A stretch of 64,000 nt of DNA, taken from assembly GCA_013239625.1 (NCBI GenBank), contig MU057352.1, positions 32,247,277 through 32,311,276 of the forward strand. Reading direction: 5' to 3'. The notes beneath the pieces are model-generated. The model did no database searches. It was not told the DNA's origin and saw only the letters and a list, made by a program, of their open reading frames with translations. Positions 1-64,000 of the stretch are shown here, piece after piece; position 1 is the first letter of the stretch; the number at the start of each line of letters is the position of its first letter. The DNA is from Lama guanicoe (lineage: Eukaryota). The position numbers were made by a program, and so were the translations under genes.

Positions 1-2582
1 ACTTAAAAAGCAAACAGGAGGGTCCCTAGTATCCCCATTAATACACAAATAAACCTAATTACCACCCTCGCTGCCCAAAAAAAGCAAACAGTAGGATGGG
101 TGGGGAAGGGGGGAGAAACAAGCAGAAACGGGGGGCCAGAGGAGGTGGAGGCAAGGCTGGGAGGGGAACCCTCAGAACCTGGTTTAGCCAGATATTTGAG
201 GGAAGCGAAGTAGAAAGCCCAGGGATGCGTCCCCAGGTTGCCAGCCTGAGTCGTCGGGTGGCTGTCGGGGCTGCTCATCCGTTCAGCTACTCATTGTTCC
301 ATTCAGCCATCCATCCGCTCACCCACACACCCTCCTGAAGACCAGCCGTCAGCAGAAGAGCCCTGCCTCCCAGGCCTGGGAACAGGTATGGCCACCCTGT
401 GTTCTGGGCCTGGGCGCTGGGCTCAGAGAGGTTAACCGACTGGCCCCAGGCTTCACAGATGGTGTGGGGCAGATCTGAGGTTCAGGCTTCCATGACCTCC
501 TCCCCAGCTATTGTCACAAGTCACGCTGCTGCCCAGACGTGCCAGGAGTGTATGGGGGTGGGTAGGGAGGCCCCGAGTGAGTCAGGCACAGCCCTCAGGG
601 AATTCACAGCTTGGGGTGGGAGGGAGGTCAGAAATCCACGGCCCTCCTGGCAGGGAGAAGTCTCAGGGTGCAGCTACAGGGAAGGGCCTCGGAGCCAGGG
701 GGCACTTCAGGACCCTGGACAGCACCCGCAGTCCGCGTCCTGGGCTTCGCGGCTCAGCACAGCCTCACCGCCTGTCCCGCTCAGCGGGACAGCAGCCCTC
801 CCCGGCCCTTGTGGGGAGCCAGGGGTCACACTCAGGCTGTGTGGATTGGCTCATGTGACCCTCGCCCAGACCTGACAGCAGGTCCTGTCAACACCCAGTT
901 CTGCAGTTGAGGAGGTGGCTCAAGGAGCCAAAGTGACCGCCCAAAGCTGCCAGCTCGTGAGCTGGATTCAGCAGGATTTGAACCTGGCACCAGGCAGAAG
1001 AGCCCACGCGGAACGCTCCACACCCTCCCAGAAGGGCCGGCGCAGCCGAGCAAGACGTGCCCTGAGTGCACTCTGCCCTCCTTGCACACCCAGGTCCCCA
1101 CACGAAGACCAGTGGGGACTGAGTCCCGGCGAACCATCTGCAGAGATCTGGGCCCGTGAGGAACACAGTGGCTGGGGTCAGGCAGGGCTGGCTTCAAATC
1201 CATCCTCATGCCACAGCCTGACCATGGGACCTGGGGCACATCGCTGGCCTCCCAGGCTCCGGGTGCTCTCCCAGCAGTACAGCCCAGTGACGGGACCCAG
1301 CACTGACCTCGTGCTGGCCGCCTGCCTGGGTGTGCCCATGCCCGCCCAGCCCAGCCCAGATCAAACTTCCTGGGACCCTCAAGATGGCCACGTGCTGGAC
1401 GGTGGCCAAGTGCCTTTGGGGTGTGATCTGCACTCAGTTCCGTCCCTCCCTGGCCCCCTCACATCTACCCTCCCCCACCTCATCCCACCTCCAGGTTGAA
1501 CAGAGGATGGGAGGGGAGGCAGGGAAAGCTGAGAGCCACAGAGGCAGCCAAAGGGACCTGACTGAGGTGGAGAATGATCCCAAGAGAAGTAGGAGAGGGC
1601 ACCTGAAGAGGAAGGGGGGAGGCAGGGGATGTCCTGGACCCTCCAGGAAGGGCCACACCCCGTCTCTGACAAGCCTGGCTCCTTCTCGTCCCTTCTCTCC
1701 CCCCAGCAAAATGCGCTGGGCCTCTCAGCTGACTTCAAGGGGAAGAGGCAGGCGGGTGATGACAGGCAGGTCCCAGGGACCAGGAGATGCTCGGGCTAGG
1801 ACATATGGTGGAGACAGAGGCAGGCCTTTGATGAGGCACTCTCCAGCCCTGGCGCCCAGCTCCCCTCCTGGCACAAGACAGAGCTCCCCCCACCAACCTG
1901 TCTGCTTCAGCCCCCAGCATCTGCAGCCTCCCCCACAGGTGGGAGCGCCCCTGCAGAGGAAGCAGTTCCTGAGGGGGCTGGGCTGCCCAGAGCTACCGGC
2001 CTCATCCCAGCTCACCCAGCAGTGAGAGCTGGAGTCAGGGAGCAGCCCAGGTCCCTCGGCTGGGCCTGGATGGGGGGCGCAGAGGCTACGCCTCCCTCCA
2101 ACAGGAGCAGCCAGTGAGGCAGGAGCCCCACCCCGAGCTCCCCAGCAGGCAGCTGTCCCAGCCAGGGCCTGACTGATGGGCTGACCTTTCTGGCTCCCCG
2201 ATGAAAATGTATCGACCGCCTCCATGACCTTCTGGTGAAGCGTGGAGGAGACTTCCTGAAGGAGGCAGGATGGGTTTTCCTGTTAACATTACTGCGTCCG
2301 ACAAGGGGGAGGGTCCTGAAAAGGCCCCTTGAGGTGCTAAGAGCTGGCACCACTTTTAAAGGCAGGAGGGGCCCAGAGATGTCGGCAGGGGCTGCTGGAT
2401 GGACGGTCAGGGCCTCGGGCCCCTTGAACCCCCTAATCCCAGAGCTGGGGAGATGCCCTTGTCCACATTAAGGTCTCATGACCCCACACTGGGGGCACTG
2501 CCCTGTCCCAGCCAGTGGTCAGAGGGAGAGAGAGCTCTGGAGGACACCAGGACACCAACGTGGGACATCCAGTGGGACATTC

Positions 2583-2930
2583 ACAGACTGAACCGTGTCC
2601 CCAGAACCGGTATGTTGACGTCCTCAGCCCAGGACCTCAGAGTGGGGCCTTACTGGAGATGGGGCCTATACAGAGGCCGTCAACTTAAAGCCATCTGACT
2701 GGGGCCTTAAAAGACAGGCGGATTTGGCCGCAGCTCCACAGGGAGAATGCCGTGTGAACACGCAGGCAGCCGTCTACACGCCGAGGAGAGAGGCCTGGGG
2801 CAGATTCTCCCTCACGGCCTCAGAAGGAGCAGCCCTGCCGATCTCAGACGTTCCAGGGCCGGGAGACAGTAAATATCGGCTGTTTGGGCCACGCGCTCTT
2901 TGGCGTCGGTTACAGCAGCCCCAGCTAACA
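2583..2930 (+). mobile_element. MLT1 (ERVL-MaLR) solo LTR
   Basis: Matches recalled MLT1A-D consensus blocks: 'actgaa..gtgtcccc..tatgttga.gtcct', 'gagagaggcctggggcagattctccctcacggcctcagaagga' and 'gttacagcagcccc'. Confidence 0.8.
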
Positions 2931-5900
2931 GGCCAGGCCCCAGCCCATCCGCCCATCTGGCCCTCGGGAGCAGGGATGCCCAGGGTGCCAGGGTCCTTCT
3001 ACCGAGAGCTCGTGGGCCAAGCAGAGTCTCGTCCAATCCAGCCCTGGGCGCCCCTCTCCCAACAAGAGCACAGCAGCCCATTCCCCCTCCACCCTGCTCA
3101 CCCAATGCGCTCTCCGCCCTGGGCACCCTCGCGCCCTGCCCCTGCTCTCCCAGAGCCGGGCACAGGACTCAAGGGCCCAAAGCCAGTGGGGCTGCAGGCC
3201 CGTGAGGCCATCACGTCCTACAGTGGAGGCGGTGACCTCACCAAGGATGCTGTGGGGGCTGCAGACGCCTCTGGAGGCGGTGAGCCTGGGCACTGGTCCA
3301 GGCAGCAAGGGGCTGTGGGTCACTCTCCGGGCCAAGGCTGAGTAGACGGCCCAGAGTCCTCCTACCCTCTGCCCAGTCCTGCTACCATGGGGCCATCACA
3401 GGGCGCCCAGAGACCCTGCTCCACACAGGGGTTCCTCAGACCCATCTCAGGGGCTGCCCAGCTCAGTCCCTTTGGGGAAGGGCTGAGTACTACACGCTGC
3501 CCACAGCCCTAGGTCAGCCCTGTGAGGGACCCAAGTACACCCATTTCAGAGGTGCGAACAGTGAGGCTTGGAAAGGGCAGCTCGCCTGCAGCCCCTTAGT
3601 AGTGGCGTCGGGGACCAGACAGGAGGGAACGCACGGCAGAGGACGTGGGAACAGGGTGGGCAAGGCCAGTAGGGGGACCAAGCCCTGCCTCCCCACCCAG
3701 GAGGGGTCTCCCACCTGCCCCCACACCTGCCGCCCCCTCTCCAGGTCCCCCCAGCTGTCAGCCATCAGCTGGCTAATCAGTCTTAAACGACAGCCCCACG
3801 AGGCTGATGGGGGCTGACGGCGGGGAGCCAATTAACCTGAATTACACTCTTGATTGGGGCCCAGTTAGTGTCAGCTGTGTGGGGTCGGAAGCCGTGCCGG
3901 TGCAGCAGGCGCTGAATTCACTCGCTGGCTGGGAAGAGCTGCACCCTCCCGGCCCAGGATGGGAGGCCGGCCGGCCCCCTCCCGGCCTGGTCTGCCCCAG
4001 CCCCGCTGTGGGAAGAGATGCCTATGTTACGGTTTGGGAAGGGGCTTTGCTCAGCACCTCCTGGCCCGAGGGCCTTCCCACGGGCCCCTCCCCCTGCCCT
4101 CCACAGCTCTTCACTTGCAGAACTCCTGCTCACCCTTTAAAACCCAACTCCAGCACCCCCACTGGCAGGACGCCTTCCCAGAGGCTGCCTGGCTGCACCA
4201 GAGGCTGTCTCTGGGGGCCTCAGCCCCTGCTTCCCTCTGCATAGAACTTACCTCCTTCCTGCTGCAACTGTTAAAGTTAGGGGGCAGCTGCCCAATTGCT
4301 GCCCTGAGCTCGGCAGGGCTTAGAGAAGCAGGGTGACCAAGAGGAGTGACCAGCTGGACTCCAGCTGTGGGTCCAGGGACGAGCCCTACAGACACCACCC
4401 TCAGGCGTCCACAGGCTCCATGTCCACAGCGAGAATGGACGGACACTGGCTGGGCAGCCCAATAGGAGCCCACAGGTGCTGCCCTCTGTCTGCTGCCCCT
4501 TCCGCTGAGATGAGGGCAAAACAGAAAGTGTGAGGTGGGGGGCTGGAGATTGCTGGGCGTGGGCCAGACTGTGCTGAGCAAGGAGGGGACCCCCGGGGCC
4601 TGCAGAGGGGCACGTCCATGGTGAGAAACAAGGCCCTGACTCCCGCAGCCCAGCACAGCCAGGGTCAGACGCAGGGCAAGGGCAGGAGGGGCTGAGGAGG
4701 AATGAGGGCACTTGGGCACATTGGGTGCAGGCTTGGGACTCAGCAAGGTACCAAGCCCGATGCTCCACTCCCCGCACCACCATCTGCAGGACCCCGGGCG
4801 CTGGTCCCCGGGAGCACGATGCCCGGGGCTCTCGGTGAGGAGACTCCTGGTGCCGGACGCCTGGGGCCACGCGGCCTCTGTCTTGGCCCCTCTGCGCCCC
4901 CAGCCCCTTCCCTCAGCCCACTGCACCCTCGTCCCCTCCTCAGAAGCGGTCCAGCTCCCACCGCATTCCTCAGAAACCGCTTCTCATGCAAATGTATTCA
5001 AAATACATGACATTTCAGAAACATCTATTTGTATATATTTAGACTCCATTTCAAAAGAATTATTCAAAATCGGAGCCATTTGGATGGATGGGTGTGGAAC
5101 GGATTGTTTCTTAAGTGTAGCGTCAAAAATACCACGTTTTCTAAGTGGATTACAAATGCTGTCGTTACTGAAACGGGCACATTCTGCTGGGGATGAAACT
5201 TCAGAATAATGACTTGATTTAGGGATTCTGTGTCCTAGGACAGGGGCTCGGGGCGGCCGGGAGCTCTCGGCCTGTCAGCTCCATAGCGAAGCTAATGTCC
5301 CCGGGGCCTGCTTGTGCTGGCCGGGCAGGGTTCTGCTCCAGACACGAGCCTGTCCCTCCGGGGGCCTGAGTTGTCCTCGCCACTCTCCGGCTGGCTCAAG
5401 TCCCAGCCTGAAGGCTGGGTCCCGCACCTCGGGGGACAGGGCATCACCCCGGGCCTGCCACCCTCCTTGACTGGGACAGGCAAGCTTGTCCTCTCCCATC
5501 TCCCAGAACACGACTTGCGGCCTCAGGCTGTGGTCGTGCCAGGCCCGGTATCCCATCATGGGCCGTGTTGCTGGTGGGGACAAAGGAGGGCCAGGGAGCC
5601 AGACCCTACGCACTGCAGCCCCCACTCACTGGCTGTAAAACAGGCCAGATGACCGTCCTCCATGCCGCCCTCTCCGGGTGCCCAGGGGCCCAGTATTTGC
5701 CACATCCAGGCCCGAGTCGGGAGCCCTACTGGTCAGCCCCTCAAACAGAAGGTCTTGCTGGTGAATTAAGGCCGGACTGTGTCCTCCTGCGGCGTCCACA
5801 CAGCCAGTCAGCTCGGCTGCAATACAAAAGCGGCGGAAGGAAGCCAGCTGGGCTGGGCGGGGCACTTCCTGCCACGTCAGGGGAGGAGTCCACTGGTGGG

Positions 5901-6549
5901 ACCTCCTCAGGGTTTGAGGGTGCATGACAACAGCCAGAAGTCTCCAAACAGGCTCTTCGGCCCAGCGATCCCTTTCGGGGCTACACGGGAGCTGACGGGC
6001 CCTCACGGCCACGCTTCACACACGTGGAACCGGAGATGCTCCCGAGGCTGCTAAGCAGGTGCTGGGTAAGTCTGCCAGGGCACAGCCAATGGCAGAGCCT
6101 CCTGCTGCCAGGAGGGCGGCCCGGGGAGTGAAAGGCCAGGGCAGCCGTCCCCGCCGGCAGCTCTCGTCTGTGTAAGCAGACGTGCACATGCGTGTGCGTG
6201 ATGATCGAATCACTGGAAACATCACGATCATTATGTTGTCAGCAATGTTTCCTCTGGAGGTGGAATCGTGGGGAACATTCTTTCTGTTTGATTTTTGTTT
6301 CTGTGCTTTGGCTGCAATGAGCTTCTGTAACAAAGACAAAAGCCCAAACTGGGGAGCCTTTGAAGAGCCCGTTCCTGTGTCTCCAGGCTGCCCTGGGAGG
6401 CGGGATGTGAACCCCATGGGAGGGGCTAGGGGAGGCAGGGGTGGGGGTGTCCCGGGCTGGGATTCAAGCCCCGAGAAGGTCGTGGCCAGGATGGCCTCCA
6501 GCCCTCCGGCCTCCAGCCTCCAGCACTGACCCCCATTCCCTTGTTCAGA

Positions 6550-9500
6550 GCTCTCTGGGTGAACTCCCCTAACTCCAATTGAAGACAAGCTATGGACTCG
6601 TAACCAAACATCGTCAAAGTAGCCACGTCCAGAAACAGACGAGACCAGCAAAGACTGTAAGAACAGAGGGGGACATGCGGGTAAAATGTCTCAAGAATGA
6701 AGAATATGGTCCTAAAGAGGCAGCAGGGGACTGCTGAGAACAAGCAGATGATCTGCAGAAGAAATGAACTTTCAGAAATGAAAACCACAAGGCCCCAAGT
6801 GAAAGGCTCGGCTGACAAGTTGGCGGGAGATTTGACCCACCTTTAAGCCGCAAGGCACATCCAAATGAGTCACCGTTATCCCCTCAGACGGACTGGGGCT
6901 AGGAGACATTACAACCTCCAGGGACGGGGGACTCTCATACACGTCCAGTGAGGGCCCCAGGGTGGCAGGGAACGTGGGAGGCAGGGCACAGGCACCCCAT
7001 AAAGCGGTGACAGCTGTGGTTTTCGAGGACTTATTCACACAGGCACCCACTGACCCAAATAGCACACAAAGCAGAAGAGAAAGACATCCATACCCAGATG
7101 CACCTCGGGAAAGCCGTGGAATTCTAAATGCAAAGCCTAGATCTGGAGTCAGCCAGAGGAGAAGAGAGCCCCAACAGCAGGGCAGGTGGACAGTCGCAGA
7201 CCCCCCAGTGGCAGCAGGGGAGCCAGCCAGCCCTGGAGGGAACTGCGCTCCAGCCAGAGGCCTGCAACATGCAACGCCCCACGTGAGAGACGTGGCAAAT
7301 GGCATTAAAGACCAACAAAAAGTGTCAACATGATCAGAGGGACTTGTCCCCAAGGATGACCTCCAGGAAGGAGGAAGAGCCCAGAAGATCTAAGGTAAAA
7401 GGCGACTAGGGACCGATGACATGACACAGGCTGTGTGGGCCCTCACTGCACCAGCTGCACAACGTCACAGCATCCCCTGTGTGGGGCCCACAAGGACAGC
7501 GGCGGGCGGGGGAAGGGAGCGCGGGGAAGGCAGCAATCTGAGCGCGAATGTTCCGAGGCCCCGGAGTTGGTCAGGAAGGGAGGTGATGATGTCTGACTTT
7601 AGACTTTGTGGCAACATTTCGAGGGTTGAAATACAGCACAAGGAAAAAATGAACTAAATTTTGAAAGACTCAAGTGGTTAAAGAGACATGACTAAACACA
7701 ACAAGGGAAACTGGGTTAGAATCCTGGGCGTTAAAGAACGTTCTCGAAACAAGAAGTAGCATCTGAACGGGGTCTGTGAGGCAACAGTCATGTCCGATGG
7801 CTGGTAATTTACTGGCTGGATGCGTGCGGGAGAGCATCCTGGCTCTTGGCAAACACGCTGAGGTCGCAAGGAGCGACGGCCAGCATGGCTGTAAGTGACT
7901 CCGGGGAGCGTGGCTGAAGAGAGACAGGAACTCGAGTTCTACTTCTGCAACTTTCTGAAAATTTGAAAGTATTTTTCAATATAAAAAGTTAAAAACTCTA
8001 GTACTAAAAAAGGCAGCTTTCAAAAATAAAGATAGGTACAAATCAAAAACTCAGGTGGAATAAACAAATTCTAACATATCCCCAATGTCTGGGGCTCAGC
8101 TGGAGGAAGAGTGGAACGGTCACAATCGAGGTCCGAGTCCAGCGCTCTGTTATTTATGAGAGACATGTCGAAAGCATAAAGGCGCAGAAATGCTGGAAAT
8201 GGCCGAGTAGGAAAAGACACTGTGAAAGCATTCATCAAAAGAAGGCCGGCACCGGCCCGCTGACAGCAGGACTGGGTTTTAAGACACAAAGCATCACGTG
8301 ACAAGCGGGGCAGGAAAGGTCGCTTTGTAGCACTGAAAGTTTCAATTTACCAAGATGATACATCCATTCTAAACTTGTATGCAACCTAGAAGAAAACAGT
8401 CATTGAATACATACAGCAAACATTTATAGAGCTCCGGGGGGACATCTGCAAATCCAGCAGGGCAGTAAAAGATTTCAACCTATTTCTCTCAATTTACAAC
8501 GGGTCAGGGAGACCCCAAGAGGGAAAGATACAGAACATCTGAATCACAAAGTTAACCGGTTGACTTCGTGGGCACTAATAGGACTTTCCATGCATGTGCA
8601 TTTAAAGAGCGCACATCCTTGTCAAGCACACGTGGAACATTTACAGAAACGGAGAGCTCTAGGCCACAGAGCAAGCCGTAACAAACTTCACGTAAAAGAA
8701 ATTCTCTAAACAAAATGCAACTGTTAGAAGGTAACCAGAAGGGTAAATTTAAAATCCCCATGCATTTAGAAACTGTACCATCCATTTCTAAATAACTCCT
8801 GGGTCAAATCAAAAACTCAGACTAGACAGATTATTTTAATTGAACACTAATGGAAATATGCCACGTCACACTGCGGGGTGCAGTCAACGTGGCGGCCCTT
8901 GAAGGGGGCTCAGAGACTAAGTGCTGGTGTTTAGAAGAGAGAAAGGCTGACATTCCAGGGGCTGAGTGTCCAAGCACTTCAGGGGAAAGGACTACCCTGT
9001 AACTCAAAGAAAAAGCGAGGCGATGATAAAAAGAAGAAACCAATCAAAAACCGAAACTAGCATAGAACAGAACAAAGCCAAAGATGCTAATTAAAAGGAC
9101 AAGCCCCTGGAGAGGCTGACCAAGGCGAAAGGGAGCTGGACGGACAACGTTCACGACGAAGCGGTGCAGACAGTGGCTGGAGCAGAGTGGGCAGTGATAA
9201 CGGACAAGCCACAGCCTGGCCCACATCCCCAGCCGAGGCAAACGTGTGCACTCCTAGAACGCACGACTTTACCAGAACAGATTCCAGAACAAAGCAGACC
9301 CTGAATGTGTGCTCTGAGAATTTACAATGTAGAACAGAGGACGCCAAGGAGAGACTGATCCCTAACTCTGTGAGGCCGATAGAAACTTGTTGTCAAAATC
9401 AGGGGAGATCGGGGAAAGTACGGAAGCGTGGAGGCCCCCATAGAAGCAAGAATCCTAAATGAAATATTATCAAGTTGGAACCTTCGGTGAAAATGAATCA

Positions 9501-11450
9501 CCATCATTAATTATCATTATTTGCTCTGGTGCAAGTAGTTTCACGTGAGAAAATCTAGACACGCCATGCACCACATTAACAGAGTAAAAGAAAAAAACTA
9601 AACAATTATCTTAAGAGATAAAAAAAATACAGATTTGATGTAACTGAACACCCATCCAGGATTTAAAAAAAAAAAAAGAAGCTCCTATCAAATCCTTAGC
9701 AAATTTCCTTCACCCGACAGAGTACGATCAACCTAAAACTAACATTCTTAACCGGGTAAGGCTGGCAGCTTCCCTTTCAAAATCAGGAGCCAAACTAGGA
9801 TGCCCACTGCCCCTCCTTCCAAGTCAGCACCAGGTGCGCTGCCCACACAGCGATCAGGAAAGGAAATTAAAGGCGGAAGTATCTGCGTGGAAGAAACGAA
9901 GCTGTTATTGTGGGTAATAACAGGATTATCTTCAAAGGAAACCTAACAGAATTCATAGGCAACGTATGAGAATTAATGAGACATTAACACTGTCTGACTC
10001 TACACTCAGTTTATAGAAGTCACACACATTGCTACATGCCAGCAACATGCTTCGTACATATACAACGTATAGAAGCAAATTATGTTTAGGAGTAGATCTT
10101 TAAGAAGATACGAGATATATGTGGAGACAGTCGTTGTTTAAATGTATTTAAACCCATTTAAAGACATAAATAAATAGATAAACTACGTCCACAGACGGGA
10201 AGTCCCAATATCGTAAGGATGTCAGTTCTTACCAACTTGAGCCATAGAGTCCATGAGATTCCAACCAGAAGCGCTCACAGGGCTGCATATGGAACCCGAC
10301 CAGGGGATTCTGAAGTACACACAGGCGTACAGGGCCAGGAAGACCCAAGGTGCTGCAGGAAATAACAGGGGGCGGGGCTTCCACCTGCCAGACGGCACCA
10401 TTCAGCATGAAGGCACAGTGATGCCCCCAGGGAAGTAACGATGGGGTGGGGGCTCAGCAGGACTGGAAGGGGACCGCGCGTGGAAGCTGCCAGGGGACAG
10501 AGGAGCAGGGCAGATGGAAGAGGGGGGTTTTCAGACGCGGCGAGGGTGACTGACCGCCCCACAGAGGAACGTAAGCGGCAAAGTCCGTAGATGAAAACAA
10601 AGGAGAATGTCTTCTAGACTTGGGATGTGGGGTGCTCACAAGTGGGCAGCGAGCCTCGGAGTCGTCAGGAGACCCCGCGAGGGGCGGGAGGGAGAGCACC
10701 CTCGCCGGGTGCCGTTCGCAGCGGGAGGGGGGTGCCCAGAGCCAGGGCATCTAGATTAGAATGTATGCACGTGTGTGTATGTACCACACGTCATCAAGGA
10801 GGAAAAACAAACAATCCAATGTTTTAAACGGGCAAAAGGCATGAACAGACTTTTCATGGCTAGGAAACACAAGCATAAACATGAAAAATTCCAACTGTGT
10901 TAGTAATCAGAGAAATGCAAATGAAGACCACAATTAGACACTGACTGGCACTCCCGCCAGGCTGGCAAAGATTAATAAATCTGACGGCATCAAAATGGGA
11001 CGGGCAGAGCCACATGTCGCTGGGTGGGGACGTGGCCACCGACGCCCACTTTGGAAGATAGCCTGGTCTCATTTGGTCAAGTGGCGCCAGCCCTGTGCCC
11101 ACGACCCCGGAGCCCCAGTGCCAGCTCTAGATCGGGAGAGCCCTCCCGCGCCAGGAGCAGACACGGCGGAGGGGAGGGCGGTGGGCTGGGACACGGCCGT
11201 GCTGTGTGACGCTGCGTATTAGGGAAGGGTGACGCACAGCTGGGCACAGGCACGTGGGCAAGCCTTGGACATGACGCTGGGTTAAAAAAACAAAACAAAC
11301 AAACAAATAAAAAACCCAGCAAGTCTTGGGGACGTATGAAGAGCGTAGCTTGATTTTTATGGAGATAAAAAATAAGCACAACTGAACACTCTTGTCCAGC
11401 GATCGGCACGTTTTACAAACATCATCTATATAAAAACCCCGAACTGTCTA
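6550..11450 (+). mobile_element. Ancient, degenerate LINE-1 (L1M-type) with ORF1, ORF2 and 3'-end remnants; boundaries approximate
   Basis: A-rich plus strand with colinear L1 hallmarks: ORF1-like 6700-7400, endonuclease-region 'attctaaacttgtatgca' ~8370, RT-region 'caccacattaacagagtaaaagaaaaaaac' ~9570, 'gtaaggatgtcagttctt' ~10215, and 3' 'gtaatcagagaaatgcaaatgaagaccacaattaga' ~10900. No intact ORF. Confidence 0.8.
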
Positions 11451-14400
11451 GAACCGTGTGAAAGCAAGGGCTTCACAGACACGAAGTCCAGGGCAGAGGC
11501 TGCCCGGGGTGACAGCGGGGCCGGGAGGGGGCTGGCCCCTGCAGGGGCTCAGGGACAGCACCGGCTGTCGGGTTAGGAGGCGGCTTGTGGAAGTTCGCTG
11601 CGTCGTTACGTGTTGTGTCACGGGTTTGTGATGCGCACAGTCCTCCATAAGACCAAGCGCCGTACCAGCCAAAGACATAAAAACGGCACTATTGAGACTA
11701 GCTAGGGCCCATGGATACGCACCTTCAGCCAATAAAGCGACCTTCACTGTCCGTGAGCACAAGTCTAACCCCTCGGCTCTGAGATGCTAACATGCCAGCT
11801 CCATGGTTCTCATCCTCCAACGACGTGCATCACGGCGCCCAGCGGTCAGGTCCTGGCAGCCCCACGTGACACCCCCCCACCTCAGGCCCCAAGCCCCTGT
11901 CCCATACAGGGCCCGGAAGGGTGTGTCTACCTGCCAAGGCCACCCGGGGCCCATCCTTGCTGGCCGGCACTGAGAGGACAGGGCCCTGACTCGCTCACCC
12001 ACAGCTCACACACCTCTGAGAAGGTGGCCCCCAAAGGCAGCTGGGCACATGGCCCACGGTCCCCTTTCCACCTCATGCCAGGTCCCACCTCTTGGGTCAA
12101 GCCAAAGGTGGCCCAGCTGCTGGGTCCCCCACCCCAGCCCCGGCCTGTCCACAGGGTGGGAGTCAAGAGCCAGCCTCTAAACCTTTGTCCACCAGCTGCC
12201 CGTAGGCCCCCACCCCAGCCCTCCCCAGCTGTGTCCAGAAGTCCTGGCCTCTGTACTCATCCTCAGAGGAGGAAGGCAGCCTGACCAGGCCTCAGCTCAG
12301 GCCCAGCAGACGGGGCTCCTGTCAAGCGTAGCCACACCGAGCTTCGGCCCTGTCTTCCACGTGGGGCGGGTGAACCCGCGCTTCTAAGGAGGAGGCGGCG
12401 GCGATGAGGCCAGGCTGGAAGCTCCCCAGGCAGAGGACGAGGAGGGCCAGGAGGAGGCGGCCTGGGTGCTCCCAACCCCAGGGACTGGCGGCCCTAGGCC
12501 AGGGACGCCCTCCCTCGGGGGTGGACTCAGCCGCTGGGAAGAACGGGCCCTGGTGCGGGGAGGAGAGAAAGTCCACACCCAGGGGGCCACTGAGGTCAGT
12601 GTGTGTGTGCTGGGGGCGCTGGGGCAGGGGGAGCCCTGCCAGGAGCAGGCTGCCCCAAGGGATGAGTCTGGGGTGATCCCCCAGACCTCACAGGAGGGCA
12701 GGGCCTGGGCAGAGGCCAAAGAGGAGGGGATGATGCAAGTCCAGGTGGAGGGAGCAGCTGGAGATAGGGGTGCAATTCCAAGCAAGAGGCAAGTTGAACG
12801 GTCGTTCAAAGATGCCATGGCCCTTATCATGGTGCCTCTGCCTCCCTCTCTCCCTGCAGGACAGAGCGCAGCAGCCCCGCGGCCCCAGGCCTGGCTTGTG
12901 AAATGCTTGGTGGGTTCACTGCAGCAGAAAGTCACTTGCTGCTTCCAAGCAGACACTTTAAAAGCAACTGTGAGGTTTTCCACTGCTCTGATCTCTAGCA
13001 GGAACCTGGCAATGTCTGGGCAGGGCTGCCCCGTCATTCTGGGCCCCATAGTCAAAGCACAGGAGCTAAAGCACCTCCAACCTGGTATGGGCACATTACA
13101 CAAGCAAGAACCAGACCTGGACTTGGGCTCACTTGTTACTGCAGCCAAATAGCCTGAGCTGACTGATACAGGGAGGAAGAGGATGATCTCCGCTTAACAG
13201 AAGGGTGTGAAATCTTGCTACTAACCTGCTATGGGATCCTTGGTGGCCCTTGTGGCCTCTAGGCCTCTTACTCTCTTTTCCAAAGTGGATGGCAAGGCTC
13301 CAGTGGCCACTACCACAGGGGACCGCTGGTGCAGAGGCCAGCAGCTCGGTGGGGAGTGAACACTAATCACTAACGCAGGCAGGCCCCGAGTTAACAAAAC
13401 CCACACGGAACCGCTCATGCTTACAGCCACGTGCTCCTCTCAGATTTTCACATCTCCTCTCCTGCCAGCGGCAAAAGCATTTTGAAGGAAAAATGCAAAT
13501 TTGGGGGGCACGGGGGAGCTCTTCACCAGGCTAAAAATGGTGCTGTAATGAGGCCTCCCTCCCCCAGAGCAGAAGCAAGTCGAAATTCCTCGTGTTGCTA
13601 ATGTTTTGAGTTGGGGAGCAGCAAGGCGTAACCCCCAGACCACTTTCCCAGCGGACAGCAATGGAGGCTGGCCCAGCGGGTAGGGAAACAGCCATGAAGT
13701 CGCAGCCGTCAGCGTGGCGGTGACAGCTTCGAGGACGGCTTAACGACCCCAGGACCACAGCCGTCCCCTTGCTTCTGTTTTCCTTTCAGAGCCTTTTCAT
13801 CTGCCCTGTTGACAGTGTCATAAGGAGCCGACATCAGGAGTTCCTGGAGCAGCAGTGAAATACCGGGAAGGGGGGAACACGGGGTCAGGGTGCCCCAGAA
13901 GCTCACCGATGTCGGAGGGAGGCAAGGTCACGGTTAATGGGCCACCAGGCGCTCATGGTGCGGGGGCCTGACCACCGCCCCCGCTTCTGCACTCAGCTCC
14001 TACCCTGGGGCTGCAGGAAGTCTCACCTGGGAAATAGGCAAAGCCTTGCAAGGGGAGGGACGATGCTTGGTGGCTGTCCTTTCCCTCTCAAGCCCACTGC
14101 AGAGTGACGAGGGTGAACCACTGGCCCCCAGGTTTGAAGTCTGAGCCTGGCAGCTGAAGGCACCAGGGATTCTGATGGGTCAGCATCCAGCCACCCAGCC
14201 GCTGCCTGCGGGCCTGTCCATGGTGCTGACACTCAGCGCCTCGGCTCCTCTCATGGGCCAGAGGGCCCACTGACAGGCCGGAAATGCCGAGGCCCAGGAG
14301 CACCCAGGTGGCGAGTGATGAGTCGAGCCCAAGGCACCTGGAATCAGCCCGACTCCCCACCCACTCCTTGGTCAGTTCTCCAGGTTCTGGCCCTGGTCAC

Positions 14401-16529
14401 AGGGACTCATCCGACAGCACCCGCTTGGGGCTTCTCGGAGCTTGGGGTTCCCACCGGCTGGCGCTGATGAGGAGAGGCCAACCCCCCCAAAAACCGCAGT
14501 CAGAGAGCCGGGCCACCCTAACTCTGAGGGACAAGGAGGCTGAGGGGGCAGAGTGTGGGGAGCGTGGGTCCTGTTCCCACCCCTCCCTGCCCCTGGCCCA
14601 CGCGTCCCGTGGGCGGCCGCGAGCAGCTCCGGGCAGCCAGGGTTCTTCAGCTGGGGCGCAGCACACACCTGCCCATCTCGCGCCCCTGCCTCCCGAAAGC
14701 ATCAGTTGGGCCCCGAGCGCTCCCGCCCTGGAAACAGGCTGGTGGTTCGCTGGAGCGATTACATCCTTCAGTCACTCGGCCGCCACACCCCGCCCGGCCG
14801 CGTTCTTCCATCTGCAAGGCACGCGTTTTTGAGAGAGAGCTTGTTTGACGTCTGGGCGGTTTGTTTGGTTTAATTTTGTTGTTTCCCCTCTCTGCTGTCA
14901 AGAGGTAAACAGACACACTGCTTGCCTCCCAGGGAGGGCAGACTAATCACACGTTGGCAGCAGGGGGAGGGGGCCGGCCAGCACCGGGGCACCGGGGTTT
15001 TCATCCAGGCTGGGCCGCCGACTGGCTGTGTGACCCAGACCAACTCTCTGAGCCTCTCCGGGCCTCTTCCCCTCATGTACAAATTGGGGCTGGGACCCTG
15101 TCCAACCCTGAAGTCCGACGTGCTGCTGGGTCACAGTGCCCAGCGCCAGAAGGGGCGCCTGCACGTGCTGGGCTTCCGAAAGGCAGTCACCCACACAGTT
15201 TCTTAACCCCCCAGCCCTGGGGAAGGGGACATTCCTAGACAGGAAAAGTGTGGCTCAGAGACAGCACGTAACTTCAGCAAAGTCTCACAGCAAGTTCTAA
15301 CGCACCCAGGACTCAGGCTGGAACGTTTCCAAGCTCCTTCCCCGGCCGGGAGCTAGTCAGGACCAGACAGCCCTGTGAGGCACCGTGTTTGCTTACTGCC
15401 ATCACTGCTGTCAACTCTCCCACGTGCAACACTTTGAAAGCAGCCCCGGGGGGTGACCTCAGCACTGAGTCCCCATCCTGGCTCCTCCTTGCACTGGGGG
15501 TCCCCCAACCACCCCACACTTCGGCCGTTTCATCTGCACGGACACTTACTGCCCTGCCCCTGACGTGTGGGCACTCAGGGCTGGGGTGCAGGCCCCTTCC
15601 ATCCTGCCCTGCGCCCTCCCACCCTGATCCCTTCTGCAGACAAGGAGCCGGACCAGATGCAGCCCCTCCCAGGGCAGGTGGGGTTTTAGGGGGACTGGAC
15701 AGTCAGGCAGTGCTGACTCTGGAGGAGCAGCCTCGGTGGAAGCCGGACAACTGGGCGCCCGCCCAACCACTACCGGCTATGACCTTGCTCGTGTGACGGG
15801 CCAGGGATGGCAGCAGTGACATGAGCAACAGGGATGGTAACCGGACAGGCGGCAAGGGAGGGAGGGGTCTCAGGTCCGGCCACCCTTCATTCGTGTGGCC
15901 TCCAGTCTCCTTCAGATCTGAGGCCGGACCAGGGCAGTGGGGCGGCAACAAGACCTGAGCCTTTTCCTGAATCAGAAACCAGTCTCATGCAGATAGCCCT
16001 GGCTCCCCGCTGAGCGGGCTAGAAAACGGTCTCTCCCCTTCTCTCTTGGCAGAAAGCACACAGTGGGTCCCAGGCCTGTGGCCCTGGCAGCGCGGAGGTT
16101 TTTCAATGAAACCAATCTCTGTATCTGTGTGCAGAAGGCAGGGCTCAGCCAGCCGGATTCCGCTGATTCCAAGCCTCAGGGCTGCAGCTGGTTTCCCAAC
16201 ACCCTGTGTGTTGTGCGTCCTGGCCCAGAGGCCCTCTCCTTCATCCCGGCCTTTCCCCGGCCCACAGTGAGAAGCTGCCCTGCCCAGCCAAGCCCACCAC
16301 CCTTCTCCAGACTGCCTTCACCAGCTCGAGGCGACAGACAGACCAAATAACCCCTAAGCTTCCAGAGAGCTCAGAATCCCGGTACTGTGCACCATGGGTG
16401 GGGTGGGGCTGTCCTGTGGGACCCTCTGCACCACTCTCCTCAGGCTCCTCCCACTGCCGGTCCTTCCAGTAGAACATCTGCCTTTTCCTGACTTCCTGGC
16501 TCCATCAGAAACTCTGGGTTGCACAGGAA

Positions 16530-16650
16530 AGCCTGGGCATCAGAGACCTGGGTTCAAATCCTGGCTCCGCCCCTTGCCAGCGGCAGGATTAGGGGTAAGT
16601 AAGTGCTAGCCTTTCTTGAGTTTCAGTCTGGCATCCACAAAATGGGCAGA
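16530..16650 (+). mobile_element. MIR SINE fragment
   Basis: 'gacctgggttcaaatcctggctcc...gagtttcagt...caaaatggg'. Confidence 0.65.
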
Positions 16651-17351
16651 CAATGTCACGAGAGAGGGACAGGGGACCAGCCGCACTCTGGGGCTCTGGG
16701 TGCCATAGCTCTGTGCCCCCCGCCCTCCGTCACCCGCACTGCCCCCTGGGGAGTTCCGAGATCACGAGCGGGCCCTCTGGCAGGTCCTGGACACTCACCG
16801 TCCACTCAGCCCTGTGCCGATTGGAAGGATGGCAAGGAGAGGCAGGCTTGTGCCCCACCTGCCACAGGGGGAGCTGGAGGCCAGGCCCCAAGGCGGTGGG
16901 AGGGGCTCTGCTGTAAAGAGCAAGGTGTGGAACCCTGCGGGGCTGCTGTTCAACTGGAAGACAGAGTGCGGCCCTGTGGGGTGGGAGGGCGAGGCCACAG
17001 GGGGATGGAGGCTCCTCAAGAGCCCAGACCACGCCTCATCCTCCCGGGGCTCCCCACTTCCACGTGCCTGGTCGCGCAGGGCCTCCAGGAAGGAAGGTCC
17101 GGAGACCAATGCCCGAGGCAGGCACACTGTCAGTACTGCCGGGAGGGGGGCCAGCGGAGGGTGTGTGGAACCTGGAGCTCTTAGGGACCCAGGCTTCCAG
17201 TGGTTGGAGGGTAAAGAAACAAGTTAGGACATTGGCCCCACCCTGGGAAGACCTCTGAAGAAGACCTGAGGATCTCAAAGACAGAGATAATTTTTCTTCT
17301 CTATTCTCCCAGGGCCTTGTACCACCATGCCTGTTACGGGGAACTCACTCT

Positions 17352-17652
17352 TCCCACCATGATCACCACNNNNNNNNNNNNNNNNNNNNNNNNNNNNNNN
17401 NNNNNNNNNNNNNNNNNNNNNNNNNNNNNNNNNNNNNNNNNNNNNNNNNNNNNNNNNNNNNNNNNNNNNNNNNNNNNNNNNNNNNNNNNNNNNNNNNNNN
17501 NNNNNNNNNNNNNNNNNNNNNNNNNNNNNNNNNNNNNNNACCATCGGCACCATCAGCACCATCACCACCACCACCATCACCATCAGCACCATCACCACCA
17601 TCACCTTCAGCACCATCAGCACCGTCACCATCAGCACCATCACCACCATCAG
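17352..17652. repeat. (CAC/CAT/CAG)n imperfect trinucleotide repeat spanning the gap
   Basis: caccatcagcaccatcaccaccac units after the gap; a short caccatgatcaccac before it. Confidence 0.9.
17370..17539. other. Assembly gap (170 N)
   Basis: Run of n characters flanked by CAC/CAT repeat. Confidence 1.
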
Positions 17653-17659
17653 AACCAGT

Positions 17660-17825
17660 CACTGTGCTAAGTGCTTCCCATGCAACCCTCTGAGGTGTCA
17701 CTGTTATGTATTTCACAGAAAGGGAAGTGAGGAGCAGAGATAAAGCAAAGTGCTCAGTCACACACAGCAGTCACTGGCGGAGCTGGGATTAGAACCCAGT
17801 CTGTCTGACTCCAGGGACCGTCCTC
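17660..17825 (-). mobile_element. MIR SINE
   Basis: 'tgtgctaagtgct...tttcacagaaagggaagtgagg...ggagctgggattagaacccagtctgtctgactcca' is the reverse MIR core. Confidence 0.75.
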
Positions 17826-20800
17826 ATCTGTTAAATAAACAGCAGTGACCTCCCCTACTCAGCACAGCTTCTGAAGAAGCGGATTTTTGCTGTGAATGAA
17901 GACAAGATGCTGGGCTGACTCTGGTCCCCCAGAACACTGTTTCTCTGGGCTGCTCACTGGTACTGGAAGGAAAACAGGTTCATTTGCATGCAATTTGCAT
18001 ACAGCTGCTGAAAATGAGCCCAAATTCCCTACCACTTCAAAACTGCATTGTTTCTGCCTTGAAAGGGACCTTCCCACGCACACAGCCATCCCCCAGTCAC
18101 CCTGCTTTGGGGTGGTGTCCCCTCGTCACCTCTGGCGGAGGCAGTTCCCTGCTCCCAGCCCAGCCCTCACACGGGGGTGACCCCAGCCAGGGAACCTCCT
18201 TTCTCTGAAGTAGCCAGGGGTTCCTGCAGCTCTCCCAGCAGAAACCTGTGGAGCAGGGCAGGTCGGGAGGATGAGTCCTGCATGGGAGACACGGAGGAGG
18301 GCCACCGCACACGGGCAGGCGCTCTCTGTGAGCCCCGGCACCCTGGACAGCTGGCACGCTCAGTCTTAACATCGGGACTGGGCCAGATGCCAGGTGCTGC
18401 TTCTGGGAGCCTCTCCCACTCCCCTCCTCCAGGCCACTGTCCTCCAGCAGGACCCCCAGCCCACTCTCCCACCTACCTGCCCTTTGCCCAGGGCTCAGGA
18501 ATTCTGGGCAGCTCCCCTGCTGGTACAGTGCTCTGAAGCTCAGCCTGGGACTGCAGCCCAGGACGGGCACCTGGAGGCGGGCCCCACAGGAGCATTCAGG
18601 AGCACTGAGAAGGGGGCCTGAGCTCATTGCAGACCCAGCCTGGGGAGGGGCCCATCTGATCAGTGGCCTGGGTAATTGCGAGGTGCAGCCAGATACCTCT
18701 TCCTCCTCTAGTGGTGGGGTGGACGGCTCGGGCTGGGGGCCTGGCCCTGACATGTTGCCCTGCCTCTGCCCCGTGCCTGGCTCCCTCACCCTGTCAGTCC
18801 TCACCGCCTCCCAGACACGCTCTTCTGCCCACATCGCGACACACCCAGGAAGCGGACCACTCCCAACACTGGCCAGCGGGCAAGCAGGAGCTCAGGTCCA
18901 CACATGCCCGTACACACGCACACAACACACCCATGCACACACAGAAACTTCATGCACAGCAGGGCAACCTGCCCGAGCACACGCATCATGTGCACACGCG
19001 TGCACACGCGCACACTTCATGCGTACACACATGCACATGTGCGTGCGCCTCCCCTGAGGGCCTGCCCAAGCCTGTGCCCCCCGGGCTGTGAGCCGTGCTG
19101 GCTGCGTGTCCTGGGGTCTTGGCTGAGTCTTCACTGTCCGGCCTCACGTGTCCCATCTGCACCGGGGGACATTCCTCTCACCTCGGGGGCTCGAGGCCCC
19201 CGCGGAGGGCAGCGCTTCTGTGTAAGGCGGCCCTATCACCCCTGGCGCCAGGTCCCCTCCCTTCCTTGGGGGCCTTTCCAGATCCATCTGGGCCATGTTG
19301 CTTTATCCTCCGCCCTGGTCTGGTCCACGGGGCTGGCATTTAATTACCCACTTCTGTGGCAGTCTCTCCCGGGCCTCAAGGACACCCTGACCCTGGTCTA
19401 TAAACAGGCAGGTGTGCCAGGCAGCTGGCCGCCCCAGCTGCCCCCTTGTCCGGCCACCAGCACCCGGCTGGACCCCCACGCCCACCGTGAGCCCCATGTG
19501 CTCGAACAGCACAGCGTGAAGAACCCAGGAGGGGCCAGCAGACAGGGCTGCCGCCCGCTCCCAGGGGTGGGCCTTTCTCCCTCTCAGCACAGGCCTCTTC
19601 CCAGGTCAAGGAAGGGCAATGAGGCCTCTGCTGGGAGGGCCGGGGCGCGCGGGTCTACAACCCTTTCCTCACTCAGCCTCAGTAGGAGCAGCCCGCAGGA
19701 GCTCAGGGCTGTGCTCTGCCTGCCTGGGGCCCCGGGGCAGCTCCGGCACAGCCCCACCGGGTCTGCTCTCCCCACCAGCCAGAGAGCAGGCATGTTGTCC
19801 CCCGTCGCCCAGGCTTAGCCCAGGGGGCAGCCCACAGAGTCACGCTGAGGCTGGACCTCAGCTGCACCGGCTCCAAGCAAGATCCCCTGATCTGAAGCTG
19901 CTCCAAGTAGCCAAGGACACTGGGGCAGGTGGGGCGCCAAGCGGGGTGCAGGGACCCCAGTCCCTCTGTCACACACCTGTGATCCCTGCCGTCTAAGCTC
20001 GGGGCAGAGAGGAGGCCCGCTGTTCAGCCACCGGGACACGGCAAGCCCTGCGTATGTTAACTGAGCGGATTAACTTAAACCTCTGCCCAGGGTGGTTTTC
20101 CTGCTGACATCCGCTCCGAGCAGCACTGGCGGAGCACGAGGGCTGCAGTGGGCAGGAAAGGGCACGGCCTGGGGCCCGGGGCTGGGGCCCGAGTGCACAC
20201 AGGGTCACCCTCCCCGCCCCACCACGTCCCACCAGCTGTCCCTCATGGCGCCCGCAACCCAATTCCCATTTACATTTCTCAGCAGATGGTGGGGAGAATC
20301 TATAACAATCTGATAGTGAAAATGAGATTCTCCGGTGTTCTCTGTACCGGGGACTCCGCTCACTCAGGCCTCAGCAAATCCAATTGCTGCTCATTTACCC
20401 AGCTCGGCTCCAAATTAAAAGGCAGCCTCCCCTCCCCCACAAGCAGGTTCCAACATGGCCCCAGTATGGCCGGGACAGCAGGCCCCATGGCCCAAGCAGC
20501 CTGGGGTGCGGCCTCTCATGATTAAAACACCCTGTCACTGAGAACGTGGCTGAGGACTCTGACTAGAGAGCCCCACAGCCTGGCGGGGCTGGGCCAGAGC
20601 CACCAGCTGGGCACTTAGCTAGTCCAGCCCTTTGCTGGACTCGGATGAGCTCAGAAGCGCAAGCTCCTCAGACCGTCTGACCCTGGGCCCGGCCCTGCTG
20701 GAGACCTTCCTTCTTTCCGCAGCTCCGAACCTCCCCTGCCCAGGGGACCGAGCCCCAGTCTTGCGTCCCGGGCGCTTCCGGCGTCCCAGCCTCACCAGCG

Positions 20801-21399
20801 CCCGGGCAGAGCTGTGCAGGGGCACAGAGCCGTCCAGGGTGTGCTTCCAGAGCACGTACTGCACGCTGCGGGCCCGGCCCTGTGGAGGCAGACGTGTCCA
20901 GGAAGACAGGTACTAACGGGGCGCGCGGGCAGGTGCGGAGGGGGCTCAGAGCGGTCAGGGAATCCTCTCTGATGAGCACATACCTGAGTAAAGACCTCGG
21001 GGGAAGGAGCAGATGGGATGCAAACAGGATGCAGGAAACGGGGAGGAAAGGAAGCCGGCCTTGGCGGAGCACGTGAGTGGCCCGCGTGGGCACCCACTGC
21101 TTTCTGCTGCCTCTTGAAGACGACTGTACAGTCCCCTCCATCCAGGGTGTGCCTGCGCGAAAGGGTCTGGACGAGCCCAGCCTGCGCCTGCAAAGCTCAG
21201 CGTCCTCCTCATCCCCCCGGCAGCTCCATGGGGGGGAGGGGCATTATTTCCCCCAAAGCCAGTGGTTTTCCGGGCTTCCTGCTAAACCACCAGCTCCCAA
21301 AGGCCACGGGTCTCAGCATGGCTCGCTCGCACTGCGCTAGGGTTACCACCTCTGTGTCCAAGAGACCGAGGGACCGTGATGTCCCCTTCCCACACGTCG

Positions 21400-24300
21400 T
21401 CTGATTTTACCTTGAATTACGCGTTTAGGAACGCCCCCCTTCTCTGGTCTACAGGGGGGCTTGTACAAGACTGGCTTTCTTGCCTGAACGTTGGGCAGAA
21501 CACACTTAAAAGAACAACAGGGCTCAGTGTTTCTACGGTGGAAGGGTCTGCCCTACCGACGCAGTTCCTTCCGTGGTCGCAGAACCACTGACCTGTTCAG
21601 TCCTCAGTCAACGCTGGCAAATTGTACTTTTCTAGGAATCTGTCCATTTTTTTTCTAAGTTTCCCAACTTGTTGGCATAAGATGGTTCACAGAATTCTCT
21701 TATTATTTGGGAATTTCTGCTCTTTCACTGCTGAATCCATCTTGCTAACGGTTAGTCTGCTTTCATGGTCTTTCCACAGAACCAGCTCTTGCTTCATGCA
21801 GACGCTGTTGTAACTTAATCAATTCTGCTTTGTCTCTATAATCCTCTTCCTTCTAATTTCTCAGGGTTTATTCTATCATCCTTTTGCTTTTAATTAATGT
21901 CTTTTTAATATCTTAATTCATTAATTTCCAGCCTTTCTTCTTTTGTTGTATAAGCATTTAAGGCTGTTAATTTCCTTTGAAGTACCCCACAGATTTTGAT
22001 ATGCAGCATTTTCATTATTATTCGATCATGTCTTTTTTGCATAGCCATTAATGATTTCTTCTTCGACCTCTGAGTTATTTAGAACAGCTTTTAAATTTCC
22101 TGACACACAAGGAATTTTTTCTTTTTGTGCCATTGATACCTAATGATGGCATTTTCCTAATGGCATGTTCTAGTAGCTGCAGCTTCTTACAAATTCCTGA
22201 TTCTCTGAAGTCTGGCGACACTTGCTTCACGACCTAATACGCAATCAAAGTCTGTAGCCGTCCCAGGTGTCCTGGAGAAGATGGTGTCCTTCACGTGCTC
22301 AGCGCAGGGTTCCGTTTTGCTGTCCAGCAAGTCAGGTGCTGATGTTTACTGAGTCTGCGCTGCCTTCATGAATTCCTTACCTGTGTGCCCTGCGCTGAAA
22401 CCTCCCGCTACGGTGACGGAGCGCCCCTGCGGGTGGGAGGTTTATTTATGTGTTGACGTAGAGCTCTCTCATTGGGTGTGTACAGATTGAGGATTTTCCA
22501 TCTTCCTGATGAGCTGAACCGGTCACGAAGTAATTCTTGTTATCCTAGTGTATGTTCTTGTATGATTAATACTGGTTTTATATGTATATGTATAATTTGT
22601 CTTACTGTCCATCTTGTGCACAGCTGGCCTTGCTGGCCACGCCCTCTCACAGACTCTCTGACTCGAACTTCTGTCTTTACACCTTCACGCTCACCTTCTC
22701 CACGTCCTTCTGTTTCACCGAATGTCTTGTAAACGGCAAAGGGAGGTTTTTTCTTGCAGCCTGACGGCCCCTGACGTTTAAGGGGCTCTTTCAATCCGTC
22801 CACGTTGATTCGCGTACTAGACAGGATTCCGGAGGTTTGCCTCGGTTTTCTGCTGGTCCTAGTTTTTCCTTCTACATTATTTTAGTGTCTCTCTCTCCCT
22901 TTCCTTTTCCTTTTGCTCAGTAAGGGCTTCTGTTGGTTTCCTCATGCTCCTGTCCCACTCTTCCTGGTCTGGAAGTCACAGAGGTCACTGCCGCCTTCTG
23001 TTTCACTGTGTTTTCCACTGGAGCCTCGTGCGTGCGTGTAGGTCGTGATAAGTCATCACACAGGCAGGTCTGTGTGCTCACCCTGGCGATCAGACACAGA
23101 GTGGGCCCAGCACTTCAGGGGTCCTTCCTGCTGCCCTGGGGTTGCATCCTCCCAGCCCACCCCCCAAGCCCTGTTTCCATCTCCACCATCATGTGCCTTA
23201 GAGGATGTCGCACCCGTGGAATCACACAGCATGGGACCTGCGAGACAGGCTTCACACTGAGCAGAAATGCCCTCAGAACCTTCCACGCTGTTCGTCCGTT
23301 TTGTTGCTGAGTAGTAAGCATTTCATGATGTGGACACACCATAGTTTACCCCCAGAAGACATCTGGATTATTTCTGACTTGCGCTGTTACAAATAAAGAT
23401 ACCCTGAACATTTGTGCACAGGTGTTTGTGTAAACACAACTGTTTATTTCTCTAGGGTAAATGCACAGGAGTGTGACTGCTGAGAAATATGGCTGGTGCA
23501 GAGTTAGTTTTTTAAGAAACCACCGAAGTGTCTTCAGAGTAGCTGCACCACTTTGCATCCCTGCCAGCAGTATGTGAACGGCCCGCTTTATCTGTGTCGT
23601 TGTAGCTCTTATTTCAGCCATTCGAGCAGGTGTGCGGTTGCCTCTCATTATGGTTTTAATTGGCATTTCTCTAATGGCTTTTAAGATACTTATTTGCTAT
23701 TCATATACCTTCTTCGGTGAAAGGTCTGCTCAAATCTTTTGCCAAATTTCTAATTGCAATGTTTGTTTTCTTTTTTGTTGGATTTAGAGAGCTCTTTATA
23801 TATTCAGGATACAAGTCCTCTGTCAGACACAGGATATATAAACATTTTCTCCCCATGAGTAGCTTATCTTTTTATCCTCATTTGCAGAGCATGAGTTTTT
23901 AATTTTGATGAAGGAACCCTCGAGTTTTTACCATACATAGTTATAAACAGATGCCAAAATTTATGAGTATTTCATTTCCCTGCAAATAATGAGCTCAGAG
24001 TAATTTAATCACTCTTTGCAACTAATAGACTATCATTGTCCAGTTGTTCTCGCCTTTCTACAAACTGAACGTCACAAGTTACAGTCACAGTCATTGTTCA
24101 ATATGGAATGATTATCTCACACAGTCATTTGCTGGATTTGTCTCCCATCTACCTGTTCCTTGAGCGCTACACTGCAGACCTGGCTTTGAGGATTATTCTC
24201 CACCCCGAGTCCATCCTTCAGAAGCTCCTTTAGTGAAAGTCTCTTGGTGGCAACCCGCCAAGCTTTCACTTGTATAAAAACGTCTGTATTTTGTCTTAGC

Positions 24301-24800
24301 TCTTGAGATGGTTTTGCTGGGGGTCAACTGCAGGGTGACAGTTCCTCTCTCTCGCCCTTGGTATCTCTGACCATTTCCTGGCATCCACTGCTGCTGCTGG
24401 GACTGAGCTGGGAGCAGGGCTGTCACCCTCCCTCCCCCAGGGCCCAGGTTTCCCGGGATGCACGTCGCTGCTCCGTGTCAGCCCTGCCTCCCAGGCCAGG
24501 CGGGACCTCCTCACGCGCTGCCTGGGACTCCACTCAGACCTGCGAGGATTTCTGACTCTATTCCCCCTACCTCTTCACTGCTGTCCCTGTCTCCACTTTC
24601 TCACCTCCCCACAGCACTGTAATGTCTTCAGATACACCTCCTACCCTGCTGCCTCTCACGTCACCTGTGACCAAGTGTGTGCCTGGCCCTCCATGGAGTT
24701 CCATCACTGATCTTTTCCAGACACACTGGGTCACTTTTGATCATCTCTTATTATTACTAATTTCTGTGATTTCATCTTATTCTAAAAGTATTTCTTAGAA
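21400..24800 (-). mobile_element. Cluster of degenerate antisense LINE-1 fragments (ORF2 and L1MB/ME-like 3' end)
   Basis: T-rich sequence with L1 antisense motifs, e.g. 'aaggctgttaatttcctttgaagtac' ~21960, 'tttctctagggtaaatgcacaggagtgtgactgctgag' ~23450 and 'ttatggttttaattggcatttctctaatg' ~23650. Confidence 0.78.
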
Positions 24801-24849
24801 ACTCTCTTAGGTGATGCTATCTGGTTAGTTCCTTGGGGGCGGGCATGAG

Positions 24850-25210
24850 TCAGCTGCAGCTGCCATAACAGGCAGCACGGGCCGGGCGGCCCACACGTGG
24901 AGAAGCCTTCTCCCCCGTCCTGGAGGCCCAAGTCCGAGACGGAGGTGTCGGCAGGGCTGGCTCCTCCCGAGGCCTCTCCTGGACAGTGGACCACCATTTG
25001 CTCCCTGCGTCCTCAACGTGCTCGCCCCCCGTGGGAGTCTGCATCCTGATCCCACTGAATCAGGACACCAGTCACGCTGAATGAGAGTTCACCCCAGAGA
25101 CACTTCACCTTAATCACCTCTTTGAAGGCCCCATCGTCAAACAGTCACCTTCTGAAGTCCTGGGGTGAGACTTCCAACACACAAATCTGAGGGGAACAGA
25201 ATTTAGTGGG
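24850..25210 (-). mobile_element. MLT1 (ERVL-MaLR) solo LTR, reverse orientation
   Basis: 'gctgccataaca...ctggaggcccaagtccgaga..gtgtcggcagggctgg' and 'ccttaatcacctctttgaaggcccc..caaacagtcaccttctgaagtcctgggg'. Confidence 0.8.
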
Positions 25211-27584
25211 TGTCGGGCCTCGGGCTGTGGGTTTGTGACTTCTGGGACTGCCGGCTCCCCCCCTGCATCCCACTCAGCGGCCGCCCACTACGGACCGAGT
25301 GGCTGCTAGCTGGGCTTACGTGATGCTTCTTACTCTGCGGGTCCTGCAAAGGCCTACACGACTCTCCCACAGAAAGGACCTCCTGCCGGGACCGGGGGTC
25401 TCAGGGCCAGCCTCCCACTGCAGCGCTCTTGACCAGGGTGGTAAGGCGGGTGGTGTTGAGGGGACAAGCCCGGCTGCTCTGCCTATCCTCTGCAAGCCTG
25501 TAAAGCAGCTAACGTGACGGTTTTTTCCACGTTAAGCTGTTTCCTTGCAGGGGAGCCCCCTGGGCTGCCTGCCCCGCTGTTCACCAAGAGCAGATCTGCC
25601 CGACTCCTTGTCTGCGGCTCCTCCAGGCCAGGGACCTGGTCTTGCTCATCTGGGCTCAGACGGACGAGGCTCTGGCACTTGGTAAGGCAGCTTGATCTTG
25701 GAATCCTGAAACCGGGCCCCAAGCCCACCCCCAGCGCTCTCCACGACCCTGGACATCACTCACCGCTGTCGCCCCAATGCCACCAGCTCTCGGGTCTGCC
25801 ACTGGTACAAGGGTATGGTGGGTGGCCTGGGGTCTCTTCTGGCTCTGATGGAAGGCATCAACCCCCCTCCAGCCTGTCCCTCTGGAACACAGAGGACTTG
25901 TGAGCAACAAGGCAGGCCAGAGAAAGGTGGTCACTGACGCCTTCCAGATGCCCCAAGTAGCACCCTTGACATCGCCCCCCTGGGCCCTTCTGCACACAGG
26001 TCACTGCTGCCCTGCCCCCTCCCCCTAAGCCCTCCCGGGACCCTGTCACTCAGCCTCCACAGGCTCTCCTCACTGCTGCCCTGTCCTGACTCTCACACCG
26101 GAGTCCTCAGAGCCCAGTCCTATGTCCCCTGCCCTCCTGAGGCACACAGCCCCCAGAGCAATGTGGCCCCACACCGCCTTTTGACCCCCAGGCTGCCGGA
26201 GCCCCACTGGGCCCCCGGACCTCGCACAGGACAGCAACTGCCCTCACTACCCTCCCCTTCCCACATCCACCATCCTCCAGTCACCCGGCTCAGACTCTGG
26301 GCAGAGAGCACGGCCGTGCAGTGGCCAGGGAGGAAAGTCCAGCTGGACCCCACTCAAAACTCAGACATCCTCCCCGCCGCCTTACCTCACATGCTCACTG
26401 GGAACCTTCCACCCTCAGAAGCTCTGATTCTGACCGGCTCCTGTTTAAACCAAGAGCACAGCCTCCTTCTTAATGGGTCTCCAGGCCCCTTACCCCACAG
26501 CCAGGAGAAGGAGCTTCCAGAACCCCAGGTCGGCCAGCAGCAGAGCTGACCTCTGCCCTCGCTGCCGCCCCCCGCCCCGAGCTCCCTGGTGCACCCTCGG
26601 CCCAGCGGCCTGACTGCAGGCACCCCATCCCAGTCACGCTCCTGCCCACCCTCCGCACTGGAAGCACAGGACTCTGGCCTCCAAGGGCAAAGGGCGCCGG
26701 GGCTGCGGAGGCAGTCACTCCCCTGCACCCTCCGTTCTCAGCACAGGCCCAGCCCGGAGGAGACCCCCAATAGGTATTACGGAGCCGTCCAGGGTCAGGG
26801 CTCAGAGTGGGACCAGGGTCAGAGGTCAGGGCTCAGCGTGGGACCCCAGTAGGTGCTGACCAGGGTTAGCCTGTAACACAGGAAAGCAGCGTTCACTGCC
26901 GGGAGAGAGGTGAGTGTCCACTGCAGCGGCATCTTTAGTGGACGAGCAGGGTCCATCCCTTCCACCTGGAGCAAAGGCCTAGGAAGACTTCTCAGAGGCG
27001 GCACCGAGACGGACCTGGGCTTTGCTGGGCAGAAGGACAGGCCACCATGGTGAACACATGGTGCCACATGGACCACAGGGGCAAGGAGGCTGGAAGGGAG
27101 CTGGCCGGGCAGCTAATGAGTTCGGGCTTTCTTTTGTGGACAAAGAGTTACTGACAGGCTGCCGGCTCCGCGGTAAACAGCGAAACCAGGAAGCGCCCCT
27201 CTCGCCACGTCAGGCCCACGCTGAGCTCGGCCCCCACGGTGCTGGGCTGCCCCGGGAGCCCTAGACCATCACGCTGCCCAGTTCTTTGGCCTCCCACTTC
27301 TGGAAAAGGCTTTTAACATGAGTTCGGAGAAGGAGGCAGAGGGGAGGCGGAGGCCCAGGGCGAGGAGGACCTCGAGGGCCGCCCGAGCCGTGTGGCTGCA
27401 GGCCTAACGGGGCAGGGTTGGGCTGGCCCCAAGGGACCGTTCAGGGCCAGGAGGCCACAGGCGGGCGGATCTGAAAACCCAGGGAGGGCCCAGGGCTCTG
27501 CGCGGGGCTGAAGGCAGAGGCCCTGCCCACAAGAACAACATGGGTCTGTTTCATCCGCTCGTCAGCATCGCCCTCGTTACCAGC

Positions 27585-27655
27585 ACTGCTTTTTTGTTGT
27601 TATTTTATGCTTATATAAGAAAAATACTTTTTTGAAGAAAATCAACAGGTACAAA
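27585..27655 (-). terminator. Candidate polyadenylation region for the nested gene's terminal exon
   Basis: AT-rich island about 550 nt after the stop, with TGTA (27650-27653) upstream of a variant CATAAA hexamer (27604-27609) on the minus strand. No canonical AATAAA. Confidence 0.35.
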
Positions 27656-28164
27656 ACGGCATCCTGCCCTGTCCACTACCAAGGAGCAGGCGCACACGCG
27701 TGTGGGTGTGTGTCCAACTGCAGATACAAAACCAAGAGCCATGACTCCAGCCCAGCCCCCGAGTCCATACACCCATGGAGAAGGAGAGGCTTCCAGGAGT
27801 CACTTCGGGGCACACGCTGGGGCCCAGCCAGCCACATTTCCAGGGTCCCAGCACCCAAGGCAGACGTTTGGGGGTGCTGCACCCCACGTGCATCTTCCCG
27901 CAGCAACACTAGCGGGCATCTGCGGAGTGGGCCGTGCTCTGTGCTCCAGGGCGCTCGCCCCGCGGGTCAGAGAGCAGCCCAGGAGTAGAGGTGCGCTCTG
28001 CCCTGTCCAACCCACCATCCCTGCTGTCCGAGCAGACTTCGGCCCGGGCCCCCACACGCTGGCTCTCAGAGGCCCTTCCACGCGCGTGTAGTGAGCCCCA
28101 CAGACAGGGGCAGCATTGGAAGGGGCTGTCCTGTGTCCTCTCTGGCTGCATGGAGGTGCAGACT

Positions 28165-28745
28165 CTAGACCTCCTCCTCCACCTTCAGGATCATCCCTGA
28201 GAAGACTTCCAGGCCCGTGGGGGTGCCCTGGGGGGCTCCATCCGGCCCACAGGCTGTTCCGCCCCCAAGGGGGCCGTCAGGGATGGGGGGCGAGGCACCC
28301 AGGGCCGGGCGGGCCTCCACCAGCCTCTCCAGCGTTCGGTTGAGGGCCTCGACACCGTCGGCCAGCCTCTGGCTCTGCTCAGCCAGCCTCTGCAGCAGTG
28401 CATTCTGCTGGGCCATCAGCGTGCTCTGCTGCTGGGACCAGGAGCGCAGCACGGCACCCTGTCGCCGCTGGGAGTCCAGGAGCCTCCGCTCAAACTCTGA
28501 GGCCTCGGCCACCGCGGGCTTCCCCAAGGGCTGGGGTGCTACAGAGGTGGGTGGCGAGGGCCGGGAAGCCCCAGGGAATGCGGCCGCCGGGGGCGCTGAG
28601 GCTGGGGAGGCGGGTGGAGAGGGTGAGGAAGTGGCAGCAGGGTAGGCTCCTCGGAGGTCCAGGGGGTCGGCTTCGGGCAGGCTCGGCCCATCCAGTGTCC
28701 GCAGGGGCAGCCACAGGCAGCTGGGGGCCTCGTCCTCCTCGTCTG
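28165..28745 (-). CDS. Nested Myb/SANT-like protein, terminal coding exon (acidic/Pro-rich linker, PLDLR, coiled coil, ...MILKVEEEV stop)
   Basis: Acceptor gtctccccctgctag|cag| (NAGNAG, both phase 1) is in frame with the 35133 donor. 581 nt open to TAG. Heptad-rich EFERRLLDSQRRQ...LADGVEALNRTLERLVEA, typical of MSANTD/NAIF1-type C-termini. CpG-rich. Confidence 0.78.
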
Positions 28746-28974
28746 CTAGCAGGGGGAGACAGGAAACGTGAGCCCCATGGCCCAGGACTGGGAGGGCCAG
28801 GAGGGGCCACTCGCAGACGGTCCTGCACGTGCAGATATGGGGGTCTCGAGGGGCCCCTCTGTGGTGGCCAGCTGCACCCTCACCAGGACACCAAAGAGAG
28901 GGCGAAAGACTTCCTCCAGTAACGCCGAGACTGAAACTCAACCTGGCGGCTCCCAAGCCGGAATGCTACCACCA

Positions 28975-29255
28975 TGCTGCCATCTGTCTGTCCACCAGCC
29001 CACCTACACACGTCCACATGCTCATCCGTCCCCTCAGCTCGCTGCCCATCCGTTTGTTCACCAAGCATCCATCCAACCTACCCATCCCCTCCTTCCTTTC
29101 ATCCTTCCTTACATCCATCCGTCCATCCATCTGTTCATCTCTCAGCCAACCATCCTCAATCCATTCATCCTCATCCACTGTCTATCCATCCTTGATCCAC
29201 CCATCCATCATTCACCTCTGTCCATCCAGCCACGCGCCCATCCACCTACTTGTGT
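28975..29255. repeat. Degenerate (CCAT/TCCA)n simple repeat
   Basis: catccatccgtccatccatc-type units. Confidence 0.85.
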
Positions 29256-29825
29256 ATATACCTCCCAGCCCTCAGTCCCCCCACCCACCACCCAGCGGAC
29301 GTCCTGGAGGGATGAGTGGGTGCACATGGAAGCAGAACTTCCCTGGGGCGGCAGGAAGGGCCAGGATTTGTAGTCCGACAAACTGGGCCCCAATGCCAGG
29401 CTGTGACCTGGGAAAGCCCTTCTCTTCTCGGGGCCTCAATCCCCTAATCTGCAAATGGACAGTCTGGCTGAGGGGCTGCTAACCTTCCAACTGTCTGCGG
29501 GTGAAGGGTAAGCCAGCCCAGGACCCAGGGAGACCTCGCCAGGCCTGAGACACGGGCTGCGCTGGCACCCCGTCTCACTAGGCATTTCCCGACGTGCTGC
29601 ATGGAAGTGGAGGCAGGTCGAGGACTTCACACTGTGGCAGTAACTTTGACTGTACATCCTGGGTCTGAGCCCCCACCCAGCTCATCTATGGCACAGGGGT
29701 TCCTGCTTTGGACAGGAAAGGGGTGATGACAGCATCACCCCAGAGGACGGGGCCACAGGCCCCCGGGGAAGCGGGCCAGGGTTCTGAGCCCAATGCGTCC
29801 AAGGGCGCAGGTGGCTGCCGGTGCT

Positions 29826-29882
29826 GCCTCCTCCTCCTTCTCCTCCTCTTCCTCCTCCTGTTCCTCTTCCTCCTCCTCCTCA
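29826..29882. repeat. (CCT/GAG)n low-complexity tract
   Basis: cctcctcctccttctcctcctcttcctcc... Confidence 0.85.
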
Positions 29883-31623
29883 TGGTCACACCCTCCTCTG
29901 TGGTCCAGGAATCTGCGGTCCAGGCACCCACTGATCCTTCGGACTTGGCGGCCCTGGTGCTCTTGGAAGGAGCCACCCAGCCAGTACGTTGCTCCTTCTC
30001 GAGGTGAGATGAAGCTTTCTGGAGGTGAGGGCCCTTGGCAGGCACCACCGTTCGGAGAGTTCCCATTAGAGAGGCCAGGCCCTGGGCTTCCCATGAGTCT
30101 ACCTCGTTCGTCAGTTGCAACCTGTACCTTCACGCTGGGCGGCCCTAGAGGGACCACGCCTGACGCCCTCACATGCTGGCAGGTGGGGGCTGTGGCTAGG
30201 GCAGAGAGCCTGCAGCGGGCGTGAACAGACATCCTCCAGCCCTGCTTCTGCCCGATCCTGCAGGCAGGTCCCGCTTCCCCACTGGTGTGGCGTTCACCAG
30301 CTGCCAGTGAGGCCAGCCCCTGCCTCAGAAGTCTGATGGCCACCGACAGACAAAAGGGGAGGCCAACAGTGGGCCCAGCCTCCAACCTCAGACGATCTCG
30401 CAGAGTCTTGCGGCTGCCGGTCCCGCGTGCGCACTGCCCACCTGGCTCCCTGAGGGAGGGGAGGTGTGGGAAGGGAGCAGACGCGGTGCCAGGAGGGGGC
30501 CTGCCCTTTCCCACTGTTTGCCCCACCTACAGACCCTGCACGGTCCAGACCACCGCCCTGAGACCTCTCCTCCCCCCAGGGCAACTACAGTCCCCTTTGC
30601 CAGCACAGCTCTGATATCCTGAAGCCCCCACGGAACGAGGACCTGGTCCACATCTCTCCCCAGTCTCCACGCCACTCCCAACGGCACAGCCCCCACACTC
30701 TGCACTCCAGCCTGCGGTGTCCCGAGCTCACCTGGGCTGCCCCTCCTTTGGCCTCTGTCCTCTCCACCAGGACAACTCCTGCTTGGCGCTCCCCCAGGAA
30801 GCCTGCCCTGCCTCAGCCGGGCCAGGGCCCTCGTGTCACTGGACTGGACTGTCCACCCACCCCACCCCTAGGACGCACGCTCCCAGAGGAACAGGCTCTG
30901 CGGGGTCCATCTCTGCATGTCAGGGCGCAGCACAGAGCAGAGGGCCAGTGAGCAGTAGGGAGCCAGCAGAGGGTGGTTGCTGACCCCTCGATGGACGTAG
31001 GCCTGAGCCCACCAGGGGTTCCGGTACTGAACGTGGGTCAAGAGGCCCGTCATCGATCCCCGAGGCTGCCCTTGGCCTCGTATCAAACAAATAAAGGTCT
31101 GATCTTGTCCTCACTGAGCCAACTTGTCCCAAGTCAAGTTCTGCCTGCTCCAACCTGGGGGGGAGGCCCCCCCAGCTCCAGCCCAGGGCCAGACCACGGG
31201 CAGACATGGAGCCACACCTGGCCCAGTGGCAGGTGGAGGCGCAGGAGGCCAGGCGGCCCTCTCTGCGGCCCTCTCCTCCAGGAAGGCAGCAGACGAGGGT
31301 AGACCCACCCAGCCTTCTGAGAAAAACGAGAGAAGCCATGGAACGTCCTGCAGGGGCAGCTCGGGGATGCGGCACAATCCTGGGAGCCCCGGCCACTCCC
31401 ACAGCTGGCCACGCACCCCTGTCCTCTCGCTTGGCAGAGCCAGCAGGCAGAGACCCCAGGCCGCCCCCTCGGTGGGGGTGCAAACCAGATGGGAGGCGGT
31501 GCTGACCGTCCTGGGCCCGCAGCCCCTTCCTGTCCGCTCCCCATAGCAGTCCGCCTGGGCTCAGAGAAGACCCTGCAGACCTGCCCCTCCCGGGCCACGG
31601 GCTGTCCCCTCACACTGACTTAC

Positions 31624-31706
31624 TTGGTGCCGGCTGGCTCCGGCCAGGAGCTCGCTGGCCGCCTCTGTGTGTGAGGACACAGCCTCAAGGCCGGCTTCAA
31701 TACTAT
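31624..31706 (-). CDS. TSNARE1: TSNARE1 SNARE-motif C-terminal exon, (D)SIEAGLEAVSSHTEAASELLAGASRHQ
   Basis: Acceptor cttgatttgcag| and donor |gtaagt. 83 nt, phase 1 to 0. G+AT restores the D of 'IDSIE'. Read manually; it is not in the ORF track. Confidence 0.95.
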
Positions 31707-34700
31707 CTGCAAATCAAGACAACAGAAGCAGTTACAGAGTGGGGACCCTGGGGTCACCCGAGGGCGAGCCTGGGGAGCCCAGCCTGGGGCCGCGGGGGGC
31801 GGAAGCAGACAGCATCTGACCCCCTGGTGGTCACTCGGAGGCCCAGGCAGGAAGCCCAGCCTTCAGAGAAGCAGAGGCGGCAAGGATAGAGCACCGGCCG
31901 GGCCGAGCTGTAGGGCAGGGAGCCTGGAAGCACCCCCTTGGGGCAGCAGCAGCCCACTCAAGACAGGGTGCGGGCCTGGCTCTGCTACAACTCTGCACCC
32001 TGGGGGCGACTGCACAGGCTCACAGAGCGGCTGTGAAGACAGCGTGACGGGGTCTGCGAACACCCTCCTCTGCGCGCTGGCCATGGGTGTCCGGGCCCTG
32101 ATCAGCCGGTTCTGACTACCGTGCGGGGCTGAGTGGGGGACCAGGGAATTCGCCTGGTAGGTGTGTCAACACAGCCCCCAAGATGTCACACCAGCAGCAC
32201 ACCTGAGCTGCTGACGAGGTCCAGGGGCTGCCCGCGGAAACCTGAAGATTTCGCTCAGCGATGCCAGCGGTTAAAAGGCAGCATCATGTAAACCATGCAC
32301 CAGACCCGTCCCCACCCCACCGCCGAGGGGCATGCAGGGTAGTGGGGAGTTAGGGCTGCGGCACTCGACCCTGCAAGGAACCGGGTTTGAATCCAGGTGA
32401 GGACCCCCCTGCGCAGTGTCTTCTACCAATGAATGGGAAAGAGCCCCGTGCCCGCAGATGAGCAGCTGAGAGCCCGCAGCCAGGGGCGCTGCCCTCAGCA
32501 CAGACCAGCTGCTGCCGCTGCACCAGACGCAGTAACACGTGAAATGAACTCTTCCAGGAAGAGCAGACACGCCTCCAAATTCACACATTTTCAGAGCTCT
32601 GGAGGCAGAAATGGCTGGATTCAAATCACTCCTCTTCCTGCAGCTGTGCACCTGGGCGCCGCCCGAGGCCTGAGGCCGGCAAGGTCCCCTCAAAGGCGGG
32701 AACCGCCCCGGCTCGGCGTCCTGAGGCCCCGTGGGTGTGCTCCCCACCAGGAGAGGGTGTGGGCGGGCCCTCCTGGAGCTGGGGCCTGCAGGGTGCCTTT
32801 GCCGCCTGCCAGGGGCGCAGGCCTCCCGTGGTGCCTCTCCAGCCAGCCTAGATGAGGAAGAAGGAACGCAGCTGCCCCGAGGCAGGACCAGCCCTGCGGG
32901 GGGTCGGGGGAGGGCACCCACCCAGGCCCCCGCCCCTGCCACCACCAACAACGTGACTAGGAGCTACCTTGTGCTCCAGACTCTGTCGGCAACAACCTGG
33001 CGGAGCCCCGACACAGAGAGAGGTGGCTGTGCCTGGCGGGCAGCAGTGTCTGGGCCAGCCGTGAGCTGGGGTCACACTCCTAGCTGGCTTTTCGCTCTGA
33101 CCTGCAACCACACACGCTCTGGGCTGCGCGGGGACCTGCCCTCAGACTGCCCAGCCCTGGTCTGCACCGAGTCGGCGCCCCGCGGCAGGGAGCCTGACTC
33201 TGATGGTAGCGTACATCCCAGAGGCAAGCGCCCCCGGCGGCCAAGGTGCACACAGCCCAGAGAACAAACGTCCTGTGGCCCCAGGGCTGGATCGCAGATC
33301 TGCTCAGCCCCCAGATCACACACGGCTCCACCCTGGGACACCGTACAAGCAGACCCCTGGCTCGTGGCCAGCGACCCTCTCCTGGGCCCTGGGGGCTGCC
33401 AGGCAAGCGGGGGCACCCCACCACACGGCCTATGGTGCTGACGCCTCATTGGCCGCGGGCCACCCCCTTCACCTCGTCATAAAGATTCCAGGTTGACCGG
33501 GGACAGCCCTGCAAAGCCCAGTCCAAGTGGGGGGAACCCAGGCACAGGCACCCCTGGGGGGCCCTACACGCGGCCAGCGGGCTTTCCTCAGCCCTACAGC
33601 CGGGAGATGCCCGTACGCCGGGATCGTGCCTCAGCCCCAGGCCAGTGCCGACCCAGAGGGCAGCGCTGGCGGGGCTGGGCCTCCAGCTGTGGTCTCCACC
33701 ATCACCCCCAAAACCAGGCGCTGCAGCCACTTCCCTGCTTGGCCTTAGCCTCACCCCACGTTGCTCTCACACATTTAACAAATCTCAGGACCCGTCGGCA
33801 CGGTGTCGGCCACTCCCCACAGAGCTCACAGCACTAAGGGACCAGCCGGTTGGCTGCCCTGATGGAGGAGAGCCCGGGAGGGGAGCCATGGGGTCTGGCG
33901 GAGGGGGCACTGGCCCACCAGGGTGGACAGGAAGCCTTCTGAGCCAAGCACCACACCCAGGGGACAAGCGCAGTCGCAAGCTCCCACCTCACTCCAGGGC
34001 TGGGGGCTCATGGGAAGGTCGGAGCACCCAGGGCCACACCCATGCTGCCCGCTGCCCGCCCTTCAGCACCCCAAAACCAGGTCTGGCTATGCCTGTAGGA
34101 GAGCGGGTGGCCTCCCCAGGACTAACAGGTGGGCCCCACCCCACCCCATCATTCAGGCCCACGACCAAGCCCAGCCCAGGGCACGGGCACGTCGGGGTCT
34201 GCCTGCATCTCTGACTGGCCCAGGCTTGCTCTGCACAGACCCCCCACTAGAAGGTCTGCTGGGGCCTCTGTTGGTGGCATCTGGGGCCTCTGCTTGTCCC
34301 CACGAGGCTGAGTCCTGCTGTCCACTCTGCAGCCCTCAAGAGGGAGGTGGTCCTGCTTCTGGCTTCATCCTCAGTCTTCCCAGCAGCTCCCCAGGAAGGG
34401 GTGGGGAAGGGTCCAGCAGGACTCAGCTCTGAGCTGTGGGCGGAGCCGCTGCATGCAGACAGCAGGTGAAGGGCGCTCCTGACGAGGTTCAGAGGTGTCT
34501 TGAGGAGGAGGACGAGGAGCAGGCGGAGCGGGCAGGAGGAGGCGCTGCAGGCGGCAGGAGTGAGCCAGCCCTGCCCCGGAGTCAGAGGCACTGTGCCACC
34601 CGCGTCTTCTTCACCAGGTACAGACCCTTCTGAAAAGGTGGGCCCTGGAGGTGGGCCCACGGGCTCCGAGGGGATCAGCCTGCCCTAGGAAGCTAAGAGC

Positions 34701-35132
34701 CTCCAGATAGCGCTCTGGCCTGGCCTGGTCTGGGGGCTGCGACCCGGGGAGAGGGGCCCCCACAATGAGGGGGTCAGAGGGAGGGTGCGGTCACCCCTAC
34801 TCCCTCCCCTACACCCAAGATAGGGCACACAGCGGGCAGGGAGCTGAGCTGAGCTGGGCTGGTGACGGCTTTCCACGAGCAGTCCAGCGATTCACCTGCA
34901 CCTCAGCTCCTGTGGGTTTCTGGAGGCTGGTGGCCGCACTGTCACATGGGACAACCCCAGATGCCCCCAAGCCCGGGCCAGGGCCGACCTGACTCAGCCT
35001 CAGCTCCTGCACTCCCTGGTTTTGAGCCTCCATGCCCCCATCTAGATGCCAAGGGGCCTCCGCTCTCCCCTAATCTTGCTCTCGGCGGTCATGCGCTGGA
35101 AGCCCCTTGCAGGCGGTGAAGGGACCACTTAC

Positions 35133-35538
35133 TTGGCAGCGGCTCTGCGGCCTGGCCCTCGCCCGGGGGGCCCGGGACTGCGAAGGTCTCGGCCACCATG
35201 CGCTCGACGGGCGTGAGCACGGGGCCAGGGGCCCGGGGCCGCTCGGCCAGCTTCCGGCGCACCACGCCGCGCAGGTCCCGCCACTTGTGCTTGACGTCGC
35301 CCAGGTCCCGGCGGCAGTAGCCCAGTGCGTTCACCGCCTGCAGGATGCGGCTCCACACGCGATGCTTCCGGGCGGGCGGGCCCCGCAGCGCCCCGAACAG
35401 CAGCGGGTAGTGGCGCGTGACCCTCTGCACCAGCACCTCTGTCTCCTGGGGGCTGAAGTTGGGCTTCCGGGTCTTGGTGCGGGAGTGGGAGCTCGGCCGC
35501 AGGGGCACGCAGCCCGGCCCGGACAGCAGGGCCGCCAT
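35133..35538 (-). CDS. Nested Myb/SANT-like DNA-binding protein, coding exon 1 (Myb_DNA-bind_5/MSANTD/NAIF1-like). The full exon, from the upstream acceptor, spans 35133-35591.
   Basis: Strong Kozak gccATGG at 35538. Encodes RKPNFSPQETEVLVQRV...LLFG...RVWSRILQAVNALGYCRRDLGDVKHKWRDLRGVVRRKL, with the F/W/W Myb-SANT pattern. CpG-rich. Donor A|gtaagt (phase 1); upstream acceptor cctttccag| at 35591. Confidence 0.88.
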
Positions 35539-36847
35539 GGCCGGCTCGGGGCTGGAGCTCCGCTGGCATGTGGCTTGGCTGCTTCTGGACCCTGGAAAGG
35601 CACCAGAGGCTGAGTGGGCAGCAGATGGGACGGGCCATGGAGAGCAGGGAACCCCCAGAATCCTGGTCCCAGGCCCCCACTGCCCCCTGGAGAGGGTACA
35701 GTGGCCCCAGCCCAACGTCCATCACCCTAGAAACACCCACATCAGGGGGCAGTGGGGTCCTGGCTCCTGGCTACTCTGGTCCCCAGGTGCCCACCCCTCC
35801 GCCGGGCCCCTACACGGTTGCAGCAGGTCAGCCCTCTCCACCTCCCCACCGGGAGACGATCCCTTCCTGATCGTCCAGGAGCAGGACTGAGTGACCATCT
35901 GTAGACACCGGGGCATCCATCTGGAGTGTACAAAGCATTTTGCACACACCGCCCCAAGACAGCCAGCCAGAGGTGGAGGGGGGGGTCCTGCAAGAGGTGC
36001 TGTGAAGGGGTGACGGGGCGGCCCCACTGGAGCTGCCCAGGCTGAGGAGCGGGATCCCGTGGGAGCGAGGAGAAGCCTGCCAGCGTCACGGCCCAACCCT
36101 GTCCAGTCGCCCTCCTAGGGCAGGGGGGCGGCTGGGCTGCCCGCCAGGGAACAGCACATGCCTGGACCTCAGAAGCTCCACGGCACCCAGGCTGAGAGGC
36201 GAGAGGCTTATTCACAGCCGCGGGGCCCCTGGTGAGGCAACAGCTCAGCCCGGGAACAGGTAGAGAGGCTGGGTGGGTGAGCCCTGGGGTCCTGGCCGGG
36301 AGCTGACTGTTGGCAAGTGGCTCTGGGGACCAGGAGCCACTCTTCTAGGCCAGAGGGTGGTGAGTTCCTGCTCGGGCGCCCAGGGCGCTCAGGAGAAGCC
36401 ATATGGCCGCAGGGTGTGGGCACCGGGCTGGTGGGGCGGAGGCTCTCACGTGGAAGGAACAGCAGGAACAACGGCTCGTCCTGCACAGCCCTGTCCCCAC
36501 CACCCACGTTTCCTGAGAAGTGGCTGACGTGGTGAATCAGCAGCAGGATCGGCACTCCACGGTGGTGCCACGTCCAGCGCCCTCCGCTGGGGCACCCACT
36601 GCAGTCTGACGCCCCCCAGACAGCTGGTCCTCACCCTGGGGAGCCCCTGGCTGAGGAGGAAGGCCCAGGGCAGGGGGCACACAGGCCAGCGCTCCTCAGT
36701 GAGGAGAAGGGGCGGGCCAACCTCTGGCCTGGGTCTCCCTTGCCCGGCCTTCCTGAGGGGCTGGGGAGACACTCAGACCCCAGAAGCCGCCCCAGCCCCA
36801 CACCGGGGGGAGGGGCAGGTGGCCTGACAGATGGCGTGGGTACCCAC

Positions 36848-36920
36848 CGATGGCGTCTCCTTGCTCTGACACCATGGAGGCCAAGTCCTTGATGATCTGG
36901 TTCACATCCAGCAGGTCGCT
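36848..36920 (-). CDS. TSNARE1: TSNARE1 SNARE-motif exon, SDLLDVNQIIKDLASMVSEQGDAI(G)
   Basis: Acceptor gtttccacag| and donor |gtgggt. 73 nt, phase 0 to 1. Contains the Qa zero-layer 'EQG'. Confidence 0.96.
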
Positions 36921-39900
36921 CTGTGGAAACAAGATAGCAGACATTAGACACCTGGGGTCGGCAGGTACAGAGGTCAAGGGCACGGCCAGCAAGAGTGCTG
37001 AGAACCAAGGACCAGAAACGAGCCAGGGTCACCCCACAAGTCAGAGGTAAGGCTAGGGTCTGAAATACTGTCTTCTGACTCCAAGACCAAACCCCACGCT
37101 GAGCATCCTGGGGTCATGAGCTCCCTCCCTGGCTACAGAGGACCCAGAGCCGGCCCCCAAGAAGGCTGCAGACCAGTGCAGCGCTGTGTCCCCAACACTG
37201 TCCTGCAGGCCTGACTGGAGGAGGGGAGAGGCTGTCCGGAGCAGAGCCCTCAGTCTGCACCCCTACAGGCCCATCGGGCCTGGAGATACCTCACTCCCCT
37301 TCCCTCCTGGGACTCCTTGACCTTTTCCTCTCTGAACACCGAGCACTGAGCAGGGGCCAGCACACTGGGGTGGGTGACTGGTGAGGGGTGGATGGATGGC
37401 AGCCCCACTGCTGTCTGAACACTGAGTAACTGTGAAGCTAGTGAACGTGCTAAGGAGCAGAAGCTGGATCCAGAGGCCCTGGGGACCCCCCACTCGCACA
37501 CCACACTGGCGTCTTGCCTCCTCCAAACTGCCCACCCCCATCTTCACTCCACTTGCCCAGCAAAATAGCAGTGATGCTCATGAGGGACATGGCCACCCCA
37601 CTCACAGATCACACGCCTGGGTCTGGGCTGTGGGCACATCACACGTGGCTGCCTTCACACCTGGTAGCACCCGAGGGGCAGCCAGAGCACCCACCTGGCA
37701 GTGGGGGCTGTGGGGCTCCAGAAGATGTGTTACCTCTGCGACCTCTCAGAGAGGCAGGGCTGGGGCTGGCACCAGGGCCCACTGCCTAAAGCCCCCTCCC
37801 TTCCTGACTGCCACCCTGCGGGGACGGCTCCGACAGCCAGCCAGGTGGCCCTGGGCAAAGAACCTTGGAGCAGGTTCCCCCACCCACCACTGAGCAGATC
37901 CACACCGCCTCCCTCAGCGCCCTGCACGTGGCCTGGGTCGAGCCAGGTGGGAGGCTCCCTCACGCCTGTGAGACGGTGGGTGGGGTGCACCCTGCCCCAG
38001 CGCCCTCCACCCTGCAGCCCATCGGGAGCCTGGACTGATTTCCACAAGGGTCACTTCACCCCACTGCAAAATGTTACAGGGAGATTCATTTTCTTTTTAG
38101 GAGTGTTCTGGGAAATGAAGCAATTAGCGTGATCTTAAACCGACATGTACTATCAATTTCAATTCAATTACTGGGCTCACTCACGGCCCAGGCAGGCGGC
38201 TTCCTGCGGGAACAGGGCCCACGGCCGGGAAGGTGGTGATGGGGGTGGGGCCTTGAGTGGGTGCTGGGTGGCCTCAGCCTGAGGCCCATTTCTGGGATTC
38301 CTGTCCCCACAAGCCTTCCCTGGGTGAGGCCACTGGTAGGGAGGCCAAGCTGAGGCTCCACCCGAAGGGCGAGACATCAAGGTCACAGAAGCCAGGCTTT
38401 GGGCAGACAGGCCCCACCTCCTCCAACTTCCAGATTGAGGCCGGTCAAGCTGAGCACTGGCCAGCCACACACCCACCCTGACTCCGGCCACCGCGCAGGT
38501 CCGGGCCTACCGTGGGCAGAAGCCTCTCACACGGGGCTTGCCGAGAGTGGGCGCACTGCTGGTGCCCCTTCCCACACAGGGCAGGCAGGGAATTCGAGTC
38601 ACCAGAGGTTAAGACTGGTCAGTGCTGGCACCAACATCCACGCTGCCTGGCCCCCCGACCCTGGGCACCCCCTGACCCTGGGCTCCCCCGGGAGCCACAA
38701 TGCCGTGCACCCCAGGGAGGTCATGTCTGCAGCCGGCGCTGACACTGACGGGCTTAACACATGCGCGCTGTTCCCCTTCCCGCGGGCACACAGACATAGC
38801 CTCGGCGAAGGGGGGAGGGAGGGAGTTGCTGAGCAGGGGCCATGAGCCCAGTGCCCCTGGGGGCCCGAGACCCCCGGCTGCCTGCTGGGGTAGGGTGGGT
38901 GCAGGAGCCGCTGGACGTCACTGTGGCCTGGCCTTGGTGGGGACACATGGCTACTGCAGTAGGTGTTCCTGGTCTGGAGCAGCACTGACCCCAATAACCC
39001 AGGACAGCTTGGGATGGAACAACGAGGCCCCCAGTCCAGCTCACACTCCGGGCTTTCAGGGGAGGCCCCCGGGGAGACGCAGCGGCCAAGGCAATTCTCC
39101 AACTGCTGCAAACACACTGGTGTGTGGCTGCCGACCAGCTTTACAAACTGCTTCCCCCGCCAGCGCCTGGCTCCTCCCCAGTGATGCTTCTGTAGGAAGC
39201 AGCCCTCCGAACACAGTCAGGGCTGTGGCAGAGGACGGCCGCCAGGAGCCATCGCTGGCCTGACATCTCGGGCTGGGGGTGTCCACCCAGGGCCTGGCTG
39301 CCCTCCCAGCACACAGCAGCGCCTGCCAGGATGAACAGAGAGTGTCGGGAGTGGGACAGACAGAGCCAGGTGGGCCGCAGCGGATGCGGTCCACTTCCGG
39401 CTGGCCCAGCAAAGCGGTGACCAGGACCGGCAACGACTCAGTCCAGCTGCCTGAGCTGAGAGACTCGGACGCCCCTCGTGCCCTGGCTCCCAGAGCACTG
39501 GGTACACAGTGAAGCAGCACAGAGGAGGCAGGCCCTTACGTGGGTGACCCACCCTGGACGGCGCTCCAAGGGCACCCCCGTCCTAGCTTCCGAAAGCTCC
39601 CCTCAGGGCTGCCCCCAGGTCTCCGCTCACTGACCTCTCGGGAGTTCACATAACCGTTGACACGGACCCCATTCTTCACTTCCAGCCTCCCCCTTTTTAA
39701 GATGCCTGAGACTCTGACCACTGACCTTCACCGACCTCTCTGCAGATGGTTCAGCTGACTTCCAGGAGCAAGGCCAGCCCCACGCCCCCAGCTGACCATC
39801 CTGAGGCCCTGCTTCGCCCGGGGACCCGTGACCACGAGTTGCTCAGTGGTGAACAGATCTCCCTGGTCTGGAACAGACACTCAGGCTGGGCGCCTGGAAC

Positions 39901-42900
39901 CCGGCCCCAACTCCACACACTGCGTTCCAGGAAACATTTTCTGCAGGGGCCCTTTCCCCGTGTGATGAAAGCAAGACTCACCAGGACCAGGCCAAACCCA
40001 GGGCCGAGCTCCCGTCCGGTGCCTCACACACGATGAGCCGAACCGCTCATCCCACTGACCAGACAGGACAAAAGGCGAGGTGACCAAATCTGAGCTCAGC
40101 CCCCACCCTCACCCTGGGCCCCCTGCAGACAGCCCAAGCCAGTGCCCTTTCGGCCCATTTCTTCCAGTTTTGTTTGCTCTGCAGAAGAGAACCCATGTCC
40201 CCGATTCTCAAGCTGCTAGGACAGCTTACGTCACAGTGGTCTCCTTACTCAAGAGCCCCCCACCTCCTGAAACAAGCCCTTGGAATAAAGACTCTCTCTG
40301 CCCCAAAAGCAAGGGAGCTGTGTTGGGAGAACAAGGGCCGTGAGGGTGTCCCAGGGCCCCACATGCTCCAGCTGGTCTCCGCCAGGTCTGGTGGCTGGCG
40401 GAGTGAGGGCTGGAGGAGGACGATGCTGCTGGGCGCCAGGCTGACACACGGACTTTTGTGGGGCCTAACCCTGACCTCTGGCCACCACGAGGGTGTCAGC
40501 AGGGGGCGCCCTCCACCCAGAGCAGACAAGAAGTAGGTGGCAAGCCTGGGGCGGCAAACCCCTCCTGGACCCTCAGACAGCAGCTGCCTGTGATCTCAGG
40601 GAACGGACCAGACTGGCTCGGAGGGGCTGCTCAGACCATGGGGACCCCAGGATTCCAGCTCCCAGCCAGATCATCAGCCTGTGGGCTCACAGCCTCTGGC
40701 CTGGGGCAGGGAGCCCCACCCAGACTTTCCTAGTAGAGAGAGCAGGCGTGGCCTTGGATGTGGGGTGGGGGAATGTGCGGTACCCACCCCCAGCCCCTGG
40801 CCACCTGCCCGTGAACAAGTTTCTGGGCTTGTGCCTCCTCCTCCAAGATCCCTCACGGATGCTGGGACTGGGCTGTGGGGAGACTTGATGGGCCGGGGGC
40901 GGGAGGGGCCGGGGGAGGGGGCGCAGAGGGCAGCCTCATTAGCAGGGACAGTGGGCAGAGGAGGAGTGTCTGGGTGCAGGCAACAGCGTGGCCAGGTGTC
41001 CTTCTGGTCACCACGCTGGGCATCGAGGCCGGCCTCGGCTCCTGATGGAGGATGCCAAGGGCAGGTGGGGCTTAGGTCCCAGCTCTTCTGGGGGGCTGCA
41101 CCAGAGACCTGGATCCCACCAGGAGCCAGGGTGGGGACCAAGCTCCGGGCAGAAGTCCAGGCCTTAGTCCCAGGGTGCAGGCTGCAGGCCAGGCTGGTCA
41201 CTGGGAGGGTGGAGGGGCTGAGAGCCCAGAAGCCCCCCAGAGCTGCCCTGGGATGGAGCTCCCAGGGGCGTCGAGCAGCCCCAGCTGTGGTGCATGAGGG
41301 CGGCAGGCATTGGGAGCCGTGTGCCCAGGCGTGGGCACCAGAGAGCGGAGAGACTATAAAAACACCTTCAGTTACTAAATGTTTAAATCATGCAATTATT
41401 TTCCTGATTGCTTCTAAAACTAGAACTCATTAAAAGCGCTCACGGAATCTTCTTTCTCTCCTCTACTGGCACTGCAGAATAGCAGCCCTGCGCAAGACAC
41501 CATAAGCCTCGGTGTGTGCGTGCGCGTGTGCGTCTGCGTTCCCCCCACTTCGAAGAACGAAGGGAAAGAAAGCACCACTGTGCTTTTCTCTATCGTGCAG
41601 TCTCTTCTCAAGCTCAGGACCTCGGCAGCCGTCCTCCCACAGAGATGACACCTCCAGTTCGCAGAACAGCCAAACTTCATCTACTGATGTGTTCACATAT
41701 TTAGAGCTAAGTATTAACCATAACCTCCTCCCCTCTGCATTCCAGCTGCAGGACGCCAGCTGCGGAGAGGGTGGCTGGGACCCGACAGGCTCTGCTCAGC
41801 CTGGAGGCCCTTCCTGGCCCCTCCTCACCCCAGCCTCTTCCTTCCCGACCTGCCAGGTAGCCATGGTAACAGGGCAGCTGAGCACGCACCTGGGTCAGGT
41901 GACACACCAGCTCAGGAAGGGAGCGGAGCGCCAGGCCTCACAGGTGAGATCAGGTGAGTCGGGCTGGCGCAGACACGGCCGCCCAGGCCGGTGGGCAGAT
42001 GCAGCTGGGCAGTGCCAGGCAAGCCCCCTACGTGCTGGCAGTGGCTGGGGGCACGTGCCCATCTCGTTCCACCTCCCCCCAAACCCCTGGGGTGGGCCCT
42101 GCCCTGCCCTGCCCTGCCCTGCCCTCCAGGAAGGAAGAGCCCACCTCACCCAGAGCTCAGTGGCTGCCCGTGGCTGAATGCAGCTGGGCCTCACGGGCTG
42201 GCTCCCGGGCTCCGCCACCGACAGCCTCGTGGGGCGACCTCAGTGACCTGCCATACCCTCACCTCAGGAAGGGGCAGGTGTCAGAGCACCGCCGTCAGAA
42301 CAGCCCTGCTCTCGAGTCAGGCAGCCTGGGCTCGAGGCCCAGCTCCGCCACAGCCAAGTGATGCGACTCCTCTGAGACGCCACTGCATCTCTGATGAAAC
42401 TGGAACATGGGGGCGCTCCCTCTCACAGGGCTGCTGTGGGGGCGGATGAGAAGACGCACACAAACAAAGGCGGCAGAGCCCCTTTCTCAACACGCAAGTC
42501 TGCGGAGTCCCAGCACGTGCCGCTTGTGGTCCATTCACCTGCCATCCCCCAGTGCCCCCCACCATCCCTCCATCCGTCCGTCCCCCCACCATCTGTTTGT
42601 CCTAGAGACAGCCACTGAGTGCCCTCCGGGGTGCTAGGAGCACTGCAGTGACTAAAACAAAACCCCTGCCTCCGGAGGGGTGACATTCTCCTGGAGGAAG
42701 AGAAGCAACAAGATAACTAATTAAACAGCATGCTAGACGGCACAGTGGGAAAACTGAAATTTTAGGCCGCAGAGGTCCCGGGGGGCCGTGGACCCAGAGC
42801 TGGCAGGAGGGAAAGCAGGGCAGCGGGAGCGCAGGGAGCACGGGGTGCCCGGCAGAGCTGAGGGGCAGCCTTGCAGCGACGAAAGAGGGGTCAGCTGTGA

Positions 42901-44859
42901 GCATCTGAAGCCAGACACAGCTGGGGGGACCCCGGGCAAGCCAGCGGCCAGGGGGAGAACATGGGCTCTGAGGGCGGCCTTGTCCCTGGGGAAGGAAGCA
43001 ACGGAGGCCTCGCCTCCCGCCCCTGGGGAGGACGGGTCTCCCAGGAAGGGGGCCTCGCTGGAGTGTCGTGTGGACCGGCAGGCACCCTTCCTGCCCCTCC
43101 AGAGAGGCCACCCCCTGTCACCCAGCCCAGGTCGGCCTGCAGCCCCAGGGGGTCGCCGCAGTGGCACCCAGGGGCGCTCCACTTTCCAGCCTGCCAGGCA
43201 CCCCGCCGCCCACTGGCTGAGGGCCCCGCCCTTTTGGCCACCCCATGGGGCCACGAGACAGACTCACAGAGGGGCCCTGAGACCATGAGGGGTGCGAGGG
43301 GGCGAAGCCAGGGGAGCTGGCTCTGCCCAGGCCGGCCACAGCCTTGCTGTGTGCCCGAAGGGACCCCAGCTTCTTCCTGGGGCCCCACGTGCTCAGCTGC
43401 AGAAGGAATAGGGTGGAGGGTACACGGCCAGTGGATGTGGGCAGTGGGCACCCTGCCCTGCGGGCCAGACTCTCAGGGGAGGGCCAAGGCCGAGGAGGAG
43501 GTGGGGCCGGTTGGCGGCACCTGAACCGGCCCTGGCACAGCTGGGATGGACGGAGAGACCGCCGAGGGCAGCAGACAGGCCTAGGGACAGAGCTGCCAGT
43601 GCCTGGTCACCCAGTGGTCCATGGTGGGGAGGGCAGCACCTCCTGGACACGACTTAACTGGGGGCGCGGACCACTCCTGATGCTGCATCCATGCTGCCCT
43701 TCCCACCCGCACCCAGCCTCACGCCGCTGCTCAAACCCGACTAAAGCTCCCGTTCTCGGCAGCGGGAAGGACATGGGCTTTCCCTCCTCTCTGCTCCAGA
43801 AGGGCTCCTAGGAGTGCGGGGGCCCTGTGGGCCTGGCCCACCTGGGACCTGTGTCAGGGAACTGCCCTCGGCTGGGAGGCCAGAGACCAGCCACCTCAAA
43901 TCGGGGAGAAGGAGCCCAGAAAGGAGCGCCAGGCTCGGCGGAGGGGGCCGGTGCCACGAGCACCCCGTCAGGGGGACCTGCCCACGGGCCCGGGTCCTGC
44001 ACGCGCGGAGCTGACCTCTGCCCGGCACAGTCCCCCTGACACGCTTCACCCGGTGGAGCCAGGGCTGCCTGCAGTGCTAGGATCAGGGTTCAGACCCCGC
44101 GAGGCCAGCCATGTGCCCTGCCCGGCGGGAAGTGGGTGCCATGCCGTGGCTCCACGTGAGTGCGTCCTGGGGCTGCGTGCTCCCCCTCATGACTGGCCAC
44201 TCTGCCCTCTGCAGTCTCCCTGCTCCTCCGGCTGGAGTGGGTGTCTAGAGGGGTCTCCTGCACCCTGGGAGCCTGCAGGCCAAGTACTGCCATCCTCGGG
44301 GCAGGGAGCCAGCTCCTGAAACACCAGGGACACAGCCCTCCGTCACCTGGGCCGCCTCTGCAGCTCCAGGCAGATAGCAGGGGAGGCCAGCAGCCAGCAA
44401 CATCCAGACCCGGGAGGGCTTCCAGGAGGCAGCAGCCATGGCAGCAGCAGGTGAGGCTCATTCTGGGCATCTCGAGAGCAAGGGGGTGGTGTCGTGGGGC
44501 AATGGGGATGGGGGCAGGGGCCATCTCAGGGGTCCAGGCCAGGGGAGGGACATGGGATGTCATGCCTACAAGTGGGAAGCCCCGCAAGGGTCTGAAAGGA
44601 CACTCTGTGCTCAGAGAGGACAGGCTGCCCAGGGAGGCTGGGTGGAGGTGTTCATACCTTCATCTGGAACCTAACTGGGCAGGTTAGGTGGGCCCACTGA
44701 GCCTGGGAAGCGCCCAGAATCACAGGCTGGGGCACCCCTCGGTCTCCTGCCCACTCACCGCCTGATCCCTTGCCAGCAAACCAAGTTGCCCGTTGGCCCC
44801 TGAGAGCACCTCATGGGCCATCTGAAATGTCAGGGCCTCGAGAGGATGGCCACCCCTCA

Positions 44860-44950
44860 TCCAGCCCATTTCCCAGATGAAACAACTGAGGTGGGTGGTG
44901 GGTTCAAGGTCACCCAGCCAGTTAGGAGAGAGCTGGGCCTGAAGCCAGAA
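44860..44950 (-). mobile_element. MIR SINE fragment
   Basis: 'cccatttcccagatgaaacaactgagg...caaggtcacccagccagt'. Confidence 0.6.
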
Positions 44951-47761
44951 CAAGGCACCCTAGTCTGGTACTTTGTTTTGTCCAGTAAGATGAGTCAGGA
45001 GGGGGCAGGGGGAAGGGACGGGGACACCGAGTGGACCCATCAGCCCTGCACCCTCAGCACGGGGCCGTGCGGGGCCCAGCACGCACCCCACAAACGCCCA
45101 TCACCGGCCAGGAAGCAGGAAGGAGAGAGAAGTACGAGGGAATCAGACACGACTCACCTGTCGCTGTGACTTTAATGCCACTTTTGGGGCCTCGGTCTCC
45201 CCCTCTGTCCACTCCCCCCACCCCACAGTAGGCAAGTCCTTGAGGGCAGACCAGGGCCTCAAAGGGGCTCCCCGGGACCCCATGTCTCACCCGGTGACAC
45301 TCTGAATGCATATATCCACACAAGTCCAAAAGGCCTCTGGGCATGTGGGGGACAGTGGGGAGAATGAGACGGGGGGTGCGGTGGGGAACAGTGACGTGTT
45401 TCCACATGGAAACACTGCCACTGGCCCAGGTGAGAAACATGTGTCTCCCTGGGGCTGTTCCCAGCCCCCTCCCCAGAACACCTGCCCACTCACCGCAGCC
45501 CGGCCCCCGCAGGCCCTGCAGCTCTGCACCCACAACCCCCGAAACCTGAGCAGCCAGGCTCAGGCTGTCCCCGGAGGAACCTAGGGATGCCCACCAGCCC
45601 TCGGACTGGGTTTCTGCTGCTGTCACTTGCACGAGCTCCTGGCTGGGCGCCGGGGCCCCTCCCACACCAGTCCTGTTTGAGATGCCTGGTTACCAGGACA
45701 GCTGCAAACCTGGGGGAGGGCTTTTTAAAGGCTAATGACAGTTTGCATTTGTTTTTCCCATTTCCAAAGATTGTAAGAGGGAGGGAGGGAGGCGCAGTGC
45801 TCACCGCAGGCTGCCTCCCAAGACCATGATGCTGACTCCGGCTCCCACGCCACCGCCCTCTGGCCGGCACCTGCCCGCCCACATCACCCCACACTGCAGA
45901 TGAAACAGGTGAACAGTGAGGCTGGCCTCGGGTCCTGCCCACGGCCCCCCACAAACCCCCAGCCCGCTGAGGGCCACAGACAAGACTGAATTCAGGCTGG
46001 CCCCGTGTTAACCGAGGTCCTAGGTCGGCGCAGAGCCCTGCCCCTCTCTTGCCAGCCCAGGCCCCTCCACCTCAGCTGAGCTAACCCCGGCAGAGCCGCC
46101 CTCCCCCGTCGCCCCACCTGCATTCACCGCTCACACGAGGACCAGGACGAGCTGGCAGTGCCTGGGTCTCAGTTCCTCCGAACCCCATCCTGAAGGCCTC
46201 TGTACCCGCAGAGCTGTGCGTCTGGCACCTCCCTCAGCCTGTCAGCTGCAGCAGGCCGTCCCAGGCCCCCGCCAGACCCCCAGCACACCCTCAGAGCTGA
46301 GCCCCCGGCCTCTCCTGGGGGCTCCCCTGGCCCCCCGCGCCTCGCACCCAGGCAGTCACGAGCAGCCGCTCACCCACCACGCACTCGGCCAGGCCCGGGC
46401 GAGCCCGCGCGGTTCTCGGGGGCCCTTCCTGAGAGGGTTTCGGTTCTCGAGCTGAAGGCAGATGCGGGTCCCTCTGCCTCCAGGGCCTCCCAGCCCCTGG
46501 GTCGCTGGGGCAACATCTCCTGATCTGTTCTCGACTTTCCAGGGAAAGCAGGTCTCCCGTGCCCTCTCTGTGTGTCTGGTCCTGCTCTGGACCATCTCAG
46601 CAACAGGAGGGGCCTCCTGCCAGGGCCGGCCAGACGGCCGCCTTCCTCTCTGGGGAGCGAGGTTGGGTGTGAGGAGAGCGGGGGCTCTGCTGAGGCACAG
46701 TCCTCTGACAGGGGCTGGGGAAACAAGCCCTCCCCACCCCCAGGCCCCAGGGGTAAAGCGGTGGGATGCCACCTCCTCACAGGGCTTCAAGAGTCCAGGA
46801 CCTGCTGGTCAGAGCCACGGCGAGAGGTCCTGAGCCAGGGACTCGGTTCACCATCTCGCCAGTTCCCTGATCCTCTAAGAGCAGCTGCTTTTAGGGGACT
46901 TTGTTCCAGAAACCCAGCCCCTGGGAGCTTCGGGCAATGAGACAGAGGCACAGAGAGAGGAGGGACACCTGCCTCCCCGGAGGCTCAGGCCCACCGCCCA
47001 CAGCCACACCCGGGGGCGGGACCCCAACACCCACAGAGCTAGCACGTCTCCACCGGGCGGCCCACCTGCTACAACCTGCGGGCACTTCCAGCGTCAGGAG
47101 CGAGAGGCCACTCGCACACTCACTCACCGGCTCGCACACTCACCCGCACCCCTGCTCCCACACCTACACGGCCACCCACGTGCTCACACACACATTCATG
47201 CACCCAGCTCAAGGGACTGCAGGCCGCTGGCCGGAGTCACAGACTGTCCGCGGCCAGAGGAGCATTTGGCGGGACGTGTTGCACACGCGCAAGCTTGAGA
47301 AGAACAAAGAGCAAGCAGCCCTCACCCAGGCCCCCTCCCCACCCCCGCGCCTCCAACAACATCGCCACCTGCTGGCAGACCGCTTAATTACAGGTTCAGT
47401 CTCCTGGCAGTTCATTCCACCACTCAAAACACATCTAATGGGAACTGCCCAAGGTGCTGAACGGCCTCATCAGCGAAACAGCCTCCCGGAAATCCAGGTG
47501 TGCAGAGAAGGAAGTGGCCGGGGGATTCCAGGCCAGAGGGCTGAGCCCTGTTAGGAAAATGCCAGGTGGTGGGCATGAGACACAGAGTGCGACCGTCGGG
47601 GTCCCTGGACTCTGCTCTCCCCCCCTGGTGGCCAGATGGCCAAGGGGAGGCCGACAGCTCAGGCAAGGCCCTAGGAGCCCAGCTCCAGCCCCCCCAGCCT
47701 CAGACGGGGGACGGGTCACGGCCTACTGGTCAGCCTGCAGGGCTGACCGAGCCACCACTCA

Positions 47762-48103
<342 letters not shown>

Positions 48104-50804
48104 TCAGCCGTGGCTCAGGCACCCAGGAGCCCCATCCCGGCCCGGACTCTACAGCCCTGAAAGGGTGGGGGCCTGGGACCTCCACCCTGTCACTGGGGGA
48201 CATCCCCACGGGGCCATGGGGAGCTGGGGCTGCTATGAATGGTGCACAGGGACCAGGGATGGGCAGATGCCAGGCCCCTGCCCTTCAGCTCACGTGCCCA
48301 CCTCTAGCCATCCCAGGCCTGGCTGCGGGGACCCCACATCCACTTCCCAAGCTAGGGCCACATGGAAGGCCCTGCAGAGCACAGCTGCCATGTTCCCAGC
48401 TCTTGGGGGTCACCAGCCTCTTTGAGAACCCCCAGAAAATGCCCCTACATGCACAAACACAAACCCCAGCTTCTCATCTGGGGGCTGTGAACTCCCCAAA
48501 AGCCCATCCTAGAGCGGGTTACAGACTGGGGAGCAGCTGCCAGGCAAGGGCTGTGGAAACCGAGGCATGGATGTCACAAGGCAGGACACAATCCTCCACC
48601 ACCACCCCGCCCCCAGCTGGGGCGGGACCACGGGGAAGGGAAGCCTGAGGGGGGTTTTCAAGTTGTTTCATTCTTTACTCATTTTTTCAACTTACCAAAA
48701 TTTAAAGTTCAGTAGTGGCCTCTCCCCTGAATAAGCCCTATTCGCTCCCTCATGGGACAGTCTGGGTACAAGCGAGCTGACACCCTTCTGAGGGGCCAGG
48801 TCCGAGTTGGGTGCCGGGTGCCTGTGGGGGGCTGCATTGACCCCGGCCCCCTCCAGAGGTGAGCAGGACATGGGGACAGGCCCCCCCAGAGCCGTGACTT
48901 CACACGCACAACACATTCAAGTTAACCGCAAACGTGCAACAACAAAGCCACTGATCTGCACGCCCTCCCCCTCCTCCCGCCAGGCAGCAGGTGACGGCCC
49001 CCACACTGCCCCCTCCCAGTCGGGGCGTTTCCTCATGCTGAGTCTGTGTGCACGATCACAGGTGCGTGACCGTGTGTGTTACCACGTGTACATGCATGAG
49101 ATGACAGGGGCAACGGGAGGGCAGCCCGGCAGCTAGTGCTTCCCACCTCCTGCGTGTCCCTGACGCTCCCGAAAGCCTCGTAGGGAGCAGCCAGGAGCCC
49201 ATATCACAGACGTGAAGCCGGGACTCCGGGCTCCCACGCAGCCCAGAGGAGCTCCAGGGCGGGAGCCCCAAGCCAGGAGAGAGGACAGTGCCTGGGCAGC
49301 GCTGACCATAGTGCCCCCTCCCAGCCCAGGGGCAGTGCTGTCCTAGAGGCAGAGGTCAGTGCTGGGCACACAGCTGGCGGGCACCCGCAAGTCTAGAACT
49401 CCCTTCAGCCCCTCCTACAGTGTCGGGCAACGGGACGGGGCTGAACACAGGGCTGGCATCATCCACAGGACCACCCTCTGCTGGCTCCACATCCCGGGAC
49501 TCGGCATCAGTCCCCCTGGAGGCGGCTGCAGAGGCCATGACCTGCCTCTCTTCTGCTTTCCTCTTTGTCCCCGGCCCCTGATGTTTGCCTGCGAGGAAGA
49601 CTAGCTTCCAACCTTCCTGTGCAGCTCAGGCCACAGGGCCACACTGATGCCAGCAGAAGTGACACGTGGGACTCGGGGTGGAAGGGGGGCCTCCAGGTCC
49701 CCCCGGCTGGGGCTGTCTCATGGGTGGCAGCTCCAGGACCACGCTTGTTCTTCCAGCAGACCCTGCCTCCTGTGGGCCCGCCACAACCCAGCTCTGGCCC
49801 CGCCGTGCCCCCAGGAGGTGCCCCTTGGGTCAGCAGGAGGAGGGCACACATCCACGTTCTGTCCTGCATGTCAGGCCCACAACGGCCCTCCCGGGCCAGG
49901 TCTGGGGATGGAGCAGACAGAGCGGGAGAGCCCCGGGCACAGACACACTCACCTGCGCGTCGAAAGCAACGAACAGCACCAGCTTGACAGACGCCAGCAC
50001 AGGACGGCACGTGACACCGTGAAAGCATGTGCTGACTGCATCCAGGGTGGGGGACAGCGGGCACCCTGAGTGGCCCTGCCCATGGGAGGCCCTGGTGGTT
50101 AACAGGACCACCACCACCACTGGGGCTGCAGAGGGACACAGTGGGATGCCTGGTGCCTCCTTTTCCTCCAGCTCCGCTCACAGCCCCACAGGATGGGCAC
50201 GCTGCCCCGTCACAGGGTGACACATCCGCACTCACCCCATCCTCCTCCCAAAGCCACATCCTCCCCACAGACCTCTTCCCCGGGAGTCAGCAGAGGCCTT
50301 TAAATAAGTAAATATGTGGATAGATGAATATAAAATAAAAGATCTGAAAAACCTGTTGACAAGCGCTGCTCGTCCAAGGCGGCAATTACCACCTCCCCTT
50401 TCCGTGTGGGCGGGAGGAAGTGAGCAGTGCCAGGCGGGCAGGAGCGGGTGGGGGCTGGCCCCACGCCAGGCCCCGCACCCCCCGCCTCCCCTTCTGCGGC
50501 TCTCAGCTCCCCCGCCCCACGCTGCAGCCGGAGCTGAATCAGCCTCTGGCCCAGCACTGGCACCACTGGGAGGCCCGGGCCAGCAGACACCCGCTCAGGG
50601 CTCAGTGCTCCCCAGGGAACGGGAACAGTGACCCCCCACCCAAGGCCCCTGCTCAGCACACACCAGCTGCGCTGCCTGCCCCATCCCGACCCATCTCCTG
50701 TCCACGCGGTGCCGGGCACAACCCTCACTCCCAGCAGCAGTGACGGCGTCTGGTCCCCCTCACTGACCGCACACCCTCGGCAAGGGCAGCGAGCAAACAG
50801 GAAA

Positions 50805-50960
50805 AGCTTGGCTCCATGGCTTCCTAGCTGTGTGGTCCTGGCAAGTCTCTTAACTGCTCCAAGCCTCCACCTTCACCTCCATAAGGCGGGGCTGACACCA
50901 CCATGTCCCAGAGTCACGGAAAGGGGTGAATGAGACGAAGGTAAAGTCCCAACCAGGAAG
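50805..50960 (+). mobile_element. MIR SINE fragment
   Basis: 'cttcctagctgtgtggtcctggcaagtctcttaac...agcctc...cacctccataa'. Confidence 0.6.
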
Positions 50961-51008
50961 CACACGTGAGAACCAGACGCGGCCCGAAAGCCCAGGTGTG
51001 ACGCTGGG

Positions 51009-51165
51009 TGCCCCAGCCGCCCATGCAGGCGGAGTCACGGGGCGCCAGGTGCGCACGCCTGCATGGTCGCCAGTGGCACACCCCTCCCAGCAGGTGCAAC
51101 CCCGGATGCCCCAGCCGCCCGTGCAGGCGGAGTCACGGGGTGCCAGCGGCGCACCCCTCCCAGCA
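51009..51165. repeat. Imperfect two-copy tandem duplication (copy starts 98 nt apart)
   Basis: tgccccagccgccc[a/g]tgcaggcggagtcacgggg[c/t]gccag occurs at 51009 and 51107, each followed by g[c/t]ggc[a/g]cacccctcccagcag. The first copy has a ~25-nt extra segment. Confidence 0.85.
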
Positions 51166-52259
51166 GTGGCTGCTCCAGAACAGGGCACCCGGCCCCCCAC
51201 CTGCCCAACTCCATTGGCCTGAGGGCACCGCCTGAGCAGGGGCTTCTGCAAGTTTCCCTGGTCAATCCAGTAACCTGAGTGGGAAGAGCCCTGGCCGTGC
51301 ACCTCAGGGCCTACATGCAGGAACGCCCCCCACAGCAGTGCTGTGGCAGCACAACGTGGCCAGCAGGACATGGATGGGGCACCAGGGCACAGCCCGTGGT
51401 GAGCACCATGGACCAGCTGACCCAGGGAGTCAATAAGCCGGTGAGGAAGTGCATGGGGTGTCACGTTCAGCCTCTGGGAGCCTGGCTTTCAGTGGGAGCC
51501 CCAGAAAGCTGAAGCAAAGGGTGCAGGCCTCCCTGCAGACACGGGCGTGCGGCCTGGCCTCCCCAGGTACTGGGCACCCTCCTTGAGCAGCTCCGGACAA
51601 GGGACCAGGGAGGGAGAAACGGCTGAGATGCCTAGTCCCAAAACAGCCCTCCTCCTGAAAGTATCAGAAAGCGCCCTTTATCCTCCTCACAAAGGCTCAG
51701 CTTGGGTCTCGAGCTCCAAAGCCAGGATTAGGATTTGCTGGCAAGGCCCTGTGGCCAGAGAGAGGGGACAGCCGTGTGATGGTCTTCCAGCTTGCGGGGC
51801 CGCCAACAAAGGCAGCTTTCTCTTCCCTCTGAGGCCAAGGGCTTGGGTCCCATCCTGACACGTAGGTTAGAGGCTCCGAATCCAACGTGACTGCGGGAGG
51901 GCAGGGCCGAGCGGTTTCCCGTGAGAAGAGATGGAGCCCAGTGGAGGCTCAGGGAGGCCGGGGGTCACGCTGGGGGTGCTCAGCATGGCCCCCACCCGGG
52001 GCCAACAAGTAGGGAAGTGGGACCCAGGGCTCTCGGGGCCTCTGGGAACAGGTCACCTCCTCGTGGACTCCGACCCGGGGCTCCACGTGGGAACATCCGT
52101 GACCCAGCGGCAGGGCAGGGGTCAGGGCGAGGGCCAGTCACAGGCCTGGGAAACACAGCTTATCTAGGAGCCTGCGGCTGCTCACTGATTTCTCCAAACG
52201 GTGAAGGCCCTGCTTGTCCACGAATGGAAGCCTCTGGAGGCTCGGCAAACCCCGGAACA

Positions 52260-52570
52260 CAGGTGTGGCGCGACGTTCAGTCCTGCCCGGCCACACATTA
52301 AATAAAGAAGCCGCGACGGGGCAGGGCCGACCGCGGTGCCTGGGAACTGCCCGGCAGGCGTGAGGCTGCCTGAGGCGGCGCAGACTGCCGCCCACTCCCC
52401 GCGCTGCACAGCGCGGCCCGGCCCCGGGGCGGGAGCCCGGCGCAGCAGCACTGCCCGCGGCTGGGCCTGACCGGGCGGGAGACAGACCCGGCTCCTGGCC
52501 GGGACTGTGGCCGACCTGCTGGCAGCCACATCCAGAGCTCAGCTCGGAGGAGAGCCGGTGGGCAGCGGGC
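52260..52570. promoter_or_regulatory. Intronic CpG-rich island with GC boxes (candidate internal promoter or enhancer)
   Basis: Dense CpG (gccgcgacgg, ccccgcgctgcacagcgcggcccggccccggggcgggagcccggcgc), GGGCGG/CCGCCC boxes, and an adjacent AT-rich 'attaaataaa'. No convincing coding frame. Confidence 0.5.
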
Positions 52571-52859
52571 ACCCCCACTCCTGCCAGGACCCTCCGCCTG
52601 CAGACGGTGGCCCCAAAGTCTGGGGCATCGACACAGCCACACCCCGGGGTTGAACCCTGCAGTGTGTCAGCTCGTGGACGTCAGCCCACAACGTTCCCGG
52701 AAATGACCTAATCTTTCTCAGTCTCTCAGGGGCACCGGTGGCCACCCTCCTCCTCTAAGAAACATCCAACCGAAACAGAGCACCAACAGTCCAATGTACA
52801 CATCACAAATGCACAGGCACGTCAGCCAGAGCAAGGGAAAGACTCTCGGGTCAGGTATG

Positions 52860-54800
52860 GACACTCCAGGACCCCAGAAGTGGCCCTCCAGACCCCCACT
52901 CATTACACTGTCCCCATCCAAGGAAAACCATCTGGCTTCTAACTCTGCCTGTTAGTTTGGCCCAGTTTCGACCTCCGTCCTCTTCAGTCTCGCTCCTTGG
53001 GCTCAGCACGTGTCCAAGCTGCCACCGGGGCCTTGCTGGCCACAGAGCAAGGAGTGTCTTCCACTTACGGACTTGGCACAAGTGCCTGTCCATCCTGCTG
53101 CATGTCCCACGGTGCCGAGTGCTTCCATGACACGTGTGTGCGTTCCTACAGGGTACACACCTCGGGTGGAGCTGCAAGGTCACAGGTAGGAAGATGACAC
53201 CCTCTGGCCAATATCACCAGGGTTCCCATCAAGTGAGCGAGATCTCTGGGTGCCCTGTGGCCTCGCTGACACGTGGCATTCCCCCGCACTTCTATCTGCA
53301 TTTTTAGCTGTTTTGGCAGCTGTAAGGTGTGCAGTGATGAGGCGTGGTGGTTCACCCTGCCTTGTGATGTTCACCCTTGTGTGTTTTTGAATTGAGTTGT
53401 CTGCCTGTTCCTATTGATTTGTAGGAGATCTTTATATATCACGGACATAACTGTTTTCAGAGATGTGTTGTGCAAACGCCTTCTCTCACTGTGGGGTGTC
53501 TCTTCATTCTCTTATGGGTGTACAGATTTTACAAAGTCAAGTCTACCATCTCTTTCTAGTCAGTACATTTTCATCTGTGTAAGGAATGTCTGCTCACCAT
53601 GTAGATGTGAAGACAGCCTCCCATGGTGGCTTCTAGAAGCTTCGTTGCCTTTCCGATCACAATATGGGTCAAGGATCCAGTGAAGTGACCTGTGGGTGGG
53701 CTAGCTGAGGTAAAGAGTCTGCTGGGAGCGGCAGTGTTGTGCCCCAGCCCTCAGCGCCCCCAGCCACGCGGCCGGCACCGGGCCTGGGCCAGGTCCTCAC
53801 TGAGTCTCCAACTGCTACACTTTCGTCTTTGTTCAGTTCAAGATGATTTCTAATTTCCACTGCGGTTTCTTCTTTGATCCGTGGGTTATTTCAAATTGTG
53901 TTCTTTAAATTCTCAGCCCCCCAGTGACTTCTTTGTTAGCAGATTCTCCTTTAATTGCACTCTGGTTAGAGAACACACTCAACCCTTTAGAATCTGCTGA
54001 GACTGGCTTTAATGTCCGGTGTACACATACGTGCGCTTGAAAGGAACACACGGTCTCTCGCGGTGGAACAGTGTCATAAATACCAATTAGGTCAGGTTAT
54101 TATTTGAATCTCTCATAACCTCGCTGAATCTTTCTGGTCTATTTTATTACTCACTTAGGGAAGTGTGTCCCAATTCCCAACTGTGACTGTAGATTTACGA
54201 GTTTTCCCTTTTACTACTGTCAGTTTTGCTTTGTATTTATATTATTTGATGCTCAATTATTACGCACATACACAGTTACACGTAAATTTAGACGCCTTTT
54301 GTCCCTGCACAACGCACCTCCATGTCGCCACCACCCCCTCCACGTCCCGCCTACCTATTCAGATGCTGATACGGCCATGCCCGTTTTCTTTTGCCTTATG
54401 GTTGCGTAATGTATCTTTCTTCCATCCTTTTACTTTCAGCACTTTTCTAGATTCACATTTCAGGTTCACCTCTTGTAAGCACTACATAGTATTTTCCTTC
54501 TAACCGAGGCTGACAGTCTGCTCCCTGTAGCTGGAGGGATTCGCTCGTTTTAACTCAACGTAAGTAGTGTTAAGTCCACCATCTCACAACTTGTTGCCTA
54601 TTTTTCCTGTTTTTTGCTTATTTCTCTTTTGTTGCTTTTAAATTAATCCAGGTTTGTTCTATTCCGCATGTTCCCCTCTGTTAACTCATTTTACAGGGAC
54701 GCTCTTGTGCCCTCAGCGTCGCCCACAGCGTAACACGCAGCCTTGCTTTACTGCAGTTTATCTTAAGTTAGTTCTTTCTGTCACTTCTCTGATGATCTAG
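52860..54800 (-). mobile_element. Degenerate antisense LINE-1 fragments
   Basis: L1 antisense motifs 'cctattgatttgtaggagatctttatatat' ~53410, 'ttctttgatccgtgggttatttcaaattgtg' ~53870 and 'ttccatccttttactttcagc' ~54420. Confidence 0.72.
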
Positions 54801-55019
54801 GGACATTTCAACACGTCAACACCATCGACCTTCCTCATCAAGCCCGCGCTAGAGCCTTGAGGGAAAAACGCCAATTTCCTCAAAGGTCATTTGTCAAGGT
54901 GACGTCCTCAGACAGAGGCCCCTGTCCTTGGTACCCCCTGCTCTTCCCTGCAGCCCAGTGGCACCGGACTCTATGCTGTCCCCGAACAGCCACTGACCAT
55001 GGTCAACCTCAGTACCCAC

Positions 55020-55079
55020 CTGCCGTCTGCCACCCCTCTGTGCCGTGGGAAGCAGGGCTCTGGACTTCTCTGCAATTTT
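55020..55079 (-). CDS. TSNARE1: TSNARE1 internal coding exon, KIAEKSRALLPTAQRGGRRQ
   Basis: Acceptor ttcttgtactttgtccaacag| and donor |gtgggt. 60 nt, phase 0-0, in frame with both neighbours. Confidence 0.92.
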
Positions 55080-55573
55080 CTGTTGGACAAAGTACAAGAA
55101 GAGGGAGAGAGGAAGAACAGAAAAGGTGAGGAAGAGAGCAGCAGCGTCAGATAAACATGACGTACTGGACCACGGCCGACGGAGAGCACAGCTCCAGCCC
55201 CAAGAAGAGAGCCGCCCCACGTGTCAGGAAAGCTGGGAGCCGGGCCGGGCTCGGCAGGCGCTCTGCTAGACGGCCTCCTCCACACACCCGGGCTCTCTGG
55301 GGCTGTTTCCTCACCTGTCAGGACGAGGGATACCTGCTGTCCCCCCTCCCAAGAGGCCGTCGCAAGGACTGTCCTGGGCCGTGCTCCAGAAGTCAAAGAG
55401 CCCTCGCTGCATGCGCCGCGGCCGCACCAGCGGGACCCCGGCGGCTGCTATGCGTCTGCAGGGCTGCCCGTCCTCTGCTTCAGGGGATGGGACCATGCCA
55501 GGCTGACCGAGCGAGTGCTCAGGGGACCAAGCCCACCCCACCTGCCCGGCAACCTCACCTGCAGGTGCCTCAC

Positions 55574-55648
55574 CTTCTGCACCACTCCATAGCGCTGGAC
55601 GGCATCTAAGAGCTGAGTTTTCAGGCAGTCCAGCTGCAGGCGCTCCTG
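55574..55648 (-). CDS. TSNARE1: TSNARE1 internal coding exon, QERLQLDCLKTQLLDAVQRYGVVQK
   Basis: Polypyrimidine ctctctctgcag| (tandem CAGCAG, alternative start 55645) and donor |gtgagg. 75 nt, phase 0-0. Syntaxin Hc-helix-like peptide. Confidence 0.93.
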
Positions 55649-57061
55649 CTGCAGAGAGAGGACGGCTTCCACAGGTCTGAGGCCTCGTCCTGCCTCTGCA
55701 GCCCCTCTGTCCTCGGGCACTTCAGTCCCTACACTCCTGCGCCCTCCTGCCACTCCTGGCAGCGCCCGCCCCACAGCCCCCGGTCCACCCACCACCAGTC
55801 CCACGGCCATCATCACCCCCACATTAGAACCGGGCCCGTCCATGTCTACTGCACCTGCTCCATCCCCTCAAACACCAGCAGGGCTCCGTGAGCACAGACA
55901 GCATCGCCCGACACCAGCCCCGCCCAGCCCCAACACGCAGTCAGCACTGACCGCGGAGCCAGCCGCCCCGGCACAGCATGCCTGTGTGGTCTCCAGTACG
56001 ACTCAGGTGAGTTCGGAGCCCCTCTGACAGCTCAGGAGATCCTGGGCCCGAGTTCTCAGAGGCCTGTTCCAGTCCACACAGGTGGTGGAGCCAGGCCGCT
56101 GGCCCCAGAGCACATGTGCCCAACCACACACGAGGCTGCATCTTGTCCCCGGCATCAGAGCTGCAGTCACCAAGCCGTCCATCAAGCCAGCACCAGCCCC
56201 TTGGCTCCCCTCCGTGACCACTGTCCTCCCGCTGGAATGGGACCTCGTCCCCTGTTGGTCTCTGCACCCCACTGTCCAGAATGATGCCTGCACAGAGCCG
56301 GCACTCAAGACATACTGTCAAACCAGGGGACGGACAAGCAGGCCCTGGACCCTGGCACCACCCGCTCAGGTGCGTGTGAGCACCACCGGCCATCAGGAGC
56401 CCTAAGCCCTCCTCTCTCACCTCGCAGCCTGGCACCGACAGACCACGCCTGTCCCAGTGTCCTTGGACCAGGACGCAGACATGGGCTCCCAGTCCCCTCC
56501 TGCCCCCAGCACTTCCCGCCAGCTCCCGGGAGGGCCCCGGCCTCTTCCCAGACCCTGCGTTTCAAGTCACAAAACCCACCCCTCACTGCCACCGTGCACC
56601 CCGTGCAAGCCCATGGGTGAGGGCGAGCTGCAGGTGCACCGGTGGGCCGGCCGCGTCTCAGCAAGACCGGCTCTCCAACACAGGCCCCTCAGGCGCACTG
56701 GGCAGCACCTGGGCCTCCCAGTCCCTGTGTGGCTGCAGCTCTGTGGCGCCTGCTTCAGTGTCCAGGTGAGGCTCTTGTAATTAGCACCATACGTATGCCC
56801 CAGGACAGACCTAAGAGCCCAGGGAGTTATTTAGTGCTTTATGGCAGAACCCCTCTAGCTCCAGCTCCAGCCCACATGGTCCACCCTCAGCTCCAGGTGA
56901 TGGCACAGCCTCACCTCCCTGAGAGAGCAGTGACCCCTTGGCAGTCCGCCCGGACAGCACGTCCTCCCATGGGACTATGAGAGCCGTAATGGGGGACCTC
57001 ATCTGTATCCCTCTCCCAGCATCTGGCAGAGCAGGTGTTCAGTAAATGTTTGTTGGGTTCT

Positions 57062-57172
57062 TAGATGATGGATGGGTGGGTAAGTCAGCGGACAGGCAGG
57101 TAAGTGGATGGATGGACGGACAGACAAACAAACAGCGAGCTGGTGGATGGGAGGACTGAAAGAAGGAAGGAT
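57062..57172. repeat. Degenerate (GGAT)n simple repeat
   Basis: gatggatgggtggg...ggatggatggacgga. Confidence 0.7.
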
Positions 57173-57716
57173 GTATTCTGCTTTTATAAAAGGGATCCCT
57201 CTGAATTCCCAAGGGGCTCAACTCTGCTTTCCTGCCCTGGTGACATACAGCTCTGGACCCAGAAAGACCAGAGCTCAAATCTAGTGCCTCCGCCCTGCCC
57301 TCCGTGATGCCTCAGGCAGGCATAAGTGCAAGAATAAAGCACAAAGCCACAGACAAAAAGGTCCCCGAACGCCAAGGCCACGGAACCGCGGCAGACACTG
57401 CCCGGTGCGGCGTGACCCTGGGTGAAAGGCCAGGCCAGGCAGCTGCCTCTGGTCCCACACCCAGGCCATGATGGTTAAATCGCGGGCATGTGGAGCAGCG
57501 GAGGGGTCTCAGGCCGGGCGGACGGAGGCACTCCTGTCCAGGAGGGCTGGGAGCCCACAGCACCCACACCACTGCCTGGCCTGTGACACTGCCCAGTGGA
57601 CGGCTGAACACGCAACCTCTGCCCCAAGCAGCCACGTGGGCCATCCTTTCCCCACGCTGCCCCGCCCCCTGGCGCCCCCCCACCCCCGCCACCGCCCCAG
57701 TCCCCAGGGAACATAC

Positions 57717-57807
57717 CCGGGAGCAGCCCCGCAGGAGCTCGGCCATCTGCTTCAGGGCGCTGGTGCTGGCTGCAACGGTTTGGTTGGTCTCCTGCTGTGC
57801 CGCATGC
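57717..57807 (-). CDS. TSNARE1: TSNARE1 internal coding exon (syntaxin Habc-like region), (xxG)HAAQQETNQTVAASTSALKQMAELLRGCSR
   Basis: Acceptor cttgccccag| and donor |gtatgt. 91 nt, phase 2 to 0. The peptide matches recalled TSNARE1/STX12-like HTAQQETNKTI...KQMAELLR. Confidence 0.93.
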
Positions 57808-58579
57808 CTGGGGCAAGTGTGCGGGGCGGAGGGGAGAGAAGGTGGGGGGGCGGGGTTGGTGGGAGCAGCAGAGCGGGCACGGGTGTGCGAAGAGGACACG
57901 GGAGAGGGAAGCCAGCAGGAAGGAAGAAGCAGGCAGAGGAAAGAGGGCCAGATGGGAGTAAGGACACACAGGCAGGCCCAGGGAGGGAGACAGGAGAGGA
58001 TGCAGGGGTGGGCGGGTGAGGCAGGAGGGAGGGAAGTGCACAGTGAGCTCGAGTCCCTGTCACCACACCCCTCACCCTGTGGACCCCACGGACCCACACA
58101 CAAGCCATGGGATTGGCACCTGCACCACTGGGGCCCAGCCCTGAGCCCTCCCGCAGAGGCCCCAGGGGGCAGCACCAGTCAGGCCCAGGGAGCAGGGTGG
58201 CCGCAGAGATGGCCCTGGGACCACCGCTGAGGAAACCTTAGCCTGCTGGGCAGGCCTCTGGGGCTGCGGGTGAGACGCCCATCTCCAGACCCAGGCTGGG
58301 GGTCTCTCCCAGCACCCTGCTGGTGTGAGGTTGACTGCCGCCCCTGTGGACAGAGTGGTGGGGGACAACCCTGCCCTCAGGCCTCCTGCGGGCTCACACG
58401 GCCAAGCCAGGGAAGGACCCTGGCCTGGCTCCAGGCTGCAGACACCAGGGAACCTCCTGGCCTTCCAGCTGCAGCTCAGATGCCCCTCTTTACTCCCCGC
58501 AGGACCCCCACACAGCAGCAGAGGGGGTGGGCACCGGGCTGGCCTGGGCTGAACGTGGGAAGCTCCTGAGAGCTTATGA

Positions 58580-61160
58580 ATCACGTGTCAATAAATTTGA
58601 CAACTAAGATGAAACAGAGAAATTCCTTGAAAGACAAGAATGATCAAAACTGACTCAAGAAGAAACAGAAAACCTAAATAGCTCTGTATCTATTGACGGG
58701 ATTAAATTTGTTCTTAAAAACGTTCCCAAAATACAGATGACTTCACTATCAAATATTTAAAGAAGCAGTAACATCGATACCACACAAACTCCTCCAGAAA
58801 ACAGACAAGAAGGGACACTTCCATTTCACAGCCAGCATCACCCTGACACCAAAATCTAACTGAAGAACCTGAAAGAAAAGAGCAGCACAGGTTGCCCAGG
58901 AGCGCAGCGCAAGGCCCCTAACAGGGCGTTAGGGGTGCAAGTCCAACCGCCCACAACCAGGGTAACATCCTGCGACCAAGAGGCGTTCCTCCGAGGAAGG
59001 CAAGGCTGGTCTGACATCCAAACACCAGTGACTGCAATCCTCGTGTTAACAGAACAGATTGGAAAGGGGGGAAATCACCTCAATAAAACCACGCAGAAAA
59101 AGCATCCGGCCAAACTCAACACCCACTCGTGCAAAAGCTAAGAAACTGGGAGAGAAAAGGGAGACGATCAGCTGGAGGGGAAGAGCCTGTGAGGCCCGCC
59201 CAGCCCGGGCCCTGCGGGGCGCCCAGCGTCCTGCCTCCACGCCGCGCTGTACGGGTTATGACGTTCTGACCGTGAAAGGACACGCTTACAACAGTGTCAC
59301 GTGGAAAAGAGGTGAGCAGCATGGGCACTGAGAACAAAGACATGAAACTGCCTCTGCCACGGAAGACAGCTTCCCAGACGTGGAAAATCCTAGGGAAGCC
59401 GGAATCTAACGAGGGCACAGGGCGTGGCAACCAGCAGGACCCGTCATCTACACGCACAGGCATCTACACAGGAAAATGAAACTCAAACAATGACACCTCT
59501 TACCCCAGAATAAACAGCAAGAAAACACGGCCGTAAGTTTAACAAAACCCACTGAAGGCCAGTGCACTGAAACCCGCAAGGAACTGCTGAAAGAAATAAG
59601 AACAGAAACGAGAGAAGGGCCGGCCACCTTCCCAGCTAGGAAGGCCCAGGCTCCTTCAGACATCCGTCCTCAGATTGATTTGCAGAGTCAAGGTAACCCC
59701 AAATAAAACTGTAAAAGGCTTAAGACTATAAAATTATAAATTTTTAAACTACAGATTTAAAATTACAAAATTATCAAAGGCTTTTAAAAAGCAGAAATTG
59801 ATAAGCAGATTCTAAAATTGATACTGAAATACAACTGCCCAGGAGCATCCCTAACAATTTCAAACAAAGGCGAACAGAGCTGGTGGTCAGACACAACGGA
59901 TTTCAAGGCTCCGCACGAAACTGTAATTAAGACAACACGGCACCGTCCTGAGAACAGAGAGCAGTGACACAGAATAACCCCGAGGTGCCCCTGTATGTAG
60001 ACGTTCAAGTAATCACTGAAGAAGGTGCTGAGGTGTTCAAGGCATTCAAAGGACAGTCTTTTCAACAAATGGAGTTGCAGCAACTAGGTAACCATGTTTA
60101 AGGAACATCAGGCTGCACTCCCACCTCATACCACCCTCTGTGCCGGACACGTAGGCAGTCCCCAAGCCCTGGCGCCCCCAGCCTGGCAAGTCTGCAGGAG
60201 GAGGGGCTGCCCGGCTGAGGCTGGAGGGTGCCTGGGGTCAGCAGGCTGGGCAAGGGGCAGCGTCGCACACAAACAGTCACCAGGGCAGGTGACGGACAGA
60301 GGCGGCCGTGGAGGCCCAGCTGGAGGCTCGGGCACAGGAGCTGACCCTGACCTGGAAGGCGAGGGGGACCAGCAGTGGGGAGGCCCAGCCAGGCTGCACT
60401 GAGGAGGAACAGGTGGGGACCTGGAGCGTGGCCAGATGTGGTCCAGAGAAGAGGTGGAGTGGCCAGGAGCTGGGGAAGGGAGACACGTTTCAGCAGCACC
60501 AGCCGGGCTAGGTGAAGGTGTGGGGCGCCAAGGCCACCCCTCAAGTCTCTGCAGTGGACAACGGGCCCCGGGAGGGCTCCGCTGACGCCTGATCCCCCAG
60601 CATGGAGGAAGCAGATGAAGACACTGGAAGGAGGAGCTGGCGAAGGAGGCCGACAGGTGGCCCAAACCAGGGAGGGCAGAAGCCCAGGAGAGGGCGAGCA
60701 GCAGAGCCTGGAAGAAGCTTCCGGAAGGAGGAAGCAAATCAACAATAAAAAGACAAGTAACCTCATTCAAACACGGGCGGAGAACCAAACAGTCCTCACA
60801 GAAAACATACCAACGTCAGTAACTCTCCACACGACCGGGCATCGGGATGTGCAGGTCCAATCCACCCTGAGACGCCACTGCGCCCGTGGGAGGACGGCTG
60901 GGGTCACAGGCAGCTGACGAGGGTCGGGAGGAGTGGGGAAATCGTAGCCCTCACGCTCTGCTGGGGGGGTACAGGTGCAGCCCCTGGGAAACAGTCTGGC
61001 GGCTACTCAAAATGTTCAACAGAGTCACCATCTGACCAGCAAGGCCACTCCTAGGGACCCACCCAAGAGAAGGGACAACAAGGGTCCACACAGACGCTCA
61101 GAGCATCAGTACACACAGTCGCCAAAGAGAAACCACCAAACCTCCGTGAGCTGATGAGCA
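58580..61160 (+). mobile_element. Degenerate LINE-1 ORF2 and 3' fragments, interrupted by unique sequence ~60120-60720
   Basis: 'aaatttgacaactaagatgaaacagagaaattccttgaaagaca...aaactgactcaagaagaaacagaaaacctaaatagc' ~58590, 'gaaattgataagcagattctaaaatt' ~59795, 'aaaggacagtcttttcaacaaatgg' ~60050, and 3' 'tgggaaacagtctggc...ctcaaaatgttcaacagagtcaccatctgaccagc' ~60985. Confidence 0.8.
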
Positions 61161-61572
61161 GGGCTGGCTTCGTCCGCGCCGGCCACTCTGGCACTGCACC
61201 GCACACCGGGGCCCAGGAGCAGGGGGCGCGGTTTCTCACTGTCTGGAGGCTGGATGTCCAAGATCAGTGCGCCAGCGGGTCAAGGTCTGCTGAGAGCCCT
61301 CCCTGTTCAGCCGGCCTCAGAGCCCGGCCACGGCGAGGAGTGCATGAATAGGGCTCTGTCCCCAGAATCCCTGGTCTCCAGTCCCCTCATTGTGCCACAC
61401 CCTTCCAGAGCCTTCCACTGGCTTCCTACTGCTGGGGAATGAAGCCCAAACAATCTACCAGGCCTCCAAGGGCTGGTGTGGTCTGGCCCAGGCCCACCTG
61501 ACCAACAGACTTGGCCGTAGCCGCCCACTTCTGGCTCCTCAAAGATGCCACGTCTACTGCTGCTTCAGGACT

Positions 61573-61960
61573 GTGGCAGCTTGAAAAAACTGGCCAAAAA
61601 ATTCTGCAACATTTCTCCCACCACATGCATGGTGGGTCAAGGTCCCTTGCATCTGGTCACGCTCAGGACCGCCTTAGCCACAGGGGTCGGCAGAGGTGTG
61701 GCTACGTGACTTCTGAGCTGGTCATAAGAGGCAATGTCATGTGGTTCGTGACTTCTTTGTCAGAACATTCACCCGAGAGCCCTGAGCCGACACAGAAGTC
61801 CAGCTCCCAAGAGGCCCACGCCCCGAGAGCCCAAGCTACCCGAGTGACCCCCACTGAGATCAGTGTCACCCACCCGCAATCACGTGTGAGGGAGGACGCC
61901 TCCTGGTGCTTCAGCCCCAGCTGAGAGCGGACAGGCAATGAGGTGAGACACAGCCACACA
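61573..61960 (+). mobile_element. Older MLT1 (G/H-like) LTR remnant
   Basis: 'tgtggcag...ggccaaaaattct...cccttgcatctgg...gtgacttctgagctggtcataagagg' resembles recalled MLT1G/H consensus. Confidence 0.55.
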
Positions 61961-64000
61961 GGAAAAGACAAGAATGGAGGCAGAGAGGAAGGAAAGGCCT
62001 CGCAGGGGCTGAGGTGGGGAGAGGGCCAAGCTGAGGACATGCATGGTTGGGGGTAGTGGGAGACAGTGTCTGAGGACACGCGTGGTGGGGGGAACACAGT
62101 AGACGATGTCCAGACGGAACTCGTGAGCCCGCCCCCCCACCCCTGCTTGGGTATTTGCCCTTTGGTCTGCCAGGGAGCACCACGCAGCTCTGATGCTACT
62201 TCCACAGCCACGTAGGTCCCACCCGGGAGAGGAGGCCATCGGAGTGGTCCCTACCAGTGTAGGGTCCCGCTGGAGGCAGGGTCCACTGAGACCTGGGCCA
62301 GCACAGACCTCAGCCTGGATGGAAGCTGCAGTCCAGCTCCCTGCATGGTGTCTGCCTTCCCCTGTGCCTCCCTCCACACCGCCAGCTCCCCTTGAGTCCA
62401 ACCATCACTGGTGACCCCAGCATGTTGTGAGGGGCCAGCAGCATGGGCCAGGGACCCAGCCTTGCACGCGAGCCCACACACTTGCTCAGAGGAGCTGGGA
62501 CGACAGAACATCAGGGCCTGCAGGCCCAGTGCAAGGGTCCCCGCTTTGTCCTGGAAAGAGACTCCCCCCCTGCCATGGACACAGGCTACGAGAGCTGGGT
62601 GTGGGCTCAGCCACGGTTCAGGCCCAGCATCAGGCTACACCATCATCACTGACCCACGCTGGGCCCTGGCCCTATGGATTCAGAGTTGGGCTCCCCGGAG
62701 CCTGGTGACAGAGCCCCCACCCACAGGCAGACGTCCTGCCCGGGGCTCCTGAATGACCATCCACTCCTTCAGCTACCATCCCAAGGAGCTCCAGCAGTGC
62801 CCCAGGCTGATGCCGACAAGCACGGTCCTGCTGCCGCTAAGTGTCACCTCCATGGACTGGGCCACCTCAGCCAGTCTGGGAGCGTGTGCTGAGAGGGCCG
62901 GGACAGGGTCCACTCTCGGGGGCTGAGAGAAATGCAAAGCCCACACCTATCTCACGCAAGATGAGCAAAGCAGGCTGCGCCTTCCCAGGTTCTTAGGAAG
63001 CTAAATTCATTCCATTTGAAGGGCTGTCTTCTCTGGAGACTGGATCCCGCCCACCGCAGGGGTACTGAGATGTCTTTTTTTAATAAAATGATAGTAATGA
63101 TGGATGGCAGTGTACTTTTTTTTATGTCTTTACTTGACAAAATAAAAAAGGAACTGGGAACTATCAACGTGGAGAAAACACAAACTTGGTGACCTTACGG
63201 TGGTCTCAAGTTATTTTAAAATGCTGAAGGTCCATGACGTGCAAATTCCCCCAGGGCATGGGGTCGTGGAAGGCTCCAGAAGGCCAGGCAAGCAGGCTAG
63301 GCAGCCTGGGCAGCAGCCACCCGGCAGCGAGGAAGGGTAAGAGGGTTGGGGGGCCCTGCGGGGGTTGGGGGAGGCTCTGTGTCGGACGGACAGGAGGGTC
63401 CAGAGCCAGCCATCCTCTCCAGACCCGCGCAGGGGACGTCATCCTCCAGCCACCAGGGCCACCGGGCGAGGCAGCCCACCGATTGGCCCTGGGGACGCCA
63501 CAACAGAGGCTCCCCCCAGACACAGGCGGCACCACAGAGATCGACCGCACAGCCCGGGAGCTGCTCCTAAGGCTGAAGACGGGGCCCGCTGGAGAGCGGC
63601 CAGCGTCTCCGCTCAATGATCTCACAGGCTCAGCAGCGTGTCCGCACCTCGGAAGGGCATGTTTTCCACGTGTGAGGGGGGCACATACACCCCCAATCCT
63701 AAGTGTAAAAAGCGGGATCCAGAACATGATTCACTTCAATCCAATTCTGCAGAACGCCCGTGGGTCTGAGAAGAGGCTGGCAGGAAACACCGAAACGTTC
63801 ACGGCGCTGCCTCAGACATCCTGTGTGCCCAACTTCCTACAACAGCGTATGTTACTTTCACAATCAGAAAACAATACACGTTACTTTTAAAAAGAAACAT
63901 AAAGGCTAATTAAAAATAGAGTTGCACATAAAATCTGCCCAGGGCCCACTGTTGCCTCGAGCACTGGACCCTGAGACTTCGCAGGGGTGGTCCCAGCCTG

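What the first reader, a model, noticed from the sequence alone, without database searches (positions are those of the whole stretch)
28165..35591. Hidden same-strand gene inside TSNARE1: an intact 328-aa Myb/SANT plus coiled-coil protein whose intron skips a TSNARE1 exon
Seen: Kozak ATG at 35538, a 406-nt Myb/SANT coding segment ending A|gtaagt, and a phase-matched acceptor at 28745. These give 135+1+192=328 aa with no stop before ...LKVEEEV*. Both exons are CpG-rich, and the TSNARE1 SNARE exon at 31624-31706 lies inside the predicted intron. Known: an N-terminal Myb/SANT domain with a C-terminal coiled coil is the architecture of domesticated Harbinger-transposon DNA-binding proteins (NAIF1/MSANTD/MYPOP-like), not of a syntaxin. 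Inference: a separate nuclear protein is encoded interleaved with the SNARE gene, probably unannotated or merged into TSNARE1 isoform models.
Basis: partly seen in the sequence, partly recalled or inferred. Interest (0 to 1): 0.92.

Follow-up and report, generated by a model that had tools for sequence, protein, structure and literature searches.

The report
Second Myb module inside TSNARE1
The two exons are real and have been conserved from frogs to mammals, but they look like an alternative end of the TSNARE1 gene itself (a captured transposon DNA-binding protein) and not a separate hidden gene, and genome annotation pipelines already model them as TSNARE1 isoforms in other species.

Summary
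On the minus strand an ATG at 35538 opens a 406-nt Myb/SANT segment (Pfam PF13873, E=7e-20). It ends at a CAA|gtaagt donor (35133). A phase-matched acceptor at 28745 opens a 192-codon frame ending at TAG 28165.

The downstream frame is conserved in more than 25 protein clusters, from Xenopus to placentals. All indels are in frame, the stop is fixed, and the last 12 residues are nearly invariant.

A separate gene is not supported:
- The Myb exon is really 459 nt (35591-35133), phase 1-1, between SNARE exons 11 and 12.
- Its acceptor and the 17 codons upstream of the ATG are conserved as far as turtles.
- The ATG itself is replaced in about half of the species.
- No CpG island lies upstream.
- Two spliced Logan contigs join exon 11 to this exon.

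RefSeq and Ensembl models (elephant seal, meerkat, tortoise, marsupials, Xenopus) already carry exon 11 -> Myb2 -> coiled-coil exon as TSNARE1 isoforms.

The 28745 exon appears to be TSNARE1 "exon 13". After exon 12 it is read in another frame, so it codes in two frames.

No paper found describes this module.

The parts
36848..36920 (-). TSNARE1 SNARE-motif exon (human 'exon 11' equivalent), 73 nt. It ends in phase 1, four residues after the zero-layer Gln.
   Evidence: tblastn of sheep TSNARE1 P0040 residues 547-576 at 87% identity. The 73-nt size equals the human SNARE-core exon given in bioRxiv 10.1101/2021.02.09.430442.
35133..35591 (-). Second Myb/SANT exon ('Myb2'), 459 nt, phase 1-1. 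Acceptor ttccag|GG at 35591, donor CAA|gtaagt after 35133. It contains the non-conserved ATG at 35538.
   Evidence: Pfam PF13873 E=7e-20. Orthologues at 63-67 of 75 core residues identical as far as tortoise. Acceptor and pre-ATG codons conserved. Spliced to exon 11 in Logan contigs P0250 and P0257.
35536..35538 (-). In-exon ATG proposed as the start of a 328-aa protein. Present in this genome, horse, tamarin and some others, absent in about half of the orthologues.
31624..31706 (-). TSNARE1 SNARE-motif exon ('exon 12' equivalent), 83 nt, ends in phase 0. It is skipped in the Myb2 -> exon 13 form.
28165..28745 (-). Dual-frame exon ('exon 13' equivalent). After a phase-1 donor (Myb2) it encodes the conserved 192 residues: acidic patch, Pro/Ser linker, 68-residue helix, invariant C-terminus, stop at 28167-28165. 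After exon 12 (phase 0) it reads about 69 codons of a Pro/Arg-rich tail in another frame.
   Evidence: Conservation. Helix. Frame-0 reading joined to the exon-12 peptide in P0020, P0258 and P0044.
28742..28747 (-). Tandem NAGNAG acceptor (tag|cag|). Exon starts at 28745 or 28742 differ by one codon, giving Thr-Asp or Asn at the junction.
   Evidence: Mammalian models carry ..LPTDEE.. and the tortoise model carries ..LRNEEE...

Best explanation
The two segments are the retained coding exons of a Harbinger-transposon Myb-like (DNA-binding) gene. That gene sits in the intron that splits the SNARE motif of TSNARE1 and has been captured as an alternative 3' module of TSNARE1.

Proposed route: transcription starts at the TSNARE1 promoter. 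Exon 11 (phase 1) is spliced to the 459-nt Myb2 exon, and the Myb2 donor (phase 1) is spliced to the exon at 28745. Only in this arrangement is that exon read in the conserved frame.

Predicted product: the syntaxin-like N-terminal part and the N-terminal half of the SNARE motif (up to just past the zero layer), followed by a Myb/SANT trihelix domain with a basic TKTRKPNF stretch, an acidic patch, a Pro/Ser linker, a 68-residue helix and an invariant ..FSGMILKVEEE[VIL] C-terminus. It lacks SNARE layers +2 to +8 and the membrane anchor, so it cannot act as a fusogenic Qa-SNARE. It is most likely a DNA-binding and/or nuclear-targeted form.

The same Myb2 exon can also be included as an in-frame cassette (11 -> Myb2 -> 12).

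The 28745 exon appears to be shared with the SNARE isoforms that lack the TM domain. These reach it from exon 12 and read it out of frame.

Shown: the anatomy, the Pfam membership, deep conservation of both exons in the stated frame, the non-conserved ATG, and the exon 11 -> Myb2 splice in RNA-type contigs of another mammal.

Inferred: use of the Myb2 -> 28745 junction in vivo, the nuclear or DNA-binding role, coiled-coil pairing, and the Harbinger origin of the helix exon.
For: 1. Myb2 is PF13873 at 71 bits.
2. The 192-codon frame is intact, with in-frame indels only and a fixed stop, in more than 25 clusters. The helix is 48-58 of 68 identical in mammals, 37/68 in tortoise and 36/68 in Xenopus. 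The last 12 residues are 10-12 of 12 identical throughout. DNA evolving without constraint would not be expected to keep an open frame with in-frame indels only between frog and mammal, so this frame must be translated. That requires a phase-1 donor upstream.
3. The Myb2 exon is phase 1-1 and in frame with exon 11. Its acceptor and the 17 pre-ATG codons are conserved as far as turtles, while the ATG is not.
4. Logan spliced contigs P0250 (262 aa) and P0257 (432 aa, from a 2,067-nt contig) read exons 7-11 directly into Myb2.
5. Independent annotation pipelines model exon 11 -> Myb2 -> coiled-coil exon in elephant seal (905 aa), meerkat (798 aa), tortoise (593 aa), Tasmanian devil, Dromiciops and Xenopus laevis.
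6. No CpG island lies upstream of the exon.
7. AlphaFold2 gives a single helix at residues 77-144 with pLDDT above 90.
8. Two RNA runs from two studies hold 41% of the sampled words of the Myb2 exon.
Against:
- The only spliced RNA-type contig that continues past Myb2 (P0257) goes to exon 12, not to the 28745 exon.
- Gene models are computational and are partly drawn to conserved ORFs. The Mesoplodon model P0044 invents a frame switch inside the exon.
- Exon 11 also ends in phase 1, so a direct 11 -> 28745 splice would read the same conserved frame without Myb2.
- This genome does have a good-context ATG, so a shorter 328-aa product from an internal start cannot be excluded here.
- Manis javanica carries two frameshifts in the helix exon (P0258, P0259), so constraint is not universal.
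- Homology of the helix tail to other Myb_DNA-bind_5 proteins is weak: hhalign probability 80% to a sturgeon protein, and Atlas score 0.80 to NAIF1-type clusters.
Confidence: 0.62

Rival explanations
1. A separate nested gene is transcribed from its own promoter in the intron upstream of 35591. It is translated from ATG 35538 and spliced 35133 -> 28745, giving a stand-alone 328-aa NAIF1-like nuclear protein.
For: A good-context ATG with an open frame in this genome. The ATG is also present in horse, tamarin and some Logan ORFs. Ensembl has a stand-alone 325-aa model in the Pinta tortoise, A0A8C0ITF8. The Myb plus helix architecture is a complete unit on its own.
Against: The ATG is replaced by V, A, E or T in about half of the orthologues, and those have no other Met before the Myb domain. 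The 17 codons upstream of the ATG and the acceptor are conserved as far as turtles. CpG o/e is 0.09 just upstream. Spliced contigs enter the exon from exon 11. No Logan-derived protein of about 330 aa with both parts was found in two length-appropriate searches. The tortoise model starts at a Met inside a turtle-specific insertion.
Confidence: 0.13
2. Myb2 is used only as an in-frame cassette exon (11 -> Myb2 -> 12) that interrupts the SNARE motif. The conserved frame of the 28745 exon is reached in another way, for example by a direct 11 -> 28745 splice.
For: P0257 shows 11 -> Myb2 -> 12 in an RNA-type contig. Horse, lynx and monk-seal models use the cassette form. Exon 11 ends in phase 1, so 11 -> 28745 would also give the conserved frame.
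Against: No model or contig with 11 -> 28745 was seen. Myb2 and the helix exon are conserved together from Xenopus to mammals. Other Myb_DNA-bind_5 proteins show a Myb domain followed by a C-terminal helix. Six species' models join Myb2 to the helix exon.
Confidence: 0.17
3. The module is a decaying transposon relic that is no longer translated. The open frames persist through GC-rich composition and overlap with the functional frame-0 tail of TSNARE1.
For: In about 70% GC DNA a 192-codon open frame has roughly a 2-3% chance per frame (my estimate from base composition). Manis javanica has frameshifts. The exon is in any case used by the TSNARE1 isoforms that lack the TM domain.
Against: The frame-0 tail covers only the first ~69 codons, yet the strongest conservation is in the helix and the last 12 codons, beyond that stop. 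Conservation reaches Xenopus, with in-frame indels only.
Confidence: 0.04

Closest known systems
TSNARE1 (tSNARE1/STX20), the Harbinger-derived Myb-like plus Qa-SNARE fusion gene (Smith et al. 2012, as cited in bioRxiv 10.1101/2021.02.09.430442; PMC9392472; PMC13639004)
   Same: Same locus and strand. The flanking exons are TSNARE1 SNARE-motif exons. The 28745 exon occupies the position of the 'exon 13' that the paper says encodes the C-terminus without a TM domain in the major human brain isoforms. The Myb domain belongs to the same Pfam family as TSNARE1's N-terminal Myb-like domain, at about 63-69% identity.
   Different: The literature I could read describes one Myb-like domain, N-terminal (human exon 4), and four isoforms that all carry a full SNARE motif. 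This module is a second Myb exon located inside the SNARE motif, plus a different reading frame of the terminal exon. The resulting product loses the C-terminal half of the SNARE motif.
NAIF1 and MSANTD3/MSANTD4, stand-alone domesticated Harbinger Myb-like genes (PMC9392472)
   Same: An N-terminal Myb/SANT trihelix of the PF13873 type followed by a low-complexity region and a C-terminal helix. Vertebrate-wide conservation. Atlas features place the helix exon nearest to NAIF1-type PF13873 clusters, with score 0.80, which is a lead only.
   Different: Those are independent genes with their own promoters and start codons. Here there is no conserved start codon and the exon is spliced from TSNARE1 exon 11. 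Sequence identity to those families was not measured here.
Dual-coding (overprinted) alternative exons, where one exon is read in two frames by alternative splicing
   Same: The 28745 exon is entered in phase 0 from exon 12 and in phase 1 from Myb2, giving two different peptides from the same bases. Both readings occur in database proteins of other species.
   Different: Only the Myb2-linked frame shows deep conservation along its whole length. The other frame is short and Pro/Arg-rich. Selection on it could not be tested without orthologous DNA.

Membership tests
Pfam PF13873 Myb_DNA-bind_5 (Myb/SANT-like DNA-binding domain; the Harbinger Myb-like, NAIF1 and TSNARE1 type) | Match to the family HMM above the curated gathering score over most of the model | tested here: met
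   71.2 bits against a 21.7 cut-off, E=7.1e-20. Residues 24-98 match model positions 1-77 of 78.
Domesticated Harbinger Myb-like protein (NAIF1/MSANTD-like stand-alone gene) | Own transcription unit with a conserved initiator codon upstream of the Myb domain | tested here: not met
   ATG 35538 is not conserved. The pre-ATG codons and the acceptor are conserved. Entry from exon 11 is seen in spliced contigs. No CpG island upstream.
Domesticated Harbinger Myb-like protein (NAIF1/MSANTD-like stand-alone gene) | Fixed orthologous position and purifying selection across vertebrates, in contrast to mobile copies | tested here: met
   The same position between SNARE exons 11 and 12 appears in models from Xenopus, turtles, marsupials and placentals. 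Open frames with in-frame indels only. dN/dS itself was not computed because no orthologous DNA was available.
Domesticated Harbinger Myb-like protein (NAIF1/MSANTD-like stand-alone gene) | Descent from a Harbinger Myb-like ORF, shown by grouping with transposon-borne copies | tested here: inconclusive
   Origin is taken from the literature for TSNARE1. My tree separates the Myb1 and Myb2 clades but leaves turtles and the outgroups unresolved. The helix tail matches a sturgeon Myb protein tail only weakly, at hhalign probability 80%.
TSNARE1 exon (alternative isoform of the known gene) | Same strand, in-phase splice sites, and a junction with neighbouring TSNARE1 exons in RNA | tested here: met
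   Phase 1-1 exon between exons 11 and 12. Exon 11 -> Myb2 and Myb2 -> exon 12 are seen in Logan contigs P0250 and P0257 from another mammal.
TSNARE1 exon (alternative isoform of the known gene) | Myb2 -> 28745 junction observed in RNA | not testable with these tools
Only gene models carry this junction.
Coiled-coil oligomerisation domain | Long amphipathic helix with a heptad pattern, and self-association | tested here: inconclusive
   Helix 77-144 at pLDDT above 90. The best heptad register has 12 of 20 hydrophobic a/d positions, with Gln at others. The homodimer prediction gave no verdict, score 0.16.

The most novel reading that the evidence does not exclude
TSNARE1 is a two-product locus. 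Besides the endosomal SNARE isoforms, it has encoded since before the frog-mammal split an isoform that ends in a complete Harbinger Myb-like protein (Myb2 plus helix plus the invariant FSGMILKVEEE tail). This isoform acts in the nucleus or on DNA. Myb2 plus helix would be the original captured transposon gene. The well-known N-terminal Myb-like domain would be a later copy. The tail of the major brain isoforms that lack the TM domain would be an out-of-frame reading of the transposon gene's last exon.
Probability: 0.3. Interest if true: 0.65.

Novelty: new member of a known kind. Interest (0 to 1): 0.42.

Why it matters

A second Myb/SANT module with its own helix and invariant C-terminus, conserved from Xenopus to mammals, suggests the locus has kept a DNA-binding or nuclear product under selection. 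That product replaces the C-terminal half of the SNARE motif.

This would change three things:
- how isoform-level expression and variant effects at the locus are read;
- how the tail of the isoforms lacking a TM domain is understood, since it reads the same bases in another frame;
- how the Harbinger insertion into the ancestral syntaxin is reconstructed.

For annotation, it argues for treating these exons as a TSNARE1 isoform and against calling a new gene.

Tried and rejected
- **Read laying.** Sent window:31400-37399 with runs X1, X2, X23 and X24. Local blast was run on the pieces 1-31606 and 31653-64000.
- **The look-up of encoding contigs.** No orthologous DNA could be fetched, so no dN/dS or codon-position analysis was done.
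- **Complex prediction.** Homodimer of residues 75-192 of the helix exon. No verdict (score 0.16). This is evidence neither for nor against pairing.
- **Joined spliced model.** The 328-aa model was never built or searched.
- **PDB sequence search with the Myb exon.** No hit.
- **hhalign of the helix-exon profile.** Against P0074 it was not significant. Against P0079 it gave only 80% probability. The first attempts were uninformative because alignment A1 contained Myb domains.
- **Myb1 versus Myb2 tree.** Two clades with moderate support, with turtles and outgroups unresolved and long branches. The timing of the duplication was not settled.
- **TM exon and poly(A) signal.** Neither the TM exon (exon 14) nor a canonical poly(A) signal was found downstream of 28165.
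- **Paper searches.** Nothing on a second Myb domain, the helix module or an MSANTD-type name. Smith et al. 2012 and the J Neurosci version of Plooster et al. are not held.
- **Unnamed Logan and ENA proteins.** Those with many members, which might come from primates, were not followed to their contigs. No human sequence was sought or compared.
Full report
**1. Observation**

On the minus strand the stated features are all present.
- ATG at 35538 in the context gccATGg.
- An open 406-nt segment ending CAA|gtaagt, with the last exon base at 35133.
- A pyrimidine tract and a tandem acceptor tag|cag|, giving exon starts at 28745 or 28742.
- A frame of 192 codons ending at TAG 28167-28165.

The first segment is a clear Myb/SANT domain: PF13873, 71.2 bits against a 21.7 cut-off. 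The second has no Pfam match. AlphaFold2, run on a 17-sequence alignment, gives disorder, one helix at residues 77-144 with pLDDT above 90, then a disordered tail.

The joined 328-aa model was not built or searched. Each exon was handled by reference.

**2. Where it sits**

The flanking exons are TSNARE1 SNARE-motif exons.
- A 73-nt exon at 36920-36848 ends in phase 1, four residues after the zero-layer Gln.
- An 83-nt exon at 31706-31624 ends in phase 0.
- Further TSNARE1 exons lie upstream at about 57.8, 55.6, 55.05 and 47.9 kb.

The Myb exon is therefore a second Myb exon inside the SNARE motif. It is not the N-terminal Myb-like exon (human exon 4) described in bioRxiv 10.1101/2021.02.09.430442. 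That N-terminal exon was not found in this window. The only strong match of the sheep N-terminal Myb region in the window is Myb2 itself, at 54% identity.

**3.

The frame is open upstream of the ATG. A good acceptor (ttccag|GG) at 35591 makes a 459-nt exon of phase 1-1, in frame with exon 11.

In the alignment of orthologous ORFs and models:
- The translated acceptor region and the next 17 codons (motif ..C..SSSPEPA..) are conserved in carnivores, horse, a tamarin, marsupials and turtles.
- The ATG is V, A, E or T in about half of them. Those species have no other Met before the domain.

CpG enrichment is limited to the coding part. CpG o/e is 0.99 at 35200-35400 and 0.09 at 35600-35800.

**4. 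Conservation of the downstream frame**

The 192-codon frame has full-length matches at 56-77% identity in many Logan and ENA ORFs and in named proteins of African elephant, giant pangolin and blue whale.

Conservation begins at the acceptor and ends at the same stop, and all indels are in frame. Identity to the window by region:

| Region | Placental mammals | Marsupials | Tortoise | Xenopus |
|---|---|---|---|---|
| Helix (68 residues) | 48-58 | 49-51 | 37 | 36 |
| Last 12 residues | 10-12 | 11 | 11 | 11 |

This is strong evidence that this frame is translated. The frame needs a phase-1 donor upstream.

One lineage shows decay. Manis javanica has two frameshifts, seen in a RefSeq model and in a Logan ORF.

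**5. What other genomes' models and RNA-type contigs show**

A search of 1.84 billion representatives with the Myb exon, plus cluster look-ups, gave three kinds of result.

- northern elephant seal XP_045751734 (905 aa; named isoform X7 and X1)
- meerkat A0A673VPV9 (798 aa)
- Pinta tortoise XP_074919392 (isoform X3, 593 aa)
- Tasmanian devil (448 aa)
- Dromiciops XP_043847376 (409 aa)
- Xenopus laevis OCT77225 (441 aa, partial)

See for these sequences.

Models using Myb2 as a cassette between exons 11 and 12: horse, lynx and monk seal.

One Ensembl tortoise model (325 aa) stands alone.

Two Logan proteins, P0250 and P0257, come from contigs of 1.6-2.1 kb. They run through exons 7-11 into Myb2, and P0257 continues into exon 12. 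The same exons are spread over more than 20 kb in this window (57806 to 35133), so I take these contigs to be spliced RNA. They are the only RNA-type evidence I obtained. They support entry from exon 11. They show the cassette form, not the Myb2 -> 28745 form.

**6. Two frames in one exon**

From exon 12 (phase 0) the 28745 exon reads about 69 codons of a Pro/Arg-rich tail in another frame. That reading, joined to the exon-12 peptide, occurs in a MetaClust protein, a Manis javanica RefSeq model and the Mesoplodon model. The Mesoplodon model then jumps into the conserved frame.

By position this is the 'exon 13' that, according to the paper, gives the C-terminus without a TM domain in about 93-97% of human cortical TSNARE1 mRNA. 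I did not compare it with human sequence, so the equation is an inference.

**7. Reads**

The look-up of sequencing runs on the Myb2 exon found:
- runs of one organism holding 0.88-1.00 of the sampled words (kind not stated);
- two RNA runs (reproductive-system metatranscriptome and transcriptome, two studies) holding 0.41.

**8. Reading**

The best-supported account is a captured Harbinger Myb-like gene serving as an alternative 3' module of TSNARE1. It is entered from exon 11 and read Myb2 -> 28745 in the conserved frame.

The product keeps the syntaxin-like N-terminal part and the SNARE motif only up to about layer +1. It then carries the Myb/SANT domain, a helix and an invariant C-terminus. 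It cannot be a fusogenic SNARE. A DNA-binding or nuclear role is inferred from the domain family, not shown.

Evidence on the helix and its relatives:
- Helix self-association was not supported or refuted.
- The helix shows weak similarity to the tail of a sturgeon Myb_DNA-bind_5 protein, at hhalign probability 80%.
- Atlas features are nearest to NAIF1-type clusters, at score 0.80.

These are leads, not tests.

The Myb tree separates the N-terminal (Myb1) and internal (Myb2) clades but does not date the duplication.

**9. Novelty**

Annotation pipelines already hold this product as TSNARE1 isoforms in several species, so it is not hidden in that sense.

The papers I could search describe one Myb-like domain and four SNARE-bearing isoforms, and none mentions this module. 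Smith et al. 2012 could not be read.

I rate it as a new member of a known kind: a further domesticated Harbinger Myb-like unit within a gene already known to derive from Harbinger. The two-frame terminal exon adds a modest twist.

Noticed in passing
window 57806-57717, 55651-55574, 55088-55020, 48019-47855 (minus strand): Four further TSNARE1 coding exons (Habc-to-SNARE linker region) match sheep TSNARE1 residues 425-552 at 77-87% identity. The N-terminal Myb exon and earlier exons were not found in the window.
   Followed up: partly
window about 30330-30640 (minus strand): The tail that follows exon 12 in the spliced Logan contig P0257, and part of the horse model's tail, match here at 57% over 30 residues. 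A further alternative exon may lie between exon 12 and the 28745 exon.
   Followed up: partly
window 25000-28165 (minus strand): No AATAAA or ATTAAA within 3.1 kb downstream of the stop at 28165, and no TM-anchor exon (human exon 14 equivalent) was detected anywhere downstream in the window. The 3' end of transcripts using the 28745 exon is therefore undefined here.
   Followed up: partly
window 17370-17539 and about 17540-17660: A 170-base run of N (left as it is), flanked by a short-period repeat that translates as a Val/Met/Leu-rich run on the minus strand.
   Followed up: no
proteins P0258 and P0259 (Manis javanica), P0233 and P0034: The Malayan pangolin orthologue has two frame changes in the helix exon, and its Myb2 exon carries several radical substitutions and an altered donor region. 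This looks like lineage-specific decay. Another pangolin-like ORF (P0010) and the giant pangolin (P0007) keep the frame.
   Followed up: partly
protein P0044 (Mesoplodon densirostris XP_059971724): This RefSeq model enters the 28745-equivalent exon from exon 12 in the short frame. It then switches into the conserved frame through an internal 'intron'. This is probably an annotation artefact caused by the conserved ORF.
   Followed up: no
window 28742-28747 (minus strand): A NAGNAG tandem acceptor. Mammalian models use the upstream AG (Thr-Asp) and the tortoise model has the Asn form. One-codon alternative splicing is possible.
   Followed up: no

What the first reader, a model, noticed from the sequence alone, without database searches (positions are those of the whole stretch)
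31624..36920. Symmetric phase 1-1 Myb exon in the middle of the SNARE motif: a frame-compatible splicing switch
Seen: acceptor cctttccag| at 35591 and donor at 35133 define a stop-free 459-nt (153-codon) exon, phase 1 at both ends. The host intron between the 36848 and 31706 SNARE exons is also phase 1. In-frame products therefore include: (a) TSNARE1 with a second Myb domain inserted just after the zero-layer Q; (b) TSNARE1 ...EQGDAI-Myb-coiled coil; (c) ...EQGDAI spliced directly to the 28745 exon; and (d) Myb joined to the C-terminal half of the SNARE motif. Inference: splicing could switch the locus between a fusion-competent SNARE and SNARE-disrupted, transmembrane-less or nuclear proteins.
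Basis: partly seen in the sequence, partly recalled or inferred. Interest (0 to 1): 0.78.

Follow-up and report, generated by a model that had tools for sequence, protein, structure and literature searches.

The report
Second Myb exon inside TSNARE1

Summary
Exon 35591..35133 (minus strand, 459 nt, AG/GT sites, phase 1-1) is open and encodes a full Myb_DNA-bind_5 domain (E 9.3e-20). It lies in the phase-1 intron that splits the SNARE motif.

It is not new. 123 of 123 public TSNARE1 models examined join exon 11 directly to this exon. These include Vicugna and Camelus models whose exons are almost identical to the window, so the window is from a camelid. Product (c) appears in one ab initio camel model; product (d) appears in none.

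The Myb exon plus the 28745 exon (one long helix) form an old module: a tortoise model has it alone, and amphibian and turtle TSNARE1 models carry the same C-terminal exon behind a different Myb.

The in-exon ATG is kept in only 7 of 51 distinct sequences, which argues against a conserved stand-alone gene.

In public models, exon 12 reads the 28745 exon in another frame, giving a non-membrane tail.

The scan noted the same stretch in this genome before (s1-861110, s1-861121).

The parts
36848..36920 (-). TSNARE1 exon 11 type: N-terminal half of the SNARE motif (..SDLLDVNQIIKDLASMVSEQGDAI + first base of a split codon), 73 nt, donor in phase 1
35133..35591 (-). The finding: 459-nt phase 1-1 exon ('Myb-B'). 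Layout: 40-residue linker, Myb_DNA-bind_5 domain, 36-residue tail
35245..35469 (-). Myb_DNA-bind_5 domain proper (residues 41-115 of the exon translation)
   Evidence: 67 of 79 residues identical to tortoise P0003
35592..35609 (-). 18-nt in-frame extension if the upstream acceptor ctcag|CCTCTG is used. The equivalent acceptor is used in three dog or dingo models (..GDAI-ASGAFPG..)
35536..35538 (-). In-exon ATG (start of a possible stand-alone 328-aa ORF). Met at this column in only 7 of 51 distinct exon sequences
31624..31706 (-). TSNARE1 exon 12 type: C-terminal half of the SNARE motif, 83 nt. It starts in phase 1 and ends in phase 0
28165..28745 (-). Shared 3' coding exon ('CC exon'). In the frame reached from phase-1 donors it encodes 192 residues ending ..EVFSGMILKVEEEV, with the stop at 28167-28165. 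It has a tandem acceptor tag|cag| (exon start 28745 or 28742)
28315..28515 (-). Single long helix (residues 77-143 of the CC exon translation, pLDDT 91-99) with invariant hydrophobic residues at 3/4 spacing
28539..28745 (-). The same exon read in the frame reached from exon 12 (phase 0): a 68-residue Pro/Arg-rich tail plus a stop. It is 100% identical to the tail of Vicugna isoform X6
47855..48019 (-). Upstream TSNARE1 exon (linker before the SNARE motif). Limits are approximate, taken from tblastn
55020..55648 (-). Two upstream TSNARE1 exons of the syntaxin N-terminal domain (about 55648-55574 and 55091-55020)
57717..57806 (-). Upstream TSNARE1 exon, 30 residues 100% identical to the Vicugna models

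Best explanation
The exon is a genuine, conserved, alternatively included coding exon of TSNARE1. It carries a second Harbinger-type Myb/SANT domain (I call it Myb-B).

Together with the large exon at 28745..28165 it forms an old two-exon 'Myb + long helix' module, the build of a domesticated Harbinger Myb-like protein such as NAIF1. The helix exon encodes a disordered acidic/Pro-rich stretch, one 67-residue helix and a conserved acidic C-terminus.

In mammals the module has no conserved start codon of its own and is reached by splicing from TSNARE1 exon 11. The exon 11 donor (phase 1) either joins exon 12 and completes the SNARE motif, or joins Myb-B and cuts the motif five residues after the central Gln. 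The Myb-B donor (phase 1) then joins one of two exons:
- the 28745 exon in its conserved frame, giving N-terminal Myb + syntaxin N-domain + half SNARE + Myb-B + helix, with no membrane anchor;
- exon 12, giving a SNARE motif interrupted by 153 residues.

Shown: the exon, its sites and phases, the domain, its conservation, and that public models in many mammals use these junctions.

Inferred: that the junctions are used in vivo in this animal, that the products cannot form a SNARE bundle, and that they act as nuclear, DNA-binding, possibly dimeric proteins.
For: Splice sites, length and phases.

Myb domain: (E 9.3e-20).

Conservation: Myb identity to the window is 67/79 for tortoise, 68/79 for a marsupial and 74/79 for an ape. 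The mean major-residue frequency among mammal sequences is 0.96 in the Myb domain, 0.78 in the upstream linker and 0.72 in the tail.

The tortoise model P0003 (325 aa) maps in two pieces onto exactly these two exons.

One search found 330 proteins at E<=1e-10 among 535 candidates. I examined 119 of the 120 listed plus 4 earlier hits. Exon 11 lies directly upstream in 123 of 123. Downstream are exon 12 in 46, the 28745 exon in 70 and something else in 7. The sources are both NCBI and UniProt/Ensembl-type entries.

The Vicugna models X1 and X6 match the window's exons at or near 100%.

The in-exon Met is present in only 7 of 51 distinct sequences, and the linker upstream of it stays in frame and is conserved down to marsupials. 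The exon is therefore translated from further upstream.

The conserved frame of the 28745 exon (29 invariant columns from amphibians to mammals) can only be entered from a phase-1 donor, that is Myb-B or exon 11.

Models with the exon have two Myb hits and Syntaxin_2 but no SNARE hit, whereas an uninterrupted turtle model has one.

AlphaFold2 gives one helix at residues 77-143 with pLDDT 91-99.
Against: Gene models are predictions. Pipelines can chain compatible open exons, and many of the 123 are isoforms of the same genes or close species, so they are not independent.

I saw only models that contain the exon (selection by the search). Their share among all TSNARE1 transcripts is unknown.

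The one experimental isoform study I could read (bioRxiv 10.1101/2021.02.09.430442, passages read) describes 15 exons and four brain isoforms in human. It does not mention an exon between exons 11 and 12, so inclusion may be rare in brain.

Stand-alone models exist in a tortoise (Myb-B + helix) and in frogs (another Myb + helix). An internal promoter is therefore possible.
Confidence: 0.7

Rival explanations
1. An independent nested gene. A transcript starts at its own promoter inside TSNARE1 intron 11, is translated from the ATG at 35538, and splices 35133->28745 to give a 328-aa Myb + helix protein. On this view the joins to TSNARE1 exons in public models are pipeline chaining.
For: The ATG is present in the window and the two-exon ORF is intact. 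The tortoise model P0003 is stand-alone. Frog models of 328-331 aa are stand-alone with another Myb exon. Marsupial models start at an alternative first exon just before exon 11. An elephant model puts a different N-terminus on the helix exon.
Against: Met at that column is present in only 7 of 51 distinct sequences: camelids, horses, one tamarin model and a mouse lemur. The rest have V, T or A. The 17 codons upstream of it and the acceptor are conserved in frame down to marsupials. All 123 models join exon 11. This rival can coexist with the main reading in camelids.
Confidence: 0.2
2. An annotation-only exon. The exon is conserved as DNA or as an old relic but is not spliced into stable mRNA today, and the models are artefacts of ORF-driven prediction.
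For: No RNA holder is on record. Human brain RT-PCR and sashimi work did not report it. The ORF alone has roughly a 3% chance probability at this GC content (my arithmetic).
Against: Protein-level conservation is far above neutral over roughly 300 million years (67/79 with tortoise). Branches in the Myb-B clade are very short. The conserved frame of the 28745 exon needs a phase-1 donor. Models come from more than one annotation source.
Confidence: 0.07
3. A recent duplicate of TSNARE1's own N-terminal Myb exon (exon 4 type) that landed in the intron and is drifting.
For: It is 63% identical to the exon-4 type Myb over 126 residues. In the tree the two types are sister groups, apart from the amphibian/turtle type.
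Against: Myb-B is found in a tortoise and in marsupials, and it changes more slowly than the exon-4 type. It is old and constrained rather than recent and drifting.
Confidence: 0.03

Closest known systems
Public predicted TSNARE1 isoforms of camelids (Vicugna pacos X1-X4 and X6; Camelus dromedarius, ferus and bactrianus X3/X6/X7) and of many other mammals
   Same: They have the same exon, the same acceptor and donor, and the same two onward junctions. The Vicugna exons match the window at or near 100%.
   Different: Nothing of substance differs: one residue in the Myb exon tail and one in the helix exon. These are predictions, and I found no paper that describes them.
TSNARE1 exon-4 Myb-like domain (human tSNARE1b versus tSNARE1c; bioRxiv 10.1101/2021.02.09.430442)
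   Same: The Pfam family is the same (PF13873). The two are 63% identical, and both sit on an optional exon of the same gene.
   Different: The exon-4 domain lies near the N-terminus and leaves the SNARE motif whole. Myb-B lies inside the SNARE motif, and including it splits or truncates the motif.
NAIF1 and the Myb-like protein of Harbinger transposons
   Same: The build is an N-terminal Myb_DNA-bind_5 domain followed by a helical C-terminal region, about 325 aa. Papers trace TSNARE1's Myb to Harbinger (passages of PMC9392472, and the preprint). The Atlas lists a NAIF1 cluster for the helix exon at 0.80, which is a lead only.
   Different: Kinship of the helix exon with NAIF1 or with transposon proteins was not tested by alignment here. 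In mammals the module has no conserved start of its own and hangs on a SNARE gene.
Amphibian and turtle TSNARE1 isoforms (e.g. Bombina X2, Ambystoma X3, Mauremys X4)
   Same: They carry the same C-terminal helix exon (58-68% identity to the tortoise query) behind a Myb exon, and they lack a membrane anchor.
   Different: Their Myb ('Myb-C') is only 33-35% identical to Myb-B. It follows a complete SNARE motif (after exon 12) and leaves no trace in the window.
Inhibitory SNAREs (i-SNARE idea applied to anchor-less tSNARE1 in the preprint)
   Same: The products lack a transmembrane anchor.
   Different: The i-SNARE isoforms keep a whole SNARE motif. Products containing Myb-B do not.

Membership tests
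Myb_DNA-bind_5 (PF13873) Myb/SANT-like domain | Profile match above Pfam's gathering score over the whole domain | tested here: met
   70.8 bits against a cut-off of 21.7, E 9.3e-20, profile positions 1-77 of 78
Myb_DNA-bind_5 (PF13873) Myb/SANT-like domain | Three-helix fold and DNA binding | not tested
   The Myb exon was not folded, and there is no binding assay
Harbinger Myb-like-derived genes (NAIF1, MSANTD family, TSNARE1 exon 4) | Closest kin among host genes is a known Harbinger-derived Myb | tested here: met
   63% identity over 126 aa to the exon-4 type Myb of TSNARE1; sister groups in the tree
Harbinger Myb-like-derived genes (NAIF1, MSANTD family, TSNARE1 exon 4) | [quoted passage not shown] | not tested
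   No transposon protein was at hand. This rests on Smith et al. 2012 as cited in passages read; that paper itself is not held
Alternatively included (cassette) coding exon | AG acceptor, GT donor, length a multiple of three, and the same phase as the host intron | tested here: met
Alternatively included (cassette) coding exon | Transcripts both with and without the exon | not testable with these tools
Only public models show the exon present or absent
Qa-SNARE (syntaxin-type) protein | Uninterrupted SNARE motif recognised by PF05739 | tested here: not met
   no SNARE hit at E<=0.01 in Vicugna X6 (exon inserted) or X1 (exon then helix exon). The uninterrupted turtle model P0028 has one (E 3.2e-10)
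Qa-SNARE (syntaxin-type) protein | C-terminal transmembrane anchor | tested here: inconclusive
   no convincing match to the 31-aa anchor tails of three models anywhere in the window (best E 0.36, at the window's edge). The exon may lie outside the window
Coiled-coil domain | Long helix with a heptad pattern, forming oligomers | tested here: inconclusive
   Helix 77-143 at pLDDT 91-99. Invariant L88, L99, W102, L109, L117, L127, V131, L134 and L138 at 3/4 spacing. A monomer model cannot show pairing
Independent nested gene | Conserved start codon of its own | tested here: not met
   Met present in 7 of 51 distinct exon sequences
Dual-frame (overprinted) exon | The same DNA translated in two frames in different isoforms | tested here: met
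   At the level of public models only. The Vicugna X6 tail maps to 28745..28542 in one frame and Vicugna X1 maps to 28743..28168 in another

The most novel reading that the evidence does not exclude
The anciently selected product of the 3' half of the TSNARE1 locus may be the Myb-B + long-helix protein, a NAIF1-like Harbinger-derived nuclear factor that mammals translate as an extension of half a SNARE protein.

The 'non-transmembrane C-terminal domain' that defines the dominant tSNARE1 isoforms would then be an out-of-frame reading of that conserved helix exon. One exon would serve two proteins in two frames, and only one of the frames is old. Disease-associated variation at this locus might then act through the Myb-B/helix isoforms as well as through the SNARE isoforms.
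Probability: 0.3. Interest if true: 0.65.

Novelty: already known. Interest (0 to 1): 0.38.

Why it matters
TSNARE1 is a well-supported schizophrenia risk gene. Work on its function has dealt with four brain isoforms that keep a whole SNARE motif (preprint read).

If the isoforms containing Myb-B are really made, the gene also produces proteins with two Myb domains, half a SNARE motif and a conserved helix. Their job is more likely nuclear than membrane-trafficking.

The frame relation at the 28745 exon would also change how the 'non-TM domain' is viewed. It would be a frame-shifted by-product rather than an evolved domain.

In my five searches of the held library I found no paper on either point.

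As a finding for this scan, however, the exon and its junctions are already in public annotation of the same animal family.

Tried and rejected
Read evidence. The look-up of sequencing runs listed 24 runs, and no listed holder of the exon is on record as RNA.

Solved structures by sequence: nothing useful, best E 0.44.

A second Myb in the window: none.

A relic of the amphibian/turtle Myb-C between exon 12 and the 28745 exon: none.

A transmembrane exon in the window: no convincing hit.

Pfam on the helix exon: no family.

Atlas on the helix exon: the best hit is 0.89 to an unnamed chordate cluster, and NAIF1 scores 0.80. These are leads only.

The tree could not date the split between the exon-4 type and Myb-B. 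Support for the Myb-B clade including the tortoise is 94/31.

Frame comparison on the first 35 codons of the 28745 exon in 7 species: 14 columns vary in the conserved frame against 20 in the other frame. One row was out of register by an indel, so this is weak.

Smith et al. 2012 (PMC3278475) is not held.

Of the hits I saw the search listing only, and no title looked relevant.

Rejected readings: a chance ORF (Pfam match and conservation) and a recent drifting duplicate (tortoise and marsupial orthologues).

The joined step was left out. I never joined the window's exons into a spliced protein for any search or fold. The Myb exon and the helix exon were searched and folded separately. Where a longer query was needed I used database proteins (P0003, P0037).

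Full report
THE OBSERVATION

The gene runs on the minus strand. One search shows the acceptor ...cctttccag|G, with the first exon base at 35591, and the donor ...CCAA|gtaagt, with the last exon base at 35133. The exon is 459 nt. The frame that starts at 35589 is open for 152 codons. With two bases in front and one behind, the exon is phase 1 at both ends.

Exon 11 (36920..36848, 73 nt) begins in phase 0 and ends one base into a codon. Exon 12 begins at 31706 with the two bases that complete that codon.

An open frame alone would be weak evidence. GC is 0.68 here, my arithmetic gives about a 3% chance of 153 stop-free codons, and one search lists several overlapping 150-200 aa ORFs in other frames. 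The deciding results are two:
- Pfam gives Myb_DNA-bind_5 at 70.8 bits (cut-off 21.7), E 9.3e-20, covering profile positions 1-77 of 78.
- The domain shares 67 of 79 residues with a tortoise protein.

Only one Myb domain lies in the window.

READ EVIDENCE

For that reason exon 12 is documented only and by matches to its other part.

WHAT THE PROTEIN DATABASE SHOWS

Search with the exon: 7 hits among 14 candidates, with 229 sample-only candidates left out. The hits include:
- a monk-seal model that is exactly exon 11 - Myb exon - exon 12;
- a 325-aa stand-alone tortoise protein, P0003.

P0003 maps onto the window in two pieces. Residues 15-138 map to the Myb exon at 73% identity. Residues 138-325 map to 28749..28168 at 39% identity, ending in the same ..EVFSGMILKVEEE motif. 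The 28745 exon therefore belongs with the Myb exon.

Search with the C-terminal part of P0003: 32 hits among 53 candidates, 144 left out. This exon turns out to be the C-terminus of many TSNARE1 models (sequences read):
- Amphibian and turtle isoforms of about 530-560 aa have a complete SNARE motif, then a different Myb exon (Myb-C, 33-35% identical to ours), then this exon.
- Frogs also have stand-alone Myb-C + helix models of about 328 aa.
- A dog model (isoform X14) and two marsupial models have exon 11 - Myb-B - helix exon.
- One ab initio wild-camel model has exon 11 joined directly to the helix exon.

Search with the Myb-B part of the dog model: 330 proteins at E<=1e-10 among 535 candidates, 120 listed, 1185 left out. 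Nearly all are named TSNARE1 isoforms. They come from carnivores, whales, pigs, cattle, camelids, horses and primates, from NCBI and from UniProt entries.

I classified 119 of the 120 listed (leaving out the human row) plus four earlier hits:
- Exon 11 lies directly upstream of the Myb exon in 123 of 123.
- By the strict pattern, downstream came exon 12 in 45, the helix exon in 56 and 'other' in 22.
- Reading the 22 printed rows by eye: 14 are the helix exon with variant first residues, 1 is a variant exon 12, 1 reads through the donor to a stop, and 6 go to other exons.
- The totals are 46 to exon 12, 70 to the helix exon and 7 elsewhere.

These models are not independent. Many are isoforms of one gene or come from close species, and I saw only models that contain the exon.

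THE ANIMAL

The Vicugna models X1 and X6 match the window at 100% in several exons, and with one residue of difference each in the Myb exon and the helix exon. The Camelus models differ slightly more. The window is therefore from the family Camelidae, nearest to the Vicugna models.

IS IT A SEPARATE GENE?

The window has an ATG 17 codons into the exon. That would give a 328-aa stand-alone protein, the reading of the earlier scan note s1-861110.

In an alignment of 51 distinct exon sequences (127 exon regions), Met stands at that column in only 7: camelids, horses, a tamarin model and a mouse lemur. The others have V (34), T (6), A (2) or a gap (2).

The linker upstream of that column stays in frame and is recognisably conserved down to marsupials (..SPSPEPA..). 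The mean major-residue frequency is 0.78 for the linker, 0.96 for the Myb domain and 0.72 for the tail.

This argues that in mammals the exon is translated from further upstream, as an internal exon. An internal promoter in addition is not excluded. The marsupial models start at an alternative first exon just before exon 11, and an elephant model puts another N-terminus on the helix exon.

THE 28745 EXON

One search shows a tandem acceptor tag|cag|, so the exon starts at 28745 or 28742. This fits pairs of camelid isoforms that differ by one residue at the junction (..P-TDEEDE.. against ..P-NEEDE..).

From a phase-1 donor (Myb-B or exon 11) the exon reads in the conserved frame: 192 residues with the stop at 28167-28165. 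An alignment of 18 sequences from amphibians to mammals has 29 invariant columns. They are concentrated in residues 85-139 and in the last ten residues.

AlphaFold2 on that alignment gives one helix, residues 77-143, at pLDDT 91-99. The rest is disordered, with a mean pLDDT of 66. The invariant hydrophobic residues fall at 3/4 spacing. 'Coiled coil' is plausible, but a monomer model cannot prove it. Pfam finds nothing in this exon. The Atlas gives only leads, with a NAIF1 cluster at 0.80.

Exon 12 is 83 nt and ends in phase 0, so it enters the same exon in another frame. The tail of Vicugna X6 after exon 12 (68 residues, Pro/Arg-rich) maps at 100% to 28745..28542, followed by a stop.

Across mammals the tail in this frame varies in length:
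- 68 residues in Vicugna;
- 105-115 in carnivores, whales, horses and cattle;
- 124-192 in most primate models.

Only three of the models had a transmembrane tail (31 residues), and I found no convincing match to it in the window.

[quoted passage not shown] This probably corresponds to that second frame. That is my inference from non-human models, and I did not look at human sequence.

EFFECT ON THE SNARE MOTIF

Vicugna X6 (exon inserted) and X1 (exon followed by the helix exon) each give two Myb hits and Syntaxin_2 in Pfam, but no SNARE hit at E<=0.01. An uninterrupted turtle model gives a SNARE hit. That such proteins cannot enter a four-helix SNARE bundle is inference.

RELATION OF THE MYB EXONS

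The tree of 26 Myb segments puts Myb-C far from the other two. The exon-4 type and Myb-B are sister groups. The Myb-B clade includes the tortoise and the marsupials (support 94/31) and has very short branches. Myb-B is old and constrained. When the exon-4 type split from it is not resolved. This agrees with scan note s1-861121, which calls it a paralogue of the N-terminal Myb exon.

LITERATURE

Five full-text searches found no paper that describes a Myb exon inside the SNARE motif or the two-frame use of the last coding exon.
- I read passages of the tSNARE1 preprint, of PMC9392472 and of PMC13639004.
- Smith et al. 2012 is not held.

VERDICT

Products (a) and (b) are exactly what public annotation already predicts in this animal family and many others. 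Product (c) rests on one ab initio model, and (d) on none. A regulated switch is untested.

The better description is an old Myb + helix module embedded in TSNARE1 and reached from exon 11. As a discovery it is already known to the databases. The unpublished points of interest are the module's age and the frame relation at the last exon.

Noticed in passing
window 28165-28745 (minus strand): The same exon is read in two frames in public models. The deeply conserved helix frame is entered from the Myb exon or exon 11. A Pro/Arg-rich frame is entered from exon 12, and its length varies from 68 to 192 residues among mammals. The second frame probably equals the 'non-TM exon 13' of the literature.
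   Followed up: partly
window 28742-28748 (minus strand): Tandem acceptor tag|cag| (NAGNAG type). Camelid isoform pairs differing by one residue at this junction fit the use of both sites.
   Followed up: partly
window 28530-28540 (minus strand): A possible internal phase-0 acceptor (..caccccag|CCC) would bring exon 12 into the conserved helix frame. A Carettochelys turtle model uses an equivalent site. No mammal model I saw does.
   Followed up: no
window 1-28164: No convincing transmembrane-anchor exon of TSNARE1 was found downstream of the helix exon. The best tblastn hit has E 0.36 at 86..36, at the window's edge.
   Followed up: partly
window 17370-17657: An N run at 17370-17539 is followed directly by a Pro/Ser-rich simple repeat in translation (17541-17657).
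   Followed up: no
database proteins P0011, P0014, P0015, P0021 (turtles, amphibians): A third kind of Myb exon (Myb-C) sits after the complete SNARE motif in amphibian and turtle TSNARE1 models. It also occurs in stand-alone models of about 328 aa. It leaves no trace in the camelid window.
   Followed up: partly
database proteins P0032, P0033 (marsupials): These models begin with a short alternative first exon and then run exon 11 - Myb-B - helix exon. That hints at an internal promoter upstream of exon 11.
   Followed up: no
runs X15-X18: Four small libraries (60-88 million letters) of unknown kind, from the window's species label, hold all 42 sampled words of the exon. That would be unlikely for shallow whole-genome data and suggests RNA or capture data.
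   Followed up: no

What the first reader, a model, noticed from the sequence alone, without database searches (positions are those of the whole stretch)
35133..35538. The intronic Myb exon looks like a paralog of TSNARE1's own N-terminal Myb exon, a possible relic of how TSNARE1 arose
Seen: RKPNFSPQETEVLV...RVWSRILQAVNALGYCRRD...KHKWRDLR.VVRRKL...LTPVERMVAETF...EG...EP. From memory, the canonical TSNARE1 N-terminal domain has nearly the same blocks (RKPNFCPQETEVLV, RVWSRILQAVNALGYCRRD, KHKWRDLRAVVRRKL, LTPVEQVVAKTF), but that exon must lie upstream of the Habc exons, beyond position 64000. Known: TSNARE1 is regarded as a fusion of a Harbinger-derived Myb-like gene and a syntaxin-12-like copy. 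Inference: the nested gene may be the complete ancestral Myb gene, still carrying its coiled-coil tail, whose Myb exon was duplicated and recruited onto the syntaxin exons.
Basis: partly seen in the sequence, partly recalled or inferred. Interest (0 to 1): 0.82.

Follow-up and report, generated by a model that had tools for sequence, protein, structure and literature searches.

The report
Second Myb exon inside TSNARE1
The stretch is a real, conserved coding exon of the TSNARE1 gene that encodes a second transposon-derived Myb DNA-binding domain. It is a sister copy of the gene's known N-terminal Myb domain, is already in public gene models, and appears to be the older of the two copies.

Summary
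Window 35133-35591 (minus strand) is a 459-nt exon with consensus splice sites that encodes a Myb_DNA-bind_5 domain (Pfam E = 7e-20). It lies between SNARE exons 11 and 12 of TSNARE1.

- **Source genome.** The window is from a llama-tribe camelid. The exon and the downstream tail exon each differ by one residue from Vicugna pacos RefSeq TSNARE1 isoforms X4 and X6. Both isoforms also carry the N-terminal Myb, so the feature is annotated, not hidden.
- **Paralogy holds.** The intronic copy (N) and the N-terminal copy (T) are 68% identical over 117 residues in this species. They form an exclusive starred clade (96/98).
- **The origin story is only partly supported.**
  - N plus a conserved helical tail occurs in turtles, marsupials and placentals. 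T was seen only in marsupials and placentals, so T is probably a later copy of N.
  - TSNARE1 was already fused to Myb and tail modules at its 3' end in salamanders and turtles, which also have a third, MYPOP-like Myb exon (M3). T is therefore not how the fusion arose.
  - The coding frame is conserved upstream of the non-conserved ATG. That fits an alternative TSNARE1 exon better than an independent nested gene.

The parts
35133..35591 (-). Alternative coding exon of TSNARE1 ('N' Myb exon). It is 459 nt, phase 1 at both ends, and encodes 152 full codons plus two split codons.
   Evidence: Acceptor cag| at 35592 and donor |gtaagt at 35132. The translation differs by 1 of 152 residues from Vicugna pacos RefSeq isoforms X4 and X6.
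35245..35469 (-). Myb_DNA-bind_5 (Harbinger-type trihelix) domain, residues 24-98 counted from the ATG.
   Evidence: Pfam PF13873, E = 7.1e-20. Many invariant residues are shared from tortoise to mammals.
35536..35538 (-). It is not conserved.
   Evidence: Met here in the alpaca and horse models. The narwhal and opossum models have V, the monkey T, and the turtles I or V. The frame upstream is conserved.
36848..36920 (-). TSNARE1 SNARE-motif exon 11, 73 nt ([25 protein letters not shown]), ending in phase 1.
   Evidence: Sequence and splice sites. The exon length matches the 73-bp human core SNARE exon listed by Plooster et al..
31653..31706 (-). 5' part of TSNARE1 SNARE-motif exon 12 (..SIEAGLEAVSSH..).
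   Evidence: Acceptor ttgcag| at 31707. G+AT gives D in the normal splice; A+AT gives N when the Myb exon is included, as in P0237.
28165..28745 (-). Tail exon, read in two frames. Frame B (entered from the N exon) gives T plus a 192-aa conserved tail ending MILKVEEEV, with the stop at 28167-28165. Frame A (entered from exon 12) gives a 68-aa Pro/Arg-rich tail without a transmembrane (TM) segment, with the stop at 28541-28539.
   Evidence: Sequence. Frame B matches P0250 with 1 of 192 residues different. Frame A matches the P0237 tail. Frame B is 67-73% identical across placentals and is present in turtles and salamanders.

Best explanation
Window 35591-35133 (minus strand) is an alternatively spliced coding exon of TSNARE1. 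It encodes a second Harbinger-type Myb (trihelix) domain, called N here.

The exon sits in the intron that splits the SNARE motif just after its zero-layer Gln. That placement comes from reading the sequence against the usual syntaxin pattern, not from a tool result.

Public models use two splice paths:
- a) Exon 11 -> N -> tail exon, skipping exon 12. The second half of the SNARE motif and the membrane anchor are replaced by a Myb domain, a disordered acidic/Pro-rich linker and a roughly 60-residue helix. This is the layout of Harbinger ORF2 / NAIF1-type proteins.
- b) Exon 11 -> N -> exon 12. The frame is kept (phase 1-1), but 153 residues are inserted into the SNARE helix.

Either path should abolish SNARE-complex formation. 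Instead it gives a syntaxin-Habc protein with one or two DNA-binding Myb domains. This functional step is inferred.

Evolution:
- N and the canonical N-terminal Myb (T) are each other's closest relatives.
- N plus the tail is the older unit, at least amniote in age. The tail itself is at least tetrapod in age.
- T is most likely a copy of the N exon placed in the 5' part of the gene in the lineage leading to marsupials and placentals.

Shown: the exon, its domain, its splice sites and phases, the paralogy, the conservation, and its presence in gene models.
Inferred: its use in vivo in this animal, the direction and date of the duplication, and its function.
For: - **Exon and domain.**
- **Position.** Same strand as TSNARE1 and between exons 11 and 12.
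- **Same-species models.** Vicugna pacos RefSeq isoforms X4 (P0250: T-Habc-exon 11-N-tail) and X6 (P0237: T-Habc-exon 11-N-exon 12-frame A tail) match the window at 151/152 and 191/192 residues.
- **Other species.** The same architectures are modelled in horse, meerkat, lynx, fox, whales, camels, primates, four marsupials and turtles.
- **Conservation of N.** 74-79% identity between camelid and turtle over 105 residues. The frame is conserved from the acceptor, not from the ATG.
- **Trees.** N+T clade 98* in the quick tree and 96/98* in the careful tree. T is 95/91*. The sister group is an uncharacterised tetrapod Myb family, 97/84*.
- **N versus T.** 68.4% identical over 117 residues. The homology runs to within a few residues of the end of the N exon.
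- **Distribution of T.** Absent from every turtle, bird and salamander model retrieved. In those models the segment before the T region in mammalian models joins directly to the Habc part.
- **Structure.** An AlphaFold model of the tortoise N+tail protein gives Myb helices and one helix at residues 213-275 with pLDDT 90-94.
Against: - RNA runs hold about 30% of the words of 28100-35600, which does not resolve junctions.
- **Model support unknown.** The gene models are automatic predictions, and I cannot see what supports them.
- **An independent promoter is not excluded.** One Ensembl tortoise model (P0050, 325 aa) starts inside the exon.
- **Weak N monophyly.** Support is only 84/71. An older N/T split followed by loss of T in sauropsids fits the tree as well.
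- **Absence rests on models.** The absence of T outside marsupials and placentals rests on annotated protein models, not on genome DNA.
- **Tail homology is weak.** The only sequence link to other Harbinger-type Myb proteins is one pairwise hit to a sturgeon protein, E = 1e-5. Profile comparisons were negative.
Confidence: 0.7

Rival explanations
1. An independent nested gene. A transcript starts upstream of 35591 and is translated from the ATG at 35538. It splices 35133->28745 to give a free-standing 328-aa Myb plus coiled-coil protein, as in the first reader's companion note.
For: The ORF is intact from the ATG, with a consensus donor and acceptor. An Ensembl/UniProt tortoise entry of 325 aa has exactly this layout (P0050). 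At about 330 aa, with Myb at the N terminus and a helix at the C terminus, it resembles other free-standing Myb_DNA-bind_5 proteins of 296-340 aa.
Against: The ATG is not conserved; other mammals and turtles have V, T or I. The 17 codons upstream are conserved in frame to the acceptor. CpG enrichment is confined to the exon, with o/e 0.31 in the 500 nt upstream. All NCBI models, including those for this species, join the exon to exon 11.
Confidence: 0.17
2. N and T come from two separate Harbinger insertions into the same gene, not from an intragenic exon duplication.
For: The locus has clearly taken up more than one Myb lineage. M3 is MYPOP-like and only 30% identical to N. Active Harbinger families can insert repeatedly.
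Against: N and T form an exclusive clade with a long shared stem (1.56 changes per column, 96/98*). No transposon-like or other gene sequence falls inside it. Their similarity extends past the Myb core, through the LTPVE..VA.TF motif to the end of the N exon.
Confidence: 0.08
3. A decaying relic exon that is no longer used, or a misassembled or displaced copy of the N-terminal exon.
For: Some lineages show eroded copies: P0075, P0132, P0098, and pangolin P0051/P0097.
Against: In this window the exon has no stop or frameshift. It is 98-100% identical over the Myb region to other cetartiodactyl proteins and 74-79% identical to turtle proteins. It differs from T at about a third of positions. Collinear models from more than 30 species place it between exons 11 and 12.
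Confidence: 0.03

Closest known systems
TSNARE1 exon-4 Myb-like domain (the canonical N-terminal Myb of tSNARE1a/c/d; Smith et al. 2012, Plooster et al. 2021)
   Same: Same Pfam family. The two are 68% identical in the same species, share the same conserved blocks and the LTPVE..VA.TF motif, and each is carried by one skippable exon. They are each other's closest relatives in the tree.
   Different: It lies 3' of SNARE exon 11 rather than 5' of the Habc region. It splices onto a conserved helical tail. It is present in turtles, where T was not found. It evolves more slowly (stem 0.11 against 0.39). The papers I could search do not mention it.
NAIF1 and other domesticated Harbinger ORF2 (Myb-like) genes (Sinzelle et al. 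2008; Etchegaray et al. 2022, PMC9392472)
   Same: An N-terminal Myb trihelix of the Myb_DNA-bind_5 type followed by a linker and a C-terminal helical region, about 330 aa in total. It is vertebrate-specific and conserved under constraint.
   Different: It is not a free-standing gene here but part of TSNARE1 transcript models. NAIF1 was not identified among the 150 best hits, and only some of those were named. Tail homology to other family members is not shown. Binding to HARBI1 or DNA is untested.
Uncharacterised tetrapod Myb gene (caecilian LOC115083954; skink, frog and bilby LOC141496098 proteins)
   Same: This is the nearest outside family: 43-51% identity in the Myb region, sharing KHKWRDLR and RLTPLEKMVASTF. 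It is sister to N+T at 97/84*.
   Different: A separate locus. The proteins are longer (446-755 aa), with a different coiled-coil and an AT-hook-like C terminus.
M3, the MYPOP-like Myb exon of salamander and turtle TSNARE1
   Same: It lies in the same gene on the same strand and also splices in phase 1 onto the same tail exon.
   Different: Only about 30% identical to N. It groups with a MYPOP-like protein (P0159, recognised from memory, not looked up), not with N/T. tblastn finds no remnant in this window.

Membership tests
Pfam Myb_DNA-bind_5 (PF13873), the Harbinger-type Myb/SANT-like trihelix | Full-length match to the family profile above the gathering score | tested here: met
   71.2 bits against a cut-off of 21.7, E = 7.1e-20, profile positions 1-77 of 78.
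Paralog of the TSNARE1 N-terminal Myb exon | Closest relative is the T-type domain, to the exclusion of other family members | tested here: met
   N+T clade at 98* and 96/98*. 68.4% identity over 117 residues with the same-species T.
Paralog of the TSNARE1 N-terminal Myb exon | Both copies present in the same genome and locus | tested here: met
   Single RefSeq proteins of Vicugna pacos (P0237, P0250), and of horse, meerkat, opossum and others, carry both T and N. Tamarin has both on one chromosome record. The T exon's DNA in this assembly was not read, because it lies outside the window.
Alternative exon of TSNARE1 | Same strand, inside the gene, with consensus splice sites and compatible phases | tested here: met
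   Acceptor at 35592, donor at 35132, 459 nt, phase 1-1. Exon 11 ends in phase 1. Exon 12 and the tail exon each supply the last two bases of the split codon.
Alternative exon of TSNARE1 | Junctions seen in RNA of this organism | tested here: inconclusive
Only automatic gene models support the junctions.
Independent nested protein-coding gene | Conserved start codon and its own promoter | tested here: not met
   The ATG is not conserved, and the frame is conserved upstream to the acceptor. No CpG island lies upstream. Promoter activity itself cannot be tested here.
Domesticated Harbinger ORF2 (NAIF1-like) unit | Myb trihelix plus a C-terminal helical or coiled-coil region in one product | tested here: met
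   N exon plus tail in P0250, P0050 and P0222. The AlphaFold model has a helix at 213-275 with pLDDT 90-94.
Domesticated Harbinger ORF2 (NAIF1-like) unit | Demonstrable relation to a transposon-encoded Myb-like gene | tested here: inconclusive
   There is collinear similarity to a multi-copy sturgeon protein: Myb 31% identical, tail helix 39% over 62 residues, E = 1e-5. Profile comparisons of the tail with other families were negative. No transposase-linked copy was examined.
Domesticated Harbinger ORF2 (NAIF1-like) unit | Binds DNA and HARBI1 or the transposase | not testable with these tools
   Needs experiments.

The most novel reading that the evidence does not exclude
The founding Harbinger capture in TSNARE1 was at the 3' end. 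There, a Myb plus coiled-coil module took the place of the membrane anchor, an arrangement still intact in salamanders and turtles.

Mammals then changed three things:
- They lost the M3 Myb exon.
- They kept the N exon as a splicing switch that cuts the SNARE motif in half.
- They copied N to the 5' end to make the 'canonical' Myb domain.

As a by-product of losing M3, the transmembrane-less tail that follows exon 12 is an out-of-frame reading of the ancestral coiled-coil exon. In this camelid that is isoform X6. Its equivalence to the 'non-TM' C terminus of the main brain isoforms described in people was not tested here.
Probability: 0.45. Interest if true: 0.65.

Novelty: new member of a known kind. 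Interest (0 to 1): 0.5.

Why it matters
TSNARE1 is a high-confidence schizophrenia risk gene, and the role of its Myb domain is an open question. The papers I could search treat the gene as one Myb domain plus one SNARE domain.

A second, more slowly evolving Myb exon changes how isoforms and variants in the 3' half of the gene should be read. It sits inside the SNARE motif and leads to a deeply conserved helical tail. Together these suggest a conserved switch between a trafficking product and a DNA-binding product.

For transposon domestication, the locus gives a datable series in one gene: M3 and the tail in tetrapods, N in amniotes, T in marsupials and placentals. It also gives an example of an exon read in two frames.

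The claim should not be overstated. The exon is already in RefSeq and Ensembl models. What is new is the interpretation, not the sequence.

Tried and rejected
- **The look-up of encoding contigs.** No codon-level dN/dS, no nucleotide comparison of N with T and no synteny check could be done.
- **Read laying.** The local tblastn database was split around them, and exon 12 was read only down to 31660.
- **Tail exon against Pfam.** Only noise was found.
- **Tail against the Protein Data Bank by sequence.** Nothing was found.
- **Profile-profile comparison of the tail.** I compared it with the C termini of five other Myb_DNA-bind_5 groups and a single MYPOP-like protein. The highest probability was 10.6%.
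- **tblastn of the turtle and newt M3 exon against the window.** It hit only the N exon, at 30% identity.
- **MSANTD5 and MSANTD7 as possible names for a nested gene.** MSANTD7 turned up only in unrelated papers, two of them heat-shock-protein reviews. I take it from memory, not from reading those papers, to be another gene. MSANTD5 turned up only in two mouse studies. Neither lead went further.
- **Smith et al. 2012.** The paper is not held, so I could not read it.
- **Rejected readings.** Misassembly and pseudo-exon readings were rejected on conservation and collinearity.
- **Joined exon model.** I searched the spliced model exon by exon and never joined the window's two exons. Where a joined product was needed, I used the public proteins P0250 and P0050.
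- **Proteins that may come from human sequence.**
  - P0095 looked like a great-ape or human N terminus and was left out of every analysis.
  - P0057, P0059 and P0068 are T-type clusters, P0057 with very many metagenome contigs, and may derive from human DNA. They entered the first quick tree before I noticed. They were not used afterwards, and I did not search for more of them.
  - I did not scan metagenome contigs, for the same reason.

Full report
**What is there**

Pfam assigns it to Myb_DNA-bind_5 (PF13873), the Harbinger-type Myb/SANT trihelix. The match has E = 7.1e-20 and covers the whole profile.

The exon ends at a consensus donor (CCAA|gtaagt; the intron starts at 35132). The frame stays open upstream of the ATG to a good acceptor (cctttccag|GG; the exon starts at 35591). 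The exon is therefore 459 nt, with phase 1 at both ends.

**Where it sits**

TSNARE1 runs on the minus strand of this window.

| Feature | Coordinates | Notes |
|---|---|---|
| SNARE-motif exon 11 | 36920-36848 | 73 nt, encodes [24 protein letters not shown] |
| N Myb exon | 35591-35133 | 459 nt, phase 1-1 |
| SNARE-motif exon 12 | starts at 31706 | encodes ..SIEAGLEAVSSH.. |
| Tail exon | 28745-28165 | after a tag| acceptor; 192 codons ending MILKVEEEV after one split codon |

- The Myb exon lies in the intron that splits the SNARE motif.
- Exon 11 ends in phase 1. The Myb exon can therefore be inserted between exons 11 and 12 without changing the frame.
- Pfam finds nothing in the tail exon.

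**Which genome, and is it annotated**

The word search with a turtle TSNARE1 returned RefSeq proteins of Vicugna pacos. These match the window almost exactly: 151/152 residues of the Myb exon and 191/192 of the tail. The window is therefore from an alpaca or a very close relative.

- Isoform X4 (P0250, 680 aa) reads N-terminal Myb - Habc - exon 11 - this Myb exon - tail.
- Isoform X6 (P0237, 644 aa) reads N-terminal Myb - Habc - exon 11 - this Myb exon - exon 12. It then reads the same last exon in another frame, giving QTRRTRPPAACG...GPRHPPL. That is exactly the second open frame of 28745-28542.

The exon is not hidden. Public models treat it as part of TSNARE1. The same architectures are modelled in horse, Przewalski's horse, donkey, meerkat, lynx, fox, panda, whales, camels, pig, peccary, several primates, a squirrel, an anteater, a sengi, four marsupials and several turtles.

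**Paralogy with the N-terminal Myb (T)**

Searches with the exon gave two tiers of hits. One tier is 73-90% identical: orthologues of this exon, which I call N. The other is 55-66% identical: the canonical N-terminal Myb, T, often followed by the syntaxin Habc region.

- In the alpaca proteins, N and T are 68.4% identical over 117 aligned residues. The similarity runs through the LTPVE..VA.TF motif to within a few residues of the end of the N exon.
- In a careful maximum-likelihood tree of 51 domains, N+T is an exclusive clade (96/98*). T is monophyletic (95/91*, stem 0.39). N is weakly so (84/71, stem 0.11).
- The sister group is an uncharacterised tetrapod Myb gene, found in caecilian, frog, skink and bilby (97/84*).
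- A larger quick tree agrees.

**Age and direction**

- N followed by the tail occurs in turtles. NCBI models of 594 aa in Natator, Chrysemys and Chelonia have the layout Habc - exon 11 - N - tail.
- An Ensembl tortoise model of 325 aa starts inside the exon.
- Marsupials and placentals also have N and the tail.
- T was seen only in marsupial and placental proteins.
- Every turtle, bird and salamander model goes straight from ...RQGYQPL to ATQIDPNELQELF. In mammalian models, that is the junction used when the T region is skipped.

This favours T being a copy of N made in the mammalian stem. The tree alone cannot decide. Forcing mammalian N and T together, to the exclusion of turtle N, costs 1.2 log-likelihood units (AU p = 0.31).

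**A third Myb exon and the original fusion**

Turtle isoforms of about 598 aa, and salamander TSNARE1 (Pleurodeles, 617 aa), have a complete SNARE motif. It is followed by a different Myb exon (PRKRKEKFSPVELEILVAEV...), which I call M3, and then by the same tail.

- M3 is only about 30% identical to N. It groups with a MYPOP-like protein, P0159, which I recognised from memory and did not look up.
- tblastn finds no M3 remnant in the window.
- An acidic open frame at 29962-29810 resembles the first exon of an elephant model (LOC111748934) that splices into the tail. It also resembles the acidic end of the turtle M3 exon.

So TSNARE1 was joined to Myb and tail modules at its 3' end before T existed. 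The N-terminal Myb is a late addition, not the founding event. Whether M3 or N was the tail's first partner is open.

**Separate gene or alternative exon**

- The ATG at 35538 is Met in the alpaca and horse models. It is V in narwhal and opossum, T in a monkey, and I or V in turtles.
- The 17 codons upstream of it are conserved in frame from turtles to mammals, with the motif TC[KRQ][RQ]S.SP[ED].A.
- CpG enrichment is confined to the exon (o/e 0.76). It falls to 0.31 in the 500 nt upstream.
- NCBI and Ensembl models join the exon to exon 11.

I therefore read it as an alternative TSNARE1 exon. An additional internal promoter is not excluded.

**Likely function (inferred)**

An AlphaFold model of the tortoise N+tail protein, made with an 18-sequence alignment, has these features:

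- Myb helices at residues 27-102, with modest confidence.
- A disordered linker.
- A single helix at 213-275 with pLDDT 90-94.
- A short terminal helix.

This is the layout of free-standing Harbinger-type Myb proteins of about 300-340 aa. One sturgeon protein is collinear with it in both the Myb region and the helix. Profile comparisons of the tail with other families were negative.

Splicing exon 11 to N removes or interrupts the half of the SNARE motif after the zero layer. Such isoforms should not form SNARE complexes. They would instead be Habc-Myb proteins.

**Literature**

In the papers I could search, TSNARE1 is described as one Myb-like domain (human exon 4) plus a Qa-SNARE domain. It is said to derive from a Harbinger capture. 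A 2026 preprint calls the syntaxin part the Syx7'b/STX20 lineage, disrupted by a Harbinger insertion. I found no mention of a second or third Myb exon, nor of a conserved helical tail. Smith et al. 2012 could not be read.

**Limits**

I worked beside those places afterwards.
No orthologous DNA, dN/dS or gene-conversion test was possible.
- The window's two exons were searched separately and never joined.
- A few T-type protein clusters that may stem from human DNA were left out once noticed (P0095 throughout; P0057, P0059 and P0068).

**Verdict**

The 'ancestral nested gene duplicated onto the syntaxin' story is partly supported: N is older than T. It needs correcting on three points:

- The unit is an alternative 3' module of TSNARE1.
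- The fusion predates T.
- A third Myb exon complicates the origin.

The sequence feature is already in public gene models. The evolutionary reading appears to be undescribed.

Noticed in passing
window 28165-28745 (-): One exon is read in two frames by RefSeq models of the same species. Frame B gives the 192-aa conserved helical tail. Frame A gives a 68-aa Pro/Arg-rich tail without a transmembrane (TM) segment, with its stop at 28541-28539. Only frame B is conserved as far as turtles and salamanders. Some whale and pangolin-like models switch from frame A to frame B inside the exon (P0093, P0020).
   Followed up: partly
P0272, P0315, P0330 (turtle and salamander TSNARE1); window 28746-31606 searched: A third, MYPOP-like Myb exon (M3) lies between SNARE exon 12 and the tail exon in turtles and salamanders. 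tblastn finds no remnant of it in this window.
   Followed up: yes
window 29810-29962 (-): An acidic open frame (..EEEEEEEQEEEEEEKEEEAAPAAT..) resembles the first coding exon of elephant LOC111748934, which splices into the tail exon. It also resembles the acidic 3' end of the turtle M3 exon. It may be the last trace of M3. The sequence is low-complexity, so the match is weak.
   Followed up: partly
P0044 and P0045 (contig-derived proteins from other mammals): These are reciprocal N/T chimeras: the first half of N joined to the second half of T, and the reverse. The switch falls in the block that is identical in both copies (ILQAVNALGYCRRD..KHKWRDLR). This is either an assembly cross-over through long shared words or gene conversion between the two exons.
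   Followed up: no
P0075, P0132, P0098, P0116, P0082; pangolin P0051/P0097 and P0007: Eroded N-type and T-type open frames, with many changes to W, C or stop-prone residues and deletions in the tail. Some mammalian lineages seem to be losing these exons. Most of the species could not be named.
   Followed up: no
window 17370-17539: A run of N (assembly gap or masked), flanked by a short Gly/Asp-coding tandem repeat on the minus strand.
   Followed up: no
window 21900-24400 (-): An AT-richer block (GC about 0.45) with open frames that look like fragments of an interspersed repeat, possibly LINE-like. It lies inside the TSNARE1 3' region.
   Followed up: no
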